From Eledone cirrhosa (Eukaryota), in NCBI GenBank assembly GCA_964016885.1, contig OZ024750.1, forward strand, positions 1,364,001 to 1,428,000: a stretch of DNA of 64,000 nt, read 5' to 3'. A program made the position numbers and the translations under genes. The notes under the pieces were generated by a model. The model ran no database searches. It had not been told where the DNA came from and saw only the letters and a list, made by a program, of their open reading frames with translations. Below are positions 1 to 64,000 of the stretch, one piece after another; position 1 is the stretch's first letter; each line of letters starts with the position of its first letter.

Positions 1-827
1 AAAACTGTGAAAATGCCTGTATTTTGTTTTGAGAAACCGAACGAAAGCCATTACAACAAATGATGCCAACTATTCAATGCATAAATTCTTAAGGTTGTTC
101 CACTATGAAGTTTCTGGACTCTACAACCATTCATAACAAACAACACTGATAGTTCCTCGGAAATAAAATCAGCTAGTTTAATCAGTTAAACCGACATCAG
201 AAATTCTCACCACTTTCTTTGAGTATTTAAGATGAACACAAATATTTTGATGTAATATACAAATTCTATTCTTGCGCCATCAGCCGGCAAATAATTTGGG
301 AATCGAAAAATCAATCTCGAAACCACTAACTGTGAAGTTGTGAGCATTGTTGTTAGTAGTGATGCGTGCTTTTAGACACACATTACAAAGCTAACAATAG
401 CAAAAATAGCGAGAGATAGATAAGGATATGTATAGAGAGATAGATAGAGAGAAGGAAAAGGAGAAGAATGACATAATCAGCATATTAGGTTTCTGTTTTC
501 CACTCTGGTCCTTCCTGCAGTGTTAAGCTTATCAGTTTACCAAAGACACTGCAACAGATTTAGATCAAAGTAATTATTCTGTCAAAGGATCTAAAGTGAA
601 TTATTACAAATGAAGTGGTGGGGGAAATACCCTACAAAGAAAGCACTACAGTGACGGGTTAAGTTCTGAACGTTTTGTTTGTGTTCTATATTACGAATAG
701 TACTGAAAACCAATACATAGTGACGGGTGTGACATAAACATAGGCCAGGGTAAAGAGGAAGAAAAACTGCTATGTCAGCTTAGTATTCAATGGGAAGTGA
801 GATACATATATTTTCGGTGGAATATAT

Positions 828-990
828 TAATTGTTTCTACTTTTGGCACAAGGCCAGCAATTATTCCAGTACATTACCGGTACTTTATTTTATTAACCCC
901 GTAAGGATGAAAGGCAAAGTTAACCTCGACGGGATTCGAACGCAGATCGTAAAGGAACGTAACTATGCTAGAAAGCATGGCGCCCGGTAG
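828..990 (-). mobile_element. SINE family A (tRNA-derived), partial copy
   Basis: Reverse complement of the recurring motif gaggttaactttgcctttcatccttacgggg...aaataaagtacc...gccttgtgccaaaagtagaaacaatta, seen about 20 times in the window. Confidence 0.85.
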
Positions 991-1226
991 GAATATATTA
1001 ATGAAGAACAATTTGTTGACTAAAATACCAGATATAATGCAAGATATGAAGAGCGTGTTGCATATATCAAGAAGCTCAAATATTTTCCTCATCAAAATAC
1101 CAGATGTTTTACATGGTCATGAGCCATATGCCTGCAACCACTGAAATATATATATATACTTATATATACATATACATAAACATACATATATATATATATA
1201 CATAAACATATATATATATATACATA

Positions 1227-1293
<67 letters not shown>

Positions 1294-1624
1294 GTGTATG
1301 GTGATATATATATAAAAATTAAATTATATATATATCAGTGTATATGTGTGTTTATGCGCAATGGGAGAGTGTATACACACATGCATACACACACGTATAT
1401 ATATATACGTGTGGGTTTAAATAATTAGCTTACATGGTAGAGGCTCTGTAAAGTTTGTGAAGTACAAACCTCAGTACTAGTACAGGAAACATTGTGTATA
1501 TTTTCAGGGAGACAGCTCCTACACGATTATAACAGTCACATGGTAATTTATTAGACACTTTCTTTGTATAAACATATGTATCAAAGGCCATAGACACATG
1601 CATATATACATACATGCGAACATA

Positions 1625-1694
<70 letters not shown>

Positions 1695-1699
1695 ATTAT

Positions 1700-1837
1700 A
1701 AAGAGTTGGGAACCGAAGGCTGAGCTGGTGCCGTTTATATTATTGTTGCTCTCTATAATATAACCTTACTCTACTACTCCAAGTATCGAGTACTCTGTTG
1801 AGTAATGGTCTAACCAGTTTCAAACTGAAGACGTCCG
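1700..1837 (+). mobile_element. Degenerate copy of TA-embedded family F2 (PLE/retrozyme-like)
   Basis: Between (TA)n tracts; contains actctactactccaagtatcgagtactctg, shared with 22081-22130 and 41485-41520. Confidence 0.6.
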
Positions 1838-1935
1838 TATATATATATATAAGTTTATCCCGGGTTCAATCGGGGGTAACTACAGTAAGTAAGGTACTCA
1901 ATACAAAGCAGAGTATAAATATTTAATATAGAAAA

Positions 1936-1985
1936 GGCTTCTACAGGACTAGAACTGTTTCATTCGGGAGAAATCGTCAGGAGCC
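1936..1985 (-). ncRNA. Type I hammerhead ribozyme motif, family F1
   Basis: Minus strand reads ggctc CTGACGA tttc-tccc-gaat GAAA cag-ttctagtc-ctg TA gaagcc. It is the left arm of a palindrome at 1936-2030. Confidence 0.7.
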
Positions 1986-2030
1986 CTGATGATTTCTCCC
2001 GAATGAAATAGTTGTAGTCCTGTAGATGCC

Positions 2031-2062
<32 letters not shown>

Positions 2063-2548
2063 ATATATGTGTGTGTATATCTATGTACATGTACATCTTT
2101 CTATGTTTCTGTGCTAGTATTGTGTGTGTGCCTATGTATTCCATTCCATAAAGAGAAAAGCATTCGAAAGAAGTAAACAGACTGTACCAGTTTCTCTTCA
2201 TAGACACTAGTTGATTCACTGATGATGTTATCCTCTATATTCTGTCTTTTTCCCAGTTCTTACATTTAACCAATGAGAACTTCTGTCATTCAATTATATT
2301 CTTATTCAGTCTGTCATTCAGAGGTTCCGTTAGTGGGTAAATTTAAACTTTCTCTATAACAGTTATTTTCGACTATACGACCCCACCAAATGAATTCAAA
2401 CTACAAATATTTTTAAAGAACGGACACACAAACACAAGTCCAATATGATTGAAGCTTATATTATTGATGGAATATTTCATTTGGATACTAAAATATATAT
2501 AGAATGTATAAATATTCAAATATGGCAATATGTGAACACAGATATCCT

Positions 2549-2593
<45 letters not shown>

Positions 2594-2740
2594 ACACATA
2601 TATATAAAGAGTGAATCTATATCTGTCTCTGTCTCTGTGCGTGTGCGTGTGCGTGTGTATTTGTGTAAGAAAATATACACATATACGGATCCATAAATAC
2701 AGCTCACACACACATACACACACATGTATATATATATACA

Positions 2741-2829
<89 letters not shown>

Positions 2830-3104
2830 TTAAGTCCATATGATAAACACATATCAGACTCTACAAGTATGTATCGTATACTTTCACGCCTTTGTAATAG
2901 AAAATAAAAGATGTATCTACACGCGTGAGTATAGATGAGAGAAATATTTGCATACACATGCGGATAACACATATACGAGTAACACTTAGAGATATAGAGG
3001 CTCATACATTAACATGTTATAGTTTAATAGGTGGTCGACAGCGATAAGTGGAATAACATCAACATCGATATAAATATATGCAGACAAATATATTTCCATA
3101 ATTC

Positions 3105-3145
<41 letters not shown>

Positions 3146-3168
3146 GATACATTCATGTCTGTGTGTAA

Positions 3169-3211
<43 letters not shown>

Positions 3212-3516
3212 CCTGCGTATGTTTCTGTTTCTGTGTGTGTTTGTGTTTGTGAGTGTGTTTGTGAATACACACATTCGCTCTATTCCTGTCCATCGGTAAT
3301 CTCTGATAAATGTGCTCTAGTTATCTCCATACTCACAATAAACTTCTATGCTGTGTCACCAAAAAAAAATCAATGCTGGTTTTAAGCGAAGGGCGTTACT
3401 ACCCAACAGTAGATATAGTGATAAAAGATAAGAGAACCAGTCAAGATGGACGCAGTTTAAAAGTGTGAATCAAATTATGGGGTGAGATGAAAATTATTAA
3501 GTAGGGGAAGATAAAA

Positions 3517-3594
<78 letters not shown>

Positions 3595-3651
3595 AGAGGG
3601 ATAAATTAGGTATGAGACCCGTTGCCTAGGGACTTGCGTCATTCAAATCCC

Positions 3652-3722
3652 TAATTAATGCCCTGACGAAGTTTTAGTATTACCAGGAAATACTTATGTT
3701 GAAACTCGCGTAGACATAATTA
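3652..3722 (+). ncRNA. Minimal type I hammerhead ribozyme motif, family F4
   Basis: taattaatgcc CTGACGA (agtatt/aatact stem II) GAAA c-tcgc-g TA gacataatta, inside an island at 3594-3756 flanked by (TA)n. Confidence 0.65.
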
Positions 3723-3751
3723 AAATGCTTTGAAGTACATTCTTTGGCTGC

Positions 3752-3824
<73 letters not shown>

Positions 3825-3831
<7 letters not shown>

Positions 3832-3994
3832 CAGATTAAAGTGTATGCAAAGAATCGCTGAATCGCTGCTTTCACCCTTAACGGGATCTTCTGAAACTAA
3901 ATATCTGCTCTAGGCTTCTTATATATTTGATATTTATTTATCCTTATCGAGCCCTCTTTGGATTTTAGTCTTCTTCACATTTATTATTATTACT
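3825..3994. mobile_element. Family F3 HHR-like element: inverted ribozyme part plus forward tail
   Basis: 3825-3898 matches 54970-55034 in the same orientation, while 3899-3994 is the reverse complement of 54874-54965; flanked by (TA)n. Confidence 0.7.
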
Positions 3995-4382
3995 ATATAT
4001 ATATATATATATATAAATTTCAGTTACTTTAGACAGTGTATTCAAGCTCTTCTTTGCTATGGTGTCCCTTCGACTTCATTGGCAATAGGGGAAAAAGCAG
4101 TCCTCGCCTAGTAATATCCATGCTTTCCTATATGATTATTCATCCTATATCTTATTCGTGAACATTCGTTCTTTTTATCCAACCAATTCATCAAACCAAT
4201 GTCTGCTCGCTGCTAGAAGTAATATATCTCTAGCGATTTTAACGATGATTTTAAAAACAAAAGACCATAGAATCAAGTATCAGAGAATGTATCGTAAATA
4301 CCCAGCGGCCCAGTTTCTGAAAAGATGACAAGATGAAGGCCATGGGGTCTGCTTTATTACGCCGTAGTTGGGATTAAGTTGC

Positions 4383-4667
4383 AGCAACAACAACAGCAGT
4401 AACAGCAACAATAATAACAACAAAAATAACAAGAAGAAGAATATAAACAACAACAACAGCAGTAACAGCAACAATAACAGTAACAACAACAGCAACAGTA
4501 ACAACAACAGTAACAACAACAGTAACAACAGTAACAACAACAGTAACAACAACAGCAACAACAACAGTAACAACAACAGCAACAACAACAACAACAACAA
4601 CAGCAGCAGCAACAACAACAACAGTAACAACAACAATAATAGCAACAGTAACAGAAACAGTAACAGA
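4383..4667. repeat. Compound (AAC/AGC/AGT)n trinucleotide microsatellite
   Basis: Read directly; explains the poly-N, poly-L and poly-C ORFs. Confidence 0.95.
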
Positions 4668-5392
4668 AATATATTTTTATCAGGTTTACAACAGTAAACA
4701 GAAAATAAAATAAAATATAAAAAAAGAATAACAATAAAAAATAAATGATTATTATGATTAAAAAAAAGAAGAAAATCAGGAAAATAAAATGCAAGTAAAA
4801 ATAAAATCGATACATGTGACTAAAAGGATTGATTGATTATACGGTGTAAGGAAAGACGGGAAGAATGTTCGACGTTTCGGGCAGTGGTGCTTTCTCTTTA
4901 CTGGTTACAGTTATCTGTTTATAGTGCAGCCTGAACATTTATAAATTTATATTAGAGAGTGACACCCAGACACAAATCACAAACACACACAAACCATACA
5001 CGCCTATATAGGCGCGTACACACACATAAACACACAATATATACGAATACATACCTACTAGCACGGACACACACATATATACAAACATAGTACTTATATA
5101 CTTTAAGAGAGAACAGGAGAGACACGGTGAATAAATAAAGAACTTGTGAGAGTCTCCCTTAATTAGGGACGCTTATAGCGCCACGACTGTGTCTACGTGT
5201 GTGTGCGTGTGTTTCTGTGTGAATGTGTGCGTGTGTATGTTTGCGGCGTACTTTCTCCCGTAGATGAAACATTATCCGGTAATTTGAAGAAATTTGATTA
5301 CGATTGTTTAAAGGAGAAATGGTAGAGGAGATTCTAGTGAAAGAGGCGGATTAAAGAGATTAATTCATACATGCAACATGCATATATATATA

Positions 5393-5491
5393 CAGGGTGT
5401 CCCACAACATGTATACACACTTTGATTACCTGTTTTGACAATTTTTATTAGAATGGTATTGAAGTGTGTATACATTTTGGGGGACACCTTT
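5393..5491. mobile_element. Tc1/mariner-type MITE
   Basis: ta|cagggtgtcccacaacatgtatacacactt ... aagtgtgtatacattttgggggacacct form about 30-bp imperfect terminal inverted repeats after a TA. Confidence 0.65.
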
Positions 5492-5523
<32 letters not shown>

Positions 5524-5571
5524 GCCGTCGTGGTCCTGAATCTTTTCACATATATATATAAGTATATATAT

Positions 5572-5574
<3 letters not shown>

Positions 5575-5668
<94 letters not shown>
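5575..5668. repeat. (GA)n microsatellite
   Basis: Read directly. Confidence 0.95.
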
Positions 5669-5670
<2 letters not shown>

Positions 5671-6001
5671 AGAACTGATCCTCTATTTCCACCATATATT
5701 CTCATCTCAGCCACTGACATAAACACAGGTAATTTCTTGAAGGTTACTTTACCTACTAGAAATGACAGTTAAATCATCATTAAGAAGAGATCACGTTAGA
5801 TAATATTGACATAAGATACACCTAAAAGACGTGACTGCCACGGCTGGAATGTCTTTAATGATAGGTCTGTATGATAAATGTCCACATGCTTCTCAACATC
5901 TCTGTTACCATAGTAACTTCATTTATTACACACTCCCATTCTTATCACTGTAATTCACTTTAACTGTTCTTGATGTTGTTGCAGTACAAAATGTCGTCAA
6001 T

Positions 6002-6630
6002 ATCATCATCATCATCATGTTCATCACATCATCATCGCCAGCCTCGCCGTCATCACCAACCCCACCACTACCTTTGCCACCACCGTTGGCATCATCATCA
6101 CCGTAATCATCATCGCCATCATCATCATCATCAGACAGGAGCCACTGCTATCAACGTTGCTATTATCTCTGTACTTTAACCATCACTATACAGCCATGAT
6201 TGTCAGACCCCCCCCCCCCCCCCACACACACACCATACATCCCGGACTTCCTCTATAACCATTAGCATTCTAAACACTAATGCCATCACCGCCATCACCA
6301 CCGCCACCATCACCACCGCCACCATCACCATCACCACCGTCACCACAACAACTATAATTAGACAACAGCTAATTCTTCATCCGCCCAACACCACTAAAGG
6401 TAAGAAAGAAAGAGAGAAAGAGAGAGAGAAAGACTAAGAGAGAGAGAAAGTTCTTGAAAGAGTGTAAGGGAGAGAGAGTGAGGAAGAGACTGTAAGGAAG
6501 AGAGAGAGTGAGGAAGAGAGTGAGTGAGGAAGAGAGTGAGTGAGGGAGAGAGTAAGTGAGGGAGAGAGTGAGTGAGGGAGAAAGGGAGTGAGGGAGAAAG
6601 GGACAGACTGACAGACAGACAGACAGACAA
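6002..6630. repeat. Low-complexity (CAT/CAC)n followed by GA-rich degenerate repeats
   Basis: Read directly. Confidence 0.85.
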
Positions 6631-6937
6631 TCAGATGATATGTTTAAAAGAGTGAAAAATGCTGACCTTGCTGAAAGTTATAATTACATTGATGACAACT
6701 GTAGCGTTTGTTGGCTTCAGTTCATGTAATGGTAAACAGAAAGCAGTGGGTCAGAGAGTGTAAAGATGGCGCTAGACACTTGTGACATGATAAACAAGGG
6801 TAACTGACAGTCGTCAAATAGATTCTAACTATTACATAGATTAGCTTGCCAGTGATGGATACAGCTCAATGGAGTTGGAAGAAAAATATTACATTTCAAG
6901 AAAGTAAGGTTTCCATGAAATATTCTTGGCATTATTA

Positions 6938-7126
6938 GTGGATTGGCAGTATCGGTAGAGGGTCGGACACCATGCTTTGAAGCATAGAGTTACGTCCCTT
7001 TATGATCTGAGTTCAAATCTCGCCGAGGTTAACTTTGCCTTTCATCCTTACGGGGTCGATAAAATAAAGTACCAGTAATGTACTGGTTAATTGCTGGCCT
7101 TATGCCAAAAGTATAAACAATTATTA
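6938..7126 (+). mobile_element. SINE family A
   Basis: A-box-like tggcagtatcggtaga, B-box gagttcaaatc, central gcctttcatccttacggggtcgataaaataaagtaccag (resembles the Meta/MESC SINE domain, from recall), (ATT) tail. Confidence 0.9.
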
Positions 7127-7928
7127 TGTAAAGTAAATGTAGTCTAGTTATTTTATTGGGGGAATCAGTTCGAAATATTTCTGATATCGAGTACAATTTT
7201 AAATATACTGTTGAATGGGAAATAGAATGAACGTACATGAGAGAGAGAGAGAGAGAGAGATAGAGAGGTGGAGAGAGAGAGATAGAGATAGAGAAAAAGA
7301 GGTGGAGAGATAGATAGAGAAAGAGAGGTGGAGAGAGAGAGAGAGAGGTGGAGAGATAGAGTGAGAGAGAAGGAGAGACACACACAGAGTTCGACTTACA
7401 ATCTTCCATTCCCCCACAATACCTACACAAATACATCGATAGAAACTATAGTTAATATCGCTATGAACATTAAATGTGGATTAAATCTGTAGTAATAATT
7501 AGATGAAGAATGAAGACATTTTTTATTATTTCATATTATAGATTTCATCTTCAGTAAAACACTGTGCTCACGGTGTATAGAGACCCTCCAAAAATGGTAA
7601 CATTAGGGCAATTAGCGGTCGTCTTGAACAAAGTCAAGTCAATGGCTGGAAATACTAAATAACAATAAACAAACAAACAATACAAGACAAAAAAAAAACT
7701 AAAGAAGAAAAGAATCATAATTCTAGAGGGCCGATGTTCTGGAATGGAAAGAAAGACTCAGCATAATGGCTAATGTAAAGTCAAGAGGTATGACATTCCA
7801 ATATTTGTGATGAAATGAGGAGAGACGAGTGAGCCGGAAAGGTTTTATTGGAGGTGCAAAGTGACCCGGCAGCAAACTCCGAGGAGAAAAGACGACAGTG
7901 GAGGCAGAGTGAAGAGCCGGTGCCTGTG

Positions 7929-8168
7929 TAGATTTAATTGTGGGGTGTATATATTATATAGATTTAATTGTGGGGTGTATATATTATATAGATTTAATTG
8001 TGGGGGTGTATATATTATATAGATTTAATTGTGGGGGTGTATATATTATATAGATTTAATTGTGGGGGTGTATATATTATATAGATTTAATTGTGGGGGT
8101 GTATATATTATATAGATTTAATTGTGGGGGTGTATATATTATATAGATTTAATTGTGGGGTGTATATA
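7929..8168. repeat. Minisatellite, 30-31 bp unit, about 8 copies
   Basis: tagatttaattgtgggg(g)tgtatatattata repeated head to tail. Confidence 0.95.
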
Positions 8169-8570
8169 AGTCAGTTGATCCCTCAATATTTACCTCTGAT
8201 TTCGTTGTAGATTTTTTAGCGCATTGGCACAACGGAAATATATTACCGATTTCTTGTTCTCTGTCAAAACATTTATAATAACCAATAAATAAGCTGCCCT
8301 AATGATCTCTTTTTCTCTTTTGATTGGAATTAAAATCTTTCCGAAGAAAATGTGCAATTAAATTGACATAAGTTCAAAACAATTTAGTTAGATATACACA
8401 GATGTCATTTCCGTTTAATGCCTTCACAATGTCTGGGAATTATTTACCTATGAATAATCATTTTGATAACTAAAATCTGGCCAGGCAAGACCTTTCAGAA
8501 AATATTCATTCAAATCTTAAATAGTTTCTACTCTGGTTTTGCCAAAACTATAAATCGACAACATTATTTT

Positions 8571-8908
8571 GGTGGATTGGCAGTATCGTTAGAGGGCCGG
8601 ACGCCATGCTTTGCAGCAAAGACTTACGGCCCTATATGGTCTGAGTTCAAATCCCGCTGAGGTTAACTTTGCCTTTTATCCTTACGGGGTCGATAAAATA
8701 AAGTACCAGTAATGCACTGGTTAATTGCTGGCCTTGTTACAAAAGTAGAAACAATTATTTTGGTGGATTGGCAGTATCGTTAGAGAGTCGGACGTCATGC
8801 TTTGTAGCAAAGAGTTACGGCCCTTTATGATCTGAGTTCAAATCCCTCCGAGGTTAACTTTGCCTTTCATCCTTACGGGGGTCGATAAAATAAAGTAAAA
8901 ACAATTAT
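8571..8908 (+). mobile_element. Head-to-tail pair of SINE family A
   Basis: ggtggattggcagtatcgttagag heads at about 8571 and 8762, each followed by the central domain. Confidence 0.9.
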
Positions 8909-10208
8909 TTTTTAAAACTAAATAAATCTTCTAACATTCCATTTCTAGTACAACACACTCGATAGAAGGAAATTAACTGTAAATATTCACAAGTCAAATA
9001 TGTGCACATTGGTGAGAAAGTTACTTCCCATATTTCGCCGTTATTTCATACCAATATAATCACCACAGATCCATCTAACAAGATTATTCTATTTAATAAA
9101 TACTTTAATTGTAATTGCTCAGTCTTATCTCCATAATTGTCTAGACTTTATCGAATAAACATTTATCCAATAGACGATGTTTTCGTTTTCTTGAAGACTA
9201 TTGAAAAATGCTTATGTTCACATAAATTCTATTATATCTGCTTGTTATAGCTCACTGTCTAAGACTTCGTTTTTAATATTTTGCCAAAATATTTATCAAG
9301 TTATAATTCCAGTAAAATGGGAGCCGACTTGTGTAGGATCAATTAACAAAATTAAATGTAATTTAAAAGATATCACTATTAACTTCAACGTTGTATATTA
9401 CTTGTGTATATTATCAACATACTTCCTCTGATGTCGTAAAACCAGATCTAATGGAGACGTATTCTCGTATGCATCTCACTTATGTCATGATCCTCAACAC
9501 CAGCAAACTTTTCGACTGAGTCTGGCTAGGAATGTGTTTGTCAAAACTGCTCGTCCCTCAATTATTTGATCAGTACCTTACTGTTACATCGCTCTGTTAA
9601 ATATCCTTGGACAAAACTCTACCAATACTGCTGTGACCTGTGTTAGATTATGTGATTTAACATCTCACTCAATAAACTGACCACCAATTTGACACATGAC
9701 CTCCAGAAATGCCCACTCTTACAGAGATATCACCCTTCATTCCTCCTTAAATCTAGGGTGTCTCTCAATCAATCTTTATCTTTCTTTTTCTCACTCTCTC
9801 TCACTTTAATTACCCCCCCCCTCTCTTCATATCAAAATTTCAGTTTAACATATTTTATTAGAAATCACGCGAAGCACGTGTTTCGCAAATGACCAGCTCG
9901 GAGCATTAATCAATTACAATCAGTTCGACTCTAAAATCAATTTGTTAGTCAGTCGCAATGGCAATTAGAATCGGAATATTTACATCTCTGTAGTAATTAA
10001 CGTTCCTCCGTAACTGGCTTATAGTTTACTGCCTTGATGTTTGCTGTCTATCCACCAATATATTTGGTAATTTGGTTAATCAAGTCATTATTTGATTGTT
10101 TGATTATGTTGTCTTTGGTCTTTTTATAGGAATATCGTGAAGCTTAAATGCCAGAGACAATATGGTATCGGCCTAACTAACAAATGTGACAGGTTGAGTT
10201 TAAATAAT

Positions 10209-10392
10209 TGTTTCTACTTTTGGCACAAGGCCAACAATTACTCAGTACATTACTGGTACTTTATTTTATCGACCCCGTAAGGATGAAAGGCAAAGTTAAC
10301 CTCAGCGGGATTTGAACTCAGACTGTAAAGGGACGTAACTATGCTAGAAAGCATGGCGTCCAACCCTCTACCGATACTGCCAATTCACCGCC
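10209..10392 (-). mobile_element. Full-length SINE family A within a 19-bp target-site duplication
   Basis: Complete head-to-tail match; caggttgagtttaaataat occurs at 10190-10208 and 10531-10549. Confidence 0.9.
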
Positions 10393-10394
10393 CT

Positions 10395-11892
10395 CAGTGC
10401 AAGAATACATAAGTGAGAGCAAAGCAGACGGTATTGTCATTCAACTTCCTGTTTCTGAAGCAAAACACGAATTTAATCAAGTGACAAAGTCTATTGATGT
10501 GAAGGCATTAGGTTTTTCTGTTACTACCCCCAGGTTGAGTTTAAATAATGTCGTTCTATTGTTGGCCACAATCAGCAGCGTTGGTACTATTTACATCGGT
10601 TAGGAGAATTATTTCATCATCAATTAGTAGAACAGCGAGTAGGAGACACACACACTACTACTAGGTATATGGCTGTACAAATCACAAATTCACCAATTGT
10701 AAAGTCAACTTAATACATCTAATGCAATCTAAGCACGTCCTTATCAGCACTGAAAGGTTTTAGAGACCGAGTAAGCAATTTACTTAAGCGGAAACTGACC
10801 TGGCAGAAACCAATAAAAAAAATATTTTTTGCCGCAGTTAGCTTTAGCCAGAGAAAACGACAGAATAGAGAATGAGCTTGTGGAAACATTTTGAACATAA
10901 AAAAGCATCGCAAAAAAATGGCTAGCAGTGAGATGTGACCTCGATCATTTCTATGAGGTAAAATACAAAATATATATTATGGGTGCAAACGTAGGTGAAA
11001 CGAAACACGACACTTCGAAAGCAGCCCGACGGGATCGAGTAGTGGAAGCACAGTGTGGCAATAGGGCCATGATTTTATCTCTGACTGACCGTTAAATTGT
11101 ATTAGTAAAATGGAGGCTGGAGTCAAAAACATTTTAAAATGTAATACATACTTGAATTGAAATTGTTTCGAAATTAAATGGAGAATATCTATACTTTTGT
11201 GTCAGTTGTATACAAGAACTTAACTTTCTAAAGCTATATATCCTTTACATTATATGTATTTAATTTAATGAACTAATATGTAAAACATTTATATATATCA
11301 CCTGTGAATCTCTTCTTAGTGTTACAGTATATTGTCCACAATCTACACCCTTATGTCAGCTGTATACAAGAATTTAACTTTCTAAAGCTATATATGCTTT
11401 GCATATATCTCTTGTGAATCTCTTCTCAGTGTTACAGTATGTTGTCCATACCTTTTTCGACGTTACAACTCTACATTTAAAGTTCTAGAGATTTTATTGT
11501 TGCTATTACATTTGTATATTTTACTATTTCGTAAAGTTATTATGAATATTATATTTCAAAGTTAAAATATGAACATTAATTTATCTGCGATATATCTGTA
11601 AAAGTTTTTCATATTCCGTTAAGTAAATACATCTACTGCAAGGAAATACTTCAGAGTAACCAGCAACGATATAATCATGTATAAAGTCAGGAAATATTCA
11701 CTTCCTTTAAACTATTTGACCATAAAGCATTAATGACTAACATTTTCAATTATATTTCCGTAGTAACAGAAAAACCTAATGCCTTCACATCAATAGACTT
11801 TGTCACTTGATTAAATTCGTGTTTTGCTTCAGAAACAGGAAGTTGAATGACAATACCGTCTGCTTTGCTCTCACTTATGTATTCTTGCACTG
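10395..11892. repeat. Perfect 133-bp inverted repeat (10395-10527 / 11760-11892)
   Basis: Base-by-base reverse complement read by eye. Confidence 0.9.
11200..11450. repeat. Imperfect local direct duplication
   Basis: tgtcag.tgtatacaagaa.ttaactttctaaagctatatat and tgtgaatctcttct.agtgttacagtat each occur twice. Confidence 0.8.
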
Positions 11893-12107
11893 TTGGCATT
11901 ATTCTCTAGATCGGTAACACATGCTGAAATATCAAATAACAGTCGAGAAACATCATGAGAAACACTTATAAAATTATTAAAACAATTCTAATTATTTCAT
12001 ATCTCTCTTTGGAGTTCTTTGGAGTTCACTATTTCTCTGTTACAGTGAGAGATGTGGAGAGATGGAGGGAGTGAGAGTGGGAGTTTGGTCCCTTTGCGTT
12101 CGGACAT

Positions 12108-12176
<69 letters not shown>

Positions 12177-12894
12177 ATAAGAGAGAATGAATCTAAAAGC
12201 TTTTCCCGATATATGTAATGTTATTTCAGTAAAACCTTTGTTGTGTGTTTATATTGTTTTGAATACAAATTTCTGATTTTAAGGTCTCTAAATAGGAATC
12301 CACCACCAAGAGCTTTTATCAGGCAATCAAATATTATTTAGTTTACTGTCTAGTTAAAGACAACTGTTTTTGTTAGTCCTACACTTCTAATACTTTGTAT
12401 TATGATCTACAGGAAAATTATACACTATGATGGATGTTCGTTTCTGCTTACTTAAAGCTCACTAATCGGTCATAAAATAATTCTCTTAACTGATGTAAAC
12501 AGTACCAAAGCTCCTGATAGTAGCCAACAACAATAGGACATCATATTATTTAAAATCAACCTGACTGTCACGCTTGTGAGTTAGACCGATAACATAATAT
12601 CTCTAATATCTGCGACTCACGGTATTGCTATAAAAAGACCAAAGACAAACAAACGAATAATAAATTGATTAACAAGATTATCAAAGGAATTGCCGGATGC
12701 AGACAGCGAACAGCAAGAAAACAACTTATTTTATCTTTATTTATTTCACAGATAGACACAAGTTATCACGCAATATCTTCTTTTGCAGACATCACTACAC
12801 AAACTGTAGTGAGGGTAGCAATAGTAGTAGTAGTAGTAATAGTAGTGTTACTGTAGTAGTAGTAGTAGTAGTGTAGGTAGGAGGAAAGTCGACT

Positions 12895-13465
12895 ATATCT
12901 AGACATTAGTACTCTACTGATACGGAAAGGTAAAAGGCAAAGTTGACCTCAGTAGGAAATTGAACTCAGAGTGAAAAGGGACAAAACTAAATACCGCAAA
13001 GAATTTTGGTCGACGCACCAATGATTTTGGCATTTCACCCCAATAATGATGATGATGATGATAACGGTTTCTGATTTAGGTACATGGCCAGAAATTTGCG
13101 GTGAGGGAGAATTCGATTGAATCGACCCCAGTGAATTACTGGTACTTTATTTTATCGACTCCCATAAGGATGAAAGGCACAGTTAACCTTCGTGGGATTT
13201 GAACTCAGAACGTAAAGGGCCGTAACTATGTTAGAAAGTAGGGTGGCCGACCCTCTACCGATTCTGCCAGCCCCCTCCAATAATAATAATAATAATATTA
13301 GTACTAACAATAATAATTGTTTCTACTTTAGGCACAAGGCCAGCAATTATCAGTACATTACTGGTACTTTATTTTATCGACCCCGTAAGGATGAAAGGCA
13401 AAGTTGACCTCGGCGGGATTTGAACTCAGAATGGAAAGGGCCGTAACTCTATGCGTCAAAGCATG
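12895..13465 (-). mobile_element. Cluster of three SINE family A copies separated by (GAT)n/(TAA)n
   Basis: aaggca.agtt.acct...ttgaactcaga motif at about 12935, 13175 and 13395. Confidence 0.85.
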
Positions 13466-13477
13466 TACAATAATAAT

Positions 13478-13630
13478 GTTTGCCTTTGGGGAACAGCTCC
13501 TATCACCAGGAAAGTTATGGACAGTCCATGAAGATAAAGTTAGGGATACCTAAAAACCATCTGTTATGAGCCGCAATCACACTAGATCTGCATTTTTAAC
13601 ACCTTATCTGAGAAAACAATCCTATAATAA
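13478..13630 (+). mobile_element. 3' end of an R4/Dong-like non-LTR retrotransposon
   Basis: Translates VCLWGTAPITRKVMD, resembling the C-terminal CLLGTARILRKVL motif (from recall); flanked by taataat on both sides. Confidence 0.5.
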
Positions 13631-14439
13631 TTTCTTTATTTGCTACAAAACATTCAAATATAAATAGCCAAGGGGAAACAATAAGGGTTGTGAAAAGATA
13701 AGATTGTGTAGAAGCGGCTGTAGGAAATATAACAGCGTTATAGAATTTTCGTGGTTGATCTCAACTTGATAAAAAAACTAAAGAGACACATTTTCTTATT
13801 ATACCGTCGTTTCATATTGAAAGAGGAAAGAAACATCAGATGTTACTACTGTAGATACAATCTAGGAAAGTGAAGAAAAATACCAGATGGTCATCTCTAG
13901 AGCGGCTTTGATCCTATTACTTTATGACTGATCTGGTTATAAACAACAATGACAACATCACAATCCTGAACTTAGGGGAACCAACGAAGCTGCCATGTAG
14001 AGATTATTTGGTAACCTCTGGTAACTATCTGCTAGAAATAGCAGTCAAATTCCCATACTAATCTATAAACAGGTGATTATATTGTATAAACTAGTTGTTG
14101 AAATATTATGGGGTCAAGAAATGGAACGCCAATTGATAAATGAAATTTCGGAACTCAGAAACGTAGTATAATACTAAAGCCAACATCACGCATGACAATG
14201 AATCTGTAAGTAACATCTCTCTAGGAAAGAGATTCAGCAAAGTTTGGATCGGTAATGACAACCCCAGTTATATAGACAAAGTCAACAGAATACAACAAAA
14301 CCTCACAACTAGAAACCTGCCGTTCTTCCTACAAATTTACTCACAAATTCCTGTCGATTTAATCGACTATACATCTCCCATATAATATGAAGCATTGTAA
14401 CTATATAAGAAATTATAATTATTTCACAGGAGGTCAGGG

Positions 14440-14655
14440 TGGTGGATTGGCAGTATCGGTAAAGCGTCGGGCACCATGCTTCATGGCATAGAGATACGAC
14501 CCTTTACGTTCTGAGATCAAATTCCACTGAGTTGGCTTTGCCTTTCATCATTACGGAGTCGATAAAATAAAGCACCAGTAATGCAATAGGGTCAATTTAA
14601 TTAACTTTCTTTTCTCCCCAAATTGCTGGACTTGATCCTATAGTAGAAATTATTT
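14440..14655 (+). mobile_element. SINE family A (long variant)
   Basis: ggtggattggcagtatcggta head and gcctttcatc central domain. Confidence 0.85.
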
Positions 14656-15424
14656 CACGGGAGGTCGATAGAATAGTATGGGTGGTAAATCCAAGATTCA
14701 ATGCAAACTCCCATAAAAAAACAGATATCAATCAGATATCGATGCTAAATTTAAGATTTAGCAAATTCGTTTGTGAAATTATTTCTTTAAATAACATTTG
14801 AGGTTACCAAGTGGTTAGAAATGATAACGAAGTTGACTTAGTCAGCTGTTGGAGACGAGAGTCTTCTCCAGGAGAGGTTTCGTTTGTCATATACTTATGA
14901 ACCTTCGGGTCGTGACATCCTAACACTTTTAGTCAAAACTTGTGCATGTCTGCAATAATTCAGAAATTCAAATCATGTGATTGTAGAAAACACAGATAAT
15001 AAAATGATTTGACTAAACAATATTTATGAGGTTTGTAAAGGTTAGCGTGAAGTTATATATTTGATCTTGCATAACGTATGCGATATCTAAATGAATAAAA
15101 TATAAGACAAATCGTTCCATGGGTCATTAGTTTTCAAATGATGAAAGAAGAGGAAATGCAACGTAAATAGTTATCAGTTATATCTCCTCAATTCCTATGA
15201 TGTATAGAGACGACTAAAAGGCTGATTGAATGGAAGCCTTATTTACATTACAAATGACAAGACACAGCACACTTCTCTCACAAGTGTTCAGTACTATTCT
15301 GTGTTTGCTATAAAACATAACAAAAACAATAAAATCAGAGGCACTGAAATATACATAAACACACACATTCATATATGTATCTACCTATCATGTATATGTA
15401 TGAATGTATAAATATGTATACACA

Positions 15425-15462
<38 letters not shown>

Positions 15463-15625
15463 TTTACATATACGTATACATACATATATACACATTCAAT
15501 ATCACATATTTGTTAAAAACCTCTTGTATCGGAAGTTTCATGTCAGAACGTTTCATAGCAGGAAACTTAACTGCGTCGATGCACAATACCGACGTCTGAA
15601 AAGCAATATGCGCGCACGCGCACGC

Positions 15626-15684
<59 letters not shown>

Positions 15685-15695
15685 ATAATAATAAT

Positions 15696-15995
15696 GACTC
15701 TCCCGCCACGGACTCAGATGAGTGTCCAGCAAGGATTATATGTTAAGTTCACCCTCGAATTTTATCACTCCTCCTCAGACGCGATTTCAGGTCCCATTAC
15801 AACCGATCATGATGCTCCGGTCACCCAGACTCGAAATCTGCGACCAGGCTGAAGCAAGTCTACCCCCATCCTCGATGTTCCACAGCCTGTTCCTTCTATG
15901 ATTCAATATGCACGTTCCAACGCTTCCTGTGTTGTCCTTCGGCTTGTCTTTAAACCAGAGGAGAGGATGATGAACTTGGCGTTTCGCATTTGTTA
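15696..15995 (-). mobile_element. Possible 3' end of a HERO/NeSL-like retrotransposon
   Basis: GC-richer island. Minus-strand RRNRLWNIEDGGRLASAW loosely resembles the E.AS.W.W C-terminus; ends in an (ATT)n tail. Confidence 0.35.
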
Positions 15996-17722
15996 GCAGA
16001 CAACACCAACAACAACAACAACACATACATACAATTATAAGTTTGAAGAACAGACAGATAACATTTACCTAATTTTTCTTCTTAGTCCAGAGAAATTAAC
16101 TAAATAAATAATCAATTAAACGGAGATAAGTTTAAAATGTAAGTTTGAAGAAATATTAGATAAATGTTTACCGAAATTCTGTCTCTTTCTGTCTTTCTCT
16201 CTCTCACTATCTTTCTCTCTCTGTCTCTCTCTGTATGTATGTGTATACACACACACACAAACACACACATATATATATATACACACACATACATATACAC
16301 ACAGTTCATCCTGAGAGAGGAAAAGAATGAAAAAGAGGGAAAGTAGAGGGAGAGAGGGGCCGAAAAAGGGGTGAATGAGAGGGGAGGTATACTGTACTGT
16401 ATTTTCATCCCCTGAAGGCTGAAGAGCAAATGAGACATCACAGGCGGGGGTGGGGACTGACCTCTGAGTACCGAGAGCAAGAAAAATAACACAATATAAT
16501 TCCAGCCTCTCTTTAATAACTCCGCCTATCCCATTCAAAATTACTGTTTTTCAATATTGTTTTCTTTCACATCTCTCACCTTGAATTGCTATAATGAATA
16601 CATTTTCAGAATGTTTTTAATGGTTCCCTTAATGTGATTTACGAATTATGTGTTCGTTCATTTGATGGCCGAACTAAATTTCGAAAAAAATGTTCAATTG
16701 ATGCCAATTGTAGTGAACAGATCACGTGTTTCAATCTATTGATTGTGACTGCCAGGAATTTCTTTAGTGATAGAGAATCTTATTTTGTTTTTGTTTCGAT
16801 AAAATATCGGAATTTAAAAAAAAAATCTTGAGTCGATGATATGAAGAAAATATAAGAACATAATTTTATCCATTTGATTCCACGAACATACATTCTTGGA
16901 ACTTCTTTAATTTGAAGAAATATTTAGTAAAATCTGCAATATGGTTTTTAGCTAAGAGTGTTAAACGTTCACGAAAGTCCTCTCTTCTTTACAAAAATAG
17001 TGAGAGCAGATCATGAAAATAAAAGAAATATGTTCATTTTATATTGTTAATGTAGGAATGGTTGAATAGTTAGGAAGCTCACTTTGGAATCACGAGATTG
17101 ATCTATCTGAACAGAATGTTGGGCAAGTGTGTTTACCATAGCATCGGGTTGAATAAGGCCTGTGAATGTAGACGGAAACTGTAAGGAAGCGCATCTGATG
17201 TATTGTGCTTGTAGAAACATCAACAACAGCATCACAACCAATGGTTATATGACTACAGGCATATGAGCAATAATCTAATGCTGCTTGTTTAATGCGCAGG
17301 TCATCCGTGATCGGTGAGAATTATCAGCAAAGACATTCAAGTCCTGAGCAGCTCACCATTTTATGGGACTGCAACTATATCTATCATCGGACGAGAATCG
17401 GGGTTTTCAGCGTAATAGAGCTGTAAACATTAATAAGGATGGTACCTCAACTTAACTAATGGGGAAAATTGTCTTTGGAATAGAGATTCCTTGCGGTGTA
17501 TACGTGAGATAGCTATATTTCCAATATTTTGAAATCTCTGGCTACGTAGAAATATTTGGTTTGGAGTTGTTCATACATTTAGTGGGTGTTGAGAAAAATA
17601 CTGTTTCTAGGTGATGTTTAAAGTGAAAAGATCTGTTTATTAAAAGAGGATTGTTTTGTTTGCAGCGAATTTCGATGGAATAAATAAACTCTATTTCTCT
17701 CCATACATATATATATATATAT

Positions 17723-17754
<32 letters not shown>

Positions 17755-18090
17755 AGTATTGCCGTAGCAAGGGTAAAGGAAAGGAGAGTGCTCTATGTAT
17801 GCTACAGAGCTATTTAATTATGTAATAAACAATATAAGGCAATTATTTCATTTACCGAAGGTTTCACGAAAACAGATATATATATATAATTTGAACAGGG
17901 AAGTAGGAAAAACTAACAATATTTATTGAAATTGCTATCACCAAGATACTAATGTCACATAACTCCACCGATCACAATTAACCAGTAAGTTGCGTCATCA
18001 GTTCTTTGTTTCGCATATTTTACACAAATACGAATGAACTATGATGAAACGGATATTTCCATTTCTTTTCACACACACACACACACATAT

Positions 18091-18121
<31 letters not shown>

Positions 18122-19431
18122 TACAATATATATATATATATACACGTGTGTGTGTGTAATTAATCATGTATTTGTTTATATGAAGAGAAGGTAAAAGAAT
18201 GAGAGGGAAATAATAAAACATAGGAATTAGTGGTGAGAGAGAAAGAGATAAAGACATTTGTGACAATAAACTTTAGAGCTTAGAAAATTCTAGACAAAAT
18301 GTAATTATCAAAATAGAGGCATAGGTCTCTTATGGCAGCCATTTGTAAGGCTTTTGATAATGAGAAACAACATTCTTTTGACATTACTGCGTATGCTTGT
18401 CTTCACATAGATAATGTTATTCTTAGAAACACATTGATTCACTCATATGTACACATAACAATCATGTGTATACATTTTACACACACAAGTGTGTGTGTGT
18501 GTGTGGTGTGTGGTGTGTGGCGTGTGGTGTGTGTAGAAATCCATACACATTTATACATACGGACGTACATATGCATTGTTAACCATGCAAAATACATCAG
18601 TGGTAATCATTTCATTTTTTGTATTAATTCATCATCTGTCATATTGTATAATTTCATACGTTTAATCATTGTAAACAATCTGCATTCTCTCTGCACACAA
18701 AGCCTATATTTGTTTTTACAAATAAACCTCGATCTGTGCATAGCAACCTAGAAGCAGATTTAGACATATAATTCATACATAATTAATTCTACATATGGAT
18801 TTGTAATTTTTAGCGAGTTTCACATTTACTGAATGTTGATTTATCTAGATAGATGTAATGCAAAAGGCATCTGGAAGAATTTTCCAATATATCCCAAAAT
18901 ATAGAATTAGTTTCTTCACCATCAACAGTGACGAAAAGAACCCCTCCTCCCTTTATAAAAAATCCCTCAAAACAACCAAACATATAAAGGAACGAACATC
19001 AGTGAAATATTCAATTTTATCTCAACACCACTGGGAATAGTGTATCTACAAATAAATAGTCTTAGCTGATATTTTACAATACTTTTCTTTTTCAAATAAT
19101 CTAACAGAAACGTGTAATAGCAACATATATAACCTAATACAGTACTTTTCTTTTCAAGCCTCCATTTTACTCTTATTTTCGTTCATTATCATATGCAGTT
19201 TCTACTGCTCTCGTAATTTATGTTTCTTGTAGATGCTAACTTTCAATTTGGTCCACACAATTACATGCATGCCAAGATCTCATAAATAATATATCACCAA
19301 AGATCTGCTGAATCTCCGAAGATCCGCAGTCTGTCATATTTATTTTCCTTTGTTCAATCCATAGCTATTGAAATAGTTGTAATAGATACGTATGCATACA
19401 CATTTGCACATCCATGGACACGCATACGCTT

Positions 19432-19471
<40 letters not shown>

Positions 19472-19475
<4 letters not shown>

Positions 19476-19530
19476 AGTAGGGACCCCAACGGCTGAGCTC
19501 TTGCAGTTTCAACAGCTATTTTACAGAGCA
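19472..19530 (-). mobile_element. Family F2 fragment (HHR 3' half)
   Basis: gaccccaacggctgagctcttgcagtttcaacagcta immediately after (TA)n; homologous to 21991-22027. Confidence 0.6.
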
Positions 19531-20477
19531 ATGTTAACACTTTTGAGACAATCTACTTGAAACCGACCCTGAATTACATAAAACAAAAAACATTGTTTTA
19601 CAGGGTTTATATTTACATTAGCACATTCTATCACAATTTTATGTAAGAATATTTTCGTAATGTTCTAAACAACAACTTAATGTTTACCTATAGAACCAAT
19701 TCCACGAAATTCTTCATTATTTTGAAAATTAATCAAATACAAACCTAGTCTATTTCATTAGATTTATGATAACAAAAGGATTAACGCTACACTGAATACT
19801 AAAAGTATTTAGTCTCAAATTCTTTGTTTTTCTTTCGAAAATATACTGTAATATATTGTGAATATATATATAGTTGTAGTAAACCTTAGGGCAAAAGATA
19901 TTTGGCGAACTGATTAAAAGTATTAGGGGAAGTTTCAAAATGCCTGGAGCTGAGGAGCCTGAAATAATATACTGGGTGTATCAATATCGGAGGAAACTTA
20001 TCTATATGATATGTATGATATTTGTGCTGCAAATGATTCTACGTTGTTCGGTGCATATGTACCACATGTGTGTTTATGTACCACATGTGTGTATATGTAC
20101 GACATGTGTGTACATGTGGGTCTGTATTAAAACAGACGAAGACGGAGACGACGAAGAAGACGAAGAAGAAGAAGTGTGGAATACTGATAATGAAAATGGT
20201 GACCGTAACAGTAATGGTAAAGTTGCCACTGACTCATAGACATGGCGTTTTAGCAGGAAGGATGACAAAGTAGTGAAAATGACTTCATCTAAACTTACTT
20301 GACATTTTGAATGTCTCGTGCTCTACCGACTGAGCTTGTATTTTGTGTCATTTGTTTCTACTTCTGTACTATATACTATTACTTGTGATATATTCCTCAT
20401 TTATTGAATGGTCAGCTATCTTCAACCATAATTTCACTTTATTTTATTCTATTTTATCACTTCTATATGTCAACTCT

Positions 20478-20673
20478 AAGGCGTTTCCCCGGAGGACGGC
20501 AAGGGAGACCCGCTGGAAAAGCCATTCCAACTCGCGAGGCTCACACCTGCGACTGGCCAGCTCAGCGCCTATGGTGGTGAGTAAGCAGGTAGCCTTAGGG
20601 CTGAGGACACCAGAAGTCTCCACTGCCAAGGGTACGACCGCAAACCTGTTGGAGAGTGACCGACACGCTTTAC
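20478..20673 (-). mobile_element. C-terminal restriction-like endonuclease region of a CRE-like non-LTR retrotransposon (5'-truncated)
   Basis: FAVVPLAVETSGVLSPKATCLLTTIGAELASRRCEPRELEWLFQRVSLAVLRGNA matches the P.AVET.G...QR.S.A..RGNA signature. Confidence 0.75.
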
Positions 20674-21237
20674 GATATATAATGTATGTTTTATCTTTGA
20701 TGTAGGATCATTTTATCTAAACCTAACGTTTTCTGTTTATATTCAAACTTTTCATTTAAATATTTAAACAAAATTAATTCACATCTTGAAAAGGGGAATA
20801 CGGGAAATTATATATTTTTATACAGCTTCTCGGTTAGTCGAAGTTAATATGACCTTAAAAGTTTGGAATCTCCAAACACTTTAGTCAGTTAGTTTTCCGG
20901 TTTGTATTGGTGGTGTAGTTGACTTAGTGTTACATTTGAAACTTATAATGAAATCTAACTGCAAGGTATGTTGCTGACATTTTCCTCTAGTTTCGTTATT
21001 TTCTTGGGTAAATAACAATGAGAAATGTAATTATAATAAGCTCTGCAGGCATCTTTGATGCGTTGTTTCTGAGTGTTAACAGCAGTATATATAGCCAAAC
21101 ATTGTTCAATAGCTATCGTATCTTATAATATTCAGAGTTAACTCGTGTCGCTAGTCTTAAACGATCTAATGTCTAAAGAGAATTTACATATTTTATATAG
21201 TTTATAGAATAAATGGATTTTCCACATGCTGCGAGTT

Positions 21238-21426
21238 GTGGTTTGGCAGTATCGGTAGAGGGTCGGACAACATGCTTTGTAGCACAGAGTTACGCCCCTT
21301 TCTGATCTGAGTTCAAATCCTGCCGAGGTTAACTTTGCCTTTCATCCTTACGGGGTCTAATAAATAAAGTACCAGTAATGCACTGGGTAATTGCTGGCCT
21401 TGTGCCAAAAGTAGAAACAATTATTA
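21238..21426 (+). mobile_element. SINE family A
   Basis: Full head, central domain and tail. Confidence 0.9.
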
Positions 21427-21977
21427 CAGTAAACTCTGTCGGATCAGTTATTAAATATAAATATATATATATAAATATATATATATATAAATATATATAT
21501 TGAGTTTTAGAGTGTTTTAAGTTAATGATTTTGTTCTATTCAATGACAACTTTTCGCAGTCTTTTGAATATAAATAAAGTTTTAACTTTAGAAGAAAAGT
21601 GACTTTTGTTGACAATCATTTTCGGAACAACGAAAATGCTTTTGGTTGAAACTTAACTTGAAGCGGATTAAATTTGGTTGAATTTTGTCCAAGCAATCCC
21701 TAATCCACTTTATAAAATCAACAGAGGAAATTTTCATTTTTTAATAGTACTATGATTTACTTTGGTATAAATGTCCGATCAGATGACCAACAATAATAAA
21801 CCGTCTGCAGTAAGGTTACACTGTAGGTACTGCATGACCAAGTGTAATACTTCTTGATCTAAGCATCACGACACAAGTGCTTTGTTTTTGATGGTTTAAT
21901 ATGATTCACATAATATATCTCTCACTCTCTCCACAAACGCTCACAAAAGCACATCTCCAGGTTTATATATATATATA

Positions 21978-22156
21978 TAGGAACAAGTAAGACCCCGACG
22001 GCTGAGCTCAAGCCGTTTCGACGGCTAATTCCGTCGAAACGGCTTGAGCTCAACCGTCGGGGTCTTACTTGTTCCTATTACCCACTCTACTACCCTAATT
22101 ATTGAGTACTTTGGTGCGTTATGGTCCACCTGGTTCCTTACCACATTTCCTTCGTT
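21978..22156 (+). mobile_element. Family F2 element: 100-bp fold-back palindrome plus unique tail, inserted in (TA)n
   Basis: Arms 21978-22024 and 22031-22077; contains the HHR 3' half GAAA-cgg..ccg-TC-ggggtc; tail 22078-22156. Confidence 0.8.
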
Positions 22157-22327
22157 ATATATATATATATATATACACACAAAGATGTAGAGATAGTGAT
22201 GGTTTATCAAGGCAAACAAACATTCAATCTTACAGTATACATAGAAAAGTATTGGTATATGTTTACGTATGTTTGTTATTTAACATATGATTGCGCTGTG
22301 TGTACTGGGTTTCTTTGCACACACACA

Positions 22328-22384
<57 letters not shown>

Positions 22385-23432
22385 TCTTGACTACTTTGAT
22401 TTATTTGTTTGTTTTTGGTTCGATATTCAAAGGATGTAAGAAGTAAAATCATTTTCATTGAATGAGATGGTAGAAGATTTAAGAAAGACCCCTGCAGTTT
22501 CTAAAAGTGTGATTTTCTAAATGAAGTTTTTTTTTTTGGTAACATACCAATTATTGGAAAGACCTTAATTTGACTCAACAGTGATTCCATTAACTAAAAG
22601 CCTACATATATTGCTTTAGAAAAATGAAAACCATACTGTATACATTATATATATATATCTGTGTGTGAGCATGTGTGTATTATACTTGTGCGTGCGTGTG
22701 TGTGTGCGTGCGCGCGTGTGCGTGTGTACGTGTGCCAATGTACACTGGGATTCGTAAAATGTCGGAATTTACTATGTCATCGCAAATAAGTATGTTGGTC
22801 CACTTTTGTCAACTGCGCGACCAGATATGCTGGCGCGGGGTGTGGCCTTTTTGTACTTGTGTACGCCCTTGAAGATCTTAGGAAGTGGATATTGTTGGTT
22901 TCAGTTTATACCTACATGTTGTCTTGGCAATTTCACGGATATATTTGAACATGGTTTCATTTGGGTTAAATAATTGAAAGTATATGACTACCTCATAGAC
23001 AGGACGACAGCTTACCGTAGGGTTAACCCCAATATAAGCAACTACGGGCATTATGATTTGGATGTGTGGATTGGAGCAACCCGAAATGAAGTGTTTTGCG
23101 TAAGGGCAACACGCCATGCGGTCGAAGAATCAAACCCATAACATTATCCTCCAATGTCTTGTCCACATATTTAACACGATTTAATGTCTTGTCCACAACA
23201 TATTCAACCTCATCACATACCTTGATTAATAGGAATCTTTCTTAATACCGACCAATAAGTAGCAGTTTTCACAGCAACATCCTTTTAATCTCTATCAAGA
23301 CATCGGAAAGATGAAAGATATTTTACGTTATTTAATGTAACAGCGAACCATTCCCCGCTCTGAGATAATCTAAATACTAAAGATCTACTTCAGATGATAA
23401 AAGAACACACTTGTTACGACTACACGAACAAC

Positions 23433-23477
<45 letters not shown>

Positions 23478-23649
23478 ACACAGATATGCCCACATACACA
23501 CATATACATCCATAAGTACTTGAATATGAACATACACAGATCTGTATGGACATACAGATACCATGCATGTAGGAATGTATACATAGAAAATATTGATTTA
23601 ATGATGGATTTGATTGTTCTAAAGGAGATTTATGAAAAGAATATGAGCT

Positions 23650-26600
23650 ATGTCAGATTTGCATTTGTAAATTCGTATAATTTCCGTTATTGCAAAAGGA
23701 ATGATATATACTTTATATTGTGAAGTTTGTATCATTAAATTGAAATCTGTGTCAAGTAGATATATCGTAAACTGGATATAATGTATACATTCTTGTTCAC
23801 CTTGCTTTATATCATCCTTAGTGTATCATCATCAATACGAAGTTTTACTTTCCTATATTAAATCTGCCTTATTTTAATTTTAATTCTTACTTTCGTGGTG
23901 TTGCTAACTAAACATCTATTCCAATCCCAATTTACTTATCTTCAAGTTATTTAATCTTTACGTTATCCTAATATCTCTATTCGAATGCAGCCCCTTCCGC
24001 ACAGTAGATAGAGTTAGAATGATAAGCTCGGAATGAAGTCAGTTGTGGTTTGGTTTACATATCTAGACATATCTTCAATTTAATTATATTCTCGTTTATG
24101 ACGTGAAAACTACTGATTAATACTGGCATAACTATAACAGTATTTCTGGCATTGAGTTAGATTTTTAATAACAGTCTAACCCATTGGTTTAACACATTTC
24201 GAAGCTTCACCGACATTGCGGCATATTGTACTGTATAGCTTTTATCTATTATTAGGTACTAATATAAGCTGTTTTGTTTTAATTCTCTTATTTCAGTGTT
24301 TCAACATATTCTGATAGTCAGTTTGTTGAGTCGCTTTAGAACATTATATATCGCAGCTGCTTTCCCTCTATTGTTTTTACTATCTGTTACCCTTTTAACT
24401 GCTTAGTCATGCTTCTGTGTCTTGGCCATGTAGAGATAGCCTAAGACAATGTAGTTAATTACTCTCCGTCGGTTTACTAATTACAGATACTTGCAGGGAA
24501 CTGTTCCTCTTGCTCAGGAATTATGAAGCTTCTTTACCTCCAATATTGTTTCTGGCAAGGATTTTTCATATAGTTGATAATTATCGTTGCCTTTGTGCTG
24601 GAAGCAAATAAATGGGAAGGATGATGAGGGGGGGGGGGCTGCTGAGGGACGGTTGAGAGTAGGAAAGAGAGAGAGTGTGTGTGTGAGAGAGAGGAGGAGG
24701 GTGATTGTGTGTTAGAGAGGAGGAGGAGGAGGGTGATTGTGTGTTAGAGAGGAGGAGGGTGATTGTGTGTTAGAGAGGAGGAGGAGGAGGGTGATTGTGT
24801 GTTAGAGAGGAGGGTGGAGGGTGATTGTGTGTTAGAGAGGAGGAGGAGGAGGGTGATTGTGTGTTAGAGAGGAGGGTGGAGGGTGATTGTGTGTTAGAGA
24901 GGAGGAGGAGGAGGGTGATTGTGTGTTAGAGAGGAGGAGGAGGGTGATTGTGTGTTAGAGAGGAGGAGGAGGGTGATTGTGTGTTAGAGAGGAGGAGGAG
25001 GGTGATTGTGTGTTAGAGAGGAGGGTGGAGGGTGATTGTGTGTTAGAGAGGAGGAGGAGGGTGATTGTGTGTGAGAGAGGAGGAGGGCGATTGTGTGTTA
25101 GAGAGGAGGAGGAGGGTGATTGTGTGTTAGAGAGGAGGAGGAGGGTGATTGTGTGTTAGAGAGGAGGAGGAGGGTGATTGTGTGTTAGAGAGGAGGAGGA
25201 GGGTGAGTGTGTGTTAGAGAGGAGGGTGGAGGGTGATTGTGTGTTAGAGAGGAGGAGGAGGGTGATTGTGTGTTAGAGAGGAGGAGGAGGGTGATTGTGT
25301 GTTAGAGAGGAGGAGGAGGGTGATTGTGTGTTAGAGAGGAGGAGGAGGGTGATTGTGTGTTAGAGAGGAGGGTGGAGGGTGATTGTGTGTTAGAGAGGAG
25401 GAGGAGGGTGATTGTGTGTTAGAGAGGAGGAGGAGGGTGATTGTGTGTTAGAGAGGAGGAGGGTGAGTGTGTGTTAGAGAGGAGGAGGAGGGTGATTGTG
25501 TGTTAGAGAGGAGGAGGAGGGTGATTGTGTGTTAGAGAGGAGGGTGGAGGGTGATTGTGTGTTAGAGAGGAGGAGGGTGAGTGTGTGTTAGAGAGGAGGA
25601 GGAGGGTGAGTGTGTGTTAGAGAGGAGGGTGGAGGGTGATTGTGTGTTAGAGAGGAGGAGGAGGGTGATTGTGTGTTAGAGAGGAGGAGGAGGGTGATTG
25701 TGTGTTAGAGAGGAGGGTGGAGGGTGATTGTGTGTTAGAGAGGAGGAGGAGGGTGAGTGTGTGTTAGAGAGGAGGGTGGTGATTGTGTGTTAGAGAGGAG
25801 GAGGAGGGTGATTGTGTGTTAGAGAGGAGGGTGGAGGGTGATTGTGTGTTAGAGAGGAGGAGGAGGGTGAGTGTGTGTTAGAGAGGAGGGTGGTGATTGT
25901 GTGTTAGAGAGGAGGAGGAGGGTGATTGTGTGTTAGAGAGGAGGGTGGAGGGTGATTGTGTGTTAGAGAGGAGGAGGAGGGTGAGTGTGTGTTAGAGAGG
26001 AGGGTGGAGGGTGATTGTGTGTTAGAGAGGAGGAGGAGGGTGATTGTGTGTTAGAGAGGAGGGTGGAGGGTGATTGTGTGTTAGAGAGGAGGAGGAGGGT
26101 GAGTGTGTGTTAGAGAGGAGGAGGAGGGTGATTGTGTGTTAGAGAGGAGGAGGAGGGTGATTGTGTGTTAGAGAGGAGGATGGTGATTGTGTGTTAGAGA
26201 GGAGGAGGAGGGTGATTGTGTGTTAGAGAGGAGGGTGGAGGGTGATTGTGTGTTAGAGAGGAGGAGGAGGGTGATTGTGTGTTAGAGAGGAGGAGGAGGG
26301 TGATTGTGTGTTAGAGAGGAGGGTGGAGGGTGATTGTGTGTTAGAGAGGAGGAGGAGGGTGATTGTGTGTTAGAGAGGAGGAGGAGGGTGAGTGTGTGTT
26401 AGAGAGGAGGAGGAGGGTGAGTGTGTGTTAGAGAGGAGGAGGAGGAGGGTGAGTGTGTGTTAGAGAGGAGGAGGAGGGTGAGTGTGTGTTAGAAGTCTGT
26501 GATACGAGGACAAAGGGTAAGAATCTCAGAATTGAAGAAGGAAGTACCACAAAAAAGGCAATAATTAAACTATAATAACGTGGAGAATTCAGGCAAATGG

Positions 26601-26670
26601 ATTGCTGATGTGGTAAATAGGGTGACCGGAAGACTAACAGCCTCGAAATAGAAATATTGAAGTGTATAAA
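23650..26670 (-). mobile_element. Decayed CR1/L2-like LINE reverse transcriptase, interrupted by a minisatellite
   Basis: Degenerate RT-like motifs in the expected order on the minus strand: near 26590 (RPISLT-like), 24500 (GF..GRSC-like), 24145 (PQG-like), 23830 (Y.DDT-like); many stops and frameshifts. Confidence 0.45.
24680..26492. repeat. G-rich minisatellite, about 29-bp unit, about 60 copies
   Basis: gtgattgtgtgttagagaggaggaggagg with variants (agggtgg; gagtgtgtg; plus or minus agg). Confidence 0.97.
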
Positions 26671-27059
26671 CACACACACATACGTAAGATGTAAGAAAAT
26701 ACTAAGCCATTAGTAGTAAAGTTATATACACACACGTATAGATAAGTTAATATATACATCCATATACAACGGAACAGAACATGTTACCTCCACATATATG
26801 TAGGTATTCTAATAGATGTGCGCTTACATACATACAAACATACAAATGTACATATATACATATACATATGTACATATGTATGCATGTACAGATGTATATA
26901 TGTTCAGACATACATATGAACCTACATACATATGAAGCTATATACATACATATGTACATATTCACATACGTACGTACATACATACATATATGTACCTACA
27001 TACAGACAGTAAGACAGAAAGAACACTAAACATATGCAATATAGATATATAACTATAAA

Positions 27060-29940
27060 ATAGACTAGACCCCTGCATAATTAACTGAATGATATGTGGA
27101 AAGAAAACCTGAGGTGAGTATAGAAGATAGCATAGGTGGAAGTTAGAGTCATAGGAATTCGAGACTCATTTATTCACTGTGGCTCATTGGTTTCGAAGGT
27201 GAAGATCAAACCTTTTACATGGCGTCTGTGTCCGTGAAATCAACCCTGAGATACGGAAGGAATTTGGTCACACTATAATATTGGTATAGATTCCAAATGT
27301 ACACAGCTACCCACTTAGCAGTATAATCTGGTGTACTCTTTATCAATTCTTTCTAGCTATATAGTCTTCTGATAGTTCTATTTATATAAAATTTGTGGTG
27401 TAAGTATTGATCAACGGATCGCTGAAATATTTCGGTCACAACTTTTGAAAGCGAATGATAGAGTTATAGCATGATTTGTGATATGTCTATATTTAACTTT
27501 ATCTTATAAAATTTGTCATATATATTCTTACGCTGAGGTTTTCCTCCCACGATATTCACTACTTATTCCTTTCCTCTATGTTTCCAATTTCTTTGTGATG
27601 TTTTTTTCAGCCTCTCAATGAATAATTTCCTAAGTTGTTCGGATGTCTAAACTGTTTCCATTAATCTATTCATATTTTCTGCAATATATTTATGTAAACC
27701 TACAGTTACCAATTTATAGTAATTTTCTAATTATAGAGAGCTCATCCATCTTTTGCCATTGATAGACGTAGAGAACACAATGGTGTCTATTTTCAAGATG
27801 TCAATAATTTTATTCGTTTATTTTATCTGTTCATTTTCTCATTTATTTCATTACAACTCTACATTATTAGAGCCAGAGTACCACTGGCTATTTCTCTAGG
27901 TTTATCGGTAAATAACTACCTTATCCAATTTCCTTTTTCTCCCTGAAATTCTGCATTCTGGCATGTTCGATTAAAGCCGTTGTTTTAATTTCTTAATTTT
28001 CTTTACCTCGAACCATGCATTAAATGTAATTATAAATTTCCCTATTTTTGTATTTATGAAAAAAGAAGATTAAACATTTGCAATAGTTGCAATAATTAAT
28101 GAAATGTAGGTGTATTTGTAACCGGGCTGGTTTAAGCTATTTGTCAATGGCGCAGTAATCACTTGTACGAGGTTTGTGCACTCTTATTTGCTATCCTATG
28201 TTGCATACATTTTTGAATATGTCAGTGAAAGCAATGTTGGTTACATCAACACCATGTAAAGGAGTAATTGAAAGAGAAATTAATTTTGCTAGAATAATCT
28301 CAAATAGTTTCCAGTTTGATAAAAGTGTTTCTATTTCACTTGAAATGTTTCCTAATTTCATATTATCTATATTTTCCTCTAGCTCACATCTAATAAAAAG
28401 CATCTAGATTTCATTCGCCTCTGTCATGTATGTAATTATTTCTGAGAATGCCACCAGTTCGATCACATTCAATATTTCTATTTTTATATAAATATGTTAC
28501 CCATTTCTTGACGTAATAACACTATTTCACGACAGCTTGCAATTTAAGGTCAATACCACTTGAGTAACGTTTCTCGTCCTTTTTCACACGTTTCATTAAA
28601 TTTTGTATAATATACTTTCTTGGCGTACTATATAGAAATCATCGTATAATTTACATCCACCGAAGCAATTGCGTTTCGCTGGGGGTAAGCATTTACAATC
28701 TCGGCCACCATTTTTTTTATTATTTCTCTGATCAGTCTATACACATTCTATATTTCATACATTCACTATTATATATTTTTGATCCAATCATGGATCAGAT
28801 TAGGATATAAATGAAAGACTTCGTGTAATTTATATTCAGAAAATCTTTGCCCTTGCTTTCGTCTTTTTACATGATTTTTGCAGAGTTTTCATTTTTATTT
28901 CAGCATTATTCTATATCAAGACTCATCTCTCTGTCCCAACACTACGTGACCTTTGTTCTGTTTACTCCAGTGCTTGGATCTTCTTCACTAATGAAGATCT
29001 GTTTACTACTATCGGGTGATGATCTCTGCTGTTTCCTATAGCTAATGATACCTTCAAGGAACTATCAGTTTTATCAGTGTTTCCGTTCTGATTTTAATCT
29101 AACTATAAACAATTTGGTTTCGTCCACAACTCTTCTCCCTTTTCTCCTCCTCCTACAACATTACAACCAATTGCTCTCTCATAAATATCAAATAGTTTGT
29201 TGTTGTTCTCCTGTTCTGTAATTAATTTAGAGTGGCTGCTCTTAATTTCAGGGAAACAATTTATTTATTATGTAAAGATATTATTTCTAAACAAGTCATC
29301 CTTGTTGAGAGCTTGGTAACTGTCATTCGTCTGCATCAGATTTGGAATGCTTCATTCTTAACCCAATATCGTTATTTTCTTCTTTAAATTTCAAGGTTAA
29401 ACTTAATTTTCAATTAAACTGAAACTTGTAATTGTCAGATAGCTAATGTATTTTTGATAATTGCATTTCATTCACTTCATAAACTAATACTAATCTTATT
29501 AACTTGTGATATACCTTTCGTACTCTCTATCTTTTAGAAAAAAACTACAACAAAAATTATTCTGCATTTTGAATTCAACCATAGATATGTGTTCCACTTT
29601 CTTGATGTTTGAATCTTTGTTAATCATGAATATATTTGGATTGCAGTTTGATTTTATGATGTTTATCTTATCTTCGATATTCATAACTTTGAAAATATAT
29701 TTATTGTCCAATTTCAAATCTTCAGTTAGTTTTCTTTAGTAACATGCGTACAATGTTAAACCATCCATATATAAGATACTCCTTATTAAGTTTCTACTGC
29801 AATACTCCTGCATCCAGACAAGTTTATTATATAAGTACTCGATATGATTGCTCGGTTCTGACAATTATTTGAGTGGCAGACACCATTCGGATATGGATTA
29901 CATTTTACTTGAAGTTCACATCCTGCACTAATTTTCGCCA
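27060..29940 (-). mobile_element. Highly decayed CR1/L2-like LINE
   Basis: VDVTNIAFTDIFKNV (VD.IY.DF.KAF-like) near 28230, SGT.LA near 27880, DY...W near 27320, Cys/His-rich remnant near 29900. Confidence 0.4.
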
Positions 29941-29949
29941 ACCATTAAT

Positions 29950-30385
29950 ATTGGTTTCTGATTTAGGCACAAGGCCATAAAGTTTGGGAGAGGAAAAAGT
30001 CGTCTAAATCAACCAAAATCCATTACTGGTACTTTATTTTATCGACCCCGTAAAGATGAAAGGCAAAGCTAACATCGGCAGGATTTGAACTCAGATCATA
30101 AAGGGCCTTAACTCTATGCTGTAAAGCATGGTGTCCGGCTCTCTACTGATACTGCCAATCCACCGCCCTTAATAATGCTTTCTGATTTAGGCACAAGGCC
30201 AGCAATTTGAAGGGAGGAGAAAGTCGATTAAATCGACCCAGTTCTAGACTGGTGCTTTATTTTATCGACCTCGTAAGGATCAAAGGCAAAGCTAACCTCG
30301 GCGGGATTTGAACTCAGACCATAAAGGGCCGTAACTCTATACTGCAAAGCATGGTGTCCGACCCTCTACCGATATTGCCAATTTG
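29950..30385 (-). mobile_element. Head-to-tail pair of SINE family A (long variant)
   Basis: Two complete reverse-complement copies. Confidence 0.9.
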
Positions 30386-30540
30386 CTGACCTTTTAAAAT
30401 ATAATCTGCGTCCAAAATTACCTGTGTTTGTCGCATTGTTTTCAACTGAATATTTCCATGTGTCTTTTAGACAACAGTGTTGTTTGTATTACGTAACAAC
30501 CAGAAGCACTAAATATCGTTTACGATATATATATATATAT

Positions 30541-30852
30541 ACCCAGTATACACTGAGGATGAAAAACTCAGAGCTGTATGGGAGCCTCCCAAAAGTCAGC
30601 TCAAAAGTAACACAGAGGAGACTGAGGTTAGCTGGACATGCTCACCGACATCCAGAGTTGACATTGCACTCGGTGCTCTTGTGGGAGGCCCTACATGGAC
30701 TTACTGGAAGAGGAAGACCAAGGTTAACGTATGTTGATGCCCTAAAGACAGACACTGGTCTGTTGGAGACGCAGGACATGGCAGCGATAATGAGGGACAG
30801 AGACCGCTGGAGAGAACTCGTCCATGGATCTCGGGAATTTTACCCTCCCTAG
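30541..30852 (+). mobile_element. 3' end of an RTE/RTE-X clade LINE ORF (5'-truncated)
   Basis: ELYGSLPKVSSKVTQRRLRLAGHAHRH...LLW...RGRPRLTYVDALKTD...DRDRWRELV is the typical RTE-group C-terminus. Confidence 0.85.
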
Positions 30853-33633
30853 ATACTCAGGTATAGGAATATATGTGGATGCATCATGCATGTATCTAAA
30901 TCTATTTGTGTAGATATATCTTTTTTTTTGTGTGTATATATATATATATATGTTATATTTTTTCTGAACGGATCTATTGAGAATCAATTGCTAACATGAT
31001 ATGTCTCAATTTTAGTGTCAACTATGGATAGTATTTCTACTCCGAATAAATAATAAATTGAATGTTTTATTTGCTTGTCCAATATGGATAATAAACTAAA
31101 TGTTAGGCGATATTGTTTCAATAAACTAACAAGTTCTTGGATCGACAAAGAAAACATGATAATAATTTAAATGTTCACGATGGCTTTGTATTTTAATTCT
31201 GCTTTCCGTTCTAGTATAAATCGAATCTATTAATCGCTACTTGGCTTCGTGCTTTGTCAAACAAAAACACTTTCTTAACAAAATCACCACAGTTTTCTAA
31301 TCTTTTATTATTCTCTGACGCAGACCTCTGGGCGAAATACATATCCTATTTCACACTGGCTCACGAACATCGCTCACACTTTACTATTCAAGTAAGAAAT
31401 AAATTTGTTTTTAATTGAAATACAGATAATATTTATCACTATAATTAAGTGTGTGATAGTACAGAGAGTCAACTGAAACTACTGAGAAAGAATAGGTCAG
31501 TAAGTTCACAGTATAATATAACATACACTAGACATGATGATGTCTAAATTAAGAAATAATTGGGTTTAGTCAATCGTAAGATTTTGCTCAGATGAAGAAA
31601 TTGGAATAAGTAATGTTCAAGTTTTTTTCTACATCATGTGACTAAAATTGGGAATAAATTCTTCCACGAAAGCTGGTTACTATTCTAGGTCGTTCTGCAC
31701 ACGAGTATTTTGTAAACAAACTCTAGGTATGCATTAGACTTCTAGAAGGTAAATATGATTATGTGGTATACACATCTATATAACAGAACATTGATATATA
31801 TTCAGCGTAAAGGTAAAACCAACTTGCAGATAGTATCACGTTTTTTTATAACAAAAACCGATGGCTAATGCAATCAAAGAAAGAATTTTGGACACAATGT
31901 CTATAATTATAACCGGTTAATAAAATTATCTGTGATCATCCGCTAAAATAATTGTATATTATTTTTAGTAAGGTTCGTTAAGCTCAATGCGTTATTAGAG
32001 TCGACATCATTCAGGAATCTGAGTCAAATGTGTTCTTCAAAGGGTTAAGATACTGGTAGTTGAAGACCGTGAAAGAAAATCGAATTTGCATAGCAACCTT
32101 GATTTTCATTTTGTATTAATTATATATACACAAACACGTGCCCCACTCCCGTATATATAAAAGAAAGATGCTTAACAAGGATTAAAATTAAATCATTTGA
32201 TTTACAGCCGTTTCAACACACACATATATATATATATATATATACATGTATACATATACACACACACACATACATACGTATAACTATACAGTATTGCAGT
32301 ATATTATACCTGGTAGACGTCATATGCCAAGTTTATGGTGCCAAATAAAGGAAATTATATAGAACGTATTTCTTTGTAAGGAAGATTATTGGCGTTAATG
32401 AAGCAACGTTATTTAAAAGAGATATCGACATCTAGTTTTATAGTCATCAGCACAAGGTTCTTAATTGGTTCCAGCTTGACTATGTACAAATTACTATAGC
32501 TTTAGAAATGGGAATTAAAATTTAAGAATTTGGGAAGTTTACGTTTTTCTGGAAGACATTAAATAAGTTTTATAAAATTAAGTAAAATTGATTTAACTGG
32601 AAGCGAAATGGCGTTACTGAATAGCTGTCTAAATGTAATAAGGTAGAGACGTGCCGTGCTGAGAACCTGATGTGAATAGTAGGAGAAAAATAAACTAAAG
32701 TAATATAGATAATAAAAATAAGAAAAGAAATTAGATGAAGTAAAATAAATATGAAAAGTGTGGGCGTGTGAGATAGGAAAAAAATTGGTGATTAGTTTGG
32801 AAACGTACATGATTCTTTTTTTCACACAAATTTGGCTTCTGTAAAATGCTAATTAAACTTGCGATTGCATAAGGAACAAATATATACGTCTTACACGTCA
32901 ACGCATTATCAAACCGTCATTCCATCACTTCATCAGTCTCTCTTTGTATCTCGTGATATATATATATATACATACATACATACAGTGCCGCCCTCATAAA
33001 AGTAGTTTGTACACGCGCACACCCCCCACGCATTTATATGTATGTATATATATATATATAAACACGTGAATATGTCTGTAGGCTGATTTAGACAACTACA
33101 TTCGTGCTAACATGATAATATAGTAGGAGTAAATCGTTTGAAATATGTTATCTCCATTATATGACATTTAACACCCGTGTATTGTCTGTGTTTTATATGT
33201 CGTTCAAGACAGCTGTGTGGGTGGTGAAAACATAAGTCACTGCACTTCTTTTAAAATATTTTCTCATTTCTTTTTTCGTCTTTTCATATATATTAATCGG
33301 AATGAAAGGAATATTTCGTGTATGAATGGATCTGTATATCCTGGTTAAGTCTAAGTGTCGTCGTAGTCAGGACCGGATGTTATAGGGGTGGGTGTCAAAG
33401 GCCGCGGGTAGGCCAACCTTTGACAGCAGTCGCAACTTATTTGTGTCCTTAGATGGTTTTTGTTTTAGCTTTAGGATGGTTAAATGTTTTGAATTTAATA
33501 CTTCCATGTATAACTTTTCAATTTCAGTTACTTGTGCCACGCTACCTTCGATATGTAAAATTGGGGGGTTTGCTGTGTATTCTAATTTTTTTTTGTGTAT
33601 GAGGCACAGAAATCAGGTACAAATATAGCAAAA

Positions 33634-33734
33634 CATTCTATCTGCCATTCTATCTGACGTTTTAACGACTACCATTCTATCTGCCATTCTATCTGACGTT
33701 TTAACGACTACCATTCTATCTGCCATTCTATCTG
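33634..33734. repeat. 39-bp tandem repeat, about 2.5 copies
   Basis: cattctatctgccattctatctgacgttttaacgactac. Confidence 0.9.
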
Positions 33735-33744
33735 GATTATATCG

Positions 33745-34058
33745 GCTGCAGTACTAATCTAGTATTTTATTTTTTTGATCTCAGAATAATGAAAACCGAT
33801 ATATTCTGTGTGATTTGAACTCGGGTAAAAACTGAAACAAAGAATACAATTAATTTTGTTTGTGGCTCTAACGATGGTGCCAATCAATCAACCCAGAAAT
33901 AACAATAATTATGTCTTTAATAATCCCGCCGAGGTTAGCTTTGCTTTTCATCTTTACGGGGTTCATAAAATAAAGTACCAGTAATGAACTCGGGTTGATT
34001 TAATTGACTTTCCCCTCCCCCAGAATTGTTGGCCTTATTCCTAAATCAGAAATCATTA
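33745..34058. mobile_element. Two divergent SINE family A fragments (- then +)
   Basis: Central-domain matches near 33770 (-) and 33940 (+). Confidence 0.65.
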
Positions 34059-37000
34059 TGGAGCGGGACTAATGGCGGAGGGTTGGAGCGGTATCAGTTT
34101 CTATAACATTCCGTATTGCTGCTCACCATGTCAGAACGATGCATAAATATATTCCAGTCATGACCTCATTGGTATTTTAGAGCACAGTGTATATGTTAAT
34201 GTTATCCAATGTGTTCACTCTAAAAGAGAATAGTCTCTAAGTTGAGAGAGATTTAGCTGTTAATTCAAAAAGTTGGGGTGAACTCGTCGATGTTTCCATT
34301 AATACCGTAATGGGTGAAATGAGGTAATGAAACAGAGCATAAGTATATTTACAGAAAAGAGTGAATGAATATGAAAAGAAAAATCAATTTTACCGTCATC
34401 CGGTGTACATTTTCTACAACAATATAAACTATTATCATTGAAGGAGATTCTTGAAAATGACAAACATTTCGATAGCTACACAAAAGGCAATGACAAATCT
34501 CTCAATACGTACAGGAAACATTAGACAGACAGCTAAAAGATGCTTAAAACTTGATACACATACAGACCCTCATATATATATATATATATATAATACGAAG
34601 TATTGTGAGATATATTTTAAAAAGCCGGTAAAATGTGTTAGAAGTATATAAAGATCAAAGTATGAAAAAAAACAAACATAATATTTCAGGGCTAAACCCC
34701 TCTTTTCAAGTGTGAAATGGAAACGGTTCAAAACAAAAACGAACGATCGATGCGTTCATCCTTAACTGGTGTCCGTGTGTGAAATACTCATGAGTGGAGT
34801 CGTCAAAGAGGCAACGGAAAGGAATGGACATGCTCGAATCAGATTGGCTACTATAATGACTGAATGGGATATGTTCGGAGCTATTTTTAACACTTCTTAC
34901 GGCCTATCCTGTAACATCAGCCCTTCTCTTAAACGTAATTTTAACACCAAGTAGTGAACATTTCAAATTTCTTTCCTGGGCAGGTAACTAACAATTGTGT
35001 ACAATGTGAGGTATAAGACCTGACCTCACTGATAATTAAAATCCTGGCCTTGCATTGCTTATTACCAACATCGATGATTGGTGATTAATACTACTCTTTA
35101 CTAAGATAGATGGTTTGTGTCTTTTTTTATTGGTTTCATGAAACAAACCTGTATAAATTATTATAGGCAGCATACCATCTTGAAGTTAGTATATTTACTT
35201 ATATACTATGTCTTCTGTAGTTTCTCAAATGAGATATACCTATATCATTTTAACTTTATAATTGATGATGTGTACTAATATTCATGGAGATTTTTTAATG
35301 CGAAACATAATCGATAATATTTTATATGTATTGATTAAACCCAAAGATGTGTGTATATATAATATATATATATATAGTTATTATTATACACATATATATA
35401 TATACATAAATTACATATATATATATGGAAACATAAGTATATATACCAATATGCATATATATATACACACAGTACATACGGGAGCACCTTGTATTAATAT
35501 ATATACGTATCTACTTACTTGCATGTATGCAAGCATCATGGATGCATAGTCGCCTTTGTGGGGACGTCCAGGGTGAGTGTGGCGTGGAACTTGCAAAGAA
35601 ATATTATCACATGGTTCTCGCATGTTCCAGCAATGTGTGCCACCTTTTGCTGAGACAAAATTAGAACTTGCTGACCTCGCTTCTGTCAGGCAAGTTTCTG
35701 TCCAGGATTCCCTATTTAATGTTGGAGCATTGTAAGAAAAAATAATTATGGATATATCTAGTTTTTATTTAAGATGAAAACCACCAATTTAACTGAATGA
35801 GATATAAGGTGAACATATACATTGACTCCAAAGAAATTACTTCCATAGAAACCTAAAAATATAACTGGGGAGAAATTGAATGAACTCCTCTCGCACAAAT
35901 CTCTAAATCAGTAGGGAATGGGGATGAGACATTGCTGTCATAAATTGACAGGTATCCCTAGATTCTTATCCTCATTTAAAATTTCCCACTAGTATTACTT
36001 CCCTTTATAAATCATATCTCGATTCAAATAATGGCGGAACTTGAACTTAGAATATAACTGGATCTAATTATATACTGCCAAAATTATTTATGGTGGAATT
36101 AAAATTTTGAAAGTAAAATAAATACTGTGAAAAATTTGGTCAAATGTTTTGGGAAGTATTGATTTATAATAATAGGCGGTTTATACATTATATGATTTAA
36201 GTACATTTTCGCCTTCGTTTCCAAAATTCCCAATTAAAATAATATGGTATAACAAGCGACAAATATAGAAATGCAAACGCTTCTGTCATATATAGCAAGA
36301 AGGTTATTTTTTCTTATGCAGAAAATATTCTGTATAGTAGTAGCAATTTATATATTTAGTTACTTTATATATTTATTTTGTTAACATTTGCAACAATTAA
36401 AATGCAAAGTTGCAGAGTTTGGTGCAATCATAAATAGGTGACATCTAGAAAATAACATATGGTGACGTTTAAATGAGGTGTTTATACCCGCACGCACGCA
36501 CGCACACGCACACACACGCACACGCACACACACACACCATATATATATTTATATATATTCGAATGGGACTTTTTACTTGTTTTATGTTTCTAATAATAAA
36601 TATAACCGTAAGCAATGTGAAAAAATATCAATTTACTATAACGATTTCAAATGGAATGATTACTCGTTATCAAAAATCGAATCACGTTTGGTATAAAATT
36701 CAATCTGAACAAATGGCCTACTGAAATTTATTTTAATTTCACAGGCTTGAATTTTTTTGTTGATAACACTTTGAAGACCGTTATGTTTATTGCCTATTCT
36801 CAATACTCACATGGAATGAAGCAAATAGACTGAAGTAGGCATTAAGACAATCAACAAAACGCTTAAAGCAAATTTGAACCCATGATAAACGAGCTACAAA
36901 TTCCATAGCCATTCTTTCTCCTACGCAGTGTTTGAAGATCTGTGTACGTTTTTCTGTACGTACTTGCCGAAGGGTACGACTGAAATTATATTAGTGTTTG

Positions 37001-38296
37001 TATTTCGTGATTTTACACATGTTTTTACATTTGCCCAGCATCCTTTCATTGTATATAGAATATTCTTGTGTAAATCAATGTTTTTCAAGCAAACTTTTGT
37101 CTCATTCGAATCTATTTTTGTCACCAGCGTCTATAAGGTTAAGAAGCTCACGGTCTTCCTTTACCAGTTCGTGTTACAGTTTACTTCAGTTTCTTTCTTT
37201 ATACATTACTTTTTTCTTCTATAGATGAATAAATAACGTTATCAATCCAATCCACACTGTCGTTGTCGTTGTGAAACGATGCTAATCCATAACATACATG
37301 TGTATAATTTTGGAAATATTATCTATTAATTATTATTTATAAGTATGAATGAACCACGTATTTTACACAGATTATATTTGTATGTATAAAGGCTTGTGCA
37401 GCCATATGAATACAAATAAATTAATAATGAGCGCTTGGTGGATATCTAATTTGCAGGGTTTTACTCTTTCAGTCTCTTATCTCTTCTAATTTCTGTCACA
37501 AAAAGAGCTCTTATTTCCTACATCCGTATATATGAATCAATGAACTCTACATGAATAGATTCTAGACAACAGTAGACATTTTGTTGTCTGTTTCGGAAGT
37601 TGATTTTATTATTTATATTACTTCTGTTCACTAAGCATTTCAGCCGTACATATTCCCTTATTTTAACCCTAGGATTACATTATTCTATGTATCATTTTTA
37701 TCTTGGTTGTAATTGATATTTTTGTTTTCTTAACATCATGTAAGCTCATATCCATTAGATTGACGTTCAAATACATTACAGTCATGATCATAATGTCATT
37801 TATTGAGTCATAGTGCTCATTTTGTAATGTTATGAGTGAAATTTAGCTGCTATTTCTAGCAGCTTCTTTAGTGCAAGTTCTCTATCGAAACCAGATCCCA
37901 TTAAACTGAGATTCTTACTTACATTAGAATTTCAAAGTACATTATATATACATACATACATACATACATACATACATACATAACTAGTTAGGAAATTACA
38001 AGTACAATCCATGTAAAAATATGTAAAACATTCCAAAAATTTTGCATCTAATAACTGCATATACACATGTACAGATACAAAGCATATACACAGGCACACA
38101 TACAACTCAAAACATACACATCCACACATACAATAACAACCATATCTACACATGCATGCATACATAATATACCTAGTTGATGTGTAAATTCCAATGAGAG
38201 AGTCTTGTGTCTATGTTAGAAACCGACCGAGGGGGTGGGGGTGGGGGAGGGTGGAGGGAGGGATAGAGAGGTAGAGAGTGAGAGAGAGAAAGAGAG

Positions 38297-38334
<38 letters not shown>

Positions 38335-39105
38335 GTTATTGGCTAAGACAGGTACATCAATTATACAACTTAGTAGACTATACTCACGAAAAGTAAGGCA
38401 TGAATATATCAAAGATTTTCTGCTATAAACATATGATGAAATAAGGTGAGATAATGTGCCTCACTGTTGTCGGCGCCCTTGGCGACTGCCTAGTTAACTT
38501 TAATTGTAACCGCCAGTCCTTGCTAGTGTTTTTCATAAAGAAAATATTAGATAAAAGGTTTCTCATTCTCTCACACATACGCAAAATAATATCTGCACTC
38601 TTTAACAAATTTATTTGATGAATTAGTTATTTTTCAGCAATAAACTCATTTATTAACACCGCTTTCTTTCAAATATGTACCAAAAATTACCACAAACGTT
38701 TGAGGCAAAGCCATTTGGAAGAAAATGTGCAATATATATTAATAATCATTCATATATTCATATTGAATTTTAATAAAGTATTTGCAAGATATATATCTAT
38801 ACTTAGAAAAATATTTAATGCACATAAAATGGGGCAACATCTTGCTATAAACTGGTATAAATGTTTATACAAATAAATGGAGTAGTTTTAACATTATACA
38901 TATCACATAAACAAAGAATATAGTTTCATTTGATACTTAAAAATATTTATAACTATTAATATATCGATATTTGAAACATGCTTAGATAAAAGAATTTGAT
39001 AAAGAATACAGGTGGTATGTATGTATGTATGTATGTATGTATGTATGTATGTATGTATGTATGTATGTATGTATGTATGTATGTATGTATGTATGTATGT
39101 ATGTA

Positions 39106-40140
39106 TTGGTTGGTGCTATTGGTAACATGTATCCCAGTACAACCTGTCTCATGGTCGGGTCGTTGGCGACTAAACTGGCAACCCCACCAAGGTTTCTTGG
39201 TGAGGAGGGTGGTTTTGGACATCCTGCAGGACTAAAAACAAAACCTGTCAAAAGGCAAAGGGGCTCTTAAGAGTCAATAGCCATCCAAAATCACCGGGAG
39301 AGATGACTGCTTAGCCTTTGTCAAGGCAGAATTCTAGGAGAAGGAAAACTCTGATATAACACCTGCAACCCTGATGGTATCCAATGATGTTGAATTGTTC
39401 TTCTTTTTGGTAAATATCATCTTGGTTAAGAGAGTGGGACTGGCTTTGTGCAGTGCCTTTGCTCACTATAAAAGCTTCACGGCACAGGCATTGCTTTGTA
39501 TCTGGAGATCTCTCTGCACTTGTCGTCACATGGTACCATGGGCCCAGCACTATGTGTCAATAATTGTCACAAGTGTAGTGTTTGTACCAGAGTTTTCAAG
39601 TCGCTGGCTGGACTAAAAGGTCACACTTGTTCAGCGCATCGGTAGGGGTTCTCCTACATGGATATAAAGTAGTGGCCGTACTCGAAAACGAGTTGGCAGC
39701 CACCATGTATGTATGTATGTATGTATGCATGTATCTATGCATGCATGTATCTATGCATGTATGCATATATGCATGTATGCATGTATCCATGCATGTATGC
39801 ATGCATGCATGTATGTATGCATGTATGCATGCATATATGCATGTATGTAGGTATGAGCGGAGACATGAAAATACTCGGTTTGGTGCCTGAGCACGCGGTA
39901 AGCTCACCGGGTGTCTGATACGCCTAGTTCTCGTTAGGACATCATGCTAGAGGGGGAAAAGCTACATCTCGACGTCAACCAAAGATGTTGACCTGTTCAT
40001 CTTTTTGGATACATTTTACCGTTGTTCAGAGTGTGGCATTGGTCCAATGCAAGGCCTTTTCTCACTTAAAAAAGCTTCAAGCATAGGCATCACTTGATGT
40101 AAACGACCTCCACGTGTTGTACGACCTTCATTGTGCGTAA
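39106..40140 (+). mobile_element. RTE-like LINE remnants split by (TATG/CATG)n
   Basis: ctaggagaaggaaaactctga resembles an RTE 5' region (from recall); RCSECG zinc-finger-like remnant near 40020. Confidence 0.4.
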
Positions 40141-40785
40141 ACCGTAGCAAACATCGAGCTAAGCAGCTATAAATTTGGGTAAAGAATTTTGTTCAAATGT
40201 AGTGAAATGGCTGTTACTAATTCCGAATGATTCACGTTAAAAGTCACCTTGCGCCAGAGGTTATCATATATAATTAAATATAGTTCTGGAGGATGAATAA
40301 TGTGTATATCAATATATTGGGTAAAGATTTTATACATGTATGTCCTAATGATGCAATACTAAACACAGTCTCTATTTTGAGTACTGTCTGTATATGGCTT
40401 CACTCCTAGAAATATATGCAATTTCTATTGAAGAACACAAAGTAGTCATTAAAATCTTCCCCAGCACAATATGCTCGCAATACCTCTAGTCCAGACCATC
40501 ATAGCGTGACCATTAATAACAATCAGATTAATTTACTAGTCAATAGAATCCTCGAATATTGAACACAATAAAAATTACTCTCTATTTACCAGTGTTAAAG
40601 TGGTCAATTAATTAATATTTGAATGGTTTAAATTACTATAATACATTCCTCTAAGGCATTTCATATCAACATTAGATCTATAACAAATATTGACAATGAT
40701 AAGGAGTGTTCGGATACAATACAATGATATAAGTAGTGAAGAATTACTAATGAAACCTGGTACAGTTCCGATCAAATGTACACAG

Positions 40786-40839
<54 letters not shown>

Positions 40840-40843
<4 letters not shown>

Positions 40844-41233
40844 TAAAATACAAATATTAATAAAATGGATGTTCATTTGATCAATTAAATTTTATCATAC
40901 ATATTTCAGAGGTACAACAGTACGTCCTCATCAGACAAAATATAATGATACATGATATACCCTGAGATGTTAAATGGTTAAGATTTAATCAAAGTAGTAA
41001 ATCTTAACCATTTAACATCTCAGGGTATGTCATGTATCATAATTTGTCTGATGAGGACGTACTGTTGTACCTCTGAAATATGTATAATAAAATTTAATTG
41101 ATCAAAAGAACATCCATTTTATTAATATTTTTATTTTAATATTAATAACTCTGGAAAATATTTTTACTGTAGAGTGCTTCCAATCTACTGTAAAACTCAT
41201 TCTTTGATGTACTCATTGAATCTTGTTTAACTC

Positions 41234-41240
<7 letters not shown>
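40840..41240 (+). mobile_element. Family F5 element: about 300-bp palindrome plus tail between (TA)n tracts
   Basis: Arms about 40840-40987 and 40998-41142, 10-nt loop, unique tail to about 41240. Confidence 0.8.
41043..41091 (+). ncRNA. Type I hammerhead ribozyme motif, family F5
   Basis: tttgt CTGATGA ggac-gtac-tgtt-gtac-ctct GAAA tatgta TA ataaa. Confidence 0.7.
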
Positions 41241-41280
<40 letters not shown>

Positions 41281-41375
41281 CACTAACCCAATATATTCAA
41301 TTCTTTATACATAAAAAAAAAACATACATGACAAAAGAGTACATTACTAGAAGTCCCATATGTTATAATATATAT

Positions 41376-41556
41376 GGAATGAGTCAGGATCCTGACGGCT
41401 GAAGTCCAGTCGTTTCGACAGCTAAATCCGAACTCTGTCGAGACGGCCAGAGCTCAGCCGTCGGTGTCCTGACGCTTCCTATTACCCACTCTACTAGCCC
41501 AAGTATCGAGTACTCTGGTGCGTTATGGTCCACCTGGTTTCTTACCACACTTTGTT
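41376..41556 (+). mobile_element. Family F2 element, diverged palindrome plus tail
   Basis: Homologous to 21978-22156. Confidence 0.8.
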
Positions 41557-41664
41557 ATATATGTATTTATAATAAGATGGTGGTAAGCTTTAATGCTGAA
41601 AATAACTGTAATTACAATCAGTTACAGTTCCCTAGAGACAGAAAAATGTTGCCAGCGGCTGCTA

Positions 41665-41730
41665 TGAAGAATCGCACTCAGTGTTTCCCAGTTACCAGCT
41701 GAGTGCTCTATCCACTGAGCTAAGTGACAC
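41665..41730 (-). pseudogene. tRNA-like head (pseudo-tRNA or SINE head)
   Basis: Minus strand tagctcagtggatagagcactcagctggtaactgg...gagtgcgattct; acceptor stem does not pair. Confidence 0.4.
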
Positions 41731-41961
41731 CTGCCTAAATAAATAGACGGTAAGAGTCTAAATTCTCCCATGACTGTCACAACAACACCCGGACTCCATC
41801 ATCAGCTACGTTTTTATAACTATATCTATTATATAAGTATTACTTTACCGCAAGATTACATACAATTGAATATCATAGCATCCAGGTGTGAGAAGATGAG
41901 CTTATGAAAAAATTAATGTTTACATATTTATCTCTCTCTCTCATATATATAATATATATAT

Positions 41962-42167
41962 AACAAAGGAAATGTGGTAAGGAACCAGATGGACCATAAC
42001 GCACCAGAGTACTCAATACTTAGGGTAGTAGAGTGGGTAATAGGAAAAAGTATGACCCCGACGGCAGAGCTCAAGCCGTTTCGACGGCTATTTCTGGACC
42101 TATTATTGGTCCAGAAATAGCTGTCGAAACGGCTTGAGCTCTGCCGTCGGGGTCATTCTTTTTCCTA
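41962..42167 (-). mobile_element. Family F2 element, 127-bp palindrome plus tail
   Basis: Arms 42041-42100 and 42108-42167; tail 41962-42040 is the reverse complement of the 22078-22156 tail. Confidence 0.85.
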
Positions 42168-42962
42168 TATATATATATATATATATAACCCCCCCACACA
42201 CGCACAGTGAGTGTATATATATATATATACACACACAGTGTGTGTATGTGTGATTATATATACACATATTTAATATATACATTATATTATATTATATACA
42301 CACACTGTATATAATATAATATAATTTTGGCCTTGTGCCAAAATAAAAAAACAATTATATTATATACACACACACACATACATATGTGTATCTTTATACA
42401 TGTTTAGATATATGTATGCAGAAGATATATATATACATTTATATTTAAATATATACAGAATCATGCGCACATACACAGGCATATATATATACGCATAAAC
42501 ATTTATCTATTTATAAGTACACACTATCCACTATATACACGAATATATGTAGATTTGCATGTATGTATTCATTTATGTATATATGCATGTATTTATGATT
42601 CTATGTATGGATGTATATATGTATATGTATGCATGTATGTACATATGTATGTATGTATGCATGTATGCATAAATGTGTATGTGTGTATGTAAGCACATAC
42701 GTGAGTCTACACATACAGATATATACGTATGTCTGCGTGAAGAAGTATTTCACTGATAGTCGCCCATGCGTCTCGTTATGTCGCTTTGCTAGTCATGGGA
42801 AGTAATCAATACTGAAATACGTATGTTATTTCCCTTTTCCTGTATATCAATATCAAATGCGTTAGAATTCTCTCCATTTACCACAAAAGCATTACTCTGT
42901 CGTTATATTACAGTTTATTATTTTTCACAATATTTCGCTCTTCTCTTATTTTCTGCCATTAT

Positions 42963-43415
42963 GGTGGTGGATTAGTATTATCGGTAGAGCGTCGGACTAG
43001 ATTCTTTGTGGCATGTTGTTACGGCTCTTTACGTTCTGAGTTCAAATCCCACAGAGGTTAGCTTTACCTTTCATCCTTACGGAGTCGATAATAAAGTACC
43101 AGTAACGCACCGGGGGTCGATTTAATCGACTTTCCCTTCCCACAAAATTGTTGAACTTGTACCCAAATCAAAACCAATATCAATAGAGTGAGACAAGGGA
43201 GGTCGATTGGCAGTATCGGTAGAAGGTCGGACAACATGCTTTGTGGCATAGAGTTATGGCTCTTCAACTTCTTATTTCAAATCCCGCCGAGGTTAACTTT
43301 GCCTTTCATCCTTACGGGGTCGATAAAACAAAGTACCAGTAATGCACTGGTGTCGATTTATTCGACTTTCTCTTCCCCAATAATTGTTGCCTATGTACCT
43401 AAATCAGAAACCGTT
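42963..43415 (+). mobile_element. Head-to-tail pair of SINE family A (long variant)
   Basis: Two copies with the gtcgattta.tcgac insert. Confidence 0.9.
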
Positions 43416-43696
43416 ATGGGGTTTTAAGAAATAGAACAAAGGATATATTTCATTTTCTAAGGAGACGTTTTTCCATTTCAATTTTTTTAAATATTTTTAT
43501 TATTGGAAAGCTATCGTCGGTAAGTGAAGATCGAATAAAAAAAAATTGATTTCCGATCCCCTCTCTTTCACTTCTAGTCATTACACATCAAAGTCGTATT
43601 ATCAGCTACAACTACTAAAACATTTCTAATTTAAATACTACATTATACATACATTTTTTTTTTCTAGAAAGATTTCACATAGTGTCACAATTTAAA

Positions 43697-43727
<31 letters not shown>

Positions 43728-44189
43728 CTGGTTAGATTGGTAGAGTGCAGCATTTGTTCTCGCTCTTTAGATTCCGATTTCAAACCCTACCGAAGTCAAC
43801 TTTGTTTTTCACCTTTCCGGGATCGATGAAATAAAGTACCAGTCAAGTACTGGGGTTGATTTAATCAACTCTACCATCCTGCCAGATTTGCAGTCTTAGG
43901 CCTAATTTAATAAAATTAAAATCGGGCCAGCCTTGAGATTCATTCCGCTGTGTGTGAGGGCAGGGCCCCAGAAAAATCAGTAAGAACCAGTAATGTAACG
44001 CGGTTACGGCTCTTTATGATCTCAGTTCAAATCCCGCCCAGGTTAACTTTATCTTCACTCCTTACGGTGTCGATAAAATAAAGTACCAATTATGTACTGG
44101 GATATTTGCTCGCTACGGTGTCGATAAAATAAAGTACCAGTTATGTACTGGGGAAATTGCTCGACATGTGCCAAAAGTAGAAACAATTT
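43728..44189 (+). mobile_element. Two SINE family A copies, the second with a 51-bp internal duplication
   Basis: tacggtgtcgataaaataaagtacca at 44063 and 44114. Confidence 0.8.
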
Positions 44190-44564
44190 GTGCTCTATTA
44201 TGCTCTTTAAATGTGTTTTCTTTGCCATATGTAAAAATATAAGACATAGAAACTCTTTAGCAGTGATAAAAGTTGGTTGCTTTTAGGTCTTCTTATATTC
44301 CACTACTTCTCTCTCTCTCTCTTTATGTATCTCCCTCTTATTCTCTTTCCCTCTCTCTCTCTCTCTCTTACTCGTTCCCTCTTTATCTCCCCTCTTCATT
44401 CTTCAGGTGATTTAGTGTTTTCACCCCACCCCCCATGAAACATATTTAAAAAAAATAGAGATAGAAAATGGAAAACAAAAATGAAATGTTATTAGCATTG
44501 ATAGTTGGTGTGTGTGCGTGCGCGCGTGTGTATACACATACATATATATATATATGAAAGGAAC

Positions 44565-44773
44565 GATCGACTTTCGTCAAATCGGACCGAGGGAACAATG
44601 TTTCCGTTGGTCTTTCCAATTGCTAATTCTATCTATCGGTCGCAACTCCAGGTAGAAGGAGCAACGTGAAATAAAGTGTCTTGCTCAAAGACATAACGCA
44701 TCGCCTGGTCCAGGAATCGAACTCACAACCTTACGATTGCGAATCCAATTCTCTAACCACTCAGCCACACGCA
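44565..44773 (-). mobile_element. SINE family B (tRNA-derived)
   Basis: Reverse complement of 50654-50852. Confidence 0.85.
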
Positions 44774-45096
44774 TTCACATCATATATATATATATACACA
44801 CATATCTATCTATATATATATATACATATATGTATGTACCTAGGTGTATAGATATATATATATATATTATGCACACACATATATATATATATGTGTGTAT
44901 GTGGATATTTATTGTAAGGGCCAATAAACTCATCCAAGCGGTAGGGCACTACTCCGACATTGGTGTAAATACTACAATAACAGAGTTCCTTACAAAACGG
45001 AATCAATGAAATGTGTTCAATGATAATACAAATAAATGATGAAAAGTTAAGATATTTTAGAAAAAAGAATTACTAATGGATAGTATTATTAAATTT

Positions 45097-45282
45097 GGGG
45101 ATTGGCAGTATCAGTAGAAGGTCGGACACCATGCTTTCCAGCATAGTTACGTCCCTTTACGGTCTGAGTTCAAATCCCGCCAAGGTTAAATTTGCCTTTC
45201 ATCCTTACGGGTTAGATAAAATAAAATACCAGTAATGCACTGGGTAATTGATGGCCTTGTGCCAAAAGAAGAAACAATTATT
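45097..45282 (+). mobile_element. SINE family A
   Basis: Full head, central domain and tail. Confidence 0.9.
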
Positions 45283-45799
45283 AAAAGTAGAAACAATTAT
45301 TAAATTATATAAAAGAGCCGAGGGATTCATTCAATTATGATAGCTAGTTGTCATAATACTAACGTGACACTGGTCAGAACGAGTTACCGCCCTTGACCTT
45401 GTCAAATGCGCACAAATTATTACAGATTTTTTTTTTTTTTCTCTGATTTGTTGTTCTTCCTTTTTTCTGTATTTAGAAACATGGCAAGTTTTCGTGAGGA
45501 TGAAGCATAATTTATTGAATATATAATTTACTGTCGAAAAATCCGAAATAGCCCCTTCATTATTCAATGATAAACGGAAAGGATTTGTCGTCTCAAAGTG
45601 GCAATTATTCAACTTTGAAGGGTCCCTGGGAGTAACTACAACAACTACCCAAGAAAATTCCATTTATTAGAAACATGTGACAGAATGAATAATGTAATTG
45701 GGCAAGCCCGTGGATCAGGTGAAGCTTCAACATATCAGATATTATCCTTTTAGCCTCTCTTCCAGCCCTCCTCTCAATCTTTCTCTCTCTCCAATATAT

Positions 45800-45922
45800 A
45801 TAAAGGAAGTGTGGTAAGAAACCAGGTGGACCATAACGCACCAGAGGACTCGAATTCGGATCTGGCTGTCAAAACGACTGGAGCTCAGCCGTCGGAGTCC
45901 TGACTCTTTTCCACTCTCTCTC

Positions 45923-45926
<4 letters not shown>
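45800..45926. mobile_element. Family F2 element: inverted tail segment joined to a forward HHR 3' half
   Basis: aaggaagtgtggtaagaaaccaggtggaccataacgcaccagag (inverted tail) then ttcggatctggctgtcaaaacgactggagctcagccgtcgg. Confidence 0.75.
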
Positions 45927-45972
<46 letters not shown>

Positions 45973-47419
45973 GAGAGTGGAAAAGAGTCACATATATATG
46001 TATATATATATATATATTATATGTGATACTAATCGATTAATATTATAGTTATCTGTGTAGGGACACACCCACACATACATACGTACATACATACATACAC
46101 ACATAGATAATTGTACAGAAAAGATGATTGACTGTCAAATTCAATACCCAATCTAATCAGAGAGATTGGAAACATCAATGAAAATTAAATTCATAAAGAC
46201 CAATATTTTCCACTATTTTTTAATGACTAAAAAAATTATTTCTCAAGAAAGTTAGGTTATTTCTTCTCTTAGTAATGCACAAAAACCAATACATTTTCTA
46301 TTATTTTATTTCATATAATATAAAACAGCGAATAGGATATTTTCATTCCTTAGATTTTTACACTTTTTCATTCTTTATCATTTTACTCATAAAAGTTGTC
46401 CTATGCTATAAAAATGACAAACGCTCTATTTAAAAAAAAAATGTTTTTACGTAAATAATTTGAATCGAAACTTTATTTCTTCTGTTTACATATATTCTCA
46501 TTTTTGACTCAAGAATAGCTGAGTGGTAAAGAAATATACTTCGTACTCATGAGGTTCCAAGTTCGATCCAACTGAGTGAGATCTTTGAAAACGTCTCTAC
46601 CCTAGTCCTGGGTCACCCCAGGTTTGAATGAAATTGAGTAGAAGGTAACTACGTCAAGTAACAACCTACATAGAAGCCCCTTATGTTGTTACCTCAGTTA
46701 GTTGCCGGTTGAAAGCCTGCATGTAGCATTCTTGCGGTTTAGTTTATTAGTCAAGACCAATATAAACATGTTTCATAATGTTATGCAATTTTAAGGGATT
46801 CTTTTCTTACACTCCCCTTTCTACTGATTTTATACCTGTTGTGTGTTGTACTCGTGTATTTCGAGTTTTAATGATATTTGTGACTACGCTTGTGTAACTG
46901 GGTGAGTAGGCTTTTAAGTTAGTTTGAGATATGAAGTGTGAATGATTTGAAAATTATTTGGTTAAATGTTTACCCGATAGTGTTTGCATTTCAGATGGTT
47001 TTGATTTGTTGATTTTATGAGAGAAACTTTAATTATGTTAAATGGAGAAAATGGCTTTGTTTGTTTATTTAACGTTTGTTTCTTTGCTAATTAATCTGTG
47101 GGTATGTTGTGATGATGATGGCTACGTGATCAAAGAAAACAAATGGTAGCTTGTTTACCACATGGACCTAGAGGCTATGTGGGTAGAAGTGAAGGTGGTG
47201 TGTGGGGAATAACGATTATTTGCTTAGTGATATACATTTGTGCATTGGAGTGAGTTGTTTAGTATGTAAAGTAAATTATTGGCTTGAGGATATCATGCCA
47301 CTTCAAATGTTATTGTTTTTGTGCTGTATAGAAGCTGCATCAGATATGGGAGTCTGGGAGCCTCTTAAGGAGCATTTGGAATGTGTATATTATTTTAGGA
47401 CACCCGAAGTTCTCGCTCG

Positions 47420-47459
<40 letters not shown>

Positions 47460-47503
47460 AGTGTAAGTCAACAGGTTAAAATTAACTTTGTTCATTCATA
47501 TTC

Positions 47504-47562
47504 GCTGCAATATATATTTCGGTGATAACCATAATTCAATAGCTATGACCTCATCAGGCAGC
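47504..47562 (-). ncRNA. Type I hammerhead ribozyme motif, family F6
   Basis: Minus strand reads gctgc CTGATGA ggt-c-atagcta..tggttat-c-acc GAAA tatata TT gcagc; perfect stem I, G10.1-C11.1 pair, palindromic stem III. Confidence 0.8.
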
Positions 47563-47587
47563 TAGAACTTTAACAGAAATATATATA

Positions 47588-47622
<35 letters not shown>

Positions 47623-47624
<2 letters not shown>

Positions 47625-48058
47625 TTGTGTATAATGGTAGCTATGGTGCTTCCATAGGCGGTATGCCAAAATTAGCACTCAATATTCAGCAGAGTAGAGT
47701 GTAGATAGTATAAAGAAAACGAAAAATCAGTGATGCATCTGGACTCAATTTATTGCGTGTTACAATTGTTTCGCCGGCAGGTAGCTCGAGACATGGTCCC
47801 TGTATGGATCTGGCTGATTCTACGGCTGCAGATTCCTTCAGACACGGGTAGTTCGTTCGGAGCAAATTTTATCACTGTGATAGGGACCATGTCTCGAACT
47901 ACCTACCGGCGAAACAATTGTAACACGCAATAAATTGAGTCCAGATGCATCACTGATTTTTCGTTTTCTTTATACTATCTACACTCTACTCTGCTGAATA
48001 TTGAGTGCTAATTTTGGCATACCGCCTATGGAAGCACCATAGCTACCATTATACACAA

Positions 48059-48060
<2 letters not shown>
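47623..48060. mobile_element. Family F7 element: 179-bp inverted arms around an 80-bp spacer, in (TA)n
   Basis: 47623-47801 versus 47882-48060, two mismatches seen. Confidence 0.9.
47756..47846 (-). ncRNA. Atypical hammerhead-like motif with a 62-nt stem II region, family F7
   Basis: cgtgt CTGAAGG [62 nt] GAAA caattg TA acacg; perfect stem I and palindromic acaattgt stem III. Confidence 0.55.
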
Positions 48061-48090
<30 letters not shown>

Positions 48091-48094
<4 letters not shown>

Positions 48095-48228
48095 ATACTA
48101 ATAAATGTGAAGTCTAAAATATAAAGAGGGCTCGATAAGGATAAACATATATCAAATATATAAAAACCATAGATCCCGTTAAGGGTGAAAGCAGCGATTC
48201 TTTGCTTAAACTTTAATCTTATTTTAAT
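48091..48228. mobile_element. Family F3 element: tail (-) joined to HHR 3' part (+)
   Basis: Homologous to 54874-55025 with an internal inversion near 48172. Confidence 0.75.
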
Positions 48229-49087
48229 ATATATATATATATATATATATTTGTTTTGCGAGGTTTTTGATATGAAATCGTGTGTCGAAACAAATATTGT
48301 TATACTTGGGGAGGGTCATATTGTTGTAATATATATTTGTGTGTATGTTTGTGTGGATATTGGGGGAAAGGTAAGGGTAGTGTCTATTATATTAATCTGC
48401 TATGTATGGTTGACCCCGTGTTTTCAATGCCTGCATTTACAATGTGTTTGGCCACATTAATTCTCAAGTTCCATTTCTGGTATCTATGTACTAGTTTTCT
48501 CTATGTCCTGAAATTTGTGCCGTTGTCGGCTCTGTCATGCTTTATCGGGTTGTAATTTGAGATTTGACAAGTTCTATGTAATGGTGCGAAAACACTGCTT
48601 CCTGTAATATCACGAACTCAATAACATACGTGATGGTGACATGCTTTAGTTCCAGGAATACATGTATATTAAGGACAACAATTTTAAAAGAGAAACACAT
48701 TCATATGAAAGCGAGTAAAATCACATATGCAATATCAGCGCCTCAGCTGATTAGACGTTGGCATGTTTAATATTCTAACCAAATACTCCCATTTGAATAT
48801 CGTCCCGCGTCTTGTCCCTGTATTATTAATGTTAAAGATATGTAAATTTGAAATAGCTCGATCGAGCCGTTTGTAAATATGTACAAGGCAATGAAAATAT
48901 TCACCACAGGCAATGAATAAATTGCATAATAGTATTTTATTTGCATGCACTACTGGGCCGAAGACCTGTCATGAATATCATTTAGAGAGGAATAATATTG
49001 GTGAATTTACTCAGGCAAATTACATGGTGTCGTGCATAGAACTGTTATTGGACCACTTCCCAGAAATAATTAATTAATGAATGAAAT

Positions 49088-49317
49088 CATCATTATGTAT
49101 TTGAAATAGTTTCTGATTTAGACACAAGACCAACACATTTTTTGGTGAGGGGAATGTAGATTAAATCGACCCCAGTTCGTTACTGGTACTTTATTTTATC
49201 GACACTGTAAGGATAAAAGGCAAAGCTAATCTCGGCGGGGTTTAAAATCAGAAAGTAAAGAGGCGTAACTCTATGCCACAAAGCATGTTGTCCGACGATC
49301 TACCGATACTGTCAATT
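49088..49317 (-). mobile_element. SINE family A (long variant)
   Basis: Full reverse-complement match. Confidence 0.85.
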
Positions 49318-49428
49318 GATCGCTCTTCAATTACGAAATAATAAAATCATCTCACACAGGCAACCAATTATTGAATACATGTTTACACAGACACACACAG
49401 AGACATATATTGGATATCGATCTAAACC

Positions 49429-49487
<59 letters not shown>

Positions 49488-50653
49488 TGTTCAATAATTG
49501 GTTGGAGACACCAGTTGTAATTTTACGTGTCTACTATTTTCCTCGCTTTTCCTGTCAGTACAGCGTGTGTTTCTCCAACATACCGTTAATAGTTTTCCAG
49601 GTGTGAGGCCTCTAATCTGAGAAAGCAAGGAAATCCACTTTCGAAGCATTGATTTTCTTCCTTTCAAAGTAATCTCCAGCTGATTTTCATCCGCTTATCC
49701 TAAAGGTCAGACACAAATTAGACATACACACGACATATACGAGCCTTCTCAATGTACATATATTATGCATTCAAGGTTGCTAATATTGGCTTGGAGAAGG
49801 ATTTGTTTGTGTAACTTTCCAGCTCACTAATGATCTTAGGAATCTATTTAAAAGTCCTTTCATGCCTGAATGTGTCGCAATTGTTTCATGTAGCGTTGTA
49901 TAATTCCCGACTAAGGAATGGAGAGCAAACGTATTCGTTACCAATTGATCACGTAATTCTGCTGACTGCGCTGCAAAGGAATCTCTTTAAATGTCTCTAT
50001 ATGGGAGTTTTATAATCAATTGACGAAGATATACAGCACAGACATTTTGTCATAAAGGTCATATTGTCGGTGGCATGGAAAAGGAAGATGTACATGGATA
50101 GGAGACTGCTGATCTTCCCACGTCTGCATCTTGGAGAAGAACATTTAGGTGCCAACACAATCCGTCGTGAGCGATGTGTGACCCTATATATATAGCCCCA
50201 CTCACAAATGGGCACACACTGATTCACACACACACACACATATATATATATAAGTTCATACACATATACGCAAGCATGTGTGTGCCAATGAATTGAAGCC
50301 AAACACAAATGCCCATTATAAAACATGCATGGATAGACACACATGAATGAAGGGGAAAATAACCGGCTTCCATGTTCACACACTCACATAGAAATATTTC
50401 ACCACGTCAACATTGCATTTAAATGACAAAAACAGATTTATATTTTGAATACCCGAAACGAGCACACTGACGACATTTTGATTCATCGGTGTAATTCTGT
50501 TATTTCATGCATACGGATTATCTGCTGATTTCATTTGCGATATCATTTCAATAGGAATTTCTTCCTACAGTAGATCGAAGTGTTGCATCGAAATATTAAC
50601 TATAAGTAAGGAATATTTTGTTCTCTTTATGCACGATATATATCTCGGGTGAA

Positions 50654-50852
50654 GGCGCATGGCTTAGTGGTTAGAGAATTGGATTCAGAATCGTGTAGTT
50701 GTGAGTTCGATTCGAAGACCGGGTGATGCGTTATGTCCTTGAGCAAGACACTTTATTTCACATTGCTCCTTCTACCTGGAGTTGCAACCGATAGATAGTA
50801 TTAACAGTTGGAAAGACTAATGGAAACATTGTTTCCTCGGTCCGATTTGACG
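50654..50852 (+). mobile_element. SINE family B
   Basis: A-box tggcttagtggttaga, B-box gagttcgattc, then tgtccttgagcaagacactttatttcac. Confidence 0.85.
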
Positions 50853-51117
50853 ATATATATCAGTCACTTATTCTCGTCTCATCTAGTAGCTTAGAACTAT
50901 CTCTCCGCCTATTTCTATGGAACACCCATTTTGTTTCTAGGAATATCTAATGAGGTGTAATTATAATTAAAATGCAATGACACTAATCTCATATCTTATC
51001 CATTTACTACAGGCATTACCAATAATTTCCAGAATAATAAAACATTCTTGTAGTTAAGATGTGTTTGTTATTACTCCAGTGGTTCTTTTTTTTATATATT
51101 TTATAATGGAATTCATT

Positions 51118-51296
51118 TGGGTCGGTAGAGTGTCGTATAATAAGCTATGTGACGTACTGTTATTGTCCTTTACGTTCTGAGTTCAAATCCCGCTGAGGTT
51201 AACTTTGCCTTTCATCCTTACGGGGTCTATAAAATAAAGTACCAGTAATGCACTGGGGTAATTGCTCGCTTTGTGCCAAAAGTAGAATCAATTATT
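51118..51296 (+). mobile_element. SINE family A
   Basis: Central domain and tail match. Confidence 0.85.
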
Positions 51297-51857
51297 ACAA
51301 ACATTCTTATTTCAGCCATTTAAATTCAATGAAGAACAGCAATAACTATAATCTTTCACCTTGTATCTGTAGCCATACTATTACAGTTGTAATAATAATA
51401 TTGTAATAATAATATTGGCAATATTTGTCAACCTTATACAGTTATGGTTTAATCAAACGCTGTCAGCTTTAACATCTTAGGTGATTTTCCTGATATTTAA
51501 CATAGCACTACGTAGATTCACAACACTGTCATTACATTAAAAAGGTGTAATTATACTGTCGTCGAAGCTTGAGGCTAATCAAATCTCCATTTAACTATTT
51601 GTAAAAATTCAGTGAAGTTATAATTTTTGTATAAACCATGATCTGCTTGACAATATCGTAATTATTCTGATGAGATCAACGATATTGTAATTATTCTGAC
51701 GAGGTCAACATATTGACTAAAGTAAATATTGTGTTTGTATCTTTATAACTAAATTTGATTTATGTCAGTAATTGCTGATATAATCGTAAACTTTCTCTTT
51801 GATACAAGCGGCGCAAGTAACATTTTTCCTAATAGAATTGAAAACTTTTTCCGTATT

Positions 51858-51950
51858 CATGATGTCCAAAAGATTTCCGTCACACTCAAGCTGACAATAT
51901 AATCATGGTGTCCAAAAGACTCTCGTCACACCCAAGGTGACAATATAACT
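51858..51950. repeat. About 45-bp tandem duplication
   Basis: tcatg.tgtccaaaaga.t..cgtcacac.caag.tgacaatataa occurs twice. Confidence 0.85.
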
Positions 51951-52661
51951 ATATCTCTCGTCTTGCTTCTCTCTGTTCTTGTTCAATTTACTCGCTGATA
52001 ATTCACCACAAAGATTAAATTGCTCTTTGTAAAATATACCTTGTGATATCCATATGTGTCTTGTCACCACACGTATCGAGTTCCCCTCACATGCATGTGA
52101 TTAGTAGGTGGTTTGCAGAGTTATATCTATTAAAAAGAGGAAATATGGAGGAAACTTACCCAAGTTGAATTGCATTCGTTGCTGGTGACAGGTAACTGCT
52201 GGATGACTGTCTTCTATCCTCCGATACACTACGTAACATATGCCATGACGTACTATCAATCGAAGCTCTTCCTTGCATTGCTCTGCGCCTACATTCTGCC
52301 TGTCTTTCACGGTTAATCCTGTAACAGTGTTAATTATAAAGACAAATATTAAATACGGTTCGTGCTTGTTATCTCTGATAATTGTAAAATATTGATATTA
52401 CGCATGAGGATGATTAGAAGCTACATAAGGATGGTATTGAAGAAAAGGTTAAATATCCAGTTAACCAATCAAAAGAATGTAATGATTATCACAAATTATA
52501 TATAAACAGATACTGTTTAGATTCAATTTAACAGATTTATATATCCCAAGTTTGACAAACTAAGTATTTGGTGGATATGTGTGCAGTCCTTTGAATACAC
52601 CCCCCCCCCCACACACACACACAGTATACATACATACATACAATCATACGTACGTACGTGC

Positions 52662-52700
<39 letters not shown>

Positions 52701-52701
52701 T

Positions 52702-52748
<47 letters not shown>

Positions 52749-53138
52749 GAGAGACCATCTAAGTATACTGCATATAAAATTGATCCTCTTCGATCTATGG
52801 CCTTTCTTTCATTTTGTATTGCTTTAAATCGGGAAACATAATATCGAACAGAAAATATGACTTTGCCATAAAATATAGGATATATGTGAGCAGATTTCTC
52901 CGTTATCTCAGAAATATGAGTAATAGGCAACATATTACTACCCCTCATACATCATATATTATGTTTCAAACGTTGGATTACTGTCAATCATATAATGTAT
53001 GTTGAATAACATGAATGTTGACAGAAAAAAATAGTTTTAGGTTTTGACATGCCAAGCTGCAGAATAAAATGACCTTCTGCTTAGGAGGCAAATATAACGA
53101 AGTCTGTCTTAAACCAGAAGGTTCGTTAGACTCGTACA

Positions 53139-53379
53139 TATCCCGGTTTCATGACGTGAAGCAACTGAGAGTACAAGACTTCCCTCTGGACGCCAGTACA
53201 TCGCAGGGTTAAACCCCCAGTTACTGCTGGTACTTATCCCGGTTTCATGATGTGAAGCAACTGAGAGTACAAGACTTCCCCCTGGACTGGACGCCATTCC
53301 ATCGCAGGGTTAAACCCCCCAGTTACTGCTGGTACTTATCCCGGTTTCATAACGCGAAGCGACTGAGAGTACAAGACTT
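53139..53379 (-). repeat. Tandem 96-102 bp units, about 2.5 copies, probably a SINE 3' segment
   Basis: tcccggtttcat starts at 53141, 53237 and 53339; minus strand cctgcgatgg..tggcgtcc is SINE-like (from recall). Confidence 0.75.
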
Positions 53380-53499
53380 GTCCAATCTATTTGTGACTCA
53401 CAAGAATTGAAGAATTTTAATAAATTAAGAATTAATTAGAAATAATTTAATTCTCATGCTTCAGGAAAAATTCGATCTTTGTACCAATTTATTATTCTT

Positions 53500-54560
53500 C
53501 CCTCATATTATTAAAAATATATTAACAAAACATTGTCGAATCTGATAAATTATGTATCATATTTCTGTAGTAAAATTGATAGTCTTGAAATCATTATATG
53601 AATGCGTTCAACTATTCATTTCTAGAAAAATGTAATAACTGCTGCTAGTAATTTGTTGGAATAAATTATAGCGATCGGTGTATAGAAGGAGCAAGATATC
53701 AATAAAAAATATTACTAATGCCATGAGAGTTGATTTTGTGTTCTTACAAGAAAACATTGTTTAAAATATTTTGCCAGATGACGAAACAGATATTTGTATT
53801 CCTATACATTTAAAATAATATTTACTTAATGTTATTTCTTACAATCTGTCTTTAAAATAGACAATTTGAACGAAATATATTGCGGCGACAATGATAGGAA
53901 ATATACAAGAATTGTATATAAGATATTAAATAGGCATTTTAACTGCAACAAAGAAATTACATCCAGGCAAAAGTAGGATTGAACGCAAAGCATTTATTAA
54001 ATATTTCCTTGGTAACAGAATTGATGAAGATAATGTTAAACATATTAGGACAATCAGTGGATATCGTAGCAACACCAATGACAAAAAGCAGAAAGGTTTT
54101 GGTACAACAGATAAGTGGTTTCGTTAACAAACGATTTATTGTCAATGATTTCTACATTCGTTGTATGATGGCGCGTGGCTTTGTGAGTAAGATATTTGAC
54201 TCTCAACAGTAAGGTCATGAATTCGATTCCCGGCGACGCGTTGTCTCCTTGAGCAAGACACTTTATTTCACATTGTTCCAGTCCACTCAGCTGGCAAACA
54301 TGGGTTGTACCTGTAATTCGAAGGGTATTTCGGTATCACGCTGAATTTCCCAGTGAGGCAAGGAAATCAGTTTTCCTTGCAAATTTGGTGAATATGACAT
54401 AATATAGCAGTAGTGTTCTTCTTGTCACAGTTGCAACCAGCATAATACATCCGAATATAATAATTACTTCTATGCCAGCTTAAAATCTCATATTCCAGAT
54501 ATCACTGTGACACCGAAATAATTTATATAAGATAACATAGAAAAACTTTCTCGTTTCAAG
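53500..54560 (-). pseudogene. Probable decayed intronless rhodopsin-class (peptide-receptor-like) GPCR
   Basis: In order on the minus strand: EVIIIFGCIMLVATVTRR (TM1-like), MTINR..KPL..CTK (DRY/ICL2-like), FLLFVIGVATIS..CPNMF (TM4), ILYTILVYFL (TM5), KSTLMALVIFFIDILLLLY (TM6), INF...YIIYQIRQCF (TM7/H8); stops, frameshifts and a SINE insertion. Confidence 0.45.
54169..54350 (+). mobile_element. SINE family B inserted in the GPCR-like relic
   Basis: ggcgcgtggct head; ccttgagcaagacactttatttcacattg. Confidence 0.85.
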
Positions 54561-54985
54561 TACAATGCTGACATTCAGAAGCCTTAACAATCCATCTCTG
54601 TAAAACTGAATGTGAGAAACCTTATATACAGTTATCAATGATAAATAGATTTAAACCTGAATTCTTTTAAGAACTTATCAAATGAAATATTGAAAACCTC
54701 AATAGTCTTGTGAGATAACATTCGTTTTAAGAGATTTTTTAAAACAACAATATAAAAAGACAAAAACTCAAAGAAGATACTGTTGGGGAATCAAGTTCAA
54801 ATTAAATTAGTAATCTAAATCTAATCTGACATAGGGATTTCTTCATTTGTATTATATATATACATATATATATAGTAATAATAACAAATTTGAAGACTAA
54901 AATCCAAAGAAGGCTCGATAAGGATAAATATATATCAAATATATAAGAACCATAGAGCAAATATTTATTAAAATAACAGATTAAA

Positions 54986-55034
54986 GTTTAAGCAAAGAAT
55001 AGCTGCTTTCACCCTTAACGGGATCTTCTGAAAC
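54986..55034 (-). ncRNA. Hammerhead-like motif with a CAGAAGA core, family F3
   Basis: gttt CAGAAGA tccc-gttaa-gggt GAAA gca-gctattctt-tgc TT aaac; the element spans about 54874-55170. Confidence 0.55.
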
Positions 55035-55528
55035 AAAAAAAAAAAATCAATATGTGAACGCAGAAGTAAATATTCCGAAAAACGTTGCAACCGAAGAAAA
55101 ACAGGAAGACGATACTTTGGTTCGTGAAGACGTTCCCTGGCAATGAACGAAAAAAAGCGAAGATATTGTATTATTTAGCAATGATAACGTAAAAGTTATT
55201 TTACACATATCATTCATTGTTTTACGATCGTTTCGGAGATATATTGGCTGATTTATAGTAGTTAAATAATTGTATACTATCAGACATAATATATGGGTTC
55301 AATCATACCATCTTCTTCGGAAACAATATGGAATATATCAGACACTGTATCTGAAAGATTGACTCAGCGAAACACGGAACCAATCTCTGGATCACACTGA
55401 ACTACTTGTTACCAGATACTTATATCTCTCCTCTTTTTTTGCTTGTTTTTACCTCTAACTTGTCTGTGATACTGTCATTGTTTTTCTCACTCGTTCCTCC
55501 TTTCCCACCATGCCTATATATATATATA

Positions 55529-56560
55529 CTAGCAGAGGTACCCGGCGTTGCTCGGGTATTAAATAGCAGTTATGTATACCATTTATGGCAATACTTCAGT
55601 GCTGCTTCGAAAACTATACTTTTAAAAATTCATCGGCTTTTTCCAAAAGAGGGTTCCTGCCCCCAGGGGTCCCCTACTCAATATGTGCCAATTCTGAGAG
55701 TTCACAATCATCTGTAAAACAAACGTAGCCCATGTGTCAAGTTATGTGAAAATTGGTTGCGAACTCCAGAAGTTATGACGTTTTGTTGCATTGCACTGCA
55801 GTGCTTCAGTCGACTCCAAAGAAGCGGTTAAAGGGGGTTATCTGCCGGGAGGCCCTATAATCAATATGTATGTACTGGCCTAAATCTTCACTATTTACTT
55901 TTACTATTTTAATAACCTCTGTCATTTTCGTTTTCAATTTTATTTACATCATTCTTAAACACCGAGGCTGGAAATCATTCTGTTATTTTAAATAGAATAT
56001 TAGTCTAACGACTCCATTTATACCATAAACATGGTCTTGTCTTTGCATGAAATTGTTCTTCTCAGTCAACATAAGAACGTATTATCCTCGCTTTTCCCCC
56101 GTTCATTTCCAGGGAACATCTTCACGAACCAAAATATCGTCTCCCTGTTTTCCTTCGGTTGCAACGTTTCTCCAAATATTCACTTCTGCATTCACAGATT
56201 AAATTTTTTAGTTTCAGAAGATCCCGTTAGCGGCGCGCGCGTGCGTGTGCGTGTGTGTGAATGTAGCGAAGATAATACGTCAGCAATGACGTGTTCGTCA
56301 GAATGTCGTGATACAGACAGCCAGACATACAGACATATATTATAAGGGCTCGACGGAGATAGATAACCGGCATCTAACACCCCTTTAACAACAGAAAATT
56401 GAAAAATAAAAGCTGCAGTTAGTATCTTTAGACCGCAAGGAATATATAAATGCAAGTTTGAAGTCAATCGGAGTAGAAATGTGGATTTGTATAGACTTTG
56501 GAAAAATGAGGACACACACACACAGACAACAACAGTTATATATATATATATATATATATA
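55529..56560 (-). mobile_element. Non-autonomous Helitron
   Basis: Minus-strand 3' end has the hairpin tacccgagc-aac-gccgggta, a short spacer, then CTAG|T; the other end is (TA)n-actgttgttgtctgtgtgtg, typical of Helitron 5' ends. Confidence 0.7.
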
Positions 56561-57027
56561 TATAACACCTTAACCTAATTCTCTGACAATGACATTTATA
56601 GTAGACAAAGAAGGGGTTGCTATATAGTTACAATGTATCTTTTATTGAATCAAAACTATTTCTACTACATTCTTGTTTCCACGTATCTGTATTATTTTGT
56701 ACTTATTATTTGAAATATCCAATATTCTCTCTTTTCAGTATCACTTCAATTAGTATTAGACTTAATATTATACAACTTCTACAGTTCAATCACATAATTT
56801 GGTAGCTTCGAAAATGTGGTGAATCTTTTGTAAGTTATTAAGAATTTCGTCTTCAATACAAATTGTCGATGTTTGAACTTTATTCGTGACATTAAGTGTA
56901 GATAATCATGTGAGAAGGCAATCATCGAGAAAAGACGGCATCGTGTGAGGCGTGCTATACATTGTTAACATTAACGACACAAATCACAGAACACGCACTA
57001 CTGTGATTTGTTATTCATAGTAATCAT

Positions 57028-57340
57028 GGCACATGGCTTAGTGATTAGAGCATTGGGCTTTTGCAATAAAAAGGTTGTGAGTTCGATTCTCGAACCGGGG
57101 GATGCGTTGTTTCCTTGAGCAAGACATTTTATTTCAGCTGTAGAAATGATGAGTTGGGACGTCACTGGTGCCAATCTATATCGGTCATAGTTTCCCTTGG
57201 ACAGCATCGGTGGTGTGGGGAGGGGAGACTGGTATGCATGGAGGCAACTGCTGGTCTTCCACAAACAACCTTGCCGGGACTTGTGCCTCGGAGGGGAACT
57301 TTCTAGGTGCAAATCACATGGTCATTCATGACCGAAGGGA
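57028..57340 (+). mobile_element. SINE family B with a different 3' body
   Basis: ggcacatggcttagtgattagag head; ccttgagcaagaca. Confidence 0.8.
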
Positions 57341-58535
57341 ATCTTCGAGTTATTACAGATTAAGAATATATAATGGAATTTACATCGTATTCTCACATCT
57401 AAAACAAAGGTAGTCATAGTAGTTACAATCGTGCTGTTTCATTTCAGTTTACACGAATTCTAAAGTTTTGTAATAGCATTTATATTTAAGGAACATTGTG
57501 CATCAGTATCATGATATAGTCTCCCCTGAGGATTTAAAAAAAAACTCCACGCATTGTGATGTTCGGATTCTATCCGAACTGCCAAGCACACGGATTAATT
57601 ATATAAATTTACAAACCATCTTTCTTTATTTTGTTCTCTCTCACACACACACAAACACTTCCATATATGGAATTTGAATATATTGTCGCCAAAATGAAGA
57701 TAACTACTATATTACATAGGTGTGAGTGAAATAGGGTAAATTACCTTTGGAAACAAATTCGATAAAGACGCCTATGGTGAATCGAACGAACCATGCTTCC
57801 ATGTAAGTATATATATATACACATACTCGGGCACACACACACACACACACGCGTAGATATTTCTGTGTATATATATATATGTACGTATATGTATGCATAT
57901 TCATACACACAGGCAGCTGCTGTTTGGAGCTTCAGTTCTATAATGTAGATCACCATCGAATTCAAGAAACATATGCCGAAAAGCAGCGACCTGAGATATA
58001 GTGAATGGGATCGATATGTGAAACACTGCGTTGATATTCCAGCTTTGACGTTGGTACCAACATGAAACACCGGAATCTCCGATTAGCGACAGAAGCTCTT
58101 TACCAGCTGCTTCTAATACACAAATAAATGAATGGATATGCACTACAGCATACTCATACAGTGATTGTTGCATGGTTTATCATAAGTTAAGCAGAGTATC
58201 AACGAAAGACCAACGGAAGTTTCTGTGCTTCCATCGAAGTATCAAGATTTTCCTATCTACTCTTTGATCTTCCATCTTAACCACGCCTTATCCAATACAG
58301 CTTCACGTACGAAGGTGGTATGGAATAATATTGAACTCAGAGGGTATAGATAAATACAATTTGATTTTTTGGCCATTGTCACGAATCATTCTATAGACTT
58401 GACCCCTTAACATAACCAAAAACAAACATAAATTCCCATGTACGTCAATACTCAACTTTTTCCATTTCTAGGAGGGTTCTAAACCCCACTATCAGGCTAA
58501 AATTACTTTAGTAAAAAAATACGGTGAAAGCTTCA

Positions 58536-61148
<2,613 letters not shown>

Positions 61149-61205
61149 AGTTTTAATATAGATAAGATTCTACAGGACTAGAACTGTTTCATTCTTTAGA
61201 ATCAA
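61149..61205 (-). mobile_element. Family F1 fragment (HHR stem II-III)
   Basis: ttctacaggactagaactgtttcattc is identical to 1939-1965; stem II loop here is taaa instead of tccc. Confidence 0.75.
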
Positions 61206-61255
61206 GATATATATATATAAAGATATATATATAAAGATTATATATATATATATAT

Positions 61256-61303
<48 letters not shown>

Positions 61304-61443
61304 CTATATCTTTATATATATATATATATGTATCTATCTATATATATATATATATATATGTATCTATCTATATATATATATATATATCTTTATATATATA
61401 TATATATGTATCTATCTATATATATATATATATATATATACAT

Positions 61444-61475
<32 letters not shown>

Positions 61476-61541
61476 CATTATATATATATATATACATTAT
61501 ATATATATATATACATTATATATATATATATATATATACAT

Positions 61542-61579
<38 letters not shown>

Positions 61580-61593
61580 ATATATATATACAT

Positions 61594-61627
<34 letters not shown>

Positions 61628-61648
61628 ATATTATATATATTATATATA

Positions 61649-61744
<96 letters not shown>

Positions 61745-61792
61745 TTTTATATAACTTCATATATATATATATAAAGATATATATATATATAC
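61206..61792. repeat. Degenerate (TA)n tract
   Basis: Read directly. Confidence 0.95.
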
Positions 61793-61889
61793 ACAAAACT
61801 GGTGATTGTTATCGATTTGGCAAACTGTACATCCCTCCTTTACTCCGTATGGGAAGGAATGGAAATTTTACTGGATAGAAACTAACCAT

Positions 61890-61931
<42 letters not shown>

Positions 61932-62021
61932 TATATACAATCTTGCTACAGAACCCGTCGAATGAAACCAATGAAAGTATCAGTTTAATGAAGATGTGCA
62001 CAAACTGTTGTAATACACATA

Positions 62022-62260
62022 TTGAATTACGAAAGCTTGCGGGAAGTTATTCACCTGATCAATGACATGTTAATTTTAAGAGACCAACAATCCGGATTTC
62101 GTGATAAGAGATCATGCACTGATATATTTGCATTGCAACGTATTATTGAAAGCACATTCGAATACAAATTAACGGCAGCTATTAACTTTGTCGACTTCCA
62201 GAAGCCTTTTTACAAAGTGAAATGTTACATGGAAAATTGTCAGATATTACGTAACAATGG
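62022..62260 (+). mobile_element. RTE-like LINE reverse transcriptase fragment
   Basis: ILRDQQSGFRDKRSCTDIFALQRIIE...INFVDFQKPF matches the QxGFR..RSC.D and FVDF.KAF motifs. Confidence 0.85.
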
Positions 62261-62615
62261 AAACTTTAAACAATATAATGAAGACAAGGAATGAATTGCG
62301 CAACGTTCCTTCTGCATCGAGCACTTTGGTGAGTAATGGCCTCACTGATATTCAGCGCCTCCATTCTGATATATATTAATATATATATGCTTCGGCGGAA
62401 GCAGGGGATGCGTGGTTCTGATGATCGCTAACCAGCCTGAAACAGACTGTTAGCTTCTCTCCCGTCTTTCGCCGAAAAGAAGTAAGTGACATAGTCAATA
62501 CTTTAAAACCGATAGCGTAAGGTCTTCTCAATGTTGTTAATCAAACATACGGTATATTGCCAAATATACTATACATACATTCATATATACATCGCTATTT
62601 CAGAGCACCAATCTT

Positions 62616-62649
<34 letters not shown>

Positions 62650-62700
62650 GTAGACCATATTTGGCACCACCCCACAATTCAGAAATGCTTCCACCACCCT

Positions 62701-62763
<63 letters not shown>

Positions 62764-62825
62764 AATTAATATCTAGTAACATATATAGAGTCCTCGCTTT
62801 GCCTGGATACTTAGCTGAGAATAGT

Positions 62826-62905
62826 CTTCCCTGACGACGAAATGATTCTCCATACTTTCTTCGGAAAGTATATTTATTCCATTTCAGAAACTAATTAGTT
62901 GGAAG
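62826..62905 (+). ncRNA. Type I hammerhead ribozyme motif (F8, copy 1)
   Basis: cttcc CTGACGA c-gaaatg..atactttc-TTCG-gaaagtat..catttc-a GAAA ctaattag TT ggaag. Confidence 0.8.
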
Positions 62906-63316
62906 TGAAATTTTAGTAAGTAAGTTAATTTTATAATTTTCTTATTTTACGTCTCTCATGCATTGAACCACAAAGCTACTAAGACAAAACCTATATATTT
63001 GCTAGCATTGATATGCATCTGTATGTATATATGTTACTAGATATTAATTCTTTATAATTATCTCCAAATTATTTGTCGAGCAATATTGGCCTGAACTGCT
63101 GCTATGGTAGCAGGCAGACCACTGTCTTATTAGCAAACCACTTTCCACTGATTGACCTCGATGTCACGTGATTAATTCTTTTTGAATTTGCCACCGACAC
63201 AGAGGCAGTGATTTTCTCAATGGCTAGGAATTCAGTCCACGCTTTGCTATCCACTGAATATTTTTATATAATTTTCCAGAGTCCTCGCTTTGCCTGGATA
63301 CTTAGCTGAGAATAGT

Positions 63317-63396
63317 CTTCCCTGACGACGAAATGATTCTCTATACTTTCTTCGGAAAGTATATTTATTCCATTTCAGAAACTAATTAGTTGGAAG
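63317..63396 (+). ncRNA. Type I hammerhead ribozyme motif (F8, copy 2)
   Basis: Same motif 491 nt downstream. Confidence 0.8.
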
Positions 63397-63442
63397 TGAA
63401 ATTTTACTAAGTAAGTTAATTTTATAATTTTCTTATTTTACG

Positions 63443-63531
<89 letters not shown>

Positions 63532-64000
63532 ATGTGTGTTTGTGTGTATATTTTTGTGTGTGTCAGTATCAGTGTGTTAGCTGTAATCTATGCAGATAAC
63601 ATTAATTCAGACTCCCTGTAGTTTAGAGGTGTTCTTTCTTGTCGGTTATCTCTGCCAGTAACATGGCGTGACCAGTTCTGTATGTGTGTAAATCATCTGT
63701 TTATATTTTGATATTATTGAAACCATCTTTTCGCTGGTTAATCATGCACGTACAAGTCCCCATCACGACATTATTTTACAGTACAGACAACATTAGGTAG
63801 AGTAACATTAATTGATAGTAATTTACCTATGTAGAAAATCCAAAAATAAATGGAGCTTTATCGTTGATAATGTAATAATTCTGCAATATATTCAGATACT
63901 TTTCATTTTTGACGAAATCATTAAAAGATTGTTGTCTTATAATCATCAATTAATTTATATTCATTGACTAGAAATAATTATAATGTGGAAGACTTAGATA

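Follow-up and report, generated by a model that had tools for sequence, protein, structure and literature searches.

The two-hammerhead cassette described here lies in the window, a 64,000-nt stretch of Eledone cirrhosa DNA, and is best explained as one copy of a dispersed, non-coding hammerhead family that would be mobilised in trans by a Neptune-type Penelope-like element (PLE) and whose RNA would be cut by its own ribozyme in the germ line. We put the probability of this reading as a whole at about 0.7. The family itself is of an ordinary kind, namely a non-LTR retrozyme or non-autonomous PLE. The value of the case lies in the junction evidence, not in the single cassette: the family provides countable genomic evidence that would bear witness to a germ-line cut and to the use of each of two reverse-transcriptase (RT) start sites once per insertion. 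The same junction count is applicable to any PLE or retrozyme family, in any assembly.

Results

Architecture of the cassette

The cassette includes two direct repeats of 173 nt each (62787-62959 and 63278-63450), spaced 491 nt apart and differing at two positions only (62851/63342 and 62916/63407). Each repeat carries stem I, CUGACGA, stem II with a UUCG hairpin, GAAA, a palindromic stem III and GUU. The near-identical repeats and the complete set of hammerhead parts reported in the initial annotation are thus both present, with one predicted cut per repeat (Table 1), and so is the (TA)n setting, on both flanks. No ORF had been seen in the cassette, and indeed its longest stop-free frame is 53 codons, at a GC content of 33%. 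The 31-bp inverted sequence that caps the left end is, as had been noted, an exact copy of sequence inside the cassette, but that sequence is not an arbitrary internal one; it is the distal 3' end of the family. The cassette ends with site B on the left and site A on the right, which is the one-A-one-B rule of the family described below.

Table 1. Features of the two-hammerhead cassette, in window positions
Feature	Position	Strand	Basis or remark
(TA)n run, left part of likely target site	62703..62760	.	repeat content
31-nt inverted arm, outer end = site B (distal 3' end)	62757..62787	-	100% match to 63026-63056, opposite strand
Direct repeat 1, upstream 5'-truncated partial unit	62787..62959	+	repeat comparison
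Hammerhead 1, including extended stem I	62808..62922	+	fold and alignment; predicted cut after 62900
Hammerhead 1 landmarks	C3 62831; extra C 62838; G10.1 62839; C11.1 62885; extra A 62886; G12 62887		
Predicted cut-to-cut RNA, 491 nt (family monomer 522 nt)	62901..63391	+	
21-nt deletion junction, just 3' of internal site A, between short CAT repeats	62957..62962	+	alignment
Internal site B copy, distal 3' end of other copies	63026..63056	+	identity and alignment
8-nt deletion site relative to other copies	63244..63256	+	alignment
Direct repeat 2, ending at site A (proximal 3' end, ~60 nt past cut)	63278..63453	+	
Hammerhead 2, private G>C at 63407	63299..63413	+	predicted cut after 63391
(TA)n run, right part of likely target site	63449..63531	.	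repeat content

A type I hammerhead with a conserved core

The family has the type I order of the core segments CUGANGA, GAAA and NUH. In unconstrained folding of the 131-nt region around each hammerhead, the minimum-energy structure has the hammerhead topology, and forcing the exact active pairing costs 2.3-2.5 kcal/mol. The whole 173-nt repeat folds no better than shuffles (z -0.99); the 491-nt monomer folds better than shuffles, with z -4.1 as a linear and z -4.4 as a circular molecule (25 shuffles). Rfam returned no family at the gathering score in the window, and its matches by E-value were only TA-driven noise.

Core positions are 96-99% conserved in 164 loci, with the exception of the variable position 7. 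Across 26 diverged rows of the alignment the base of stem II is 98.7% paired. Pair 45-95 is formed in 26/26 rows by four pair types (AU 9, UA 9, GC 6, CG 2), and another pair occurs in two types. Two-sided change in stem II amounts to 52 cells against 20.7 in shuffles, a shuffle that ignores relatedness, and the pair-type covariation measures (60 and 274 of 500) do not exceed the shuffled values. Between subfamilies the alignment of the distal UUCG hairpin is poor, with 47.5% paired. Of the covariation anticipated in stems I to III, the two-sided kind is found in stem II, but stem I shows one-sided changes only (96.9% paired), and stem III never varies among the rows; because the search pattern fixed stem III, its invariance gives no covariation evidence. 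Core, fold and stem II covariation together bear out the proposed type I hammerhead with a self-complementary stem III.

The initial annotation had also flagged a C10.1-A11.1 mismatch as a possible cause of reduced activity. This is not damage. A G10.1-C11.1 pair is intact in 26/26 rows, with an extra C and an extra A on either side of it; G10.1 is fixed by the search pattern, yet G stands at 97%, and C11.1 at 97%, in an anchor-independent sample. One additional nucleotide, a C, follows A9 and another, an A, precedes G12; each is found in 99% of the 164 loci, whose anchors lie mostly outside the core. Because these two nucleotides are family-wide and the G10.1-C11.1 pair is intact, they do not represent decay, and what had been taken for a mismatch is better seen as these two additions on either side of a G-C pair. 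An ORF-bearing family of the same genome (L064, L065, L075) has a nucleotide on both sides too. According to PMC4209133, PLE ribozymes typically have one nucleotide that separates position 9 from position 10.1; in axolotl, a U-U mismatch is reported at the base of helix II (PMC7229834), and the axolotl Amex2 retrozyme motif has a mismatch there.

The stem III region has a computed energy of 0.0 kcal/mol alone and of -10.8 kcal/mol as a 12-bp dimer with a second copy. A 12-bp stem III duplex, with no lone hairpin, is as expected if cleavage were to proceed in the dimer.

A dispersed family with a 522-nt unit

The hammerhead pattern matches the genome 10,016 times (control 0), and a 22-mer near site A has 3,789 exact matches; these counts are of motifs, not of insertions. 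A genome DNA search with the cassette gave 2,265 first-look candidates, and among the 40 scored the long matches are 85-95% alike. Close copies have a unit of 522 nt; in subfamilies that are 69-89% alike it measures 522-571 nt, and homology between subfamilies extends along the whole unit (69-95% identity). Copies are dispersed and non-coding, with variable 5' ends and mostly fewer than two units per arm. On their upstream side, arms longer than one unit pass into a further non-coding unit, and one locus (L255) reaches about four; two intact hammerhead cores are present in 24/235 arms, those of the window cassette included. The GC content of 33%, the lack of an LTR layout, judged by the variable 5' ends, and the multiple copies are those of a non-LTR retrozyme. 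That the element is multi-copy and non-autonomous, as first suggested, is borne out by the thousands of motif matches and the lack of a coding frame; the genome search that had been proposed found a high copy number and tandem units, but not the linkage to RT and GIY-YIG frames (50 of 150 places examined).

The spacing of 491 nt had been taken as the unit of the element. Relative to the 522-nt unit, however, the alignment shows that the window copy lacks 21, 8 and 2 nt; that is, 31 nt were lost locally, with no sign of spread, and 491 nt is a local deletion variant. The junction of the 21-nt deletion occurs at two places genome-wide. The other place (L240) belongs to a subfamily only 87% alike, so the deletion arose twice, and a 491-nt subfamily was rejected on account of these two places and their independent origins. 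The description of the cassette as young holds only in a moderate sense: the nearest of 163 other sampled loci differs from it by 3.0%, against a median nearest-neighbour distance of 1.3%.

A motif variant with a short stem II is found at 22 genome places and, by matched sequence, resembles deletion forms of the family. Contigs from four sequencing runs cover the flanks and the family sequence, none of them spanning the cassette, and their summed depths do not represent a copy number. Four short contigs from a second organism (depth ~3) do not suffice to place the family in another species.

Each inverted insertion has one A end and one B end

Monomer positions are numbered from the first base after the predicted cut. 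Family copies stop near position 60 (site A) or near position 177 (site B), ~118 nt apart, and a TA run follows 219/225 of the 3' ends. Because the ends lie in (TA)n, target-site duplications are unreadable. For site B, 93 of the first 100 places (383 genome-wide) were retrieved and three duplicates dropped, leaving 90 arms. An adjacent inverted arm lies beside 62 of these, and the partner ends at A in 59 cases, at B in none and elsewhere in three. The 58 loci drawn from the first 100 A-region anchor matches contain 36 inverted pairs, namely 29 A+B, no A+A, one B+B and six with an end elsewhere. In the A+B pairs the tail is present at one end only. A one-end tail is already known from PMC8557442; its length here, ~118 nt, exceeds both the 30-40 bp described in that paper and the 38-66 nt of the local autonomous families. 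PLE-type insertion anatomy is supported by these features: partial tandems, inverted truncated arms, one-A-one-B ends and (TA)n targets. In one locus (L105:1225-1378) a family copy's site-B end is joined directly not to (TA)n but to coding sequence of a different PLE.

The two arms of an insertion are concordant at 95.0% of polymorphic site pairs (72.2% expected), and tandem units at 96.5% (72.6% expected). Locus-private alleles are present in both arms 12 times, in 9/95 loci. This concordance of arms and of tandem units fits copying from one template; gene conversion, or a single source active in any given period, could also account for it. A further point against the one-template reading is the within-locus difference of 2.2-2.3%, which is larger than the 1.3% median nearest-neighbour distance. 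Tandem units share subfamily alleles, and no difference between upstream and downstream units clearly recurs. Formation of the inverted arm by fold-back of one cDNA was rejected as a general rule, because A arms often hold sequence that is missing from the B arm (L155, L194).

The same features bear on whether the family is a satellite-like repeat that spread as DNA, through unequal crossing over or rolling-circle DNA for instance, and carried the hammerhead as a passenger. The homogenisation of tandem units within a locus would agree with such an origin, but the inverted arms, the TA targets and 3' ends that stay fixed while the 5' ends vary match retrotransposition, the copies are dispersed with mostly fewer than two units per arm, and stem II has compensatory changes. 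We regard a satellite as highly improbable and largely refuted already.

Junctions accumulate just downstream of the predicted cut

Single-arm 5' ends fall at positions 1-20 in 17/148 cases against 8.3 expected (p 0.005), i.e., about twofold; the interval 386-405 is more enriched (15 against 5.7 expected). In pairs, both arms stop at positions 1-20 in 8/93 cases, where ~2 are expected (Fisher p 5.5e-5); one of the eight, L178, is ambiguous. The monomer region 386-408 is a truncation hot spot in a T-rich stretch, near the 5' end of the window copy itself. A template end at 381-405 or at 441-465 was considered and rejected, co-termination there being 1/93 and 0/93.

Genome-wide, 94 head-to-head junctions lie at positions 6-12, just 3' of the predicted cut. 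Junctions at the 10-nt stem III palindrome just 5' of the cut (512-518), which is the better palindrome, number 2 and 6 for two patterns, those further upstream (432-438) number 3, and those downstream (~31-37) number 24. Reversed-pattern controls gave 0 for 6-12, 59 and 8 for 512-518, 0 for 432-438 and 2 for ~31-37. With counts of 59 and 8 the two controls at 512-518 are uninformative, and for one of these patterns the control of 8 is greater than the 6 real matches. Among the diverged rows the pre-cut patterns cover 25/26 and the post-cut pattern 15/26. Since the pre-cut patterns cover more subfamilies, the contrast of 94 to 8 is conservative.

Twenty of the 94 junctions were sampled. They are 74-100% identical to the reference, and their flanks share only short repeats; 14 are clean A+B pairs, 5 have one end off and 1 is unclassified. 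Most have the form of a short palindrome, and in 5 the arms differ in that one has a full unit more. Probably a few of the 94 are duplicates (three lie within 9 kb on contig C3, and the arms of L231 and L303 are alike). In 12-nt bins, the 5' ends of 224 arms number 5, 3 and 5 before the cut and 18, 11 and 6 after it. The stops cluster at positions 3-12, not at position 1. Arms also co-terminate elsewhere, as in L131, where both stop beside the UUCG hairpin; thus, folded RNA can give the same stop pattern.

The junction excess is likely to be a fossil record of cleavage in vivo. It might instead be that the same non-autonomous element has a ribozyme that stays uncut in vivo, that RT stalls at stem I or transcription starts near position 1, and that long copies derive from uncut tandems. 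Such an account draws on the stops at 3-12, which lie inside the 3' strand of stem I, on the co-termination beside the UUCG hairpin, on the further hot spot at 386-405, and on the finding that the main substrate in vitro was uncut RNA (PMC11167929). It has to face the drop from 94 junctions to 8 over ~15 nt, despite the 10-nt palindrome upstream, and the step between the bins before and after the cut. The conservation of the catalytic positions, variable position 7 aside, also counts against it, and a start site at the cut would be a coincidence. We consider it unlikely. Published results do weigh against our preferred reading: the one element that has been reconstituted, a Poseidon, could do without its ribozyme in vitro, and RNA ends at its cut were not found (PMC11167929); of nine Xenopus dimers, one cleaved (10.64898/2026.07.22.740005).

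In titles and abstracts of the literature, with subscription papers mostly outside this set, we found no report of a truncation pile-up at the cut site of a PLE or retrozyme, no one-A-one-B count and no description of this family.

Autonomous Penelope-like elements in the same genome

Four ORF-bearing families (L061, L063, L064, L073) have an RT followed by a C-terminal GIY-YIG domain, as seen by Pfam on three ORFs. Their two fixed ends are 38-66 nt apart, and inverted insertions of these elements have one of each end too. The CxxxxCxxC linker and the description in PMC8557442 suggest, without a tree, that they are Neptune-type. The window cassette contains no RT or GIY-YIG ORF and is not an autonomous PLE by this measure. 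Among 50 of 150 scored GIY-YIG places (10,596 candidates), none is an autonomous element with the family's 3' end, and the ends and ribozymes of these 50 loci differ from those of the family. In the loci inspected, no family arm is continuous with an RT/GIY-YIG frame; the PLE frames close to family arms are neighbours or, in L105, the insertion target.

These loci also speak to whether the copies could be no independent lineage but orphan pseudo-LTRs, the ends of an autonomous PLE after 5' truncation. The same loci commonly hold short inverted insertions of autonomous families that consist of ends only, and the GIY-YIG places examined are 50 of the 150 scored out of 10,596 candidates, both of which lend this explanation some weight. 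Nevertheless, arms of more than one unit run into another non-coding unit (about four in L255) and not into a GIY-YIG frame as would be expected, and diverged subfamilies are homologous over the whole unit at 69-95% identity. The copies are thus very unlikely to be orphans.

Some other families in these loci deserve mention. The ORF-bearing Neptune-type families at L061:3809-6622, L073 and L080 have hammerhead-like motifs in their terminal repeats whose first core segment is changed from CTGANGA to TTGAAAA or TTGATAA, which recalls the U3-A8 variant of PMC4209133. Another non-coding two-hammerhead cassette (L062:7510-8419) has a period of 459 nt and a long stem II flanked by one base on either side; this cassette and the family of the window both have a GTTCT...GAACC hairpin just past the proximal end. 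In short inverted pairs of L064-family ends (L077, L089, L119, L175, L197), both arms extend beyond the ribozyme and terminate some tens of bases upstream of it, perhaps where transcription starts, in contrast to the family of the window.

Discussion

A model of propagation

In the mechanism that we propose, a Neptune-type RT/endonuclease would act in trans and cut (TA)n on both strands. Two cDNAs would be primed on one RNA, the first from site A and the second from site B, and would be joined head to head at microhomology. The ribozyme would cut in the germ line, probably as a dimer. Because the cut lies only a short way upstream of both start sites, cut linear RNA would give only short palindromes, dead ends of ~55 + 170 nt. 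Copies of more than one unit, that of the window included, would derive from RNA with intact ribozyme junctions, i.e., from re-ligated circles or uncut tandem transcripts. As the source of these longer copies we slightly favour circles, at not quite an even chance, because linear copying only shortens, whereas arrays of about four units exist and their tandem units have subfamily alleles in common, which favours passage through a monomer that is copied repeatedly. Uncut tandem transcripts are a lesser but serious candidate, and template jumping would take the remainder.

It is conceivable, and we hold this more tentatively still than the circle itself, that the genome preserves the trace of a complete cycle that depends on the ribozyme: a dimeric RT would prime twice, cut monomers would be dead ends, and only re-ligated circles would sustain the lineage. 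The role of the hammerhead in PLEs is stated to be unclear in PMC8557442. If this version of the cycle were true, selection would act on the hammerhead for its part in making circles, the purpose of such ribozymes would be explained, and a circular RNA would be a transposition intermediate in an animal.

Relation to known systems

Metazoan non-LTR retrozymes of coral, mussel and axolotl (PMC7229834; 10.64898/2026.07.22.740005) are alike in their short non-coding tandem units, one type I hammerhead per unit, weak palindromic helix III, low GC, thousands of copies and co-occurrence with PLEs. The unit of 522-571 nt exceeds the 150-450 bp of PMC7229834 but lies within the 51-972 bp of 10.64898/2026.07.22.740005. 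The present family differs in its long bulged stem II, its dispersed insertions and its explicit PLE ends. Cleavage was demonstrated by experiment in the retrozyme papers, and circles too in PMC7229834, whereas both are predictions here.

With the Neptune-clade PLEs (PMC8557442; here L061, L063, L064, L073) the family shares partial tandems, an inverted 5'-truncated arm and a tail at one end, and, as described in PMC8557442, (TA)n targets and a hammerhead shortly before the 3' ends. Unlike them, it has no RT or GIY-YIG frame, and no sequence homology to their ends was found. The Poseidon element PAc (PMC11167929) is alike in that two RT start sites, already known from that work, bound the tail, that targets are AT-rich with both strands cut and extended, and that a dimer is predicted. 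In vitro, PAc used its sites on either strand without difference, and its ribozyme was dispensable; the present family instead has one A and one B end per inverted insertion, TA microhomology at both ends and a pile-up of stops after the cut. Non-autonomous Chlamys such as MRC1 (PMC8557442) are likewise non-coding PLE dependants with pLTRs and head-to-tail copies. Chlamys generally have an autonomous-like 3' end and mostly lack a canonical hammerhead, whereas the present family has a hammerhead, and no matching partner for it was found among the 50 GIY-YIG loci.

Other repeats in the window

Next to the cassette on its left side lies another hammerhead-like repeat, unrelated to it (62387-62622; CTGATGA at 62418, palindromic stem III), which ends in (TA)n. 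This repeat is heavily covered by the sequencing-run contigs and also forms an inverted pair in L032. A decayed fragment of a LINE-type reverse transcriptase is found at 61992-62288 (QSGFR..RSCTD..FVDFQK; weak Pfam RVT_1 match, E 0.07), and a degenerate (AT)n tract of ~3.2 kb, in which AAAGATT and GTATCT form higher-order units, occupies positions 58536-61791. Two more inverted pairs of hammerhead-like motifs, at ~1940-2030 and ~40880-41100, are probably short inverted ends of other Penelope-type families.
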